Virus record (IMG/VR): IMGVR_UViG_3300045988_153314 | Length of the DNA: 41,785 bases | Origin: a virus | Direction: 5' to 3' (one strand) | Shown: positions 1-41,785 of the stretch, in pieces | How positions within the stretch are numbered: position 1 is the first letter of the stretch | How the letters are laid out: the number at the start of each line of letters is the position of its first letter | Program-made: the position numbers and the translations under genes | The notes under the pieces: generated by a model | The model's input: the letters and a program-made list of their open reading frames with translations, nothing else | What the model was told of the DNA's origin: nothing | The model's database searches: none

Positions 1-141
1 ATCAGAGGGATCGACCCGGTTGCTCCCGGCCTATCTGTTCGGACTGAATCCGGACTTGAAAATAGCGATTGCCTCGTATTCGGACCGATTCGCCCGGAAA
101 TTCAATCGAGAGATTCAGCGGATTATCGACTCCGAAAGATA
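1..141 (+). repeat. Terminal direct repeat, left copy (identical to 41645-41785)
   Basis: Base-for-base identity read directly from the sequence. It lies inside the terL coding frame. Confidence 0.95.
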
Positions 142-1285
142 CTATACGCTTTTCCCCGATACGCAACTCGCCGGTAGTCCGGTAGCCGATGATTCGAGCA
201 GATGGGCGAGAACCGCAGGCGAGTTTGAAATAATAGGCCGCGGAGGAAAGCTTACGGCTGTGGGGCGAAGTGGTGGTCTGACCGGACAGACTGTCGATGT
301 GCTTATTTTGGACGACCTGTACAAAAATGCGGCAGAGGCCAATTCTCCGCTCATTCGTGACGCGGTTTGGGAATGGTATACGTCTGTTGCGGAAACTCGT
401 CTGCACAACGACTCGCAAGAACTGATCGTCTTTACGCGATGGCATGAGGACGACCTGATCGGCCGGATCGAAGCCTCAGAAAAGGTGGTTAACCTGACAT
501 CGCTCAGGCAGCTATCGGGCTGTGATCCCGATGCGTGGCTGAAGGTCGATTTCGAGGCGATCAAAGAGGGGCCACGCACAGACCTCGATCCGCGCGAACT
601 CGGGCAGCCATTATGGCCCGAGCGGCATAGTCTACAATCGTTAGTTCGCCGCCGTGCGCTCGATCCGGTGGGTTTCGACAGTCTGTATCAAGGCCGCCCG
701 GCAACTAAAGAAGGGCTGCTATATGGATCCGAATTTCAGACATACGACGAACTTCCTTCGGCTAACGAGATTATCAAGAAAGCGAATTACACCGATACGG
801 CCGATTTGGGTGACGACTACCTGTGCTCGATCTGCTATGTCGTGAGCCGTGATGGCTTTGCCTATGTGACTGACGTGCTTTTTACGCAGGAGCCTATGGA
901 AGTGACCGAGCCGATAACCGCGCAAATGCTTTTGCGGAACGATACAAGGATAGCTTATATCGAGAGCAACAACGGCGGCCGAGGATTCGCCCGTGCAGTG
1001 GGTAGACTGGCCCCGGCAGTCCGTGTCGAATGGTTTCATCAATCGGGAAATAAGGAGTCAAGGATATTGACTAATTCGGCATCCGTAATAAATCGCATAA
1101 AATTTCCCTCCGAATGGGGAAAAATCTGGCCTTCATTCTATGTTATGGTGACGGCCTACAAGCGACTGTTCCGGGCGAATCGGTTCGACGATGCGGCCGA
1201 TGCCCTGACCGGCATTGTTGAGCGCGAGTTCCATAGAGGGCCGGTCCGCAAAACGAGAGTATCTGTAGGTAGTTTGCCACGATGA
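2..1285 (+). CDS. terL: Terminase large subunit, 3' portion (5' portion is 41457-41785 across the circular junction)
   Basis: The frame is continuous with 41457-41785 through the overlap, giving about 490 aa in total. Walker A-like PPQHGKSE and Walker B-like VLILDD are present. It sits immediately downstream of terS. Confidence 0.85.
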   Translation, partial: SEGSTRLLPAYLFGLNPDLKIAIASYSDRFARKFNREIQRIIDSERYYTLFPDTQLAGSPVADDSSRWARTAGEFEIIGRGGKLTAVGRSGGLTGQTVDVLILDDLYKNAAEANSPLIRDAVWEWYTSVAETRLHNDSQELIVFTRWHEDDLIGRIEASEKVVNLTSLRQLSGCDPDAWLKVDFEAIKEGPRTDLDPRELGQPLWPERHSLQSLVRRRALDPVGFDSLYQGRPATKEGLLYGSEFQTYDELPSANEIIKKANYTDTADLGDDYLCSICYVVSRDGFAYVTDVLFTQEPMEVTEPITAQMLLRNDTRIAYIESNNGGRGFARAVGRLAPAVRVEWFHQSGNKESRILTNSASVINRIKFPSEWGKIWPSFYVMVTAYKRLFRANRFDDAADALTGIVEREFHRGPVRKTRVSVGSLPR

Positions 1286-1827
1286 GAAAGATTACATTAC
1301 GGGAATTTCTGCACATACAGCAGGCGTTGACAGACGAGGTGGAGATGACGGCCGAGAATTTCCCGAAGCCGTCCCGCCTATGCGGCCGTCAAGTGCCGAA
1401 CAATCTCGACAGCCTGATGTTCGAGCAGCTCTGTCGTTTACAAACCATACGAAACGTACATGCCTTGTTACTCATTCCGCCTGAAATCATCCTCGGGCTT
1501 CCTGCTGCGAAAATCATGAGGACATCGGCGCGCGACGCAATAGGTTTTGCTCTTTGGGTCGGGACCGAAATAGAGCGCATCAACAAGCTTTTCCAAAGCA
1601 CGATTGTAAATCCGACAAAAGAAGAGATCGCCGCCGGTATCGAAAGGCTGCGTTTCGGTCCGTTCGGGATGGTCGATTGGTTCGCCCAGCGCATGCACAT
1701 AGCCGATCACGATCAGGTCATGGCTTTGCCTTGGCTTCGCCTGTACGAATGTGCTCGTATCGATGCACGTCGAGCTGAGTACGAACGCCGGTTACGAGAT
1801 ATTTACCAGCAAAAGAACAAGCTATGA
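1282..1827 (+). CDS. Hypothetical protein (181 aa)
   Basis: Long ORF whose start overlaps the terL stop (ATGA). No motif recognised. Confidence 0.6.
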   Translation: MRKITLREFLHIQQALTDEVEMTAENFPKPSRLCGRQVPNNLDSLMFEQLCRLQTIRNVHALLLIPPEIILGLPAAKIMRTSARDAIGFALWVGTEIERINKLFQSTIVNPTKEEIAAGIERLRFGPFGMVDWFAQRMHIADHDQVMALPWLRLYECARIDARRAEYERRLRDIYQQKNKL

Positions 1828-2285
1828 AAAAGAGCGTCGAAGAAAAGATCAGGGAAATCATCGAAGCAATGGGCATCGCGTATCTGTTCGAGTCGTGGCA
1901 CGGCGCGAATGTCGAGCTTGATCGAAAAAAGCGGACGCGGGTGTTATCCTACCCTGTTTGCATCAACGTACTGCCGCAGCGCGGTACGATTTACTGGAAC
2001 AACAATGGCCAGATTGTCGATGCTCCGAACTGCGTGCTCGCGTTCGGTGATGAAATTCGGCTTGATGCTCCGGCCGACGAAGTGCAGCAAGTCGTCGAAC
2101 GTATGAAGCAATTGGCGATGCAATTTGTCGTGCGTGTGAACGGTAGCGGGCTATTCGAGCCGGTTAGTGGCCCGATAATCTATACCTGTATGTTCGACAA
2201 ATTGGATCGGAACCTCGCGCTAGTTACGGTCGAATTGGTATTGCGAGAAATTATGGGTGTTTGCGCGCGTAATTTGACGGAGTAA
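1824..2285 (+). CDS. Hypothetical protein (153 aa)
   Basis: ORF translationally coupled to its neighbours by start/stop overlap. No motif recognised. Confidence 0.6.
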   Translation: MKKSVEEKIREIIEAMGIAYLFESWHGANVELDRKKRTRVLSYPVCINVLPQRGTIYWNNNGQIVDAPNCVLAFGDEIRLDAPADEVQQVVERMKQLAMQFVVRVNGSGLFEPVSGPIIYTCMFDKLDRNLALVTVELVLREIMGVCARNLTE

Positions 2286-2752
2286 TGGAAGCGCTTAGAT
2301 ATCAGGGAGCAGAGGTAGTTGCAGAGGAACTCGAAGCGCTACGTCAACGTATTATTGCCAACATGGACGCAGCCGGTCAGCGCGCAAGTGGAGCAACGGC
2401 CAATAGCCTGACACCTGAAGTGACGGAAGGGTCGGTCGGAATCACTGGTATTTTGTGGGGGCGCTCGTTCTTTTCCACGCTTGAAAAGGGATCGCGTCCT
2501 TGGAAAAGGCAGTACATTCGGCCGCCGAAGTTTTTCATCGATCTGATGGCCGAATGGGCTGCGAGAAAGGGTATCTCCGCGCCGGCCGGAGGTATTGCGT
2601 ACAACATTATGACGAAAGGCTCGAAGCTATATCGCACCGGTGGCCGGACAGATATTTATTCAAACGAAATTCCTGCGACGATTGATCGGATTGCCAGTCG
2701 TCTCGCCGGTATCTTTGACGTGGCGATAGACGAATCTATAACCAAAAAATAG
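2285..2752 (+). CDS. Hypothetical virion-associated protein (possibly neck or tail-completion, HK97 gp10-like)
   Basis: Position in the structural block. Weak resemblance to gp10-like proteins (..LEKGSRPW..). The function call is tentative. Confidence 0.4.
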   Translation: MEALRYQGAEVVAEELEALRQRIIANMDAAGQRASGATANSLTPEVTEGSVGITGILWGRSFFSTLEKGSRPWKRQYIRPPKFFIDLMAEWAARKGISAPAGGIAYNIMTKGSKLYRTGGRTDIYSNEIPATIDRIASRLAGIFDVAIDESITKK

Positions 2753-2760
2753 AATAGAGC

Positions 2761-3846
2761 ATGAGAATATGGGATGCGGGCTTAGGTTTTTCGATCACCT
2801 ACCCTAACTCGGTACATTTCGCCTTCACGCCGGCGATTATCAGCGTTTCGGGTCGAATCAAATCGGCCTCTGTCGAGATTACCTGCGACTCGACGGGTCA
2901 GAGTTACACAGAGAACCGCAAGGCATCACCTGCTGGCGGAGTCGTGTTCGATATCCAGCGTTATTTGCAGATGATTCTCGAAGGCATCAGGCATTCGGTT
3001 GTCGATTATTCTGTTCGATTTTCAGACAGTCCTATCGTCCGAAAAATTCATGTAAAAGTCACGGTAAGCGTAACGACGTTCGAGTTCGATATGGATTGCG
3101 TGTGGGGCGCTCTCGATGCCGGCGAGCGGTGCGGGGGCCCGTATATCCGTACATGGTTCGTAAACTACCCTTTCACGTTCAATGTGATTTCCAAACCAAG
3201 CAACTTTTTCGATGTCAAGTGTGACGACGGGCCGGTCAGTTCGCTCGCCTTCGGGTTGACGACGACCGACGAGGACGATTATCATCATTACATAGTCAAT
3301 CCGGCCCGCGTTTTCGATACTTTCTTGGCAAACCGCCGTCTATACATTGCCATTCCGAATGCCTTGCAGATTCGCAATGACGTGGAACGGGTCGGCGTAA
3401 CGTCATACGATTTGCGAATAAGCCGCGATTGTTCGGGCGTGTATCTGCGGTGGATCGACCGGCAAGGGCAGTACGAATACTACCTATTCCAACGGACAGC
3501 TCACGAATACGCCATAAGTAAAGACGAGTCATTTTCACGTAATGAAATGAGCAACCCCGCTCAATACGTTGACGGGGTGAATATCGGGACATCGACACGC
3601 CAGATTCTACGACAGGCCGAAACGCTCACGATAGTAGCTCCATTGATCGACGATCCGACATACGACTATCTGTCTGATCTGGCACAGTCGCCGGTGGTCG
3701 ATCTGTTCACCGGTTACGACGATGAAGGGGTGCCGATGTGGCGGAGAGTGAATGTGGCTACGGGATCGCGGACGCGAAGCAACGACCTGCTGCAAGATTT
3801 CAATGTATCGATTACCCTGCCCGAGAAAAACGCGCAAATCTTGTGA
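2761..3846 (+). CDS. Hypothetical structural protein (361 aa)
   Basis: Long ORF in the structural block upstream of the tape-measure-like gene. No motif recognised. Confidence 0.55.
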   Translation: MRIWDAGLGFSITYPNSVHFAFTPAIISVSGRIKSASVEITCDSTGQSYTENRKASPAGGVVFDIQRYLQMILEGIRHSVVDYSVRFSDSPIVRKIHVKVTVSVTTFEFDMDCVWGALDAGERCGGPYIRTWFVNYPFTFNVISKPSNFFDVKCDDGPVSSLAFGLTTTDEDDYHHYIVNPARVFDTFLANRRLYIAIPNALQIRNDVERVGVTSYDLRISRDCSGVYLRWIDRQGQYEYYLFQRTAHEYAISKDESFSRNEMSNPAQYVDGVNIGTSTRQILRQAETLTIVAPLIDDPTYDYLSDLAQSPVVDLFTGYDDEGVPMWRRVNVATGSRTRSNDLLQDFNVSITLPEKNAQIL

Positions 3847-3849
3847 GGC

Positions 3850-5691
3850 ATGAAGGAAGAACTATACATAGATGATCAGATCGTAGACCTGTATCCGGAC
3901 AAACCGATCACGCTGAACTTCAAGTCGAATATTCTACATGACATCAGCAAAATCACGGCGTCGAACAGCTATACGATTCAGTTGCCTAAAACGACTCGTA
4001 ATCGTTGCGTATTGGATAATCCGACGGCTCCGGCCTACGACAGCCGTTTCCGCTATCGGACTCATGCCGCGCGGTATCTGCGCAATGGAATGATTATAAT
4101 CGACAGCGCGACAGCTATCGTAATGGAGAGTTCCGAAAGTTACGAGATCGCTCTGACGTGGGGCGTATTGCAGGCTTTGAAGACATGGGTATCCGATGCT
4201 CCTAAATTATCCGATTTGCCGGATGAAGGTACGACGCTCGCGTGGGACGAGAATACGGTGCCGGATTCTTATCCGCCTGCGGCTGGCGCTTTCTTCGCCG
4301 ATTATAATACAGGAGTCCCCATGCTTTCGGAAGCCAAGAAGTTCGGCAATATTCATCCGTCAGTTCGGGTCGCTTGGATTCTGGAGCAGATCGAACAAGC
4401 CAACGGGTTTACGCTCGATATTCCGTCGCCGCAAAAAGAAGCGATTGAAAAACTGGCGATCCCATTGTTTGAAACCAACGGTAACATCACAAGTTGGAAT
4501 GCGCAAGGCTACAAATCTTCCGACAGCTATTCGGGAAGGGCTACCGGGGTTTCCGGAGATACATGGTATGCGATTCTCCCGACAACATACACACAAAGCT
4601 CGCAGATTTGGACCGATCCCTATTTCGACACAGGGGGCAGCAGTCGAGTCCGGATTTACGTGTCAGGACAGATGCTGAAAAAATCGGCGATAGATACGCA
4701 TTGGGACAATCCGTCGGTCAGGTTGTACGAAGGATCGACGTGGGACGAAGTCGTCGGCGCTGCGGTTCCCGATTACAAATGGGATGCTGAACCTATTTCC
4801 GGTCATCCCGATCAAGGGTATACTATATTATTCGATCAAGTGGTTACCCTGAAAAAAGGCACGTCCTTCTGGCTGATCTCGACCAGTGACTGGCGACTGA
4901 CCGATGCGGCGGTATACGTGAGTCCTTACGACGTAGACCTGCATTACCCGACGGCATATCCAATCGTTCCAAATCTTCCGAATATTAAGCAGATCGATTT
5001 CATCAAGGCATTATGCGCGATGTTCGGGCTTTTTGCCATGCCTTCGGGCACGCCGAACACGATCCGTTTGGTATCGCCGGATGTGCTATTGTCGAACATA
5101 GGCAGTGCGATTGATTGGTCGAACAAATTGATTGATGCTGGAGATCACGAGCCGAAGTCAACAGCTTTCACGTTCGGGGATTTCGCACAAAGGAATAATT
5201 TGAAATATAAGGAGGATGATACGGTAAAGATTGATGCGGACGGAGTTCTTGCCGTGGACGACGAGAGCCTTGATCCGGAGGAAGACCTTATCGCACTTCC
5301 GTTTGCAGCCTCGTCTGGAAATATCATCGCGCACTACAAGTGGAAGGACTCGACGAGCGGTGAAGGGTTAGAGCTCGAAGAAGTGAAGGTCGAGCCCCGC
5401 ATCATGAATCTGACGAACGTGTCGGGTAAATGCGCGCTTTCGTTCGATGGGTTGAAATTCAGTGAATTGATAGCAGATTATTATGTCAACTATCAGGCGT
5501 TAATAAATCAGCCCGTCGTTATTAAAGAACGTTTTACCTTGACCGAATATGATCTTCAGACGCTTGATTACACTGTCCCCGTCTATTTGCGGCAATACGG
5601 CCGGTATTACGGTATTGTCACGATACAGACGAGCTCCGCGCATATTTGCGAGGTGCAACTATTGCAGTTATCGGAATCGGCAAATCAGTAA
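3850..5691 (+). CDS. Putative tail or baseplate protein (613 aa)
   Basis: Large ORF directly upstream of the tape-measure-like gene. Beta-rich composition. Function is inferred from position only. Confidence 0.5.
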   Translation: MKEELYIDDQIVDLYPDKPITLNFKSNILHDISKITASNSYTIQLPKTTRNRCVLDNPTAPAYDSRFRYRTHAARYLRNGMIIIDSATAIVMESSESYEIALTWGVLQALKTWVSDAPKLSDLPDEGTTLAWDENTVPDSYPPAAGAFFADYNTGVPMLSEAKKFGNIHPSVRVAWILEQIEQANGFTLDIPSPQKEAIEKLAIPLFETNGNITSWNAQGYKSSDSYSGRATGVSGDTWYAILPTTYTQSSQIWTDPYFDTGGSSRVRIYVSGQMLKKSAIDTHWDNPSVRLYEGSTWDEVVGAAVPDYKWDAEPISGHPDQGYTILFDQVVTLKKGTSFWLISTSDWRLTDAAVYVSPYDVDLHYPTAYPIVPNLPNIKQIDFIKALCAMFGLFAMPSGTPNTIRLVSPDVLLSNIGSAIDWSNKLIDAGDHEPKSTAFTFGDFAQRNNLKYKEDDTVKIDADGVLAVDDESLDPEEDLIALPFAASSGNIIAHYKWKDSTSGEGLELEEVKVEPRIMNLTNVSGKCALSFDGLKFSELIADYYVNYQALINQPVVIKERFTLTEYDLQTLDYTVPVYLRQYGRYYGIVTIQTSSAHICEVQLLQLSESANQ

Positions 5692-5702
5692 ATATCATAG
5701 AT

Positions 5703-8300
5703 ATGGCGAATTCAGACACGAAAGAGAAGATACTCGAAATTCAGGTGAATTACGATAAGGCAATACAAGGGTTGTCCGAGTATATGGGCAAACTTGAGGA
5801 AGTCAATGCAGAAGAAAAGAAGCTGCGTGAAACTATCAAAGAAAGCGGAAAATCTACCGATGAACAACGGAAGCGGCTTGCCGCAATAAAGGCTGCACAA
5901 GATGAGTACAAGAGCGCGATTCGCGATCTAAACAAAGAGGTTCAGAACAATATCAAGCATGAAAAGGAGCAAGATGGATCATTGCGTTCCTTACGCGCTC
6001 AATTATCGAATGCGACGAAAGACTTCGATAGTCTTAGCAAGGCCGAAAGAGAAGGAGCGAAGGGTAAAGCGCTTGCCAAACATATTAACGAGTTGACCGA
6101 TGAGCTCAAAGAGGCAGAGGCCGAAACACAGCGCTTCTACCGCAATGTCGGTAATTATGAAGAGTCTATCAAGAAAGCCATTGCTGCGAATGTTCCGTTT
6201 ATTGGACAAATTCAAAGTATGATAGATGTATCGGGTGGTGCAAGTAAGGCTATCAAATCTTTGGGATCGGCCGTCGTGAATTTGAGTAAAACGCTGCTTA
6301 CGCTGTTGGCCAATCCTGTATTTGCCGTATTGGCCGGCCTTGCGGCGATCATAATGGCAATCAAAACAGCTATCAATTCGAGCGAGGAGGCGACGAATAG
6401 GTGGAATGTCGTTCTCGCTCCTCTCGGACGCGCTATGGATTTCTTGATGAACCTCTTGCAAAAAGCGGTGGGTTACTTGTTGTCTTTCGTCGAAGCCGGA
6501 ATGAAAATGTATGATTGGGCTATGAAATTGGCCGAAAAACTGCCTATTGTGGGCGATAAGATTAAAGAAATCAACAAAGCGAACGAGGAAGCGATACAGC
6601 TTGCCAAAGAAAAGGCCGATATCGAGAAACAAGCACGCGAGAATGAAGTCCTCAATGCCAAAGACGCATTAAGAGTGGCCGAGCTCAGAAAAGAAGCCAA
6701 GGATCGCGAAAATGCTACTGCAGAGGAAAGGCTGGCGGCTATAAAAGAGGCGAATAAATTGGAAGAACAAGCTGCAAAACGTAATGTAGAATTGGCCGAG
6801 CGCCGTTATAACGCTCTGAAACTCGAATCGGAGAGGGCGGAAAATAACGCCGAGACAAACGCTGAGCTCGCAAGGCTCGAAGCGGATATGTACAATGCTC
6901 GGAGAGAGTATTTTTCAAAGACAATGGAACTGTTGGAGCAGGAAAATACGGTTCGAGGAGAAATTGCCGCTAAAGCGAAGGAGGCTGCTGCTGATATGCA
7001 AGCGCGAAAGCAGAAAGAACTCGAAGCCGTCCGAGCTGCACAGGATGCGATCTTCGCGCTGATAACTTCGGAATCGGAACGGCAGTTGACTCAAACTGAG
7101 GCGACTTATAATCGACAGATCGAGGACCTGAAGAAGCGGCTTGAAACGGAAAAGGACTTGACTATTGCCGCAAAAAGAGCGATTAACTCCCAAATCAACG
7201 CACTTGAGGACAAAAAGGAAATCGACCTCGCGCAGATTCGCCAGCAAGCCAACAAGGACGAAATTCAGAAAGAGGCTGACAAGCAAGCGAAGCTGATCGA
7301 GCTACGCCTATCCGCGCTTAAGGAGGGCAGCGATGAAGAATTAGCGCTCAGAATTCAGCAGTTGGAGTTGCAGAAGGCCGAGGAGATACGTGCGGCGGAA
7401 GAGTTGGGTATTGCCCGGGTCGAGGTTGAGGCTAAGTACAATAAGTTGATCGAGGATGAGCGGGCGAAGACGGCTGAGAATCTTCGCAATAAGGCGGCCG
7501 AAGAATTGGCGCTCGAATGGCAGAATAAGATCAACGAAGCTGCCTTGCAGCATGAAGATACATTACAGTTAGAGGTAGAGTATCGGCGGTCTGAGTTGGA
7601 AGCATTGCATCAAATGGAGGGCGAATCGGACGCGGAATTTAAAGCCCGACAGTTGGAGGCTGAGCGGAATTATACGGATGCGAAGGAGGCTATTGCTGCG
7701 AAAGAAATCGAGATTGAGCAGGCTAAGTATGAGGCTGCCGCTACTATTGCCGGTTCTTTATCAGACGTATTCTCTCAATTAGGCGAAGACAATAAAGCAA
7801 TGGCCGCATTATCTAAAGTGTTGGCTCTTGCTGAAATTGCGATTAACACTGGTAAAGCTATATCCGAAATGGTGGCCGCTGAGTCGAGCAAAGGATTGTT
7901 AGGCATACTTACTACCGCGGCGGGGGTAGCGAGAATACTCGCTATGATGGCTCAGGCGACGAGTGTTGTCAAGTCTGCCAAATTCGCTGAAGGTGGTTTG
8001 GTTACCGGTCCCGGTTCCGGAACGTCTGATAGTATTCCTGCGCGTTTGTCGAACGGAGAGTCGGTTATGACTTCACGGGCGACAGAAATGTTCGCACCCG
8101 TCCTTTCCGCTTTCAATCAGATCGGGGGCGGAGTGCCGATCTCCGTACAGCAGTCGAGCAGCGTGATCGAGGGCGAGGAAATGCTGGCGAGAGCTGTCGC
8201 AAAAGGAGTGGCCGCCCTACCCCGGCCGGTCGTGTCCGTCGAGGAGATCACGACAACGGCAAATCGGGTCGCTGTACTTGAAAAACTGGGCGACGCATGA
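5703..8300 (+). CDS. Tape-measure-like protein
   Basis: Long E/K/A-rich coiled-coil region and hydrophobic segments (LLANPVFAVLAGLAAIIMAI). The C-terminal ..GGLVTGPGSGTSDSIPARLSNGESVMT.. string is typical of tape measure proteins. Start placed at the ATG after the upstream stop; the ORF track starts at 5646. Confidence 0.7.
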   Translation: MANSDTKEKILEIQVNYDKAIQGLSEYMGKLEEVNAEEKKLRETIKESGKSTDEQRKRLAAIKAAQDEYKSAIRDLNKEVQNNIKHEKEQDGSLRSLRAQLSNATKDFDSLSKAEREGAKGKALAKHINELTDELKEAEAETQRFYRNVGNYEESIKKAIAANVPFIGQIQSMIDVSGGASKAIKSLGSAVVNLSKTLLTLLANPVFAVLAGLAAIIMAIKTAINSSEEATNRWNVVLAPLGRAMDFLMNLLQKAVGYLLSFVEAGMKMYDWAMKLAEKLPIVGDKIKEINKANEEAIQLAKEKADIEKQARENEVLNAKDALRVAELRKEAKDRENATAEERLAAIKEANKLEEQAAKRNVELAERRYNALKLESERAENNAETNAELARLEADMYNARREYFSKTMELLEQENTVRGEIAAKAKEAAADMQARKQKELEAVRAAQDAIFALITSESERQLTQTEATYNRQIEDLKKRLETEKDLTIAAKRAINSQINALEDKKEIDLAQIRQQANKDEIQKEADKQAKLIELRLSALKEGSDEELALRIQQLELQKAEEIRAAEELGIARVEVEAKYNKLIEDERAKTAENLRNKAAEELALEWQNKINEAALQHEDTLQLEVEYRRSELEALHQMEGESDAEFKARQLEAERNYTDAKEAIAAKEIEIEQAKYEAAATIAGSLSDVFSQLGEDNKAMAALSKVLALAEIAINTGKAISEMVAAESSKGLLGILTTAAGVARILAMMAQATSVVKSAKFAEGGLVTGPGSGTSDSIPARLSNGESVMTSRATEMFAPVLSAFNQIGGGVPISVQQSSSVIEGEEMLARAVAKGVAALPRPVVSVEEITTTANRVAVLEKLGDA

Positions 8301-8530
8301 TAGTATATGAATCTTTGAAAAACAACCGCGACCTGTTGATACGGTTGGCTCGGGCTGGAATAGCCGTCGAGGATGTGAAACATTTGGAACTGTACGAGGA
8401 TTTCGTGAGGCTCAGGGCTGATGGACTGAAAACTACTTACGTCGTGGCCCATCTCTGCGATCAGTACGAGGTGAGCGAGGCGACCGTGTGGCGGATCATC
8501 CGGAAATTCCAGCGGGTTTTGGTGCAATAA
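8297..8530 (+). CDS. Small HTH protein (Mor-like transcription activator candidate)
   Basis: 77 aa with a C-terminal HTH-like YEVSEATVWRIIRKF. Its start overlaps the tape-measure stop. Confidence 0.45.
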   Translation: MIVYESLKNNRDLLIRLARAGIAVEDVKHLELYEDFVRLRADGLKTTYVVAHLCDQYEVSEATVWRIIRKFQRVLVQ

Positions 8531-8534
8531 AAAA

Positions 8535-8553
8535 CCCCCTCGAAACGAGGGGG
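8535..8553. terminator. Bidirectional stem-loop terminator between convergent genes
   Basis: CCCCCTCG-AAA-CGAGGGGG perfect 8-bp stem. It is preceded by A5, which becomes a T-tract for the - strand hicAB transcript. Confidence 0.6.
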
Positions 8554-8572
8554 CATCCGTTTGGAAGATAAT

Positions 8573-8594
8573 TTGTGATAATTAAACAAACCGA
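8573..8594. repeat. Inverted repeat, left arm, flanking the hicAB cassette
   Basis: TTGTGATAATTAAACAAACCGA matches the reverse complement of 9216-9236, with one 1-nt indel. Confidence 0.85.
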
Positions 8595-8986
8595 ACGGAT
8601 TCTATTTCTTTTGCGAACGTTTTGATTTTTTCCTCGATTTTCCGTGCCGTCCTTTCGCTGGGCTTTCGGAATCCGCTGATATAATGTCCGAGTTGTTTTT
8701 GATTGACACCTGTAATTCGCTCCAATCCGGCTAACGTAAAGGCATAGGCGTAGTATTGAAGAAACGACGGGATATCGTATTTGAACTCAAAATCCAATGC
8801 CGGACACGTTTTACCTTCGGCCTGATACATAGCCCGCATTTCTTCATATGAGTTATAGAAATCGGCTATTGTTTCCGCTACGGTTTTACCTTGTCCCAGC
8901 AATCCGAAGGGAATATCCTTGATATACTCCATATTTGCATCGAAAGTGCCGTCGGCCCCCCGCTCGATGATTACTTGTGCTTTCAT
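8582..8986 (-). CDS. hicB: HicB-family antitoxin with C-terminal XRE-type HTH
   Basis: N-terminal HicB-like fold signature (MKAQVIIERGADGTF..) plus the HTH ..GVNQKQLGHYISGFRKPSERTARKIEE... Lies immediately downstream of hicA. Confidence 0.7.
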   Translation of the reverse strand: MKAQVIIERGADGTFDANMEYIKDIPFGLLGQGKTVAETIADFYNSYEEMRAMYQAEGKTCPALDFEFKYDIPSFLQYYAYAFTLAGLERITGVNQKQLGHYISGFRKPSERTARKIEEKIKTFAKEIESVRFV

Positions 8987-9022
8987 AGTTATAGTTTTAA
9001 ATGTTGTCGGCAGTTGCCGGGG

Positions 9023-9211
9023 TCAGAACTCGACCCCGGACTGCTCACTGATACTTTTTAATGTCTTGTCTTTCGCTTCTTCGCTTTTGTGTCGAGGAAT
9101 CTGAAATCGACGTTTTGTAATCGGGCTGTACCACCAATCGTGATTTTTTCCGTGACTTAGGAAGTAGCAGCCTGCTTTCCTTAATTTCTTCTCAATTTCT
9201 GAATACTTCAT
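9023..9211 (-). CDS. hicA: HicA-family mRNA interferase toxin
   Basis: 62 aa. ..EIEKKLRKAGCYFLSHGKNHDWWYSP..RFQIPRH.. matches the HicA/YcfA pattern (G-x-H-x..P.H). Confidence 0.75.
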   Translation of the reverse strand: MKYSEIEKKLRKAGCYFLSHGKNHDWWYSPITKRRFQIPRHKSEEAKDKTLKSISEQSGVEF

Positions 9212-9215
9212 CTTA

Positions 9216-9236
9216 TCGGTTGTTTAATTATCACAA
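9216..9236. repeat. Inverted repeat, right arm, flanking the hicAB cassette
   Basis: TCGGTTGTTTAATTATCACAA. Its reverse complement is TTGTGATAATTAAACAACCGA. Confidence 0.85.
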
Positions 9237-9396
9237 CACAAAGATAGTATTTTTACTATCATTATCCAAATTTTTCTTTAAAATTTTTCGCAAAATCGTG
9301 CATGGACATATTACTGTCACAGACTGACAGTCGAATTATACCATTTTGAGGGGAAAAAACGAGGCTTTGTTCTATGTTATGCCAAAAGTAGATTTT

Positions 9397-10593
9397 ATGG
9401 CATATTTGAAAATTTACAGCCCTATCGTGAATGAGGAGAATAAGGCGATGACCCTTTTTTTCTCGGGTGTTGAGGGCGTATCTTTCCAAGACATCGACGA
9501 GTTCATATCGTCCATTTCGTCGAACGATAACCTAATCGACATGAGGCTGCATTGCGCAGGCGGCGATGTGATCGAAGGCTGGGCAATGGTCGATAAACTA
9601 CGAGCAACCGGTAAGGAGATTCGTGCGACGATTGAAGGCCAATGCGCCTCGATGGCTACGGTGCTTCTCTGCGCCGCACCCAAAGAAAATAGGCGGGCTT
9701 ATCCGCACGCCCAGATTCTGATACATGATCCTTATATCCCCGAGTACACGCTGGCCGATGCCTATCGTGCGGAGGACCTCGAAAAGATTGCCGCCGATCT
9801 CCGTGCAAACACGGAGAAGATACTCGATTTCTATGTCGAGCGAACCGGAGCAAACCGCGAGGAGTTGGCTGCGCTGATGAAAGACGATAAATGGATCGAT
9901 ACCGCCGAAGCGCAGCGGCTCGGTTTCATTTCCGAAATAATCCCGCCGGCCTCGGCTTATGCCGGGAAAGGTGCGGACGCATGGCCAAATAACAACCAAA
10001 ATAAAACGAGTATGAAAAACGAAAAAACGATGCAGGCCGCCATGAAAAGGTTGGCGGCTCTCATGGGGTTCAACGTAACTCCCGCCCAAATCGTCGCATA
10101 CGAACTCGATACCGAGAGCGGCGAGACGATCACAATCGATAAGCCGGAGGGCGAGGCTCCTGCCGTCGGCGACAACGCGTCGCCGGACGGAGAGCACAAG
10201 ATGCCCGACGGAACGACGATCATCATCGAGGACGGAATAATTACCGAAATTCGGGCGGCCGAAGGACAAGGCGGCGAGGGACCGGAGCCGGTGGCCGAAG
10301 GCGAGGACGAAAAGGATGCCCGGATCGCCGAGTTGGAGGCAGAGAACGCCGAACTCAAAGAACGGATTGCCGAACTCGAACAGGAACTGGAGGGAGCCAA
10401 AAGCGTTGCCAAGACGAGCGACGAAAAACGTATCCTTAACCTCGTCAAGGTAGCCGGAGGAATCGACTGGCTGAAAAAGGTACAATCGGAGTACAAACCG
10501 GCAGGGAGAGGTTTCCCGCAGAGCGGAAAGACGGAGACGGAGGGTGAATCCAAAGTGGCCCGCCGGCTCGCTGAATTGAGAGCCAAAAAATAA
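9397..10593 (+). CDS. ClpP-like prohead serine protease fused to a coiled-coil scaffold-like C-terminus
   Basis: ClpP catalytic contexts GQCASMATVLL (Ser) and ILIHDPY (His). The C-terminal half is acidic coiled coil (ARIAELEAENAELKERIAELEQELE). The start is ambiguous (ATG at 9346, 9379 or 9397). Confidence 0.75.
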   Translation: MAYLKIYSPIVNEENKAMTLFFSGVEGVSFQDIDEFISSISSNDNLIDMRLHCAGGDVIEGWAMVDKLRATGKEIRATIEGQCASMATVLLCAAPKENRRAYPHAQILIHDPYIPEYTLADAYRAEDLEKIAADLRANTEKILDFYVERTGANREELAALMKDDKWIDTAEAQRLGFISEIIPPASAYAGKGADAWPNNNQNKTSMKNEKTMQAAMKRLAALMGFNVTPAQIVAYELDTESGETITIDKPEGEAPAVGDNASPDGEHKMPDGTTIIIEDGIITEIRAAEGQGGEGPEPVAEGEDEKDARIAELEAENAELKERIAELEQELEGAKSVAKTSDEKRILNLVKVAGGIDWLKKVQSEYKPAGRGFPQSGKTETEGESKVARRLAELRAKK

Positions 10594-10627
10594 ACCAGAA
10601 AAAACACATTAAAAAACAGAGAAAGTT

Positions 10628-11710
10628 ATGGCAAGCACAGGACTTGATTTCGCAAAACTGACCCCCGATAACGGTGCGGTGCGGGACCTTCGGGAGTTGA
10701 TCTTCCTCTCCGTCATGGACGTGGACCAGCTCGGGGCATTGTTCAATTTCCTTCCGAACCAAGAGCACGGCAAGAAGGTCGGCATGATCGGCGAGTTCGG
10801 AATGCTCGGCAAAGCGAGTACGGGATGTCTCCCGTCGTTCAACCAGAGCGTTCTCGCAGCGTCGGAAAAAACGTGGGACATTGCCGAGTGGCAGATATCG
10901 GAGCAGATTTGTTACACGGACTTGCGGGGCACGCTGGCGAAGGTTGCTATGCGTACCAAGACGCAGGTGGCAGATCTGACCGGCACGCAGTATATCGACG
11001 AAATTCTGGAGCCGCGCCTGTCGCTGGCGATCCGCAAAATGCTGATGCGTTTCGCTTGGTTTGGCGACAAGGCTGCCGATACCGTGACCAACGGCGGGGT
11101 GTTGCTCGATACTGTCGATAAGGGGTATTTCACGCTGATCGACGGCTTCTGGAAGCGCCTGTTTACGCTCACGACGGAGACCCCTGCGCGTAAGACGACA
11201 ATCGATGCCAACTCGGAAACATCGTTTGATGCTCAGGTATCAGCGCTGTACACTGCCGGCGTGCCTACGGGCATTATCGACAGCCTGATTCGGGAAGCGC
11301 CGATGGTGCTGCGGCAGACACCCGGTCAGGTGATCTACATCACGCAGTCGCTCCGCGATGCGCTCGACTGGGACATCATCAACAACAATAAGGGTAGCGA
11401 ACTGCAATGGACGGCCATTTTCGACGGCATCGCCAAAACGACCTACAAAGGTGTCGAACTGCTCGCTATTCCGTTCTGGGACGAGATCATTCGCTCGACG
11501 GAGACCGTCACGGGCGGGAAAGCGTGGAACAAGCCGCACCGCGCGCTGTACACGGTGAAGGAGAACCTGCTGGTCGGTTCGGAGAGTGAAAACGAGATCG
11601 CCGAGCTCGATATCTGGTTCGAGAAAAAGGATCAGGTGAACTACATCCTCGCCAAAGATACTATCGGCACGCTGATCGGTCAGGACGATCTGCTTCAGGT
11701 GGCTTTCTAA
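10628..11710 (+). CDS. Major capsid protein (HK97-fold candidate)
   Basis: 360-aa ORF directly after the protease/scaffold gene. Its size and composition are typical of a major capsid protein. Confidence 0.7.
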   Translation: MASTGLDFAKLTPDNGAVRDLRELIFLSVMDVDQLGALFNFLPNQEHGKKVGMIGEFGMLGKASTGCLPSFNQSVLAASEKTWDIAEWQISEQICYTDLRGTLAKVAMRTKTQVADLTGTQYIDEILEPRLSLAIRKMLMRFAWFGDKAADTVTNGGVLLDTVDKGYFTLIDGFWKRLFTLTTETPARKTTIDANSETSFDAQVSALYTAGVPTGIIDSLIREAPMVLRQTPGQVIYITQSLRDALDWDIINNNKGSELQWTAIFDGIAKTTYKGVELLAIPFWDEIIRSTETVTGGKAWNKPHRALYTVKENLLVGSESENEIAELDIWFEKKDQVNYILAKDTIGTLIGQDDLLQVAF

Positions 11711-11728
11711 TTCTCAAAACGGACGAAT

Positions 11729-12337
11729 ATGGGAAAATGTGAATATTTGATCGCGCAGGCGATCACCGAAAACTGCGACGATCCGCTGGTAAAGGGGCTG
11801 GAGAAGCGCGGTATCATCATCAACCGCGACGATGTGGACTTTGGATCAGTCGAGTTCGCTGCGGACAAGTCCAACGTCGTATCGGCTTTGCCGCTTCTGA
11901 GCGGCAAGAAGGCGTTTGAAATCTACCAGCCGGGCAACACGCCGTTCACCGGCTCCAATTCGGCGCTGGCGACCGGTACGAGCCGGAATACGTTCACGCA
12001 TCAGATCGTGATGTATATCCCGGACTCCGGGCCGGACGTGGCCGAAAGCATCATCGATCCGCTCGCTAATGGCTCGTTCCTCGTCATTTTGGAGAACAAG
12101 TTCAAGAAGATGCAGGGAACGCCTGCCGGTGCTGCCGCATTCGAGATTTACGGCTTCTATCAGGGGCTCGTAGCCAATGCTGCCACGCTCGACAAGTACA
12201 GCGACGATACGAACGGCGGATGGTCATTCACACTTCAGGAGGCAGGGTCGCCTAAATCGGCCCTCTACCTGTTCGCTGAGACATATGCGGCGACCAAAAC
12301 GCTGATCGAAACGCTGCTCAAGGGAGCGACTGAGTAG
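11729..12337 (+). CDS. Hypothetical virion protein (202 aa; possible major tail or head-associated protein)
   Basis: Follows the capsid gene. Beta-rich. No diagnostic motif. Confidence 0.5.
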   Translation: MGKCEYLIAQAITENCDDPLVKGLEKRGIIINRDDVDFGSVEFAADKSNVVSALPLLSGKKAFEIYQPGNTPFTGSNSALATGTSRNTFTHQIVMYIPDSGPDVAESIIDPLANGSFLVILENKFKKMQGTPAGAAAFEIYGFYQGLVANAATLDKYSDDTNGGWSFTLQEAGSPKSALYLFAETYAATKTLIETLLKGATE

Positions 12338-12343
12338 GTTGTT

Positions 12344-12898
12344 ATGTCTTTCGCGGAGGCATACGAGCTTGTGTCGGAATGGGGGAAACACTTACCGGGT
12401 GTTTTCCCCATATCCGAACAACGCAAAATCGAATCGCTTTATCTGGAAGTGTTCCGTCGGCCGCTCAGGTCCTGTCGTTGCAAGGATAGGTATTCCGATG
12501 CGGTGATCGAGATGCGAATTTACCTGAAAAAGAATATGAAAATGAGAAAAATATGCAACTACCGTCTCAAAGCCGGCGTGGTAATCCAGCCGGGTGGTAC
12601 GTCCGATGTCTACACGAACGACAACTTGACCGATGCGGTCGCTACTGCGTTTCTCAAGGAGCGGCCGGGAGCTGTCGGGCTGTTTGAGGTGATCCCTGAG
12701 AAAAAGTCCGATCCGGAGATCGAGATTAATCCGGATTTGCGGTCTGAAATCGCCGCCGACCTTCAGGCCGGGAAATCGAAGACCGCGATCAAAAAAGATT
12801 ACAAAGGGCGGCAGATAGCAGGTAAGACGATAACTCTCGCGGTTATCAATGCGCATATCAAGGCTGCGGAGGCCGAGCACGAGTCGAACGATTTATGA
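12344..12898 (+). CDS. Hypothetical protein (184 aa)
   Basis: ORF in the structural block. No motif recognised. Confidence 0.55.
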   Translation: MSFAEAYELVSEWGKHLPGVFPISEQRKIESLYLEVFRRPLRSCRCKDRYSDAVIEMRIYLKKNMKMRKICNYRLKAGVVIQPGGTSDVYTNDNLTDAVATAFLKERPGAVGLFEVIPEKKSDPEIEINPDLRSEIAADLQAGKSKTAIKKDYKGRQIAGKTITLAVINAHIKAAEAEHESNDL

Positions 12899-12906
12899 AC
12901 GGGGGA

Positions 12907-14063
12907 TGAATATCAAGGAGACGAAAAAGCCGAGTAGGCGGATCGATGTCAAGTACCTGTCATCATTAGGCATTCAGGCATACGACGCTGATAACCTATA
13001 TCCGCAAAACGTGGCGGCCATTGTGGCTGCTTCGTCAACCGGTACGACCTGCTGCAATCGATATGCTGACTTCATCGAAGGGAATGGCTTCGCATCGCAA
13101 ACGCTGGCCGATTTCGTGGTGAACCGTAGCGGCGACCGTTTCGACGATATTCATCATTTGTGCGCGGCCGATTTGGCAAAGTTCAACGGTTTCGCCCTGC
13201 ATGTCAACTATAACGTGCTGGGCGAAATCGTCGAATTGTCGCATGTACCGTTTGAGAATTGCCGGCTCGAAGAATCGGACGAAGAAGGCCGGGTGAGCCA
13301 TATTGCCGTACATCCCGACTGGTCGGGCAAGATGACGCGCAACGGAAAACCGGTCAAGGTGAATCGCGACACGGTGGATCTGCTACCCGTGTTCAATCCT
13401 AATCCGCGTGTTGTACAGGCACAAATCGTTCGGGCCGGAGGTATCGAATTTTTCAAGGGGCAGATTTTGTGGGTATCGTCGAGCGGGGCAGGAAACTACC
13501 CTACTGCGAAATTCGATGCGGTTCTTACTGAAATGAGCACGGACGAGGGACTGTCGAATGTCAAACACCGCAATGTTCGCAATAACTTTCTTACGGCCGG
13601 GATGCTCGTTCATAAAAACGGACAGATGCCGCCGGACGACGGGAAAGACGATAGCGGATATTCCGATGAACTCGCCAAATTGCAAGGTGATAGCAATTCG
13701 CTGAAAATCCTTGAGGTCGAATTGGATGCGGACGAGGAAATTCCGCAGTTCGTATCTTTCAAAGGCGAGAATTACGACAAGGAGTTTACTGTCACGGACT
13801 CGTCCGTAATCGAGCGTATCTATTCGGCTTTCGGTCAAGAGGCGTTTTATTGCATCCGCTCGGGGAAAATCGGTTTCTCCGGTACTCTAATCTATGATGC
13901 GAAGCTGGAGTATGCACAGCGCGTACACAAGGAGCAGCGGATGTTGACCCGCGCCTATAAAACGATCCTCGGTCATTGGGACATGGCAACCGCTCCGATC
14001 CTAAATGATCAGGATATTGAAATCGAACCGATTGTGAAAGCTGTAAATGCCCCTCAAGCATGA
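12907..14063 (+). CDS. Portal protein
   Basis: About 385 aa. The N-terminal ..YDADNLYPQNVAAIV..FIEGNGF.. and overall pattern resemble portal proteins of Bacteroidota phages. Start placed at MNIKETKK; the ORF track starts at 12849 and overlaps the upstream gene. Confidence 0.65.
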
Positions 14064-14569
14064 AGAACCTTTTGATAACTCCTGACGAAATAAACGAGCT
14101 CGCCCGTCCCTGTTCTGCTGACGAGGATATTGCCCGGCGCTTCATTGAAGAGGCCGAACATAACGACGTTCGGCCGGCGCTCGGCGATGCTTTGTATATC
14201 GCCATTGCGACTTCGCCCGATAAATATGACGAGCTATTGAATGGCGGGCTGTACTCAGACTCTTGCGGAGAACAACGGTATTTTCCGGGTCTGAAAAAAG
14301 CGCTGGCCTATTACGCATACGCTCGGATCGTAAAAAGCGGGACGAATATATCGACCCGGTACGGGTTTGTCAGTAAATCAGACGATTATTCGCATAGTGT
14401 AGAATTCAAGGAGCGTAATCAGGCTTACAATGATGCGTTTTCGATTGCAGATCATTACATGAAAGATTGTCTCGGATATATCCAATGCCGTCCCGAGGCA
14501 TTCCCTGAATATACGCAGGACGGCAAAATGACAGCCAATAGAGTCCGGTACAAAGTAATAGGCGACTGA
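14060..14569 (+). CDS. Hypothetical protein (possible head-tail adaptor)
   Basis: ATGA overlap with the portal stop. The functional guess rests on position only. Confidence 0.4.
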   Translation: MKNLLITPDEINELARPCSADEDIARRFIEEAEHNDVRPALGDALYIAIATSPDKYDELLNGGLYSDSCGEQRYFPGLKKALAYYAYARIVKSGTNISTRYGFVSKSDDYSHSVEFKERNQAYNDAFSIADHYMKDCLGYIQCRPEAFPEYTQDGKMTANRVRYKVIGD

Positions 14570-14570
14570 T

Positions 14571-17500
14571 ATGATCGAAATAAAACAGGGTACTTCTTTA
14601 GGAGTCCGAATCGTTCTCAAAAGGCCCTCCGGGACCGATGCCGATCTTCGGCGTGCACGCGAATTATCCGTATGGCTCCAGCTTCCTTCTGGTGAAACCA
14701 TGCAGGCTCTCGACAGTTCGATCGATCGGGAGACGAATACGGTGTATGCTCGTCTTCTTCCCGACCGCGAACTGAAAGTAACGGGCGAATACGGGCTTTT
14801 CGTCAATGTGAAGATGGTGAGCAACCGGATGTTGGCTACGCACGTTCTAAAGATCGTGAAAGTGGTTGAGGGAAGCGAAATTAAGTATACGGAGCTGCCT
14901 TTGTCGCTCGATGCGAACCTGATCGATGTCCCTTACAACGTCATTACAACCGGAGCGTCTCCAAAGATCGGCCCGAATAATACGTGGCTCGTTTATAATG
15001 ACGAAATCAAGGCTTACGAGGATACAGGTATCAGCGTGGAGTCTGCCAAAGAAGCCAGCGAAGCCGCAGCGGCAGCGAATGAAGCGGCAGTTAGAGCCGA
15101 TCAGGCTGCAAATTCGGCAAATACTGCGGCTGAATTTGCCAAACAGCAGGGCGATTATGCGAAGGCACAAGGAGACCGCGTACTTTCTGAGAAAGGACAA
15201 CCCGGCGGTGTGGCCGAATTGGACGATACGGGTCATGTACCAGTTTCACAACTTCCGTCCTATGTCGATGACGTGCAGGAATACCCCTCCCGTTCCGGTT
15301 TTCCCGCAACTGGGGAAGCAGGGAAAATCTATGTAGCCACAGATACCAATCTTACTTATCGCTGGACCGGCTCCGGATATGTAGAGATCAGTCCCTCCCT
15401 TGCGTTGGGCGAAACCTCGGCCACGGCTTACCGGGGCGACCGGGGAAAAGCGGCTTACGATCATTCGCAGATCAAAAGCGGAAATCCGCACGGTACGACC
15501 TTCGCCAGCCTGCCGGATAAGCCTTCATCCCTGCCTCCGTCCGGTTCTGCCGGTGGTGATTTGGCCGGGACCTATCCTAATCCGACTATCGGCGCAGGAA
15601 AAGTGACCACCGCAAAAATCGCCGACGGTGCCGTGACCGCCGCAAAACTGGCTGAATCTTATTTCACTAACAGAGGTGAAGCTACAGATTTAAACAATGC
15701 TTTGTCTGACGGTGTTTACACTTTTGATATAGACGCATTGAATTCTCCTTTTGATAGAGGTAGTGTGTTTGTAACACATGCTCCAAATAATACTGTAAAT
15801 GCAGTGCAATTTGCAGTAGGTTATGAATCAGGAAATGTAAATATGATTTTATCATGTAGGTATAAACTAAGTTATACGGCATGGTCTAACTGGGTTAAAG
15901 TATGGAATTCTGCAACCTTTAATCCGGACGACAAGTTCGGATTGAATGCTACCCAGCTCTCGGATCTGAACAACGCCCCGAACAATGCCTTTTTCGTCGG
16001 CGCACACAACGCGGCGAACGCTCCGGTTGCCGATAGCTGGTCGAACGGGTTTACGATTGCCTACGGGAATAATCCGGATTTCCGAAAGCAGTTTTGCTAT
16101 GCAGGCGACAAGTGGTGGACCCGGGGGCGGAACGGTACAACGTGGTCTGCTTGGGTGCAAATTTTAGATTCCTCGAATTTCAACCCGGGTAATTATCTGC
16201 CGTTGTCAGGTAATAAAATGATTACGGGAGATTTCCAATTGAAAGACGGAGTTGCCGTACGGGATGCTGCCGGTAGGAGCGTTGTCGGGCTGCTTGATAT
16301 TATAGGCGACGGAATACGCGTAGCCCTCGGAAATACCACCCTAAAAACCGGTATCATAACCCCTAAGGGTATTCCTATATATAGACATGATGCCAATGGT
16401 ACATATACCGTTTGGGACTCTGGCAACTTCAATCCAAATGACTATCTGCCGTTGTCGGGCAATAAAAATATGGAAGGTGATATCACTTTTGGATCGAATG
16501 GCAGGTCTCTAAGGGGTTCCGATGGAGGTAATATTGCTGGTGTGTTATATGATACACCTAATGCAAGATATGTTACAGCTATCGGAACAGGAAGTAGGCG
16601 TTTGATTTTGGTCTCTCCGGATTCAATATACAGGGGGGCAGAAGGAGTGGCTGAAAACTACATGATTTACGATTCCAGCAATTTTAATCCTGATTCTAAA
16701 TTTGGTTTCAGTGCCGCTCAGTTATCGGATTTGAATAATGCCCCGAACAATGCCTTTTTCGTCGGAGCACACAATGCGGCGAACGCTCCGGTTGCAGATA
16801 GTTGGTGCAATGGATTTACCATCGCTTATGGCAATAACCCCGATTTCCGCAAACAGTTCTGCTATGCAGGCGACAAGTGGTGGACAAGAGGTCGAAACGG
16901 TACAACGTGGTCCAGTTGGAGCCAGATTTGGGATTCGGGAAACTTCACCCCGTCGTCTTTTGCTCAAACCAAAAAGGAGACCTTTCCCAGTGGCGGAATA
17001 GACAACATTACGGATTCAGATTTTACTGGGAATATACAGGCGCATTTTCCGGGTGAAGAATATTCAAGCATCTGGCAGGGGAAGGATTTTATGGGTACGA
17101 TTCTGCAACTCAAGTTGCGGGACTATGCCAACGTGCAATCCTTGATGTATCGTGGAAGCAAAACAAAAACATGGCTGAGGGTTTGGGACTCGGGTAACTT
17201 CAATCCAGCCGATTATTTGTCGAAAGAGAATACAACGGTCTACGTGCCGACCGGGGAATACAACCCAGCGACAAAAGGGTATGTCGATTCGGCTGTGAGC
17301 GGCGCTACCGGCGGAGCAATCACAGAAGTGGACGATTTGAATAACGCTCCGAACAATCGATATTTCTACAACGAGGGCGGAGCGGCCAATTCCCCGTTTC
17401 CCGATCAGGCGGTTTTCGGATTTACGCTCGTTGATGTCAACCGTTTGCCAACGATGGCCGTACAGTATTGTATGGCTGCCGGCCCAAATATTGGCATGCC

Positions 17501-17963
17501 TAAAGGCGCAGGCCCCGTGTTTGTCCGATCGACAATTAACCGAGACCAATCCGGGTGGAGCTCATGGACTTGTATCGGACAGGCCGATCCCGTAACGGAT
17601 GAAGCAGGACTATATCCGTACTATCCCGAGAAATTCAATGGCCAGACAGTTAATAGACTGTTCGTGTCTGTCTCAAAGGTTATACAAGGACCAACGGATC
17701 ATATCCTTGCCACGTATCAATCTTACGGCATACCGACCTCGCAATATGTGATCGGAATCAAAGGCTTTGCCGTTTTTAAGAACGCGAGCGGATCGGTCGT
17801 TTGTTCGATTCCTTTGTCAGGAGGTGAAGTATCGACGGGAGGCAATACTTATTCGGTCAAAGTTGGCAGTCTGCCCGGCGAAGTCGATTTGCATTTCAAC
17901 GCACCGGCACTGTCCCCGACTACGGTCGAATGCAGAGCACTGATTGAGTTTGGATCAATTTAA
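14571..17963 (+). CDS. Tail fibre / receptor-binding protein with repeated knob-like modules
   Basis: 1130 aa. Carries the ..GGVAELDDTGHVPVSQLPSYV.. fibre motif. The module delimiter (S/G)NFNP occurs six times. It also contains an internal near-identical duplication. Confidence 0.8.
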   Translation: MIEIKQGTSLGVRIVLKRPSGTDADLRRARELSVWLQLPSGETMQALDSSIDRETNTVYARLLPDRELKVTGEYGLFVNVKMVSNRMLATHVLKIVKVVEGSEIKYTELPLSLDANLIDVPYNVITTGASPKIGPNNTWLVYNDEIKAYEDTGISVESAKEASEAAAAANEAAVRADQAANSANTAAEFAKQQGDYAKAQGDRVLSEKGQPGGVAELDDTGHVPVSQLPSYVDDVQEYPSRSGFPATGEAGKIYVATDTNLTYRWTGSGYVEISPSLALGETSATAYRGDRGKAAYDHSQIKSGNPHGTTFASLPDKPSSLPPSGSAGGDLAGTYPNPTIGAGKVTTAKIADGAVTAAKLAESYFTNRGEATDLNNALSDGVYTFDIDALNSPFDRGSVFVTHAPNNTVNAVQFAVGYESGNVNMILSCRYKLSYTAWSNWVKVWNSATFNPDDKFGLNATQLSDLNNAPNNAFFVGAHNAANAPVADSWSNGFTIAYGNNPDFRKQFCYAGDKWWTRGRNGTTWSAWVQILDSSNFNPGNYLPLSGNKMITGDFQLKDGVAVRDAAGRSVVGLLDIIGDGIRVALGNTTLKTGIITPKGIPIYRHDANGTYTVWDSGNFNPNDYLPLSGNKNMEGDITFGSNGRSLRGSDGGNIAGVLYDTPNARYVTAIGTGSRRLILVSPDSIYRGAEGVAENYMIYDSSNFNPDSKFGFSAAQLSDLNNAPNNAFFVGAHNAANAPVADSWCNGFTIAYGNNPDFRKQFCYAGDKWWTRGRNGTTWSSWSQIWDSGNFTPSSFAQTKKETFPSGGIDNITDSDFTGNIQAHFPGEEYSSIWQGKDFMGTILQLKLRDYANVQSLMYRGSKTKTWLRVWDSGNFNPADYLSKENTTVYVPTGEYNPATKGYVDSAVSGATGGAITEVDDLNNAPNNRYFYNEGGAANSPFPDQAVFGFTLVDVNRLPTMAVQYCMAAGPNIGMPKGAGPVFVRSTINRDQSGWSSWTCIGQADPVTDEAGLYPYYPEKFNGQTVNRLFVSVSKVIQGPTDHILATYQSYGIPTSQYVIGIKGFAVFKNASGSVVCSIPLSGGEVSTGGNTYSVKVGSLPGEVDLHFNAPALSPTTVECRALIEFGSI
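15975..16147 (+). repeat. Intragenic duplication, copy 1 (tail fibre)
   Basis: About 85-90 % identical to 16740-16912, offset 765 nt (in frame). Most differences are at third codon positions. Confidence 0.85.
16740..16912 (+). repeat. Intragenic duplication, copy 2 (tail fibre)
   Basis: See copy 1. Encodes ..APNNAFFVGAHNAANAPVADSW.NGFTIAYGNNPDFRKQFCYAGDKWWTRGRNGTTWS... Confidence 0.85.
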
Positions 17964-17973
17964 TAATAGACTT

Positions 17974-18441
17974 ATGAGCGCTTTGATTATCATCTCCGCA
18001 GCCATCTTTCTCGTGTACATGGTTGCTATCATCGTGAGGTACGGATTTCCTGCCTCCGTGTCCGATTCGTTTTATCTGCTCCCTCTCAAATGGAACGCGG
18101 CCTTTACGCTGTTCTGCGTATCGGTTGCTATGACATTGCTCCCGGCATGGCTCGAAAAGTCGCCCGGGCCGCTGCCGTTTCTCTCCTGTGCGGGACTGGC
18201 GTTCGTCGGTGTGGCCGCGAAGTTCCGGGATGATTTTGTAGAAAAAGCTCACGTATGGGCCGCTTTACTTTGCGGGGGAGCCGCACAGGCGTGGATCGTC
18301 TTCTGCACGCCTTTTTGGTACGTTTCGCTCGTGTTTTTCCTCGCGTGCGGCTGGTTGGCTTGGCGGAAGCGTAAACAACGTATTTTCTGGCTTGAAACGG
18401 CCGCTTTTCTGTCGACGTTTCTGACTGTTTACCTTTTCTGA
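17974..18441 (+). CDS. Multi-pass membrane protein (holin candidate)
   Basis: About 155 aa with four or five hydrophobic helices. First gene of the lysis cassette. Start placed at the ATG after the tail-fibre stop. Confidence 0.5.
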   Translation: MSALIIISAAIFLVYMVAIIVRYGFPASVSDSFYLLPLKWNAAFTLFCVSVAMTLLPAWLEKSPGPLPFLSCAGLAFVGVAAKFRDDFVEKAHVWAALLCGGAAQAWIVFCTPFWYVSLVFFLACGWLAWRKRKQRIFWLETAAFLSTFLTVYLF

Positions 18442-18442
18442 A

Positions 18443-18802
18443 ATGGAACATTTAAGCGAAATACTGACCATTGTCAACACCGCCTTGTTGCCGATCCTCG
18501 GATTTTTCCTGTTCTACAATTCCCGCCGCCGGGAGGCTCGGGCAAAGGCCGAGCGTGAGGAGATACACAACGTGTCCTCCATATCCGACGAATGGCAGGA
18601 ACTGTACAAGAAGGCTGAGGAAAAATTGGCGGCCAAAGATGCCAAAATCGACCAGCTTTACGCGGAGAAAGAGTCCGACCGTCAGCGAATCCGCGAGTTG
18701 TCTGAGCAAAACAACGCTTTGAAGATGGAGCATCAGGCGGCCAAGTTCAAAGAGTGTACGGTCAGAGGCTGCGAGAAACGACAGCCGCCCAGTGGTTACT
18801 AA
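18443..18802 (+). CDS. Single-pass membrane protein with coiled coil (holin/antiholin or spanin-like)
   Basis: N-terminal TM segment (LTIVNTALLPILGFFLFY) followed by a charged coiled coil. Adjacent to the endolysin gene. Confidence 0.45.
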   Translation: MEHLSEILTIVNTALLPILGFFLFYNSRRREARAKAEREEIHNVSSISDEWQELYKKAEEKLAAKDAKIDQLYAEKESDRQRIRELSEQNNALKMEHQAAKFKECTVRGCEKRQPPSGY

Positions 18803-18815
18803 AATCGATCACACG

Positions 18816-19217
18816 ATGAAATACTTTACCGTTTCCGAACTGACCGCCTCCGACGTTGCGAGGCAAAAAAACATCGATAATACCCCGCCTCCGGGCGTTC
18901 GGGTTAAGTTGTCTAACCTGATACACGGACTGCTCGATCCGATCCGAGAGAAATGGGGCGGCCCGATTACCGTCAACAGCGGTTACCGGTGTCCGCTGCT
19001 GAATAAGGTCGTCGGCGGAGTGCCCACAAGCCAACACATGCGCGGCGAGGCCGCCGACATTACAGTTGGCAGCCCGGAAAATAACCGTCGGCTGTTCGAT
19101 ATGATCGCTGACGGCGGTTTCGACTTCGATCAACTGATCGACGAAAGCGGCTATCGATGGGTGCATGTGTCGTACTCACCGGGCAATAACCGACGACAAG
19201 TCCTGCATCTGAAATGA
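18816..19217 (+). CDS. Peptidase M15 (D-Ala-D-Ala carboxypeptidase-type) endolysin
   Basis: SGYRCPLLNKVVGGVPTSQHMRGEAADI ... WVHVS, i.e. the H-x6-D and H zinc ligands of Peptidase_M15_3. Confidence 0.85.
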   Translation: MKYFTVSELTASDVARQKNIDNTPPPGVRVKLSNLIHGLLDPIREKWGGPITVNSGYRCPLLNKVVGGVPTSQHMRGEAADITVGSPENNRRLFDMIADGGFDFDQLIDESGYRWVHVSYSPGNNRRQVLHLK

Positions 19218-19693
19218 AAACCGCCGTACTCGTTTTACTCGCGGTGCTGGCATTGGCCGGCTCCTATCTACTGGGCCGCCGAAGCGTGAAGCCGGAAATC
19301 GTCGAGATTCACCGGACGGATACGGTGGTCGTGCGCGACACGGTCCGGGAAACGGTTCTCGTTCCCGAAGTCCGATACTTGACCCGTGTCGATACGGTGC
19401 TGCTGAAGGTCCCGGGCGATGCGGTCAAGGTTCCTGTGTTGGTCCCGATTTCCCGGAAAGTATACGAAGGCGAGGATTACCGAGCCGTCGTGTCCGGGTT
19501 CCGCGCGTCGCTCGATACACTCGACATTTTCCGAAAAACGCAGACCGTGACGAATACGGTCGTCCAGCGGGTCGAGGTTCCCGGCAAGCCCAAGCGCTGG
19601 GGAATCGGCGTGAGCGCCGGGTATGCCCTCACGCCGCAGGGTATGAAACCGTACATCGGGTTGGGTGTGCAATACGATTTGATATCTTGGTAA
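19214..19693 (+). CDS. Signal-anchored lysis-associated protein (spanin-like candidate)
   Basis: N-terminal MKTAVLVLLAVLALAGSYLL. The C-terminus is a Gly/aromatic beta-like ..WGIGVSAGYALTP..YIGLGVQYDLISW ending in Trp. ATGA overlap with the endolysin stop. Confidence 0.4.
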   Translation: MKTAVLVLLAVLALAGSYLLGRRSVKPEIVEIHRTDTVVVRDTVRETVLVPEVRYLTRVDTVLLKVPGDAVKVPVLVPISRKVYEGEDYRAVVSGFRASLDTLDIFRKTQTVTNTVVQRVEVPGKPKRWGIGVSAGYALTPQGMKPYIGLGVQYDLISW

Positions 19694-19751
19694 ATATAAA
19701 TTTTACGGATTTTAGTTAAATTTACATCGTAAACGCAATAGTTTTTTTACA

Positions 19752-19784
19752 GTTGTTGACGTATAGTTGACGAATTTTTGAAAC
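19752..19784 (+). promoter_or_regulatory. Putative integrase arm-type sites (P arm): tandem GTTGACG
   Basis: GTTGTTGACGTATAGTTGACGAATTTTTGAAAC. The same tandem arrangement recurs at 20008-20041. Confidence 0.5.
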
Positions 19785-19839
19785 ATTGAAATTGTATATT
19801 GCTGTTGTATAGTAATTTTCATTGTTTTTACTATAAACT

Positions 19840-19880
19840 TCCCAAGCTGAGGGTCGCGGGTCCGAGTCCCGTTTTCCGCT
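19840..19880 (+). other. tRNA 3'-half-like segment (candidate attP core)
   Basis: T-arm GCGGG-TCCGAGT-CCCGT followed by an acceptor 3' strand TTTCCGC plus T. No matching 5' acceptor strand lies upstream, so this is a fragment and not a gene. Confidence 0.55.
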
Positions 19881-19889
19881 CTCCCGTTC

Positions 19890-19923
19890 AAAATGCCCGT
19901 AGACATTGATCTACGGGCATTTT
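19890..19923 (+). terminator. Strong hairpin directly after the tRNA-like segment
   Basis: AAAATGCCCGTAG-ACATTGAT-CTACGGGCATTTT: 13-bp perfect stem, followed by GCTTTTCC. Confidence 0.6.
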
Positions 19924-19993
19924 GCTTTTCCGTGTGAATTTGTTTTCTCAGTATTTCTTCCCTCCCCTTCCTCATTTTTCCTCATTATTTGAG

Positions 19994-20041
19994 TATATTT
20001 GAGGGTAATTGTTGACGGATAGTTGACGGAATATTTGAGGG
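19994..20041 (+). promoter_or_regulatory. int promoter -7 box (TATATTTG) and P' arm tandem GTTGACG sites
   Basis: TATATTTG at 19994-20001. ATTGTTGACGGATAGTTGACGGAATATTTGAGGG at 20008-20041 abuts the int ATG. Confidence 0.45.
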
Positions 20042-21313
20042 ATGGCTACATTCAAAGCAGTTGTGCAGGATAAGCGTAAAGACGGTACTTATCAAGTAAA
20101 AATCCGGATCACTCACAATCGGGTAGTTCGACGACTTGCCACGAACATTTTTGTACATTCCTCTGGAGTTACACGCGGTTTGAAAATAAAGGATCAGGAC
20201 GTAATCGATCAGGCGGACGAGTTGATTCGGAATTGTCGAAAGATATGTAATAATTTAGGGATAGCGCTTGATTCAATGTCTACCGACGATCTTGTTTCTC
20301 ACATTAAATTGAAACTGCAGGACGGCGGAGGTTGGCGACTCGATTTTATAGACTACACGACCAAATTAGCCTCGACAATGAGTCCGGGTACAGGCGGTCT
20401 ATACATTACTGCTATCCGGGCATTGAAGCGGTTTATTGGCCGGGAATCGCTCGATATATCCGAAATAAATTCTCGATTTTTGAAACAGTTCGAGGCTTTT
20501 TTGGAAGACGAGCCATCGCAACGCGGCAAGAAACGTAATCAGGGAAAGGGAGGCCGGGCCGTTTCTCTGTACATGGAACGATTGCGCGCGGCCTATAATC
20601 GTGCGAAAGACGAATTTAACGATGAGGATGCGGGAGTGATACGCATACCTTGGTCTCCTTTTAAGAAGTATAAGGTCAAGCCTGAACCCCTACCCCGTAA
20701 GCGCGCATTGTCGATTGAAGCAATGCAGGCGATTATTGACCTACCCGTTGCAGAGAAGGATAATATAACCGGAAATTTTAATCGGGTCGAATTGGCTCGC
20801 GATTGTTTTCTCCTGTCGTTCTGTTTAATCGGGATGAACGCCGTCGATTTGTTCGACTGCCCTCCGACAAAGGGCGACGAATTGATATATTACCGTCGCA
20901 AAACAGCCAGTCGCCGAGTTGACCGGGCCGAAATGCACGTCCGGATTCCTGACGTTATTCGCGGATTGGTGGAAAAATACTGCGATCAATCCGGAATGCG
21001 GCAATTTTGTTTCCACAGACATTATGCCGATCACCATAATTTCAACCGGGCGCTTAGCCGGGGGCTGGCTTCGATTGCGGAAAGGCTCGGAATTGAAAAC
21101 CTGACCTTTTACGCCGCACGCCACTCGTGGGCGACGTTCGCCCGTTCGGCTGCCGTCGGTATTGAAAAAGCGACGGTGCACGAGGCATTGAATCATGTGG
21201 ATCGAGATATGCGTGTGACAGACATCTATATCGACCGTGATTGGTCGGTCATTTGGTCGGCCAATGAAAAGGTGCTGGGCCTGTTCGACTGGAGAGCGAT
21301 GGGGGAAAAATAA
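20042..21313 (+). CDS. int: Tyrosine recombinase / phage integrase (Bacteroidetes type)
   Basis: N-terminal arm-binding-like MATFKAVVQDKRKDGTYQVKIRITH. Catalytic-region strings ..YAARHSWATFA.. and ..HEALNH....VTDIYI... Adjacent to the attP-like region. Confidence 0.85.
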   Translation: MATFKAVVQDKRKDGTYQVKIRITHNRVVRRLATNIFVHSSGVTRGLKIKDQDVIDQADELIRNCRKICNNLGIALDSMSTDDLVSHIKLKLQDGGGWRLDFIDYTTKLASTMSPGTGGLYITAIRALKRFIGRESLDISEINSRFLKQFEAFLEDEPSQRGKKRNQGKGGRAVSLYMERLRAAYNRAKDEFNDEDAGVIRIPWSPFKKYKVKPEPLPRKRALSIEAMQAIIDLPVAEKDNITGNFNRVELARDCFLLSFCLIGMNAVDLFDCPPTKGDELIYYRRKTASRRVDRAEMHVRIPDVIRGLVEKYCDQSGMRQFCFHRHYADHHNFNRALSRGLASIAERLGIENLTFYAARHSWATFARSAAVGIEKATVHEALNHVDRDMRVTDIYIDRDWSVIWSANEKVLGLFDWRAMGEK

Positions 21314-21336
21314 AGCCGTTCAAAATGAGCGGCTTT
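21312..21336. terminator. Stem-loop between convergent int and cargo genes
   Basis: AAAGCCGTTC-AAAAT-GAGCGGCTTT: 10-bp stem with one G-T pair. Confidence 0.5.
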
Positions 21337-21363
21337 ATTAACGAAACTTGTTTTTTTGAATTA

Positions 21364-21921
21364 TTATTCTATCGCAAAGGTCGATACAATGATTTCTTTC
21401 TCGTCTTTTTGATTGGGATTACTAACGGTTATCCCATATTCTCCTTTTGGTTTATCTTTAAGGGTTATTAAATATGACTGATTCCCGTATTTTTCAGCGG
21501 AAAAACGCAAATATTCTAATTTGTTGTTTTTCATGCTTCCAAATGTGCTCATTGAGGCGATCTCTGCCAAACGTTTGGTCTTTGTTACGTCGAAGCTGAA
21601 TATTTTAATGATTGAAAGGGGGTCGCTTTGGTTGTCTACTGCTTTTACGATCAATTTAATCTCATCTGTTGGTTTGAGTCTGACACTTGCAGATGGTGAT
21701 TCAATTACGATTTTTGTTTTAACTTTTCCTATGCCGGCAATAAGAGCGCCCGCATTGGCTCGTGTACGAGTTACAACCTGTTCTTTTTCAAGATTTGTTG
21801 TGTTTCCGTCGGGCAGTATGGCGACTACTTCACCTACAAATTCGGGTTCAGGGATTTCCTGTGCAAAAGTGTTGATACAAGTCAATGCCATCATGGTGGC
21901 AAAAATGAATAAAGCTTTCAT
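21364..21921 (-). CDS. Secreted protein of unknown function (185 aa)
   Basis: Signal peptide MKALFIFATMMALTCINTFAQ followed by a beta-rich mature part. AT-rich codon usage unlike the phage core. Confidence 0.6.
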   Translation of the reverse strand: MKALFIFATMMALTCINTFAQEIPEPEFVGEVVAILPDGNTTNLEKEQVVTRTRANAGALIAGIGKVKTKIVIESPSASVRLKPTDEIKLIVKAVDNQSDPLSIIKIFSFDVTKTKRLAEIASMSTFGSMKNNKLEYLRFSAEKYGNQSYLITLKDKPKGEYGITVSNPNQKDEKEIIVSTFAIE

Positions 21922-21948
21922 GAGTGCAATAAAGTTAGTAAATCAATT

Positions 21949-23025
21949 TTATGCTTGGTAATATTGAAGGGTTTGAACAATCTGATCCGCGTATTTGTAG
22001 ATATCATCGAGCGATTCAAGGGCGTGTTTCGTTCCTCTTTTTTCTGCGTCGAACGTTTCCAAATACTTATTGCTGCTGTTGAAATGCAGCCGACAGATAG
22101 GCTTACGATTGTTGTCATCGAGCAGAATACCGAAATAAGATTGCGTATCGCGGTGGGCGACGCGGTTAATGTCGTCGATTTTGTTGTAAAGAATCGCCCG
22201 TACAATGTAGAAGCCTTGCATTTCTTCTTCGGTTGTTACAATCTTGCTGTCTTCACATTCGCAAGTCGGATTTTCATCCGCAGACGTAGTCTGTACCTCT
22301 GCCGGAATCGAAACGTCCGGGGAAATGGCAGACTTTAAACGCTCGTTGACGTAATCGGTCATGTACTGTTTGAACGCCTGCTTGACAATTTCGCGGAATT
22401 GGTCGAAAATATCGTCATAGAACCGGCCCGGATAGACAGGCTTAGCAAAATACTTCACGAACTCGTCGCTCGGATTGCTTATTTCTTTGGCGATCGCGTT
22501 ACGAATCTCGTTCGTGTATTTCAACTCGCTGGCCGTGTTCAGTATTTTTTCAAGGTCGAAATAGCTTTTATGAAATTCCTTCAATTTCTCGATATGCGTG
22601 TCCCGCAAATCTTCCATGTTCAGTTCAAAGAACGGTTTCTCGTCCATTTTATTAGGTTCTACCAGATCGGTATAGAACCTATAAATGATACCGTTAGTCA
22701 GTAGGCCGAATTTGGCGTTAGATACATGGTAATATCGGAATAATTGGCCGTTATGACAGTCGAGACATTCGCGCCAATTCTTGCATTCTACCAAGATGAT
22801 TGGTTGTCCGTCTTTGTAAATCGCGTAGTCGATTTTCTCGCCTTTCTTGATTCCCAAGTCACAGGTGTATTCGGGGACGACTTCGGTCGGATCAAAAATG
22901 TCATATCCGAGGGCCTGAATAAAAGGTAGGATAAATGCAGTTTTGGTTGCTTCCTCGGTTCCGATGTTGTCTTTTAGTTTAGATATGCGATCACCCAAAA
23001 GTTTGATCTGATCTTTGAAATCCAT
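21949..23025 (-). CDS. HsdR-N-terminal-like PD-(D/E)xK nuclease-fold protein (358 aa)
   Basis: ..EEATKTAFILPFIQALGYD.. then ..KIDYAIYKDGQPIILVECK.. (D...E-x-K). This is the arrangement typical of the type I restriction enzyme R N-terminal (HSDR_N) domain. No helicase part is present. Confidence 0.55.
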   Translation of the reverse strand: MDFKDQIKLLGDRISKLKDNIGTEEATKTAFILPFIQALGYDIFDPTEVVPEYTCDLGIKKGEKIDYAIYKDGQPIILVECKNWRECLDCHNGQLFRYYHVSNAKFGLLTNGIIYRFYTDLVEPNKMDEKPFFELNMEDLRDTHIEKLKEFHKSYFDLEKILNTASELKYTNEIRNAIAKEISNPSDEFVKYFAKPVYPGRFYDDIFDQFREIVKQAFKQYMTDYVNERLKSAISPDVSIPAEVQTTSADENPTCECEDSKIVTTEEEMQGFYIVRAILYNKIDDINRVAHRDTQSYFGILLDDNNRKPICRLHFNSSNKYLETFDAEKRGTKHALESLDDIYKYADQIVQTLQYYQA

Positions 23026-23150
23026 ACATGGTAGTTTTAGGTTTGTTGGGTGAGTTTGTATGTGCTAAAGTATCAATATTCTAATCGAAATGCAATATTT
23101 TTCTGTCAAAATTCACCGGACGTTGGATGCTTTACTGTCATTAGATAAAT

Positions 23151-23588
23151 TTAATGATTCTTTCCCCTTGGGTACAAAAGAGGTTTGGCAGATATGATCT
23201 CGGTGTTTTCTTCGTTAACAGGTAAACTTATTGGAATGATAAATTTTAGCCTGTTAGTAGCTATATTGGTGACATTATTGCCGACATTACCATTTCCACT
23301 TATTGAATTGAGGACGCTGATTTTCATTCCTGCTCCTTTACTTCTTTCAGAAGTCATGGAAACCGTTAGATCAAATTCAATTTTTTGGACATTCCTATAA
23401 ACGTTCTCTCCTTCTCTTCCGAGAATAATTGTACCCGATGAATGTGTTGCGGGATTGATTAACGTGTCGCTCTCTTTTAATTTTGTTGAGGCATTTTTAA
23501 TGCCTTCTGTTATCTCGATAATTGTCTGGCAGACAAATTTTTCAAGACTTAAAGCGTTGGTTTCTAATTGATCATTGGTATCAGACAT
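23151..23588 (-). CDS. Small protein resembling a trypco2-type conflict-system domain (145 aa)
   Basis: N-terminal helix, then ..VQKIEFDLTVSMTSERSKGAGMKISVLN......NRLKFIIPISLP... This matches the beta-hairpin pattern I recall for trypsin-co-occurring domain 2. Recollection only. Confidence 0.35.
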   Translation of the reverse strand: MSDTNDQLETNALSLEKFVCQTIIEITEGIKNASTKLKESDTLINPATHSSGTIILGREGENVYRNVQKIEFDLTVSMTSERSKGAGMKISVLNSISGNGNVGNNVTNIATNRLKFIIPISLPVNEENTEIISAKPLLYPRGKNH

Positions 23589-23621
23589 AGGTCAGTTTTT
23601 TTGTTGTTTGTAGAAATAACT

Positions 23622-24267
23622 TTATAACTGCCTCCGATTGACCTTCCCTTTTACTAAAAATATTTTCAGTACATCATTGCGGGGGACTATCGTATCTCCT
23701 GCATATCGGGGATTTGTCGCTCGCAAAATGAACTTTTGGCGGTCGTCGGATAAGTAGACATTCTTGATTGTGCGAAGATTATCGCAATTCGCGTTCGTGA
23801 TAACCAAATAAGGCTCTCCCCAAAGCATCGAATCCACATTGGTTACCTCTTTAACCAATACAACCTCTCCGGCATAAAAATCGGGTTCCATACTTTCGCC
23901 GTACACGGGGAATGCTGCCGTGCAGTCGTTCAACGGCGGGAAGTTTATATAGTATTGGGGTATCTCCGGAGTGTCGCAGAATGCTTCGGTTATGGACGCA
24001 GTCACGTCGATGTCATAAAATGGGATATTCGCACCGCTATGAGGTTTGGGTGAACTTTCTGATTTCAACATCTTGCCCTCTCCGGTGAGAAGCCACTCTG
24101 TATTTAAGTCGGGATATTTCAAGGCAAATTCTTTGGAGTTTGTCTGGCTGTATGGATTTTCTGATAGATGCAATATAGGCACTTGACACTCCAATATCTC
24201 TTCCAAATGCAGATTTTGAGATTTTTTTGCTCTTAAGATATTCTGTAAGTCTCTCTTTTACAGGCAT
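23622..24267 (-). pseudogene. cI/LexA-like repressor (HTH + S24 peptidase) interrupted by a +1 frame change
   Basis: The HTH part, MPVKERLTEYLKSKKISKSAFGRDIGVSSAYIASIRKSIQPDKLQ, is in one frame. ..FALKYPDLNTEWLLTGEGKM...VYGESMEPDFYAGEVVLVK.. (S24 Ser/Lys) is in the +1 frame. The junction lies in CCAAAGAATTTGCC, about 24126-24140 on the + strand. Confidence 0.7.
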
Positions 24268-24335
24268 ATTTACGATAAATTTAAATTTTGCACAGAAAAC
24301 GCCTTGAATTATTTGCTTATTTAAAGGCATTGCCT

Positions 24336-24417
24336 TATATTTGCAATGTGTTTAATCGACACCAGCAAATGTATGCCGAATTAAACTTACTGTAAATAGC
24401 AAATATACACTATTTGC
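24336..24417. promoter_or_regulatory. Immunity switch region: two opposed TATATTTG -7 boxes and a GCAAATA-N5-TATTTGC palindrome
   Basis: TATATTTG on the + strand at 24336-24343 and on the - strand at 24400-24407. Perfect palindrome at 24399-24417. The TATTTGC/GCAAATA heptamer occurs five times in 24308-24417. Confidence 0.45.
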
Positions 24418-24451
24418 GGGAAAAGTAAAGGAATTTTCAAACGCAGATGAT

Positions 24452-24664
24452 ATGATTAACGCTTTCAGAAAGGGGCTTGGCGACACACAAGCAAGATTTC
24501 AGGTGATGATCCGAAAAGAGATCATGGCCGCATTGCGGATCAAGAGCCGCTATCAATGGTATAACCGCCGTGATGGTAAGGTAGACCACACTCCGGCCGA
24601 ACGGGCGGCAATCGAGGCAGTATTTGCCAAATATGACGTTACCTCCCCTTGGGGATATGAATAG
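24452..24664 (+). CDS. Hypothetical early protein (70 aa; Cro-position)
   Basis: First rightward ORF after the switch region. No motif recognised. Confidence 0.5.
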   Translation: MINAFRKGLGDTQARFQVMIRKEIMAALRIKSRYQWYNRRDGKVDHTPAERAAIEAVFAKYDVTSPWGYE

Positions 24665-24669
24665 CAGCC

Positions 24670-25017
24670 ATGAACGTAGATGCGAAACTCACCGCCGAGG
24701 AGAACCGGGTCGTTCAGTTTGTTGCGTGGGGATGTCCTTATAAGATCATCGCCGACAGACTTTGCAAATCGGTACACACGGTTACGAATCAGATTCGGAG
24801 TGCATGTGAGAAGATCGGCATAACGCCGGGCGAGCTCCCTGCGTGGTGGTTTTGCACCCGCTTTGGGATCAGCTTCGATCTGTCGCCGATCAGGCGCAAG
24901 GCAGGAACGATCATGCTGCTGATACTGTTCTGCTCCCAGATCGGGAACTGCGATTCGATAGCCCGGCGGGTACGCCGAGGCCGGAGAAATGAAACGGAGT
25001 ATATAGCGGAGTTTTGA
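24670..25017 (+). CDS. LuxR/GerE-type HTH protein with hydrophobic C-terminal segment
   Basis: LTAEENRVVQFVAWGCPYKIIADRLCKSVHTVTNQIRSACEKIG fits the GerE HTH. It is followed by GTIMLLILFCSQIG. Confidence 0.6.
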   Translation: MNVDAKLTAEENRVVQFVAWGCPYKIIADRLCKSVHTVTNQIRSACEKIGITPGELPAWWFCTRFGISFDLSPIRRKAGTIMLLILFCSQIGNCDSIARRVRRGRRNETEYIAEF

Positions 25018-25020
25018 ATT

Positions 25021-25290
25021 ATGGACCTCTTTACTTTAAAACAGCACATTATGGAAGTTGCAGAGTTAGGTGCTGCGGCGACTGTGAAATTGCAAAAGCC
25101 TCTTTCGGACGAAATGACGCGCCGTCAGGCTTATGAATTTGCCGGGGAGGGTTGGATTGATCGACATACTGCTGCGGGGAATCTGCATCCGGTTCGTAAA
25201 GGCAATAAATCTACCTCTCCTATCATTTACAGCCGACTCGAAATTCTCGCTTTAAAACAGGCTGAAAAGTTAGGTCCCACGATCTTATGA
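25021..25290 (+). CDS. Hypothetical protein (89 aa; possible excisionase-like DNA binder)
   Basis: Small basic ORF in the early operon. The functional guess is weak. Confidence 0.4.
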   Translation: MDLFTLKQHIMEVAELGAAATVKLQKPLSDEMTRRQAYEFAGEGWIDRHTAAGNLHPVRKGNKSTSPIIYSRLEILALKQAEKLGPTIL

Positions 25291-25508
25291 TTTTGACGTT
25301 TCCCGCGCTTTTTCTGGCCGTGTTCGGTTACAGCGCGATTCGAGAATATAAAGACAAAAATGCCATGAACGACGAGATCCAATTACACGACGGTCCGCAA
25401 AGCGAGGCCCAGAAAAACAAGGAGCGTATAGCGCTGCTCAAGCTGGCAGAACAGTATCCGAAAGGCTCCGCCAGCGAGCAAACATTAATAGACCAAGCGA
25501 GTAAATAG
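25287..25508 (+). CDS. Small membrane-anchored protein (73 aa)
   Basis: N-terminal hydrophobic MILTFPALFLAVFGYSAI. ATGA overlap with the upstream stop. Confidence 0.5.
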   Translation: MILTFPALFLAVFGYSAIREYKDKNAMNDEIQLHDGPQSEAQKNKERIALLKLAEQYPKGSASEQTLIDQASK

Positions 25509-25559
25509 ACAGGAAATTCCAACAGATCGGGTATCCTACCCCATATTCAATTTAAGGAA

Positions 25560-25706
25560 ATGAAAATAAAACGCTTTCACTTGAGTAAAAGAGCGGCACA
25601 CGAGTATATCCGCAACTTGGGTTATCGTGGTCGTGGTTTGGAGGTTTTCAAAGTCTCCAATGGCAAATTTTGGGTAGGTACTTTCATGGAATGGCTGAAC
25701 AGATGA
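25560..25706 (+). CDS. Small ORF (48 aa) below the ORF-track cutoff
   Basis: ATG..TGA read by hand: MKIKRFHLSKRAAHEYIRNLGYRGRGLEVFKVSNGKFWVGTFMEWLNR. Its stop overlaps the next ATG (ATGA), which suggests translational coupling. Confidence 0.4.
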   Translation: MKIKRFHLSKRAAHEYIRNLGYRGRGLEVFKVSNGKFWVGTFMEWLNR

Positions 25707-25975
25707 TACGTCTGACAAACGAAGATTACTACCAGTTAGCGATGCTGGTCGAGGACAAATCATGTGAGCATCGGGGAGACTTCTGCGATAAGATCGAATA
25801 CGACACGGACAGATTTCACAGCGATCTGAATATATCCGTGATGATTTACGAAAGCCGCTTCGAGGACCCTAAACTGTTCATCGTCTCGGCCGATTTGAAA
25901 ACCTACTTGCCCGACGGAGAGGTCGCCAACGACTTCGACCTGACGAGGCTCAAGAACGATCCCTACCTGTCGTAG
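25703..25975 (+). CDS. Hypothetical protein (90 aa)
   Basis: ORF-track ORF 25670-25975. Start moved to the ATG that overlaps the upstream small-ORF stop. Confidence 0.5.
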   Translation: MIRLTNEDYYQLAMLVEDKSCEHRGDFCDKIEYDTDRFHSDLNISVMIYESRFEDPKLFIVSADLKTYLPDGEVANDFDLTRLKNDPYLS

Positions 25976-26053
25976 GTTGTTAGGTTAGTTTTAGGTTGAT
26001 TCACCCCCTCCGCATCCGCGACGGCCCCGGAGGGTTTTTAAGAAATCGAGCTT

Positions 26054-26341
26054 ATGTCACATTCACAGCCATACGGACCACAGGAAAGAATCAAGGCGGC
26101 CTTTCTGGCCGGCATTCGCATGACGACAGCACAGGCGAACCGCCTCGGGCAAACGAGCGATTCCCGCAAGGTCATATCCCGCTTAATCAAGCAGGGTATG
26201 CCTATCGAATACTACTGGAATATCCGCAAGGACGACAGCGGCCGGACAGTGGCGAAATACAAGACATACTATTACGGATCGCCTCTGCCCGCCAAAGGGT
26301 CGAAAATGGGGACTTTCGATCATCCGAAATTGGATTTGTAA
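26054..26341 (+). CDS. Winged-helix/HTH protein (HTH_39-like)
   Basis: ..MTTAQANRLGQTSDSRKVISRLIKQGMPIE.. pattern. The overlapping 25996-26373 frame looks non-coding. Confidence 0.5.
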   Translation: MSHSQPYGPQERIKAAFLAGIRMTTAQANRLGQTSDSRKVISRLIKQGMPIEYYWNIRKDDSGRTVAKYKTYYYGSPLPAKGSKMGTFDHPKLDL

Positions 26342-26356
26342 CTCAAAATATGAATT

Positions 26357-26581
26357 ATGGAAATAATCACTAAGCGCCCTAAAGGCATGCCTTACCGGAA
26401 ATACGTTGAAATGCGTAAGGCCAGTAACAATCAGATTCGTCGCTATCTGAGATTCGGTCGATTGTATTACCTGTCGGCAGAGATAGTCACGGTCGAAACC
26501 CCGTTGGGCAAATCGCAACATCGCAAAAGTTATCCGCCATTCGTCGGTTCGGTCCGGCGAGACTTGCGGAAGCCGATTTAA
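26357..26581 (+). CDS. Hypothetical basic protein (74 aa)
   Basis: ORF in the early operon. No motif recognised. Confidence 0.45.
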   Translation: MEIITKRPKGMPYRKYVEMRKASNNQIRRYLRFGRLYYLSAEIVTVETPLGKSQHRKSYPPFVGSVRRDLRKPI

Positions 26582-26611
26582 TAAGCTGGATTTGTGACAG
26601 ACTAATTCTGA

Positions 26612-27076
26612 ATGAAAATGATAAAAAACGAAATCGAGCTTTGCGGCCTGCTGTGGGACACAGAGAACCTGACAATCGGTGGTTACAAGAAGAACGGCCG
26701 CCATTACTACACATGGCAGGAAGCAATCGATGCCGCGAGGTCCGTAGGTAAGCGCTTGCCGACCCGGGAGGAATGGGTGGCATTATGTGATCTCGGCTCG
26801 ACTTGGGACGATGAGCTCAAGGGCCGTTGGTTCGGGGGTAATCACGACTCGGACCACAAAGGCTCGCTATTCCTGCCTGCTGCGGGCCTGCGCTACAGCA
26901 ATAGCGGCGAGTTGGCCAGCACGAGCTCCTACGGCTACTATTGGTCCTCGTCGCCGTACTACGGAGGCGACAACGGCGCGGGCACCCTCGGCTTCTACTC
27001 GGGCTACGTCAACCCGCTGAGCTACAACGGTCGCGCCCTCGGCTTCAGCGTGCGTTGCGTGCGGGACAAAGAATAG
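26612..27076 (+). CDS. FISUMP (Fibrobacter succinogenes major paralogous) / lectin-like domain protein, paralog A
   Basis: ..LPTREEW..LFLPAAG..YYWSS..GFSVRCVRD. No signal peptide. 444 nt are colinear with 35415-35858. Confidence 0.7.
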   Translation: MKMIKNEIELCGLLWDTENLTIGGYKKNGRHYYTWQEAIDAARSVGKRLPTREEWVALCDLGSTWDDELKGRWFGGNHDSDHKGSLFLPAAGLRYSNSGELASTSSYGYYWSSSPYYGGDNGAGTLGFYSGYVNPLSYNGRALGFSVRCVRDKE

Positions 27077-27202
27077 TTCTTGAAAAGAAAAAGCCCCCGA
27101 CGGGTGATATCGGGAGCTTGGGATTGATTAAAAGCCGGCCGGTAGTTGTCCGACTCCGTCCGACCGGACAAAGATACACAACTTTTTTAAAACGATACGA
27201 TT

Positions 27203-28141
27203 ATGGGATTGATTAAAAAGCCGTCTGAGCTTCAGGTTCAGACCACGATCAAAGCCCTGCTGTACGGACAGCCGGGCATCGGTAAGACGACCGACGCGCT
27301 TTCTGCGCCTTATCCGGTACTTCTGGACTTCGACAACGGCGTTCACCGCGTCAATGTCGCGCACCAGACCCCCACGCTTCAGGTGAGCTCCTACAACGAT
27401 TTTCTCGAAGTGATGCAGAGCGGGGAGCTCGCACCTTTCAAAACTATCGTGATCGATACGGCGGGCAAGATGCTCGACTACATGGGAGCGTGGCTCGTGC
27501 AGAACTACCCCAAGCTGGGGCAGCGCGACGGAAGCCTCACACAAAACGGTTACGGTGCGCGTAAGAATGAGTTTGTCAGGGTCCTTAAGGCGGTATCGAT
27601 CATGGGCAAACATCTCGTCTTCGTGGCGCATGAAAAAGAGGAAAAAGACGGTGATCAAAAGATCATCCGTCCGGATATCGGAGGCTCGTCGACCGGCGAC
27701 CTGATTAAGGAGCTGGATCTGGTAGGCTATATTCAGGCCATCGGCAAGCAGCGGACGATCTCGTTCGACCCGTGCGAGAAGTTCTACGGCAAAAATACGT
27801 GCAATCTTCCCAGCGTCATCAACATTCCGAGGCTGATCGACGAGAACGGGACCGTCATCGCTCCGAACGATTTGCTGACGAACATTTTCAAGTTGCACCA
27901 AGCCAATCTCGAAAAGCGCAAGGAGGAAGTCAGGAAGTATAACGACCTGATCGCGCTGATCGACCGGAATGTCGAGGCTATCACCGATTGCGACAGCCTG
28001 AACGATGCGACGTCCCGATTGCGGGATTTCGAGACGATTTGGGATTCGAAGATTCAGGCATCGCGCAAGCTCGTGGCGAAAGCCGCCGCGCTCTCTTGCC
28101 GGTTTAACAAAGAGACAGGGAAATATGAGCCGGCCGCCTAA
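27203..28141 (+). CDS. Sak4-like / AAA_24 RecA-fold ATPase (recombination)
   Basis: Walker A ALLYGQPGIGKTT near the N-terminus and Walker B-like IVIDTAG. Position in the recombination module. Confidence 0.7.
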   Translation: MGLIKKPSELQVQTTIKALLYGQPGIGKTTDALSAPYPVLLDFDNGVHRVNVAHQTPTLQVSSYNDFLEVMQSGELAPFKTIVIDTAGKMLDYMGAWLVQNYPKLGQRDGSLTQNGYGARKNEFVRVLKAVSIMGKHLVFVAHEKEEKDGDQKIIRPDIGGSSTGDLIKELDLVGYIQAIGKQRTISFDPCEKFYGKNTCNLPSVINIPRLIDENGTVIAPNDLLTNIFKLHQANLEKRKEEVRKYNDLIALIDRNVEAITDCDSLNDATSRLRDFETIWDSKIQASRKLVAKAAALSCRFNKETGKYEPAA

Positions 28142-28868
28142 ATACAGGATATATCCGTCACTTCTCGACCGTTTCAACGAGTATCGTTACATCGATGCCG
28201 CTATCGAGAAGTCGTGGAATGCCGATAAGGCCCCTTCCGACGTGGAGGCGGAGATCGAACGGGGACTTCTCGACGCGATCAACCGCGTGCCGTTCGAGAG
28301 CGAGGCGGCCGAGCGCGGCACCTGCTTTAACAATCTTGTCGATGCCGGAATTGCCGGCATGATGAGAATCTCAAGCAACGCGACCGACAAGGCGGGGACC
28401 GAACTGATCCGCATCGATCATAAGTCGCGTATGGGCACGGCCTATATTTTCGATTTCCCGGTGAAGATCGTGCAGGAGTTCGTCGATTACTTCCGGGGAG
28501 CGGCTTCGCAGGTCTTCTGCTCGGGTACGCTCGAAACGCAGTACGGCGACGTGGAGCTCTACGGTTACATCGACGAACTGATTCAGGATACGGTTTTCGA
28601 TATCAAGACGACGAGACGCTACAAGTTCGGCAAGTTTCGCATGGCTTGGCAGAAGGACGTTTATCCGTTCTGCCTCGATCAGATGGGTTGCCGCATCCGG
28701 GGATTCGAGTACACGGTAACCGATTTCCGGAATACCTATCAGGAGTGGTACGACTTCCACTACGACGATAGCCGGCAGCGGCTTCGGGAACATTGCGAAC
28801 GTTTCATCGAATTTCTCGAAGCGCGCCGGGATAAGATTACCGACAAGAAGATTTTCAATAACGCATAA
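28125..28868 (+). CDS. PD-(D/E)xK exonuclease (RecB/Cas4-like)
   Basis: ..YGYIDELIQDTVFDIKTT.. (D...D/E-x-K). Start placed at MSRPPKY; the ORF track starts at 28005 inside the upstream gene. Confidence 0.6.
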   Translation: MSRPPKYRIYPSLLDRFNEYRYIDAAIEKSWNADKAPSDVEAEIERGLLDAINRVPFESEAAERGTCFNNLVDAGIAGMMRISSNATDKAGTELIRIDHKSRMGTAYIFDFPVKIVQEFVDYFRGAASQVFCSGTLETQYGDVELYGYIDELIQDTVFDIKTTRRYKFGKFRMAWQKDVYPFCLDQMGCRIRGFEYTVTDFRNTYQEWYDFHYDDSRQRLREHCERFIEFLEARRDKITDKKIFNNA

Positions 28869-28870
28869 TT

Positions 28871-29281
28871 ATGGCAGTATTAAAGCGACAGAACGTGTGT
28901 TTCGGTACGAAATACACGGACAACGCCGGGCAGGAGAAGACTCGCTGGGTGACTGTCGGCAAGGCATTCCACAGCGACCGGGGCGGCATCAGCATCAAGT
29001 TCGACACGATCCCTGCGGGCGGATGGGACGGCTGGGTGCAGTTGTTCGACGAGCGGGACCCGAATCAGGCTCCGCAGGGTTATAGCCGTCAGGGGGCCGG
29101 CCCGACCGGTTACGGACAGCAGGGTCCGGCAACGGCTCCGCAGGGGTACGCCGGCCAACCTTACCCGGCAGCCGGCCAAGCTCCTTACGGCAATCAGGGG
29201 ACCGCCACCCGGGCGGATAGCCAATATTCGGGGGGCTATACGGTTCCCCCGGCCGATAATCCGGACGATCTTCCCTTCTGA
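28871..29281 (+). CDS. ssb: Single-stranded DNA-binding protein (short OB + disordered linker + acidic tip)
   Basis: C-terminal ..PDDLPF matches the SSB C-terminal tip. A Q/G/P/Y-rich linker precedes it. Position in the recombination module. Confidence 0.6.
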   Translation: MAVLKRQNVCFGTKYTDNAGQEKTRWVTVGKAFHSDRGGISIKFDTIPAGGWDGWVQLFDERDPNQAPQGYSRQGAGPTGYGQQGPATAPQGYAGQPYPAAGQAPYGNQGTATRADSQYSGGYTVPPADNPDDLPF

Positions 29282-29292
29282 ACCCGGGCGCT

Positions 29293-29706
29293 ATGAAATT
29301 CAGAGTCGAAAAAGCGCGGGACAAACAGGCCGTCATGGCTTACCTCGACCGGCTTCCGGAAGGCAAGGCGTACGATGTGACCGTCGTGCGCCACCGCGAG
29401 CGGCGGTCGGTCGATCAGAACCGCCTGCTGTGGCTCTGGATCAAGTGCATCAGCGACGAGACGGGGCAGGACAAGGACGATCTGCACGAGTATTTCAAGC
29501 AGAAGTTTTTGGGGGTCGATACGAAAACGCTCTGGGGTACAACCCTGTACCGTCCCGTGTCCACCTCCGCTCTCGATTCGCTCCGGTTCACTCAGTATCT
29601 CGAACACATCCGGGCCTTCGCTTCGTCAGAGCTCGGGATCGAGCTTCCGAACCCGGAGGACCAGTATTGGGATCAATTCGAACATCAGTACGACAACCAA
29701 ATCTAA
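29293..29706 (+). CDS. NinB/Orf-like recombination mediator candidate
   Basis: ..RSVDQNRLLWLWIKCISDETG.. resembles the NinB RS.xQN..W signature. Confidence 0.45.
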   Translation: MKFRVEKARDKQAVMAYLDRLPEGKAYDVTVVRHRERRSVDQNRLLWLWIKCISDETGQDKDDLHEYFKQKFLGVDTKTLWGTTLYRPVSTSALDSLRFTQYLEHIRAFASSELGIELPNPEDQYWDQFEHQYDNQI

Positions 29707-29716
29707 ATCGTAAAAC

Positions 29717-30394
29717 ATGAAAGACTTATCTAACTACATTCCGGACGAGATCAAGTTCAATCTGCCGAAAGCGGCGGATCGCTTTCCTAAAGTGCTTTTC
29801 GAGGGAGCCGACTCGCTGGCAGAGATCGAGAAGCTGTTGGCCGACAAGTTCGTCGCTCTGAATGCCGGGCCGAAGGTCGTCCGCTTTCTCGACGCTTACG
29901 AGAAGCAGACGATGCGCAATAATTACGCGGAGCTGATGGAGGGCGACAAGATCAAGCACGAGACGGAGCTCGTGAAGATCGAGGCGGAGGCCAAACAGCG
30001 CGTCAAGGACGCGAAGGAACGCCTTCAGGCAACCCTGACCCGCATCGATAATCTGGTTAAAGAGGTCAAGGCCGGCAGCAAGGAGATCGATTTGCCGCAG
30101 GATACGACGTACCGGATCGCGGTGGATAACCATTACCTGTACTACACATGGGCGAACGGACAGTTCAAGCTGGCCGACGTGTGCCTGATTCCCGAGTGGG
30201 AGCGCCGCGAATTGTTCAACATGCAGGACAAGAACGCGCAGGCTCTTTTCGATATGTTCGGCTTCGACTTCCGCAAAAAGGAGCAAGAGAATCTTCTGGA
30301 CGAGGATATGGCCGAAGGCGACGGCGAGAGTGCCGATTTCGAGGACGACTCGGAGATCGGCGACGATAGCGACGAAACGCTTGAGGAAGAATAG
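29717..30394 (+). CDS. Hypothetical coiled-coil protein with strongly acidic C-terminus
   Basis: 225 aa. The tail is ..DEDMAEGDGESADFEDDSEIGDDSDETLEEE. Confidence 0.55.
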   Translation: MKDLSNYIPDEIKFNLPKAADRFPKVLFEGADSLAEIEKLLADKFVALNAGPKVVRFLDAYEKQTMRNNYAELMEGDKIKHETELVKIEAEAKQRVKDAKERLQATLTRIDNLVKEVKAGSKEIDLPQDTTYRIAVDNHYLYYTWANGQFKLADVCLIPEWERRELFNMQDKNAQALFDMFGFDFRKKEQENLLDEDMAEGDGESADFEDDSEIGDDSDETLEEE

Positions 30395-30397
30395 ACC

Positions 30398-31549
30398 ATG
30401 TACCGGCTTCGTCCATATCAGCAACAGGCCGCCGACGTAGCGGTGCGGTATTTCAAGGACCGCACCGCTACGGCCAACGGTATTATGGTTCTTCCGACGG
30501 GCAGCGGCAAGAGTCTGGTCATTGCCGACATCGCCGCTCGGCTCGGCGCTCCGGTGCTGGTGTTCCAGCCGAGCAAGGAGATACTGGAGCAGAATTACGC
30601 GAAGCTCTGCGCATACGACATCCTCGAATGCGCGGTCTACTCGGCCTCCTGCAATAGCAAGGCTATCTCCCGTATCACCTTTGCCACAATCGGCAGCGTG
30701 AAGAACCACGTCGAGGAGTTCTCGCACTTCCGGTATGTGATCGTGGACGAGTGCCATTTGGTCAATCCGAAGGAGGGAATGTACCGCGACTTCTTCAAGG
30801 CGATCCGGTGTAAGATCATCGGCCTGACGGCTACGCCGTACCGCCTGTATTCGACGCGAAACGGCGCGGTCCTGCGCTTTATTACGAATACCAGCCCGCG
30901 CGTCTTCTCGCGCCTGTTGTTCTTCGTGCAGATCGGCTATCTGTTCGGGCAGGGGTATCTGGCCAAGCTGAACTACTACCGCATCCCGCTGATCGATCTG
31001 AACCGGTTGCGCAGGAATTCGACCGGGGCCGACTATACGGACGACTCCGTGCAGCGCGAGTATAGGCGCGTGAGCTTCAACGACGGAGTCCTGAATATCG
31101 TTCGGCGGCTTCTTCGGGTGAATCGTCGGGGGATACTGCTGTTCTCTCGGTTCGTGGAGGAGGCTCAGTACATTTCCGACAGCCTGCCGGGTATGGCGGC
31201 TATCGTGTCGCAGAATACGCCGAAAAAGGAGCGCGAGCGCATCCTCGCCGACTTCAAGGCGGGACGAATCAAGGTCGTCACGAATGTCGGCGTGCTGACG
31301 ACGGGCTTCGACTATCCGGAGCTCGACACGGTGGTACTGGCCCGGCCGACGCTTTCGCTGGCTTTGTACTACCAAATGGTGGGTCGGGCGATTCGTCCTC
31401 ACCCGTCGAAGGCCGAGGGCTGGATCGTCGATCTGTGCGGCAATTTCAACCGCTTCGGCCGGGTCGAGGATTTGCAGCTCGCCTCTTATAAGCCGGGGAC
31501 GTACTGCATACAGAACCGGACGCGGGTATTGACGAACGTGTATATGTAA
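30398..31549 (+). CDS. SF2 DEAD/DEAH-box helicase
   Basis: Motif I LPTGSGKS, motif II VDECH, motif III LTATP, motif VI QMVGRAIR. Confidence 0.85.
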   Translation: MYRLRPYQQQAADVAVRYFKDRTATANGIMVLPTGSGKSLVIADIAARLGAPVLVFQPSKEILEQNYAKLCAYDILECAVYSASCNSKAISRITFATIGSVKNHVEEFSHFRYVIVDECHLVNPKEGMYRDFFKAIRCKIIGLTATPYRLYSTRNGAVLRFITNTSPRVFSRLLFFVQIGYLFGQGYLAKLNYYRIPLIDLNRLRRNSTGADYTDDSVQREYRRVSFNDGVLNIVRRLLRVNRRGILLFSRFVEEAQYISDSLPGMAAIVSQNTPKKERERILADFKAGRIKVVTNVGVLTTGFDYPELDTVVLARPTLSLALYYQMVGRAIRPHPSKAEGWIVDLCGNFNRFGRVEDLQLASYKPGTYCIQNRTRVLTNVYM

Positions 31550-31552
31550 ATC

Positions 31553-32002
31553 ATGGGACGACGATTTTACGATACGACTTTGATTTTGGCAGGCAAAATC
31601 TGCCCTTACTGCGGACAGCCGACGGAGTATGTCGATAGCGCTGCCGTCTATCACGGAATCAGCTACGGAATGATCTACCTGTGCCGCAAGTGCGACGCTT
31701 ACGTGGGCGTTCACCGGGGCACGGACAAGGCGCTCGGCCGACTGGCTAACCGATCTCTTCGCGAGTGGAAAAAACGGGCTCATTACTATTTCGACCCGAT
31801 TTCCCGTACACCGCTTATCAACCGGATATGGCCGAAATACATTCCGGGCATATCGAACCGGAACAAGGCTTACCGATGGCTGGCCGCACAAATGGGTGTA
31901 GAGTCGGAAGTATGCCACATAGGCATGTTCGACGAATTTCAGTGCGAGTGCGTCGTGGCTATATGCAAGAGCGCATTGGTAAAAGCAGGAGTTGAGTTAT
32001 GA
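31553..32002 (+). CDS. Zinc-ribbon protein (DUF3268-like)
   Basis: CPYCG...C.KCDAYVGVH..LGRLAN..LR.WK..AH..FD.. and ..AY.WLA......CHIGMF... Confidence 0.55.
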   Translation: MGRRFYDTTLILAGKICPYCGQPTEYVDSAAVYHGISYGMIYLCRKCDAYVGVHRGTDKALGRLANRSLREWKKRAHYYFDPISRTPLINRIWPKYIPGISNRNKAYRWLAAQMGVESEVCHIGMFDEFQCECVVAICKSALVKAGVEL

Positions 32003-32838
32003 ACTATATCGAACTGATAAACCTTTTTTGGCAAACACGACGTAGAGTGCGATTGTCCAGCGTAGAGGCCGACCTGTATTTTTTTCTTCTTCAGGAATGC
32101 AATACGCAAAACTGGGAGAATCCCTTTGAGTGTCCCAACGGGTTGATCTGCGTCTCGATCGGTATGAGCGAACCTACCTTGATCGATGCACGCAATAGAT
32201 TACAGCAGAAAGGATTTATCGAGTTCGTGAAAGGCAACAGGCGGGCTCAATCTCCGGTATACACTCTTTTAAACTTAAATAATTTTAGTAAAAACTTTAG
32301 CAAAACCTTTAGTAAAAGCTTTAGTAAAAACTTTAGCAAAACACATAGCAAAACGGCCGATACACCTCTTATAAGAGAAAAACAAAAACAGAAACAACCT
32401 CCTATAAGTCCTCCTAAATCGGAGGACGCTGAATTACCGCTCGAAACTTCGGGAAATGGAAATTCGGGGAAACCGAATATTCCGGGCAAGCCGGAGATCG
32501 AGGAGATCGTAAAGTTCTACAACGACACCTGCCAATCGCTGCGTCCCGTAAAAATTCTTACCGACAAGCGGCGGGCGGCCGTATCTGCCCGGCTCCGCGA
32601 GCACGGCCGGGAAGCTGTTTTCAACGTGATCCGGGCCGCCGGCCGGTCGTCGTTTCTTGCCGGACAGAATACTCGCGGATGGACGGCCGACTTCGATTGG
32701 ATTTTCAGACCGGAAAACTTCGTGAAAGTTTCCGAGGGAAAATACGAAAACAAAGAAAAATCGCAACAGTATGGAAGCGAAAGCAATAGGCAGATTAACG
32801 AGCGCCTTGCCGTTCCGAGCCACTACGAGGTTTTTTAG
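31999..32838 (+). CDS. Replication initiator / replisome organiser candidate
   Basis: N-terminal winged-helix-like region (..LIDARNRLQQKGFIEF..). C-terminal ..GWTADFDWIFRPENFVKVSEGKYENK.. is typical of the phage replication-protein C-terminal domain. Lies upstream of a DnaC-like loader. Confidence 0.6.
   Translation: MNYIELINLFWQTRRRVRLSSVEADLYFFLLQECNTQNWENPFECPNGLICVSIGMSEPTLIDARNRLQQKGFIEFVKGNRRAQSPVYTLLNLNNFSKNFSKTFSKSFSKNFSKTHSKTADTPLIREKQKQKQPPISPPKSEDAELPLETSGNGNSGKPNIPGKPEIEEIVKFYNDTCQSLRPVKILTDKRRAAVSARLREHGREAVFNVIRAAGRSSFLAGQNTRGWTADFDWIFRPENFVKVSEGKYENKEKSQQYGSESNRQINERLAVPSHYEVF
32284..32355 (+). repeat. Six tandem 12-bp repeats (TTTAGYAAAAVY) inside the initiator gene
   Basis: tttagtaaaaac tttagcaaaacc tttagtaaaagc tttagtaaaaac tttagcaaaaca catagcaaaacg. 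Translated as FSKN FSKT FSKS FSKN FSKT HSKT. Confidence 0.9.
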
Positions 32839-33421
32839 GATCGGTCGGCCGGTGCAGGAAGTCCGTGACAATCTGCTGGCCATTTGCGGGCAGTTGATTG
32901 CCGGGAGCGGGAAAGCGGCTCGCTTCACCCCGGCGCACTACCGGGCTATCGACATCGCGGCCGGGTGGCTGACCTCCGGCAATACTTGGGGGCTGAAGAT
33001 CATGGGCGGAATCGGAACCGGCAAGAGTACGCTGATGGAGGCGATTCGGTTGTTCGTGAACGACTACATGCAGCGAGTTCCGCTTAGCGAAAGAGCGTTC
33101 GTCAACATCTTCCACGCCTCGGATGTGGCCGATGCTTTCCGGGCCGACAGCGATATATGTCCGATGTTCTTTCGTTACCGGACTGTGGCCATCGACGATC
33201 TCGGCGTGGAACCGACCACTGTCAAGCATTACGGGAACGAGATAATGCCGCTTGCCGATATTCTGCACCGGCGGGCCGACGAGCGGAAAGTTACGATAGT
33301 CGTGACGAATCTCAACAAGGAGTCGATCCGTGGGAGGTACGGCGAACGGGTGTACGACCGAATGCGGGACATGACGACGATCATTTTGGACGGACAGAGT
33401 AACCGGGGCAATCATGGATAG
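32771..33421 (+). CDS. DnaC/IstB-like AAA+ helicase loader
   Basis: Walker A GGIGTGKST and Walker B VAIDDLG. The start is uncertain: ATG 32771 overlaps the upstream gene, and GTG 32852 is an alternative. Confidence 0.7.
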   Translation: MEAKAIGRLTSALPFRATTRFFRIGRPVQEVRDNLLAICGQLIAGSGKAARFTPAHYRAIDIAAGWLTSGNTWGLKIMGGIGTGKSTLMEAIRLFVNDYMQRVPLSERAFVNIFHASDVADAFRADSDICPMFFRYRTVAIDDLGVEPTTVKHYGNEIMPLADILHRRADERKVTIVVTNLNKESIRGRYGERVYDRMRDMTTIILDGQSNRGNHG

Positions 33422-33618
33422 CGTTTTCGACATCATAGAAGCCAATTATCGAAGGCAAGCGCGCAGCGAAAAAGCCCCCGTTCATAGCCTTGTACCCTGA
33501 GATCGCCGCCCACTATTCGGGGCCCGATCTGCAAGGCGAGTTGGGCCGTTTGGTCGATGCCGGAATGCTCGTTTGCGGGCCGACGGTCAATAGCACGTAT
33601 TACAAACTGAAGCCATGA
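33414..33618 (+). pseudogene. Small ORF split by a +1 frame change at GAAAAAGCCCCCG
   Basis: MDSVFDIIEANYRRQARSEK.. is in the frame starting at ATG 33414. ..KPPFIALYPEIAAHYSGPDLQGELGRLVDAGMLVCGPTVNSTYYKLKP is in the +1 frame and has no start codon of its own. Its TGA overlaps the MTase ATG. Confidence 0.4.
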
Positions 33619-34442
33619 CCCACGCGTCTCTTTTTTCCGGTATCGGCGGCTTCGATCTGGCCGCAGAATGGGCAGGTTGGACTAACGTGTTCAACTGCGA
33701 GATCGACCCGTTTTGCCGTAAGGTTCTAAAATACCATTTTCCGAAAGCAGCACAATATGAAGACATCCGAACAACTGACTTTACCGTTTGGCGAGACAGT
33801 ATCGACGTTCTCACCGGCGGATTCCCGTGCCAGCCGTTCAGCGTCGCCGGTAAGAGAAAAGGCACGGGAGATGACCGCTATCTCTGGCCGGAGATGCTTG
33901 GAGCTATTCGGGAGATTCGTCCCCGCTGGGTCGTGGGCGAAAACGTTCCCGGAATTGTTGATTGGTCGGAGGGACTGGTTTTCGAGCAGGTGTGTTCTGA
34001 CATGGAAAATGAGGGCTACGAAGTCCAACCGTTCGTACTTCCGGCTTGCGGCGTCGATGCTCCCCACTTACGCTACAGAACGTTTATTGTTGCCCACCGC
34101 GCAGACTCAGGGTCTGAAGATATGTGTCAAAGGGAAGACGGTCTTCATGCCGTTGGGGTTTATGCCGACACCGACAGCAAGAGATTATCAATCGCCGGGC
34201 AAACACGGAAAAGGCGGTCTGGATTTAAGGACGACCGTATTATCCGGAACTGGGAAAGGTTTCCGACTGAATCCCCGGTTTGTCGCCGAGATGATGGGTT
34301 TCCCGGTGGATTGGACGGCATTACCTTTCCTGCATGGTGCCGGGAATCCGTCAAAGCCTACGGCAACGCCATAGTGCCGCAGGTAGCACTGCGGATATTC
34401 GAGACGATTGCTGAGTATGAAGCCAAAGGAATAAAAAAATGA
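33615..34442 (+). CDS. DNA (cytosine-5)-methyltransferase
   Basis: Motif I FSGIGG, motif IV GGFPCQPFS, motif VI GENV, motif VIII-like PHLRYRTFIVA, motif X YGNAIVPQV. Confidence 0.85.
   Translation: MTHASLFSGIGGFDLAAEWAGWTNVFNCEIDPFCRKVLKYHFPKAAQYEDIRTTDFTVWRDSIDVLTGGFPCQPFSVAGKRKGTGDDRYLWPEMLGAIREIRPRWVVGENVPGIVDWSEGLVFEQVCSDMENEGYEVQPFVLPACGVDAPHLRYRTFIVAHRADSGSEDMCQREDGLHAVGVYADTDSKRLSIAGQTRKRRSGFKDDRIIRNWERFPTESPVCRRDDGFPGGLDGITFPAWCRESVKAYGNAIVPQVALRIFETIAEYEAKGIKK
33757..34374 (+). other. 205-codon ORF nested in the +1 frame of the C5-MTase gene
   Basis: ATG-initiated and open for 618 nt. The translation contains ..FMPTPTARDYQ.. and ..RLNPRFVAEMMGFPVDWT.., strings I associate with the TRD/motif IX region of phage C5-MTases. 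See findings. Confidence 0.3.
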
Positions 34443-34912
34443 CAACCGACAAGAAAATACTTGATGCCTGTTGTGGCAATAGAATGATGTGGTTTGATAA
34501 AGCAGATCCGGATACGATTTACATGGATATTCGAGACGCAGAATTTATAGCATGTGACGGTAGACGTGTTCGAATACATCCGGATCTGATCGCTGATTTT
34601 CGGGATATGCCTTTTGATGACTGCTGTTTCAAACTGGTGGTATTCGATCCTCCGCATTTTAACAGGTTGGGAGTCAATAGTTATACGGCACAAAAGTATG
34701 GCAGATTATTTCCGTCGTGGGAAACAGACCTAAAACAAGGCTTCGACGAATGTATGCGGGTTCTTGAACCGTTCGGGATATTAATCTTCAAATGGAACGA
34801 GTCTCAAATTCCGGTCAGCAGACTGCTGGAAATTTTCGGACAGGAACCCTTGTTTGGTCACAGGTCCGGTAAAGCCTCCAAAACACACTGGATGTGCTTT
34901 ATGAAAAAATAA
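34439..34912 (+). CDS. Small SAM-dependent DNA methyltransferase (N6-A or N4-C type, DPPH motif)
   Basis: Motif I-like ILDACCG followed by motif IV VVFDPPHF. ATGA overlap with the C5-MTase stop. Confidence 0.65.
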   Translation: MTTDKKILDACCGNRMMWFDKADPDTIYMDIRDAEFIACDGRRVRIHPDLIADFRDMPFDDCCFKLVVFDPPHFNRLGVNSYTAQKYGRLFPSWETDLKQGFDECMRVLEPFGILIFKWNESQIPVSRLLEIFGQEPLFGHRSGKASKTHWMCFMKK

Positions 34913-35001
34913 TGAAAAACAAAAAGCAATGGACAAGACATTATGTGACATTAAATTATCGAAGGAGAATTACAACGCTTACGAGAAATTAAGTCAATGA
35001 T

Positions 35002-35226
35002 ATGAAACTGATAACAGAATTAGGTATGAGCTACCTACAAACAGATGACTCCCTTCCCGAGTGGAGATACGGGGCCGGTAACGAATACCAAGAGGAAATC
35101 CGTCAACTGAAGGCAGAAATAGCCAAACTGAAAATCTGCCTCGACGAGTCGAAGCAGCGCGAGGAAATAGCCCGCAAGGTGATCGATGACAAGAATAGGG
35201 AAATTGAAAAATTGAGACGATTATGA
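35002..35226 (+). CDS. Hypothetical coiled-coil protein (74 aa)
   Basis: ORF with heptad-like ..EEIRQLKAEIAKLKICLDESKQREEIARK... Confidence 0.5.
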   Translation: MKLITELGMSYLQTDDSLPEWRYGAGNEYQEEIRQLKAEIAKLKICLDESKQREEIARKVIDDKNREIEKLRRL

Positions 35227-35858
35227 AAACATTACGTGAAGTAGCCGAGGCGCTGTGCCCGATTCGTTTGGATGAGGATTACGATAAAACCATCTACAAC
35301 ATGATAGATGAAGCTTGCCACAATGAATGGATAGACGGGTTCATTGCCGGCGCTCAATGGAGGGAGGATAATCCGGTTTCGGCCGGTTCTGTGTCCGATC
35401 CCGAGTCCGACTCTATCGAGCTTTGCGGCCTGCTGTGGGACACAGAGAACCTGGCAATCGGCGGTTATGAGAAGGACGGCCGCCGTTACCACACATGGGA
35501 GGAGGCAATGGATGCCGCGTGGTTCGTCGGGAAGCGCCTGCCGACCCGGGAGGAATGGGAGGCATTATGTGATCTCGGCTCGACTTGGGACGACGAGCGC
35601 AAGGGGCGTTGGTTCGGGGGCAACCACGACTCGGACCACAAGGGCTCGCTATTCCTGCCTGCTGCGGGCCTGAAACGCGGCAAGCTCGGCGAGTTGGCCG
35701 ACACGAGCTCCAGCGGCCACTATTGGACATCGTTGCCGGGCTACGGAAGCTACGGTCTCGCGGACAACCTCTACTTCAGCTCGGGCACCGTCTTCCCGCA
35801 GTGCAGCGACAATAGCACCCTCGGCTTCAGCGTGCGTTGCGTGCGGGACAAAGAATAA
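35223..35858 (+). CDS. FISUMP / lectin-like domain protein, paralog B (with about 64-aa N-terminal extension)
   Basis: The C-terminal 148 codons are colinear with paralog A. Same ..LPTREEW..LFLPAAG..YW..GFSVRCVRDKE framework. Confidence 0.7.
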   Translation: MKTLREVAEALCPIRLDEDYDKTIYNMIDEACHNEWIDGFIAGAQWREDNPVSAGSVSDPESDSIELCGLLWDTENLAIGGYEKDGRRYHTWEEAMDAAWFVGKRLPTREEWEALCDLGSTWDDERKGRWFGGNHDSDHKGSLFLPAAGLKRGKLGELADTSSSGHYWTSLPGYGSYGLADNLYFSSGTVFPQCSDNSTLGFSVRCVRDKE

Positions 35859-35868
35859 CAGATAGATT

Positions 35869-36750
35869 ATGAGAGTCATAGTTACTTTTTCCGGCGGTAA
35901 AGACAGCCTTGCTGCTCTGTTGTGGACCCGCGAACATATCACCAAGAATTTCACGACGGTATTCTGCGACACGGGTTGGGAACATCCGTTGACTTACGAA
36001 TACATCCATCGCATCGCCGACAAGCTGCATCTCGATCTGGTAACATTGAAGTCGAAGAAGTACGACGGGATGGTCGATCTTGCACGTCAGAAAAAGCGCT
36101 GGCCCTCTACACGGGCGCGGTTCTGCACGATAGAACTCAAAACCAAACCGACGATTGATTATGTGCTGGATGAGGTTCAGGACAATATGCTGATGATTCA
36201 GGGCATACGCGGAGCAGAATCCCCGGCACGAGCTAAGATGTCGAAACAATGCACATACTTCAAGTACTATTTTGAGCCTTACGGTTTCGACAAAAACGGC
36301 AAGCCGAAAAAGCATACCTATCGGGGCAAGGATGTCCGAGCGTTCCGGGCACAGTTCGCCGACGATCTTCTGCGTCCCGTGTTCGACTGGTCGGCCCAGC
36401 AGGTGATAGATTACATCCTCGCCGCAGGGTTGGAACCGAATCCCCTATACCGGATGGGTTACAGGCGCGTCGGCTGTTGGCCTTGCGTGATGTCGAATCA
36501 GATAGATATTCTGAACATATCGCGTCAGAATCCGGAGCGTATTGAGCAAATAGCCGCTTATGAGAAGGAAATCGGAGGCTCGGCGTTTTTCGGTCCGGAC
36601 AAGATACCCGCCCGCGCGATCCACAGTGGCGATAAATATCCGAATATCCATGATGTCGTGCGCTACGTCGAGTGGCAGAACGCGACGGGCTCCTTGTTCG
36701 ACGACGACACGGCCACGAGTTGCATGAGTTATTATGGGTTATGCGAATGA
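35869..36750 (+). CDS. PAPS-reductase-family PP-loop protein (DndC/IbrA-like)
   Basis: PP-loop FSGGKDS, ..FCDTGWEHPLTYEY.., ..IQGIRGAESPARA.., ..PNPLYRMGYRRVGCWPC... Confidence 0.75.
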   Translation: MRVIVTFSGGKDSLAALLWTREHITKNFTTVFCDTGWEHPLTYEYIHRIADKLHLDLVTLKSKKYDGMVDLARQKKRWPSTRARFCTIELKTKPTIDYVLDEVQDNMLMIQGIRGAESPARAKMSKQCTYFKYYFEPYGFDKNGKPKKHTYRGKDVRAFRAQFADDLLRPVFDWSAQQVIDYILAAGLEPNPLYRMGYRRVGCWPCVMSNQIDILNISRQNPERIEQIAAYEKEIGGSAFFGPDKIPARAIHSGDKYPNIHDVVRYVEWQNATGSLFDDDTATSCMSYYGLCE

Positions 36751-36770
36751 TAAATGACAGCTTCACTCTC

Positions 36771-36797
36771 CAGTTGTCAAATAATAATTGACAACTG
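36771..36797. promoter_or_regulatory. Perfect 10-bp inverted repeat (terminator or operator)
   Basis: CAGTTGTCAA-ATAATAA-TTGACAACTG in the 85-bp gap after the PAPS-reductase-like gene. No T-tract follows. Confidence 0.4.
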
Positions 36798-36835
36798 AAC
36801 CTTTAAAAAACATTAAACACTTTAAAGAATGAGCT

Positions 36836-37096
36836 ATGAAAACACTACTTGCAATTATGGTCTTTGTTGGCCTATTGTGTTATGCCGGCGGTCTCCGTAT
36901 AACTTTCCATCCGTTCCGCATTACAATGTCCGATTGGGCTAACACTATCGGGTGTTTTTTCCTGACCGTGGGAATAATTGTCCTCTTAGCTAATGCGCAC
37001 CACAAAGCCTATAAAAAGGGTTTGCAAAGAGGGGTAGATTTGACGATTGAACAGATGCAGGAGCTCGTAAATAAACAGCCGAAAGGCGAAAAATAG
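36836..37096 (+). CDS. Small membrane protein (two hydrophobic helices)
   Basis: MKTLLAIMVFVGLLCYAGG.. and ..IGCFFLTVGIIVLLANA... Confidence 0.5.
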   Translation: MKTLLAIMVFVGLLCYAGGLRITFHPFRITMSDWANTIGCFFLTVGIIVLLANAHHKAYKKGLQRGVDLTIEQMQELVNKQPKGEK

Positions 37097-37101
37097 GAGA
37101 A

Positions 37102-37332
37102 ATGAAAGGGAAAATAACTATTTCGGGGAAGGTTTACGAATGCGAGGTTCGCAATGGGGTAAGGTACGTCGATGGAAAGACTGTACCAGAATTTGCGAAG
37201 ACTTTATCGCCTTCCGAATTAATGGACCTCGCAATCGTCGGAGCAATGGCGGTTGACGCAGAAAAGGAAGGTCGATTTATCCCGGCGCAAGAGATACTCA
37301 AGGGGATTCAGAAATCTAAAACCGATAACTAA
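37102..37332 (+). CDS. Hypothetical protein (76 aa)
   Basis: ORF with no recognised motif. Confidence 0.45.
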   Translation: MKGKITISGKVYECEVRNGVRYVDGKTVPEFAKTLSPSELMDLAIVGAMAVDAEKEGRFIPAQEILKGIQKSKTDN

Positions 37333-37347
37333 CAAAAATTGTAAATC

Positions 37348-37731
37348 ATGCGAGAGATACTTTTCAGAGGGAAACGCTTATTCACTGGCGAGTGGGTATA
37401 TGGATCATATCTACCTGACACAGATACACTTAATGAAAACACTGCTTACATTTTAACCTACGAACTTAACGATCCCGACTATGTATATGAAAAAGTCGAT
37501 TTGCCCACCGTCGGCCAGTACACGGGTATGAAAGACAAGAACGGGAAGAAGGTATATGAGGCAGATATCCTTACCGACAAATTTGGAAGCATGGGGGTCG
37601 TCGAATGGGGAGACGGTGGTTTTGTCGTGAACTTCGGAGATACGGATATTTTCGATCTGTCTGACTGTTTTGGCGATTCGTATCAAATGTGGGTTGTAGG
37701 TAACATCCATGATAATGCGGACCTGATATAG
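37348..37731 (+). CDS. YopX-family protein
   Basis: MREILFRGKR....VGQYTGMKDKNGKKVYEADIL....VVGNIHDNADLI, the classic YopX pattern. Confidence 0.75.
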   Translation: MREILFRGKRLFTGEWVYGSYLPDTDTLNENTAYILTYELNDPDYVYEKVDLPTVGQYTGMKDKNGKKVYEADILTDKFGSMGVVEWGDGGFVVNFGDTDIFDLSDCFGDSYQMWVVGNIHDNADLI

Positions 37732-37902
37732 GCCAACACCCGCCTGATCGCTGCCGCACCGGAAATGCTGGCGGCATTACAGGAAATTGTTCGCCAACAT
37801 GGTTTGGACGCAGAGAACACTCTATTACCCCCTATTCCTAATAGATGGATGGATGCCATATCAAAAGCCGAGAAGGCAATCAATAAAGCATTGGGACGAT
37901 GA
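37732..37902 (+). CDS. 56-codon ORF in frame with YopX after its TAG (no own start before the conserved-looking N-terminus)
   Basis: ANTRLIAAAPEMLAALQEIVRQHGL.... The first ATG is at 37765, inside that motif. Its stop overlaps the next gene's ATG (ATGA). Confidence 0.4.
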   Translation, partial: ANTRLIAAAPEMLAALQEIVRQHGLDAENTLLPPIPNRWMDAISKAEKAINKALGR

Positions 37903-38189
37903 CGATTCTTGAAAGTGAGATACAGCGTATATCCGCAGCCGTCGAACAGACGACGGGTTTCGGATTGGAGGATATACGAGCTCGTAGCAGGAGACTACCG
38001 GTAGTTCGGGCGCGGATCATTCTGTGCCGTGAGATTCACAAACGCGGCGCGTCGGCCCGAGAGATCGGACAGGCAATTCACCGGGATCGTGGGAGTATTG
38101 GCTACCTGATTAATCGCTACCAAGCCGAATACGACACCTCCCCTATTTTCCGAGAGATGGCAATAAAAGTAAAGGATATTCTACAATGA
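37899..38189 (+). CDS. DnaA domain IV-like HTH protein
   Basis: ..RRLPVVRARIILCREIHKRGASAREIGQAIHRDRGSIGYLINRY.. resembles the DnaA C-terminal DNA-binding domain. Confidence 0.55.
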   Translation: MTILESEIQRISAAVEQTTGFGLEDIRARSRRLPVVRARIILCREIHKRGASAREIGQAIHRDRGSIGYLINRYQAEYDTSPIFREMAIKVKDILQ

Positions 38190-38539
38190 GGCACAGGGAA
38201 AGCGACTTGCAAATAGCGTGCGTTCGGTGGTTTACTATGCAATATCCACAGTATCGAGGACTGCTGTTCGCAGTTCCGAACGGCGGCTCGCGGAACCGTA
38301 TCGAGGCGGCGCGGATGAAAGCCGAAGGTACGGTTGCCGGGGTTAGCGATCTGATTCTACTGGTTCCGCGAGGTCATTTCGGGGCTCTCTGCATTGAATT
38401 AAAGACTGAGACGGGCAGATTGTCGCCGGCACAGAAAGAATGGCTGCAATGGGCCGAAATGAACGGAAACAAGTGTGTGGTAGTACGGCACATCGAGCAG
38501 TTTATCGAAGAGGTCAAGAATTATTTGGGTAGACAGTGA
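38186..38539 (+). CDS. VRR-NUC domain nuclease
   Basis: ..ESDLQIACVRW...GVSDLILLV....LCIELKTETGRLSPAQKEW.. (D...E-x-K of VRR-NUC). Confidence 0.7.
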   Translation: MRHRESDLQIACVRWFTMQYPQYRGLLFAVPNGGSRNRIEAARMKAEGTVAGVSDLILLVPRGHFGALCIELKTETGRLSPAQKEWLQWAEMNGNKCVVVRHIEQFIEEVKNYLGRQ

Positions 38540-39078
38540 CGTTGAATGACTATATATCGAAAAGATATGACCGGTGGCTTGATTACGCGACCTATCATTG
38601 CCATGCGTCCGGATTGTCAATCGAACCGGCCGAAGTGCTTAACGATGTTCTCTGCAGCCTTCTTTCGCGATCTCCGCTGCGTTTAGAAATGCTGATGCAG
38701 TGTGCCCGCGACGGGTACACCGAGCTCGACTTCTTTGTCCTTTCAATTATTAAGCGTAACATCATATCCCCTCGTTCATCCTTTCGGTACAAACGAGGCC
38801 AACATTGCACGTATTCGGTTGACTGGTCAGAGGAGCATCCGGAACCGAGAGTCGATATTGACGATCTCAATCTTGACAAATGTTATCAAATTGTCATTGA
38901 CACATTGGATGAACTTGAACTACCCAAGCGCGACCGCATCATCTTTGAGTGGAAATTCTTCGAGGGACGACCGTATTCTGAATGGCCCGGGCCGGAAAGC
39001 CAGAAATGTTTGTATAACAAGTTCGACAAAATTTTTTTTGCACTTTCTTCAAAAATCAGGGAAAAAATCGGGGAGTAA
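38536..39078 (+). CDS. Sigma-70-family-like late transcription regulator candidate
   Basis: GTG start overlapping the upstream stop (GTGA). Region-2-like ..FFVLSIIKRNIISPRSSFRYK.. and region-4-like ..DTLDELELPKRDRIIFEWKFFEGRPYSEW... Confidence 0.4.
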   Translation: MTLNDYISKRYDRWLDYATYHCHASGLSIEPAEVLNDVLCSLLSRSPLRLEMLMQCARDGYTELDFFVLSIIKRNIISPRSSFRYKRGQHCTYSVDWSEEHPEPRVDIDDLNLDKCYQIVIDTLDELELPKRDRIIFEWKFFEGRPYSEWPGPESQKCLYNKFDKIFFALSSKIREKIGE

Positions 39079-39082
39079 TTCT

Positions 39083-39676
39083 ATGTTACCACAAAAGAAC
39101 ATCATGGCCGAGATAAAAACAGACGGAAGAAACTATCGGATTCACGGAGAGAAAAACAAAGCTCTAATCAACAAGAGTTTGGCCGAATGTGGGGCCGGCC
39201 GGTCAATTTTGATTGACAAGGATGACGTAATCATTGCCGGTAACGGAGTATATGAACAGGCGCAAGCGCTCGGTCTGAAAGTCAGGGTAATTGAATCAGA
39301 CGGTTCGGAATTGATTGCGGTAAAACGTACCGATCTTGCTACCGACGATGAGCGTCGCAAGGTGTTGGCTTTCGCCGACAATCAAACCTCGGACACCTCA
39401 TTTTTTGATGTCAATTTGTTGCTGGACGATTTCAATACGGACGATCTCGCCGTATGGGAACTCGATACCGGTCTTTTTAGTGACAACACCATTGATGACC
39501 TCGAAACAAATGCTTTTGCAGGAACAATAAAAGAAAATTCAGATGTCTTTACCGTCTCGTTTTCCTTTCCAAAAGAGAGACAGGAGCAAGTAGAAGGGTA
39601 TATTAAAACCAACGGTAAAACAGGAATTGTAGATTTAATCCTCAATCTCGTATGCCAAAGTGTGGAAGCCAAATAA
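39083..39676 (+). CDS. ParB N-terminal-domain-like protein (degenerate GxxR)
   Basis: ..NYRIHGEKNKALINKSLAECGAGRSILIDKDDVIIAGNGVYEQAQALGLKVRVI....AFADNQ... AGNGV stands where AGHGR is usual. The part of the ORF-track ORF upstream of 39083 overlaps the sigma-like gene. Confidence 0.5.
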   Translation: MLPQKNIMAEIKTDGRNYRIHGEKNKALINKSLAECGAGRSILIDKDDVIIAGNGVYEQAQALGLKVRVIESDGSELIAVKRTDLATDDERRKVLAFADNQTSDTSFFDVNLLLDDFNTDDLAVWELDTGLFSDNTIDDLETNAFAGTIKENSDVFTVSFSFPKERQEQVEGYIKTNGKTGIVDLILNLVCQSVEAK

Positions 39677-40662
39677 CAATCTGCGACCTACCTATTCGGT
39701 TCGACACGTACCAAGGATGTACCCACATGTGCCAGTATTGTTTCGTGCAGATGAAGTACGACATTGCCAAGGTAGAAACCGGGGAGAGCTTACAAAGCCT
39801 TCAACGTTTCATCGGCGGACAGCGCTCCGGCAAAGTTAGCTGGTGTGATTGGGATATTCCGATTCATTGGGGCGGCGTTTCCGACCCTTTGCAACCCGCC
39901 GAGAAGATACACCGCCGCTCTTACGCGGCACTCAAGTTATTCGCCGAAACCGGCTACCCGTTCGTGATAAGCACGAAAGGAGCTTTGCTCGGAAAAGATG
40001 AATACCTTGATTTGCTGGGGCGTTGTAATTGCGTTGTGCAAGTGTCGCTCGTAAGCCCTCAGTTAGACAAGTTGGAAAAAGGTGCGCCGACGTTCGCCGA
40101 CCGCCTTCGGATCATTGAAAAGGTTGCCCCGCGCGTGAAACGTCTTATTGTTCGGGTTCAGCCTTACATGGTGGAAGTGTTCGGGGATATTCTCAAACAG
40201 ATTCCAACTTATCGTCAGATAGGCGTACACGGTCTCACGGTAGAGGGAATGAAGTATAAACGCAAGCGCCCGGGACTGGAAAAGATCGGCGGGGATTTTT
40301 GCTACCCGGTATCAGTTCTCAAACAGCATTTTGAAGTAATCCGGGACACTTGCCACAGTAACGGACTCAGGTTTTATGCCGCTGAAAACCGATTGCGTAA
40401 AATGGGCGATTCCCTTTGTTGCTGCGGTATTGACGGATTGGATGGATTCACTCCGAACACGTACAATCTGAATCACTATTTGCATGACCGGGAATCATTT
40501 GTTCCGACGCCGACCATGTCACAGCCCGGAAGTGCGGCATGCTTCACAGCCATTTGTCAGGATTCATGTAGTAGCAGTGCTCTGCGAAAACTCAGTTTGA
40601 AAGAAGCGATAGAAGCGGCTACGAGGGATCGGGGCATGATTTCACAATTATTGGAAAAATGA
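39652..40662 (+). CDS. Radical SAM protein (spore-photoproduct-lyase / COG1533-like)
   Basis: CxxxCxxC cluster CTHMCQYC near the N-terminus. About 336 aa. Additional C-terminal Cys cluster (SLCCCG). Confidence 0.65.
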   Translation: MPKCGSQITICDLPIRFDTYQGCTHMCQYCFVQMKYDIAKVETGESLQSLQRFIGGQRSGKVSWCDWDIPIHWGGVSDPLQPAEKIHRRSYAALKLFAETGYPFVISTKGALLGKDEYLDLLGRCNCVVQVSLVSPQLDKLEKGAPTFADRLRIIEKVAPRVKRLIVRVQPYMVEVFGDILKQIPTYRQIGVHGLTVEGMKYKRKRPGLEKIGGDFCYPVSVLKQHFEVIRDTCHSNGLRFYAAENRLRKMGDSLCCCGIDGLDGFTPNTYNLNHYLHDRESFVPTPTMSQPGSAACFTAICQDSCSSSALRKLSLKEAIEAATRDRGMISQLLEK

Positions 40663-40697
40663 TAATTTTAGCATCCTAACCAATTTTCTCGGATGCT

Positions 40698-40931
40698 ATG
40701 AAAACGACACTCTGTATGATCTACAAGGAAGTAATAGAAAAGCGCCTCGCCCGGAAACGGGAACAACTCGTTACGTTGGAGAACATCATCAACAGCGAAG
40801 GTGTGCCAACCCCTATTGAGAAGCGAAAATTTATAGAAACCAAGGCAGTCGTAACCGAATTGGAGAATGTGCTTGATATCGCAGACACGATGTTTGAGCA
40901 TGCCGACCCGAAAGACTGCATGAAAGAGTAA
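40698..40931 (+). CDS. Hypothetical protein (77 aa)
   Basis: ORF immediately upstream of terS. No motif recognised. Confidence 0.45.
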   Translation: MKTTLCMIYKEVIEKRLARKREQLVTLENIINSEGVPTPIEKRKFIETKAVVTELENVLDIADTMFEHADPKDCMKE

Positions 40932-40939
40932 ACCCACCC

Positions 40940-41464
40940 ATGGCGAAGTACGGCGATGAAATAGTGAAACGCATCTGTGAGTTGATCCGCGCGGACAGCT
41001 ACACGATCCCGGAGATTTGCCGTCAGGTAGGAATTTCCGAAGATACCTACCATACTTGGAAGAAGGAGAAGCCCGAGTTTTCCGAGGCCATTAAAAAGGC
41101 AGAGGACGATTTTTTGGATACGCTCCGCACTGAGGCTAAACGCTCCCTGATGAAGAAAGTGTGCGGATACGAGGCTCAGGAAACCCGTACCGTGTACGTC
41201 GATTCCGGAGAGGAAGAGAGGGACCCTGCCACCGGTAAGAAGCGGCAAAAGCCAAAAATAAAAGAGAAGATCGTCATAACGAAACATATTGCTCCGGACA
41301 CTGTTGCCGTGATTTTCACGTTGACGAACCGTGATCCGAAACAATGGAAAAACCGTCAATCGCAGGAAGTCACAGGGAAAGACGGCAAAGACCTGCTGGC
41401 TGGGGCGAAGCTCATTGCCGGGATGGGTAAGGACGAGATTGCCGAGCTTCTGAGTGATGAGTGA
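40940..41464 (+). CDS. terS: Terminase small subunit
   Basis: N-terminal HTH (..SYTIPEICRQVGISEDTYHTWKKEKPEFSEAIKKAE..). Its stop overlaps the terL start (ATGAGTGA). Confidence 0.75.
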   Translation: MAKYGDEIVKRICELIRADSYTIPEICRQVGISEDTYHTWKKEKPEFSEAIKKAEDDFLDTLRTEAKRSLMKKVCGYEAQETRTVYVDSGEEERDPATGKKRQKPKIKEKIVITKHIAPDTVAVIFTLTNRDPKQWKNRQSQEVTGKDGKDLLAGAKLIAGMGKDEIAELLSDE

Positions 41465-41785
41465 TGCAAAGTACATAGCTGCGGCGCAACAGGGCGCCCG
41501 GCAAAGTTTCCCGTTGTTTACGGCGATGATGAAGGGTAAAGATTTCTTTACCCCTTTTCATTTGGTGTACTACAAAATTCTGAATGCCTTTGCTCACAAG
41601 CGCATCAAGAGGTTGATAGTTTCCATTCCTCCCCAGCATGGTAAATCAGAGGGATCGACCCGGTTGCTCCCGGCCTATCTGTTCGGACTGAATCCGGACT
41701 TGAAAATAGCGATTGCCTCGTATTCGGACCGATTCGCCCGGAAATTCAATCGAGAGATTCAGCGGATTATCGACTCCGAAAGATA
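41457..41785 (+). CDS. terL: Terminase large subunit, 5' portion (continues at position 2 through the terminal overlap)
   Basis: ATG 41457. Reads MSDAKYIAAAQQGARQSF...KRLIVSIPPQHGKSEGSTRLLPAYLFGLNPDLK.., running off the window end in frame with 2-1285. Confidence 0.85.
   Translation, partial: MSDAKYIAAAQQGARQSFPLFTAMMKGKDFFTPFHLVYYKILNAFAHKRIKRLIVSIPPQHGKSEGSTRLLPAYLFGLNPDLKIAIASYSDRFARKFNREIQRIIDSER
41645..41785 (+). repeat. Terminal direct repeat, right copy (identical to 1-141)
   Basis: Base-for-base identity with 1-141. Confidence 0.95.

What the first reader, a model, noticed from the sequence alone, without database searches (positions are those of the whole stretch)
26891..27075. DGR-type hypervariable patch shared by two FISUMP/lectin-like paralogs, in a closed genome that has no reverse transcriptase and no template repeat
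Genes 26612-27076 and 35223-35858 share a colinear 444-nt segment (26633-27076 vs 35415-35858, no indels).
- First ~260 nt: the copies differ by ordinary scattered changes, many of them synonymous (for example gat/gac, ggt/ggc, aat/aac, aaa/aag).
- Last 38 nt (CTCGGCTTCAGCGTGCGTTGCGTGCGGGACAAAGAATA): identical.
- The 50 codons in between (26891-27040 vs 35673-35822), by my hand alignment: 29 codons differ and 21 are identical with no synonymous change.
- 41 of the 45 mismatched bases in those 50 codons are at codon positions 1 or 2.
- 21 of the 29 variable codons are NNC in both copies (tac/agc, aac/ttc, ggc/tac, agc/gac and so on).
- 34 of the 45 mismatches have an adenine in one copy.
An invariant framework with variation confined to sites that would be A in AAC-rich template codons, at the C-terminus of a C-type-lectin-like fold ending ..GFSVRC.., is the signature of diversity-generating retroelement (DGR) variable regions. 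Neither copy can be the template for the other, because mismatches occur where each copy has non-A bases. I find no third copy and no RT or Avd-like ORF in the complete genome. Both loci therefore look like orphan variable regions, serviced in trans by a host or co-resident DGR or left from a lost one. They also sit in the early/replication region and lack signal peptides, unlike the tail-fibre targets of known phage DGRs.
Basis: partly seen in the sequence, partly recalled or inferred. Interest (0 to 1): 0.85.

Follow-up and report, generated by a model that had tools for sequence, protein, structure and literature searches.

The report
Phage genes rewritten by host retroelement
Two small lectin-like genes of this temperate gut phage end in hypervariable patches that match, base for base except at adenines, a mutagenic template found only in the chromosome of Alistipes-like bacteria, which suggests the phage's genes were diversified by a reverse transcriptase it does not carry.

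Summary
The two genes are colinear. They show 45 mismatches in 50 codons, split 23/18/4 by codon position, and none is synonymous.

The DGR reading is supported, because the missing template was found outside the window. Human-gut metagenome contigs carry a canonical bAvd-TR-RT cassette at the end of a chromosomal Type V pilus operon of an Alistipes-like (Rikenellaceae) bacterium.

- **Copy A (26877-27060):** 19 differences from the 184-nt TR, all at TR adenines (P about 2e-13).
- **Copy B (35659-35842):** 40 differences, 25 at adenines and 15 elsewhere. It is older, decayed, or written from a variant template.
- **Similarity to the pilus target:** it covers only the TR-coded stretch.

The window has no RT, Avd or third copy. 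The same phage occurs as a prophage in a Rikenellaceae-like contig.

Across 120 relatives of the phage protein, variability sits on TR-adenine codons, giving 84 distinct variable peptides. In this phage's own 99%-identical lineage both patches are invariant.

Best reading: these are remote DGR targets on a phage, written in trans by a host pilus DGR, episodically. Co-residence in one cell, target competence and protein function remain unproven.

The parts
26612..27076 (+). Gene A: 154-aa stand-alone FISUMP/Lcl_C-like protein with no N-terminal hydrophobic signal, in the early/replication module
   Evidence: The ORF is listed. Pfam gives Lcl_C at 30.2 bits, Fib_succ_major at 29.7 and a weak FGE-sulfatase hit, all below cut-off. 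TIGR02145 scores E 1.9e-9 and 38.5 bits against a cut-off of 41.65. There is no PHROG or PADLOC match.
26877..27060 (+). VR_A: variable region matching the external template repeat
   Evidence: It has 19 mismatches to the 184-nt TR. All 19 are at TR adenines and none is at the 137 other positions. The hypergeometric P is 2e-13.
27061..27075 (+). Conserved 3' flank GCGGGACAAAGAATA just after the TR homology; a possible IMH-like element
   Evidence: Nearly all phage-type copies continue with GCGGGA after ..GCGTTGCGT, whatever lies further downstream. The TR and the cis VR continue with CCAAG instead. The function of this flank is inferred, not tested.
35223..35858 (+). Gene B: 211-aa paralog with a 64-aa N-terminal extension, directly upstream of a PAPS-reductase-like gene
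   Evidence: The ORF is listed. Pfam hits are sub-threshold. TIGR02145 scores 32.3 bits. The neighbouring PF01507 gene is shown.
35659..35842 (+). VR_B: divergent variable region
   Evidence: It has 40 mismatches to the TR: 25 at adenines (P 1.3e-8) and 15 at other bases. Those 15 fall 6/5/4 by codon position, and 9 of them are changes to A.
20042..21313 (+). Integrase (context: temperate phage)
   Evidence: Phage_int_SAM_5 matches at E 6.6e-11. The same phage is integrated next to UbiA and LepA in a 183.8-kb contig.
23622..24206 (-). S24-peptidase repressor-like gene (context)
   Evidence: Peptidase_S24 matches at E 8.5e-7.
1..141 (.). Terminal direct repeat, identical to 41645-41785, marking a closed circular assembly
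   Evidence: The two 141-nt copies are 100% identical.

Best explanation
Both patches are variable regions (VRs) of a diversity-generating retroelement (DGR) whose machinery is not in the phage.

**The cognate cassette.** The bAvd, 184-nt template repeat (TR) and DGR-type reverse transcriptase sit at the 3' end of a chromosomal Type V (Mfa-like) pilus operon of an Alistipes-like Rikenellaceae bacterium. There the cassette diversifies, in cis, the C-terminus of a 786-789-aa DUF4906 protein that lies last in the pilus operon and is presumably a tip adhesin.

**Proposed mechanism (inferred from how DGRs are known to work).** While the phage sits as a prophage in a DGR-positive cell, the RT-Avd complex copies TR RNA into cDNA and misincorporates opposite adenines. 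The cDNA then replaces the homologous stretch at the 3' end of the phage genes. Homology starts at CTGCTGCGGGCC and ends at the GC-rich ..GCGTGCGTTGCGT. The phage then carries the new allele away without the machinery.

**State of the two copies.**
- VR_A is a clean product of this TR.
- VR_B carries the same adenine signature plus ordinary divergence. It is an older product or comes from an unsampled variant TR.

**Timing.** Writing appears episodic. The wider phage gene family holds many TR-perfect alleles, but this phage's own lineage is static.

**Shown:**
- The TR/VR adenine pattern.
- The cassette and its chromosomal context.
- Absence of RT and TR from the phage.
- Family-wide variability confined to TR-adenine codons.

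**Inferred:**
- Retrohoming in trans.
- Co-residence of phage and DGR in one cell.
- Any benefit to the phage. The proteins look cytoplasmic and lie among early genes. A diversified intracellular binding module, for instance one aimed at host or rival-phage factors, is speculation.
For: **The template and its cassette**
- A TR with its own flanks is present in at least 13 metagenome contigs, some 200-680 kb long.
- bAvd (PF22296, E 3.6e-11) lies upstream of it. An RVT_1 protein (E 1e-15) with IGNLTSQ and YVDDF motifs lies downstream.
- Cis VRs show 20/20, 17/17 and 13/14 mismatches at TR adenines.
- The locus lies in a pilus operon followed by ThrE, BioB-like and GltD-like genes.

**Match to the window**
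- VR_A: 19/19 mismatches at adenines. VR_B: 25/40.
- Gene A protein resembles the cis target only over the TR-coded part (aa 78-153 versus 714-789, 63% identity). Nothing upstream is similar, and the DNA flanks differ on both sides.

**Family-wide pattern**
- 48 copies (29 distinct alleles) in 42 viral-contig loci vary at the same sites. Several alleles have 0-1 non-adenine mismatch.
- Among 120 protein relatives, mean entropy is 1.45 bits at TR-adenine codons and 0.13 bits at other VR codons.
- There are 84 distinct VR peptides, and 100 of the 120 have at most 1 mismatch at non-adenine codons.

**Absence from phages**
- No RT or Avd in the window or in the 42 viral loci.
- The closest RT in IMG/VR is 49% identical.

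**Hosts**
- The phage is a prophage beside a LepA closest to Alistipes and Rikenellaceae.
- The DGR's ThrE neighbour is closest to an uncultured Alistipes sp..

**Precedent**
- Remote targets and trans action of DGR components are established (PMC5758913).
Against: - **Co-residence not shown:** no contig or genome was found to hold both the prophage and the DGR.
- **Absent from reference genomes:** the DGR locus is missing from all 185,579 GTDB species representatives scanned. That includes the closest Alistipes MAG, where the ThrE homology stops at the point where the DGR would begin.
- **Static lineage:** both VRs are invariant in at least 4 independent samples of the 99%-identical phage lineage.
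- **Allele A spread by other means:** the exact VR_A allele sits on backbones whose upstream 244 nt differ by 4-14%, in 5 different downstream contexts. That points to spread by recombination or strong conservation rather than constant rewriting.
- **VR_B is not clean:** it has 15 non-adenine changes.
- **Target features differ:** phage VRs lack the CCAAG that follows the homology in the TR and the cis VR. They also lack a GC-rich hairpin like the 11-bp one downstream of the cis VR. BPP-1 needs such a hairpin for efficient homing (PMC3240598).
Confidence: 0.8

Rival explanations
1. The patches are relics. They were written once, by this DGR or an ancestor of it, and are now ordinary fixed sequence that no reverse transcriptase services in this phage lineage.
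For: - Both VRs are identical in at least 4 samples of the 99%-identical lineage.
- VR_B's non-adenine divergence (15/137, 10.9%) is similar to the A-versus-B divergence of the upstream gene body (22/258, 8.5%).
- No homing hairpin is apparent.
- The closest sequenced Alistipes genome lacks the DGR.
Against: - VR_A has zero change at 137 non-adenine positions, while the rest of the gene differs by 4-14% among relatives. It was therefore written or transferred recently.
- The gene family holds at least 69 distinct TR-perfect VR peptides, so writing into this gene type is recurrent.
Confidence: 0.35
2. The phage alleles were not made by retrohoming into the phage. They were imported by homologous recombination or gene conversion from already diversified VRs: the host pilus gene's VR, or VRs of other phage paralogs.
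For: - The same VR_A allele lies on diverged, mosaic backbones and in 5 genomic contexts, which requires recombination between paralogs.
- Conserved blocks flank the VR on both sides.
Against: - Homology between phage genes and the cis target stops exactly at the TR borders on both sides. That leaves only about 17 and 20 nt of invariant sequence for crossovers.
- The cis VR continues with CCAAG and the phage copies with GCGGGA.
- Dozens of different TR-perfect alleles exist in phage-type genes.
- Recombination among paralogs explains the spread of alleles, not their origin.
Confidence: 0.1
3. The VRs are left over from a DGR cassette that the phage itself once carried and has since lost.
For: Many gut phages carry their own DGRs (literature).
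Against: - None of the 42 related viral loci holds an RT or Avd.
- No IMG/VR contig has an RT more than 49% identical to the cognate one.
- Apart from one 2.8-kb contig (L051) that switches to phage sequence within the repeat, every contig carrying the TR's own flanks places it between the same bAvd and RT genes; the longer ones show the adjoining pilus-operon and chromosomal genes.
Confidence: 0.04
4. The pattern comes from ordinary diversifying selection on a surface loop, or from chance or an assembly artefact, with no retroelement involved.
For: The pattern was first seen from only two sequences.
Against: - An external sequence predicts every variable base of VR_A (P 2e-13).
- There are no synonymous changes.
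- The same sequences recur in many independent assemblies.
Confidence: 0.01

Closest known systems
Bacteroides DGRs that diversify Type V pilus components (bioRxiv 10.1101/2024.11.15.621889)
   Same: The cognate cassette found here has the same architecture. The variable protein gene lies at the end of an Mfa/Fim-like pilus operon and is followed by a small accessory ORF, Avd, the TR and the RT. The TR holds 47 adenines, and the host belongs to gut Bacteroidales (paper read).
   Different: The host is Alistipes-like (Rikenellaceae), not Bacteroides. The same TR also matches small stand-alone genes on RT-less temperate phages. A term search of that paper found no mention of 'in trans', 'remote', 'orphan' or 'non-adjacent' targets.
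Remote or non-adjacent DGR targets of cellular DGRs, such as Treponema denticola (Wu et al. 2018, PMC5758913)
   Same: The VRs lie far from the RT and are recognised by A-to-N-only differences to the TR. Small targets consisting of a C-type-lectin fold alone are known. Trans action of avd, TR and brt from a plasmid has been shown experimentally.
   Different: In those cases the remote targets lie on the same chromosome. Here they lie on a separate, excisable and transmissible replicon, so the diversified allele and the diversifier are inherited separately.
Bordetella phage BPP-1 Mtd and other phage-borne DGRs (Hankyphage, crAss-like, B. uniformis phages)
   Same: A phage gene has an adenine-mutagenised VR at its 3' end.
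   Different: Those phages carry TR and RT in cis and diversify tail-fibre receptor-binding proteins. This phage has neither TR nor RT, and its targets are small signal-less proteins among early/replication genes. The GC-rich hairpin needed for efficient BPP-1 homing (PMC3240598) is not evident.
FISUMP (TIGR02145 / PF09603) and Lcl_C (PF07603, DUF1566) domain proteins
   Same: Both window proteins match over the whole domain and end in the typical ..GFSVRCV... Relatives are labelled as TIGR02145 family by JGI.
   Different: All scores are below the curated cut-offs. These are stand-alone and apparently cytoplasmic, whereas typical family members are secreted proteins or lipoproteins (own knowledge, not tested).

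Membership tests
DGR variable region (target of a diversity-generating retroelement) | A TR exists whose differences from the VR fall at TR adenines | tested here: met
   VR_A has 19/19 mismatches at adenines and VR_B has 25/40. TR adenines make up 47 of 184 bases. P is 2e-13 and 1.3e-8 respectively.
DGR variable region (target of a diversity-generating retroelement) | The TR lies next to a DGR-clade reverse transcriptase | tested here: met
   The RT starts 47 nt after the TR in L043. RVT_1 matches at E 1e-15, and the motifs IGNLTSQ and YVDDF are present. This lies outside the window.
DGR variable region (target of a diversity-generating retroelement) | An Avd-type accessory gene is present | tested here: met
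   bAvd (PF22296) matches at E 3.6e-11 and 43.9 bits against a cut-off of 40. This lies outside the window.
DGR variable region (target of a diversity-generating retroelement) | TR and RT are on the same replicon as the VR (classical cis cassette) | tested here: not met
   There is no RT, Avd or third repeat copy in the closed 41.8-kb genome. None is present in the 42 related viral loci either.
DGR variable region (target of a diversity-generating retroelement) | The VR lies at the 3' end of the target ORF | tested here: met
   The TR homology ends 16 nt before the stop codon in both genes.
DGR variable region (target of a diversity-generating retroelement) | An IMH sits at the VR 3' end and a GC-rich hairpin/cruciform lies just downstream (BPP-1 rules, PMC3240598) | tested here: inconclusive
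   A GC-rich 3' block is shared with the TR, and GCGGGA follows it in nearly all phage copies. Only a weak 4+5-bp stem follows VR_A and nothing follows VR_B. The cis VR has an 11-bp GC stem with a 4-nt loop about 60 nt downstream. The rules for this particular DGR are unknown.
DGR variable region (target of a diversity-generating retroelement) | Variation among related copies is confined to TR-adenine codons | tested here: met
   Entropy is 1.45 bits at adenine codons and 0.13 bits at other VR codons across 120 relatives, with 84 distinct VR peptides. The caveat is that the 99%-identical lineage of this phage shows no variation.
DGR variable region (target of a diversity-generating retroelement) | Read-level heterogeneity at the VR within one population (ongoing activity) | not testable with these tools
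   No reads are available.
C-type-lectin-fold DGR variable protein | The protein has a CLec / FGE-sulfatase-like fold with variable residues clustered on one face | tested here: inconclusive
   Pfam gives only sub-threshold FGE-sulfatase, Lcl_C and Fib_succ_major hits. A profile search of PDB sequences gives FGE at E 0.08-0.5. The AlphaFold2 model has mean pLDDT 43.8 and is not usable.
FISUMP domain (TIGR02145 / PF09603) | The score reaches the curated cut-off | tested here: not met
   TIGR02145 scores 38.5 and 32.3 bits against a cut-off of 41.65. PF09603 scores 29.7 and 19.0 bits against 33.9. The E-values, down to 1.9e-9, indicate homology, so these are divergent relatives rather than curated members.

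The most novel reading that the evidence does not exclude
A widespread family of temperate Alistipes phages carries one to several RT-less DGR target genes in its early region, and these are repeatedly rewritten by the host's chromosomal pilus DGR. In that reading the phage uses the host's hypermutation machine to evolve an intracellular binding protein, for example against host defences or competing phages. The host's diversifier would then act across replicon boundaries, and its products would be exported in virions.
Probability: 0.3. Interest if true: 0.85.

Novelty: new variant of a known kind. Interest (0 to 1): 0.66.

Why it matters
DGRs are usually treated as self-contained cassettes, and surveys look for targets near the RT or on the same chromosome.

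Here the same template matches two unrelated scaffolds. One is a chromosomal pilus protein. The other is a set of small proteins carried by phages that have no reverse transcriptase.

If trans-writing is confirmed, three things follow:
- Targeted hypermutation can cross from a bacterial chromosome to a mobile element, and the result can leave the cell.
- Phage surveys that require an RT miss a whole class of hypervariable phage genes.
- The function of a diversified, apparently cytoplasmic lectin-like protein in a phage early region becomes a concrete question that can be tested.

Tried and rejected
- **Phage reference collection:** blastn of gene A and megablast of window 1-25000 found no match.
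- **First genome scan:** the framework pattern, which also matches the TR, gave 0 hits in the genome representatives.
- **Second genome scan:** this used the ThrE neighbour and identified the host family. The closest genome lacks the DGR.
- **Template for VR_B:** a B-specific pattern in viral contigs returned only three B-type VRs. The eight TR-like units of a related DGR (RT 72% identical) match neither VR_B nor VR_A.
- **All-AAC copy L026:** it first looked like the template but has phage-type 3' sequence and a phage neighbour gene. L051 joins the TR's 5' flank to phage sequence. Both may be assembly chimeras or unmutated homing products, and they were not used as evidence of mechanism.
- **Structure prediction:** the alignment of 68 close relatives gave pLDDT 43.8, so no fold search was run.
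- **Cluster look-up of the RT:** this was meant to test whether RT and prophage share a contig. It was uninformative, because the cluster mixes RT ORFs with small VR proteins through the TR-coded peptide.
- **PHROGs and PADLOC:** neither gave a functional hint.

Full report
**1. The observation**

Genes 26612-27076 (154 aa) and 35223-35858 (211 aa) align without indels over 444 nt.

Over codons 26891-27040 versus 35673-35822:
- There are 45 mismatched bases, 23/18/4 by codon position.
- 34 mismatches have an adenine in one copy and 11 have it in neither.
- No change is synonymous.

The 258 nt upstream carry 22 mismatches, split 7/4/11, which is an ordinary pattern. The last 38 nt are identical. 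The window ends in a 141-nt exact direct repeat, as expected for a closed circular assembly. No third copy of the framework exists in the window, with none expected by chance.

**2. Related copies**

A scan of viral contigs with the invariant framework gave 20 loci. A scan with the invariant 3' end gave 42 loci, holding 48 copies and 29 distinct alleles. All alleles vary at the same NNC codons. One copy, L026, had AAC at every variable codon. It has the phage-type 3' end and the same PAPS-reductase-like neighbour as gene B, so it is not a template next to an RT.

**3. The template**

A scan of metagenome contigs with an all-AAC stretch returned 18 loci. Thirteen share one identical 184-nt sequence. 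Its flanks differ from the phage genes on both sides.
- **5' flank:** ..GCTGAGGTTTCC, then the repeat.
- **3' flank:** the repeat, then CCAAGCATCTGCAAGACC.. and an ATG.

In L043 the order is:
- bAvd at 823-1221 (PF22296, E 3.6e-11).
- The repeat at 1456-1639.
- An ORF from 1686 with RVT_1 (E 1e-15) and the motifs IGNLTSQ and YVDDF.

About 1.4-1.6 kb upstream of the repeat lies a cis variable region. It forms the 3' end of a 786-789-aa protein with DUF4906 and a weak Fib_succ_major match. Cis VRs from three contigs differ from the repeat at 20/20, 17/17 and 13/14 adenine positions. This is a canonical DGR.

The full locus in L165 (a 202-kb contig) reads: DUF3575, DUF5119, Mfa_like_1, two unknown genes, Mfa_like_2, the DUF4906 target, a 186-aa ORF, bAvd and TR-RT. 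After that come ThrE, a NYN-domain gene, a BioD-like gene, a BioB-like gene and other chromosomal genes. The architecture matches that described for Bacteroides pilus DGRs (bioRxiv 10.1101/2024.11.15.621889).

**4. Match to the window**

VR_A (26877-27060) differs from the TR at 19 positions. All 19 are among the TR's 47 adenines and none is at the other 137 positions (hypergeometric P 2e-13).

VR_B (35659-35842) differs at 40 positions. Twenty-five are at adenines (P 1.3e-8). Fifteen are elsewhere, split 6/5/4 by codon position, and nine of those are changes to A.

Codon 27038 is a further variable site that the two-copy comparison could not reveal. The TR has AAC and both copies have CTC.

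At protein level, gene A resembles the cis target only over the TR-coded part (aa 78-153 versus 714-789, 63% identity). Nothing upstream is similar. At DNA level, similarity begins at CTGCTGCGGGCC and ends at ..GCGTTGCGT. The phage gene is therefore not a copy of the pilus gene's C-terminus. Two different scaffolds share only what the template specifies. That is what retrohoming of TR cDNA predicts and what simple gene transfer does not.

**5. Nothing of the machinery is in the phage**

- tblastn with the cognate RT and Avd gives only noise in the window (E 0.3 or worse) and nothing in the 42 viral loci.
- Pfam scans of the large ORFs find a terminase, a Clp-like protease, an M15 peptidase, an integrase, an S24 repressor, an HSDR_N protein and a radical SAM protein. 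There is no RVT domain.
- Stored Pfam hits for the called genes of near-identical contigs agree.
- The closest RT in IMG/VR is 49% identical.

**6. Hosts**

The same phage, 99% identical, is integrated beside UbiA and LepA in a 183.8-kb contig. That LepA is closest to proteins named Alistipes sp. (91%), Gallalistipes (89%) and Rikenellaceae.

The ThrE gene next to the DGR is closest to an uncultured Alistipes sp. MAG (99% in the best segment, 91% at DNA level), then to Alistipes hominis (92%) and Rikenella (90%). The nearest named RT relative is also from Alistipes sp., at 72%. One relative of gene A is annotated in Alistipes ihumii, inside a prophage that again carries two paralogs.

Phage and DGR therefore both belong to Alistipes-like Rikenellaceae. 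No single contig or genome was shown to hold both. The DGR locus is absent from all GTDB species representatives, including the closest MAG, where homology stops right after ThrE.

**7. Is it active?**

*Family level.* A protein search found 734 relatives. The best 120 are all 151-211 aa and 79-96% identical to gene A.
- Mean entropy is 1.45 bits at the 28 TR-adenine codons, 0.13 bits at the 34 other VR codons in that comparison, and 0.30 bits over all non-adenine codons of the protein.
- There are 84 distinct VR peptides.
- 100 of the 120 have at most one mismatch at the 32 non-adenine codons counted in a second pass, and they represent 69 distinct VR peptides.
- On average 13.9 of the 28 adenine codons are substituted.

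Writing from this TR into phage-type genes has therefore happened many times.

*Lineage level.* In contigs 99% identical to the window from at least four independent samples, both VRs are unchanged.

*Allele A.* The exact VR_A allele occurs on backbones whose upstream 244 nt differ by 4-14% in a mosaic pattern, and in five downstream contexts. This allele has therefore spread by recombination among paralogs, or is strongly conserved.

*Target features.* The cis VR is followed by an 11-bp GC hairpin with a 4-nt loop about 60 nt downstream. VR_A has only a weak stem and VR_B has none. In BPP-1 such a hairpin sets homing efficiency, and low-efficiency hairpin-independent homing exists (PMC3240598). 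Rare, episodic writing fits all of these points.

**8. VR_B**

Its non-adenine divergence from the TR (15/137, 10.9%) is close to the A-versus-B divergence of the gene body (22/258, 8.5%). That fits an old product that has since drifted.

However, few or none of the 15 changes are silent, and nine of them create adenines. That could instead mean a variant TR. None was found.

At the same genomic position, upstream of the PAPS-reductase-like gene, other phages carry TR-perfect VRs (L023, L033, L037: 17 adenine mismatches and 1 other). The B locus itself is therefore a target position.

**9. Comparison with what is known**

Remote DGR targets, small lectin-only targets and trans action of avd/TR/brt are established (PMC5758913). 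That survey argued that remote targets are a property of cellular DGRs, because they must be co-inherited with the cassette.

The case here is a cellular DGR whose remote targets sit on an excisable phage, so diversifier and target are not co-inherited. Text searches of the held literature did not turn up a description of this arrangement. That is absence of evidence within a partial library only.

The phage proteins match no PHROG or PADLOC family. They score below the cut-offs for FISUMP and Lcl_C.

**10. Verdict**

The template repeat and reverse transcriptase exist, in the chromosome of the host clade.

- **Shown:** the TR/VR relationship, the cassette, its absence from the phage, and family-wide variation restricted to adenine-coded codons.
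- **Inferred:** trans retrohoming in a lysogen, present-day activity, and any function for the phage.

I rate this a new variant of a known kind, with moderately high interest.

Noticed in passing
L161 2637-5950 (NCBI GCA_948680155.1, contig CAPPMU010000001.1); also L159 and L160: A related pilus DGR (RT 72% identical) has eight tandem TR-like 184-nt units between bAvd and the RT, with a period of about 400-550 nt. Each has 32-40 adenines and the TR-type 3' flank CCAGCATCT. None matches its own cis VR cleanly (21-31 non-adenine mismatches). An array of eight templates would be unusual for a DGR.
   Followed up: partly
L026 9794-9944 (minus strand) and L051 541-724: These copies have every variable codon still AAC, identical to the TR, but carry phage-type 3' sequence and phage neighbour genes. 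L051 also has the TR's own 5' flank. They are either assembly chimeras between the chromosomal TR and a phage VR, which would imply both were in one sample, or unmutated homing or recombination products.
   Followed up: partly
window 26877-27060 versus L001, L002, L004, L007, L009, L012, L014, L016, L020, L040: The identical VR_A allele (0-3 differences) is attached to gene bodies that differ by 4-14% in a mosaic pattern, and to five different downstream contexts. The variable region is thus the most conserved part of these paralogs.
   Followed up: partly
L006, L011 and L019 versus window 35700-35702: B-type alleles that are otherwise nearly identical carry GAC, AGC or TAC at one TR-AAC codon, and G/A at one non-adenine site. 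Single-codon change is not what whole-tract retrohoming predicts.
   Followed up: no
RT ORFs (e.g. P0028, P0033, P0043) and the P0001 cluster: Gene callers often extend the RT ORF upstream through the TR. As a result RT proteins pick up Lcl_C/DUF8237 Pfam hits, and 90%-identity clustering merges RT ORFs with small phage VR proteins. This is a trap for automated annotation.
   Followed up: no
window 32272-32353: A 12-nt tandem repeat (5 copies) encodes FSKNFSKTFSKSFSKNFSKT inside the 279-aa ORF 31999-32838.
   Followed up: no
window 15918-17366: Internal direct repeats of 270 nt (79% identical, 765 nt apart), plus shorter related repeats, lie inside the 1130-aa ORF 14571-17963, which is probably a tail fibre with repeated modules.
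   Followed up: no
window 21949-23025 (-) and 23151-23588 (-): Two genes lie between the integrase and the repressor: an HSDR_N / PD-(D/E)XK-like protein and a weak Trypco2-domain protein. They could be a prophage-borne defence or moron cargo.
   Followed up: no

What the first reader, a model, noticed from the sequence alone, without database searches (positions are those of the whole stretch)
33757..34374. Two overlapping same-strand reading frames in the C5-methyltransferase locus both carry methyltransferase-like motifs
Frame A (33615-34442) has canonical motifs I (FSGIGG), IV (GGFPCQPFS), VI (ENV), VIII-like (PHLRYRTFIVA) and X (GNAIVPQV), but no obvious motif IX and only a short target-recognition region. 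Frame B (+1, ATG 33757 to TAG 34374, 205 codons) is open across the same DNA. Downstream of motif VIII it reads ..LLLPTAQTQG..FMPTPTARDYQSPGKHGKGGLDLRTTV..RLNPRFVAEMMGFPVDWT... I recall PTPTAxD repeats and LNPxFxEWxMGFPxxWT from the TRD/motif IX region of other phage C5-MTases (recollection, unverified). The overlap includes GGGTTTCCCGG, which encodes G-F-P in both frames (DDGFPGGLDG vs MMGFPVDWT).

Possible explanations:
- a genuine dual-coding locus;
- a +1 frameshift product (A motifs I-VIII followed by B TRD/IX) made alongside the frame-A enzyme, giving two specificities;
- an evolutionary relic in which two MTase families are frame-shifted readings of one ancestor.

Caveat: long alternative-frame ORFs are common in this GC-rich genome, so ORF length alone is not evidence.
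Basis: partly seen in the sequence, partly recalled or inferred. Interest (0 to 1): 0.7.

Follow-up and report, generated by a model that had tools for sequence, protein, structure and literature searches.

The report
Nested two-chain cytosine methyltransferase gene
One stretch of phage DNA encodes a cytosine-5 DNA methyltransferase as two proteins read in two overlapping frames, and this layout, studied so far in one E. coli enzyme, is kept by selection in about 90% of 168 related loci from many bacterial groups and their phages.

Summary
Frame A (33615-34442, 275 aa, "alpha") carries C5-methyltransferase motifs I-VIII and X but no motif IX. Frame B (33757-34374, +1, 205 aa, "beta") lies entirely inside it and carries PTPTAxD target-recognition-like modules and a canonical motif IX.

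In 149 of 168 related loci the layout is the same. Between motifs VIII and X the +1 frame has no stop in 112 of 116 loci, while the +2 frame has 2-20 in every locus.

Codon-position variability follows frame A through motif VIII, switches to frame B through motif IX, and returns to frame A at motif X. Synonymous variation in A falls from 1.83 bits outside the B ORF to 0.66 bits over the motif IX segment. Synonymous codon choice keeps each frame open where the other dominates, and a B-frame ATG is selected at A codons 40-52.

An A-B-A splice is collinear with M.HhaI, including motifs IX and X. I found no conserved slippery site.

Best reading: an alpha/beta heterodimer, with alpha the catalytic large domain and beta the DNA-recognition small domain. 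This is the M.EcoHK31I architecture. Beta is almost never annotated and has no Pfam model. Protein production and subunit interdependence remain untested.

The parts
33615..34442 (+). alpha ORF (frame A, 275 aa): C5-methyltransferase large-domain chain, made of motifs I-VIII, a hydrophilic linker and motif X
   Evidence: ORF. PF00145 E=1.4e-45 over residues 1-167 only. More than 8000 full-length homologues. Frame A stays open through the frame-B-dominated segment: 0 stops observed against 4.6 expected under frame-B-synonymous shuffles.
33757..34374 (+). beta ORF (frame B, +1 relative to alpha, 205 aa), entirely nested in alpha: overprinted N-terminal extension, target-recognition-like modules and motif IX
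   Evidence: ORF. 120 database hits for its C-terminal 99 aa. Profile finds 16,383 representative proteins. phrog_1008 E=6e-19. The nested layout is found in 149 of 168 loci.
33757..33759 (+). probable beta start codon (first ATG after the last frame B stop; equals A codon 48 TAT plus G)
   Evidence: 92 of 112 loci have a frame B ATG at A codons 40-52 that is open through to motif IX. T is preferred over C 56:7 where it creates ATG, against 205:197 background, Fisher p=3e-9.
33757..34083 (+). dual-coded segment where frame A dominates (alpha motifs IV-VIII; beta N-terminal about 110 aa). Both frames are constrained.
   Evidence: The variable codon position is A3. +1 stops are 0.25 per locus against 4.11 expected, while the +2 frame shows no depletion. 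Four-fold-site entropy falls to 1.52 and then 1.19 bits against 1.83 outside. Codons are fixed at V111, V126, P139 and A144.
34062..34094 (+). alpha motif VIII (PHLRYRTFIVA). The selective phase switches from frame A to frame B at its end.
   Evidence: Aligns with the M.HhaI motif VIII region.
34084..34263 (+). beta target-recognition-like region: module 1 LLLPTAQTQGLK..., module 2 FMPTPTARD... In frame A the same bases encode a hydrophilic, poorly conserved linker.
   Evidence: The variable codon position is B3. Module number varies from 0 to 6 across loci with 28-48 aa spacing. A module is inserted or swapped in close relatives. The alpha middle segment is Gly/Arg/Ser/Glu/Asp-rich, mean hydropathy -0.98.
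34264..34329 (+). beta motif IX (RLNPRFVAEMMGFPVDWTALPF). In frame A it reads ...PTESPVCRRDDGFPGGLDGITF, which is a shadow.
   Evidence: Nearly invariant in the beta alignments. Aligns to M.HhaI motif IX by phmmer on the A-B-A splice and by hhalign, E=7e-4. Frame A four-fold sites are frozen here, for example G228 GGG in 106 of 106.
34356..34385 (+). alpha motif X (AYGNAIVPQV). The beta stop TAG 34372-34374 lies inside it.
   Evidence: Selective phase is back in frame A, and frame B stops are enriched from A codon 246 onward.

Best explanation
The locus is a nested, dual-coding gene for a two-chain cytosine-5 DNA methyltransferase.

Alpha (frame A) supplies the catalytic, AdoMet-binding large domain. 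It consists of motifs I-VIII, a tolerated hydrophilic linker that is only the out-of-frame reading of beta's recognition region, and motif X.

Beta (frame B) starts independently at the ATG at 33757. It supplies the small domain, made of PTPTAxD-type target-recognition modules and motif IX, preceded by an extension of about 110 aa overprinted on alpha's motif IV-VIII coding sequence.

The two chains are inferred to assemble into one active enzyme, as shown biochemically for M.EcoHK31I. In a phage replication module the enzyme most likely methylates phage DNA to evade host restriction.

What is shown here:
- both frames are conserved and under selection;
- the selective phase switches from A to B and back;
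- a beta start codon is selected;
- the order A-B-A is collinear with single-chain enzymes.

What is inferred:
- both proteins are made;
- they form a heterodimer;
- each depends on the other for activity;
- beta sets the target specificity.
For: Layout. With family HMMs, 149 of 168 loci from many phyla and from phages have motif IX in the +1 frame, motif X in frame 0 and an uninterrupted alpha ORF (116 of 161 with single-sequence queries).

Open frames. Between motifs VIII and X (58-282 codons), the +1 frame has 0 stops in 112 of 116 loci, and the +2 frame has 2-20 in every locus.

Phase switch. Codon-position entropy is highest at A3 for A codons 1-160 and 241-270, but highest at B3 over beta residues 111-195.

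Synonymous sites. Frame A four-fold-site entropy is 1.83 bits outside the beta ORF. Inside it is 1.52, 1.19 and 0.66 bits, with p = 6e-4, 6e-6 and 3e-5.

Stop avoidance.
- A-synonymous shuffles predict 4.1 +1 stops in A codons 39-160; 0.25 are observed. The +2 frame shows no depletion.
- B-synonymous shuffles predict 4.6 frame A stops in the middle segment; 0 are observed.

Start codon. A frame B ATG is selected at A codons 40-52 in 92 of 112 loci.

Collinearity. An A(1-160)/B/A(C-terminus) splice gains a second M.HhaI alignment that covers motifs IX and X with native spacing. The score rises from 70.5 to 80.2 bits. The Pfam score rises from 156.6 to 164.7 bits with a second matched stretch. 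hhalign places the beta profile on M.HhaI 266-296, E=7e-4.

Literature. C5-methyltransferases have a large domain (I-VIII, X) and a small domain (variable region plus IX) (PMC3404938). M.EcoHK31I beta is encoded inside alpha in another frame, and both chains are needed for activity (PMC2836561).

Close relatives. They keep beta intact and differ by insertion or replacement of whole recognition modules.
Against: - There is no direct evidence here that either protein is made, or that the two associate.
- Structure prediction gave nothing usable. The alpha model had pLDDT 36 and the beta model pLDDT 57. Foldseek and a PDB profile search with beta found nothing.
- The motif IX assignment rests on a short alignment of 11 bits for that domain, and on hhalign with probability 26%.
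- The function of beta's N-terminal 110 aa is unknown.
- Loci used in the A-openness test were pre-selected for an intact alpha ORF, which is an ascertainment bias.
- About 10% of loci have broken or re-phased frames.
Confidence: 0.8

Rival explanations
1. A single-chain enzyme is made by programmed ribosomal frameshifting: +1 after motif VIII into frame B, then -1 back into frame A before motif X. This would recreate a canonical I-VIII/TRD/IX/X polypeptide, possibly alongside the unshifted frame A product.
For: The order A-B-A is exactly collinear with M.HhaI, with native IX-X spacing. Rare natural variants fuse the alpha N-terminal part to the beta recognition and motif IX segment by a 1-nt change (L169, L061, L155).
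Against: Two separate shifts would be needed. No slippery motif is conserved at either junction across 112 loci. Frame B is kept open by selection for about 110 codons upstream of the junction and has a selected ATG there. Neither feature would be needed by a frameshift product. The M.EcoHK31I precedent makes beta as a separate chain.
Confidence: 0.07
2. Beta is a real protein but not a methyltransferase subunit, for example a regulator or a DNA-binding factor. Alpha alone is the active enzyme, and its middle segment is a novel recognition region.
For: Beta has no Pfam or NCBIfam domain, and its predicted structure alone is mostly of low confidence.
Against: Alpha lacks motif IX. Its middle segment is hypervariable and hydrophilic, and it varies most at its own first codon positions. 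Beta carries the only motif IX match, and carries it at the canonical position.
Confidence: 0.06
3. Frame B is not translated. Its openness and apparent conservation are a by-product of frame A conservation and codon usage.
For: Frame B is not annotated in most records. Long alternative-frame ORFs do occur elsewhere in the window.
Against: The selective phase switches to frame B. Stops are depleted in +1 but not in +2. Insertions and deletions in the variable region preserve frame B. Frame A four-fold sites are frozen. There is a motif IX match. The window is only 50% G+C.
Confidence: 0.02

Closest known systems
M.EcoHK31I (E. coli HK31, YGGCCR; Lee, Kam & Shaw 1995, as described in PMC2836561 and PMC3404938)
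   Same: The beta polypeptide is encoded entirely inside the alpha gene in a different reading frame. [quoted passage not shown] In M.EcoHK31I both chains are required for activity, internal frame B ATGs can serve as starts, and the N-terminal part of beta matters for association.
   Different: The literature places the target-recognition domain of M.EcoHK31I on alpha. Here the only conserved, modular, recognition-like sequence (PTPTAxD modules) is in beta, and the alpha middle segment looks like an unconstrained linker. Sequence relatedness to M.EcoHK31I could not be tested because no sequence was available, and there was no DNA match in 5,426 E. coli genomes. The present gene is a phage gene with no restriction enzyme adjacent to it, and it belongs to a very large clade.
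M.AquI (Agmenellum quadruplicatum, CYCGRG), a two-subunit C5-methyltransferase
   Same: It is a natural two-chain C5-methyltransferase split within the variable region. The two chains reconstitute one enzyme.
   Different: M.AquI is a linear split: alpha has I-VIII plus part of the variable region, and beta has the rest plus IX and X. Here motif X returns to the alpha frame, so beta is an internal cassette nested within alpha rather than a C-terminal fragment.
Single-chain C5-methyltransferases (M.HhaI, M.HaeIII; Pfam PF00145)
   Same: The motif order I-VIII, recognition region, IX, X is the same, and so is the two-domain logic. Alpha residues 5-161 align to M.HhaI 16-171, and the beta-IX plus alpha-X stretch aligns to M.HhaI 256-312.
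   Different: The small-domain segment is read in the +1 frame as a separate chain with an extra N-terminal extension of about 110 aa. PF00145 matches only the first half of the alpha chain.
Multispecific Bacillus-phage C5-methyltransferases (SPR, phi3T, rho11s; named from my own knowledge, not checked here)
   Same: The variable region holds tandem, exchangeable recognition modules. Beta proteins carry 0-6 PTPTAxD modules in the sampled loci, and more in database proteins.
   Different: Those enzymes are single chains. Whether each module here recognises a separate target is untested.

Membership tests
C5 cytosine DNA methyltransferase (PF00145 / TIGR00675) | Motifs I-VIII, including the catalytic PCQ and ENV | tested here: met
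   Frame A: PF00145 E=1.4e-45 over profile positions 1-167 of 324; TIGR00675 128.6 bits against a cut-off of 100.65. M.HhaI alignment covers residues 5-166.
C5 cytosine DNA methyltransferase (PF00145 / TIGR00675) | Motif IX in the same polypeptide as motifs I-VIII | tested here: not met
   Frame A has no match beyond residue 167. Motif IX is found only in the +1 frame.
C5 cytosine DNA methyltransferase (PF00145 / TIGR00675) | Motif X (GNxVxxP) at the C-terminus | tested here: met
   AYGNAIVPQV at frame A residues 248-257 aligns to M.HhaI FGNSVVINV in the spliced query. It is invariant or nearly so in homologues.
M.EcoHK31I-type nested alpha/beta methyltransferase | The beta ORF lies wholly inside the alpha ORF, on the same strand, in a different frame | tested here: met
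   33757-34374 lies inside 33615-34442, in the +1 frame. The same holds in 149 of 168 related loci.
M.EcoHK31I-type nested alpha/beta methyltransferase | Alpha carries motifs I-VIII and X; beta carries motif IX | tested here: met
M.EcoHK31I-type nested alpha/beta methyltransferase | The target-recognition domain lies on alpha (as stated in the literature) | tested here: inconclusive
   The alpha middle segment is hypervariable, hydrophilic and varies most at A1. The conserved PTPTAxD modules are in beta. No functional test was possible.
M.EcoHK31I-type nested alpha/beta methyltransferase | Both polypeptides are produced and both are required for methylation | not testable with these tools
   This needs expression, complementation or proteomics. 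The only evidence here is evolutionary: selection on both frames and on the beta ATG.
M.EcoHK31I-type nested alpha/beta methyltransferase | Sequence homology to M.EcoHK31I alpha and beta | not tested
The 1995 paper and the 2009 supplement are not held. There was no DNA match in E. coli genomes.
M.AquI-type linear split methyltransferase | The second chain carries motifs IX and X | tested here: not met
   Motif X is in the alpha frame, and beta stops inside it.
Programmed ribosomal frameshift gene | A conserved slippery sequence at the frame junction | tested here: not met
   No conserved heptamer was found at A codons 150-168 or 236-256 in 112 loci.

The most novel reading that the evidence does not exclude
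This is not a one-off. A very large and ancient clade of phage and mobile-element 'Dcm-like' methyltransferases would be obligately two-chain and nested. That clade amounts to 16,383 representative beta clusters at 50% identity and about 90% of sampled loci, spread across Bacteroidota, Bacillota, candidate phyla radiation (CPR) lineages, Proteobacteria and cyanophages.

About 200 codons are dual-coded, and for about 110 of them both frames are under selection.

The beta chain would be an essentially unannotated protein family that carries the real, modular specificity determinants. M.EcoHK31I would be its only studied member, with its recognition domain mis-assigned to alpha. The 'conserved' FPTxSPVCxxDDG string of annotated enzymes would be a frame shadow.
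Probability: 0.55. Interest if true: 0.8.

Novelty: new member of a known kind. Interest (0 to 1): 0.7.

Why it matters
Long same-strand overlapping genes in prokaryotes and phages are rare and often disputed. This is a 618-nt fully nested pair with unusually clean comparative evidence and a biochemical precedent.

If the family-wide reading holds, three consequences follow:
- Thousands of annotated 'DNA cytosine methyltransferase' genes are only half of an enzyme.
- Their specificity-determining subunit is missing from annotation and has no Pfam model.
- Heterologous expression or specificity prediction from the alpha ORF alone would mislead.

The locus is also a natural system for studying how two proteins co-evolve on one sequence. 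The selective phase switches between frames, and whole recognition modules are inserted or swapped without breaking either frame.

Tried and rejected
- Pfam and NCBIfam on frame B alone gave no hit. Pfam on longer beta proteins also gave none.
- A profile of the beta family against PDB sequences gave no hit.
- AlphaFold2 on alpha with a 19-sequence alignment failed (pLDDT 36).
- The beta model is confident only for a hairpin at residues 121-130 and the motif IX helix (pLDDT 57 overall). Foldseek against PDB with that model found nothing.
- A word-indexed search with beta's N-terminal 110 aa found only 6 close relatives, so I found no independent stand-alone family for that part.
- A DNA search of E. 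coli complete genomes for an EcoHK31I-like relative found no match.
- The 1995 M.EcoHK31I paper and the 2009 supplement are not held, so homology to M.EcoHK31I could not be tested.
- I looked for conserved slippery sequences at both frame junctions and found none, so I rejected frameshifting as the main mechanism.
- I inspected one Bacillus locus for a Shine-Dalgarno sequence upstream of the beta start. It was ambiguous and I did not pursue it.
- I considered frame B conservation to be a mere shadow of frame A. I rejected this on codon-phase, stop-depletion and indel evidence.
- Five literature searches found no description of this architecture as a widespread family. Absence from the held library is not proof of novelty.

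Full report
**What is in the window**

The window holds two same-strand ORFs. Frame A runs 33615-34442 (275 aa). Frame B runs 33757-34374 (205 aa), shifted +1 and wholly nested in frame A.

Frame A has these C5-methyltransferase motifs:

| Motif | Sequence | Coordinates |
|---|---|---|
| I | FSGIGG | 33633-33650 |
| IV | GGFPCQPFS | 33816-33842 |
| VI | ENV | 33939-33947 |
| VIII | PHLRYRTFIVA | 34062-34094 |
| X | AYGNAIVPQV | 34356-34385 |

Pfam PF00145 (E=1.4e-45) and M.HhaI align only to frame A residues 1-167, so motif IX is missing from this frame.

Frame B reads LLLPTAQTQGLK... at 34084, FMPTPTARD at 34159-34185 and RLNPRFVAEMMGFPVDWTALPF at 34264-34329. It stops at a TAG made from the Ile-Val codons of motif X.

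The window is 50.2% G+C. With the frame A protein held fixed and synonymous codons resampled, frame B would have a mean of 4.9 stops over A codons 48-252, with P(0) = 0.0028. The +2 frame has 11 stops.

**Frame B is a conserved protein**

- The last 99 residues of frame B find 120 short database proteins, with E-values down to 1e-35.
- In their alignment LNPRFVAEMMGFPxDWTxLPF is nearly invariant. The preceding region changes length by whole LLPTPTAxD-containing blocks that always preserve frame B.
- A profile of this family scored against 1.84 billion representative proteins finds 16,383 at E<=1e-3 and 729 at E<=1e-30.
- The best hits are 200-660 aa and end just after this motif. Their N-termini resemble the N-terminus of window frame B (SGRKC.E...GSWAKTF..LLIG..WYS.RC.LTWK...).
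- Frame B also matches phrog_1008 (E=6e-19).
- It matches no Pfam or NCBIfam model.
- Frame A has more than 8000 full-length homologues. They are conserved at both ends and hypervariable in the middle.

**Comparative test on DNA**

I fetched 160 related loci: 80 from genomes of many phyla and 80 from viral contigs. I added loci from annotated phages and plasmids.

- With family HMMs on three-frame translations, 149 of 168 loci have motif IX in the +1 frame, motif X in frame 0, and an uninterrupted frame A ORF from motif I to X. Most of the rest are truncated contigs or carry single frame disruptions.
- Between motifs VIII and X (58-282 codons, median 120), the +1 frame has no stop in 112 of 116 loci and one stop in 4. 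The +2 frame has 2-20 stops in every locus.
- Frame B stops are common at A codons 1-38 and again from codon 246. No column between codons 39 and 245 has a frame B stop in 10% or more of loci.

**Which frame is selected where**

The geometry is B codon = (A2, A3, next A1). Frame B's third position is therefore frame A's first position.

- Nucleotide entropy by codon position is highest at A3 for A codons 1-160 and 241-270.
- Over beta residues 111-195 it is highest at B3. For example, over the GLLPTPTAxD block the values are 1.76 bits at B3, 0.95 at B1 and 0.69 at B2. Over motif IX they are 0.93-1.15 at B3 against 0.43-0.67 at the other two positions.
- The selective phase thus switches from A to B immediately after motif VIII and returns to A just before motif X.
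- In that segment the frame A residues opposite frame B third positions vary freely, for example R/G/C/S, E/Q/K and V/L/I. The semi-conserved frame A string FPTxSPVCxxDDGxxxxLDGITF is therefore a shadow of beta's motif IX.

Each frame is also protected where the other dominates:

| Test | Expected | Observed | Control |
|---|---|---|---|
| A-synonymous shuffles, +1 stops in A codons 39-160 | 4.11 per locus | 0.25 per locus | +2 frame: 7.92 expected, 8.04 observed |
| B-synonymous shuffles, frame A stops in the middle segment | 4.57 | 0 | third frame: 7.95 expected, 8.54 observed |

The second test has the caveat that the loci were chosen for an intact alpha ORF.

Each region inside the beta ORF was compared with the two regions outside it (A codons 1-38 and 246-268):

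| Region (A codons) | Entropy (bits) | p |
|---|---|---|
| outside the beta ORF (1-38, 246-268) | 1.83 | reference |
| 39-89 | 1.52 | 6e-4 |
| 90-160 | 1.19 | 6e-6 |
| 211-245 | 0.66 | 3e-5 |

Some codons are essentially frozen: V111 GTT, V126 GTG, P139 CCG, A144 GCT, G228 GGG and P230 CCC.

**Start of beta, and frameshifting**

- The first frame B ATG lies 130-148 nt after the alpha start in 75 of 112 loci. In the window the offset is 142 nt, which is position 33757.
- 92 of 112 loci have a frame B ATG at A codons 40-52 that is open through to motif IX.
- At A codon 48, T rather than C is used 56:7 when the next base is G, which creates ATG. The background ratio is 205:197, Fisher p=3e-9.
- No slippery sequence is conserved at either junction.

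Selection for about 110 open codons and an ATG upstream of the junction is what an independently initiated protein needs. A frameshift product would not need them.

**What the two chains are**

I spliced A(1-160), the beta recognition and motif IX segment, and the frame A C-terminus.

- This sequence aligns to M.HhaI in two pieces: residues 5-161 to HhaI 16-171, and GGLDL...RLNPRFVAEMMGFPVDWTALPF..ESVKAYGNAIVPQV to HhaI 256-312 (RKLHPRECARVMGYPDSYKV...FGNSVV). There is only a 2-residue gap between motifs IX and X.
- The total score rises from 70.5 to 80.2 bits. Pfam behaves the same way.
- hhalign places the beta profile on M.HhaI 266-296, E=7e-4.

[quoted passage not shown] Alpha is therefore the large domain and beta the small domain.

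The alpha segment between motifs VIII and X is the out-of-frame reading of beta. It is Gly/Arg/Ser/Glu/Asp-rich with mean hydropathy -0.98, so it is most simply a tolerated linker.

That beta determines specificity is an inference. Three observations support it:
- Beta carries 0-6 PTPTAxD modules spaced 28-48 aa apart.
- A close relative of the window gene (L171) has one extra 36-aa module.
- Another close relative (L172) has a replaced module region, with 64 nucleotide differences in 84 codons against 19 in the 113 codons upstream.

All four closest relatives examined keep beta intact.

**Comparison with known systems**

[quoted passage not shown] Alpha carries motifs I-VIII and X, beta carries motif IX, both are needed for activity, and internal frame B methionines can be used as starts (PMC2836561; PMC3404938). 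That is the same architecture.

M.AquI is the other known two-chain enzyme. It is a linear split with IX and X on the second chain, so it does not fit.

The difference from the published description of M.EcoHK31I is the location of the recognition domain, which is on beta here. I could not test sequence homology because neither the sequence nor the original paper was available.

I therefore file this as a new member of a known kind. I also note that I found no paper describing the arrangement as a large family.

Current annotation misses the arrangement:
- Only alpha is annotated in Bacteroides phage BKO1-TP3, Synechococcus phage S-H1 and a Bacillus tropicus plasmid.
- Only the beta-frame ORF is annotated, as 'hypothetical protein', in a Porphyromonas phage.

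**Context and limits**

- The gene sits in a phage-like replication module. A DnaC-like helicase loader lies upstream, and a second small DNA methyltransferase lies downstream with a start that overlaps the alpha stop. No restriction enzyme is adjacent to it.
- This context suggests an orphan, anti-restriction methyltransferase. That is an inference.
- Nothing here shows that the proteins are made or that they associate.
- Structure prediction was uninformative.
- The role of beta's N-terminal 110 residues is unknown. Site-specific constraint on them is evident.

Noticed in passing
window 34439-34912 (+): A second, small DNA methyltransferase (157 aa, phrog_954 E=1.5e-74, DPPH motif). Its ATG overlaps the alpha stop (ATGA). 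A homologous small methyltransferase also neighbours the nested C5 gene in Porphyromonas phage BK068099 (L162 343-930) and in L169 (1054-1551).
   Followed up: partly
window 32771-33421 (+) and 32795-33445 (-): A DnaC-like helicase loader (phrog_3277 and phrog_50) lies just upstream. An antisense ORF of exactly the same length (216 aa) mirrors it. Other long antisense ORF pairs are at 9346-10593(+)/9598-10485(-), 27128-28177(-)/27203-28141(+) and 29726-31918(-)/30398-31549(+).
   Followed up: no
P0259 (660-aa database protein): A beta-type protein whose motif IX is followed, in the same frame, by the alpha-frame shadow string (FPTQSPV...) and motif X. This implies a duplicated motif IX segment and a beta chain fused to motif X.
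   Followed up: no
L169 1714-2422; L061; L155: Rare 1-nt frame variants in which the alpha N-terminal part (up to motif VIII) runs directly into beta's recognition and motif IX segment as one ORF, with motif X left in another frame. These could be natural fusions, pseudogenes or assembly errors.
   Followed up: partly
L171 and L172 (close relatives of the window gene): L171 has one extra 36-aa PTPTAxD module. L172 has a replaced recognition segment in an otherwise near-identical gene. Both changes keep both frames open, which suggests modular exchange of specificity elements.
   Followed up: partly
L162 (Porphyromonas phage BK068099) 906-1892 and 1117-1734: The deposited annotation calls the nested beta-frame ORF ('hypothetical protein', 204 aa) and omits the 328-aa C5-methyltransferase ORF that contains it.
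   Followed up: yes
L037, L038, L043 (Bacteroides) and L168 (Mucilaginibacter FT3.2): Beta is intact, but the alpha frame is interrupted between motif VIII and motif X or earlier. These may be decaying copies, or variants in which alpha is further split.
   Followed up: no
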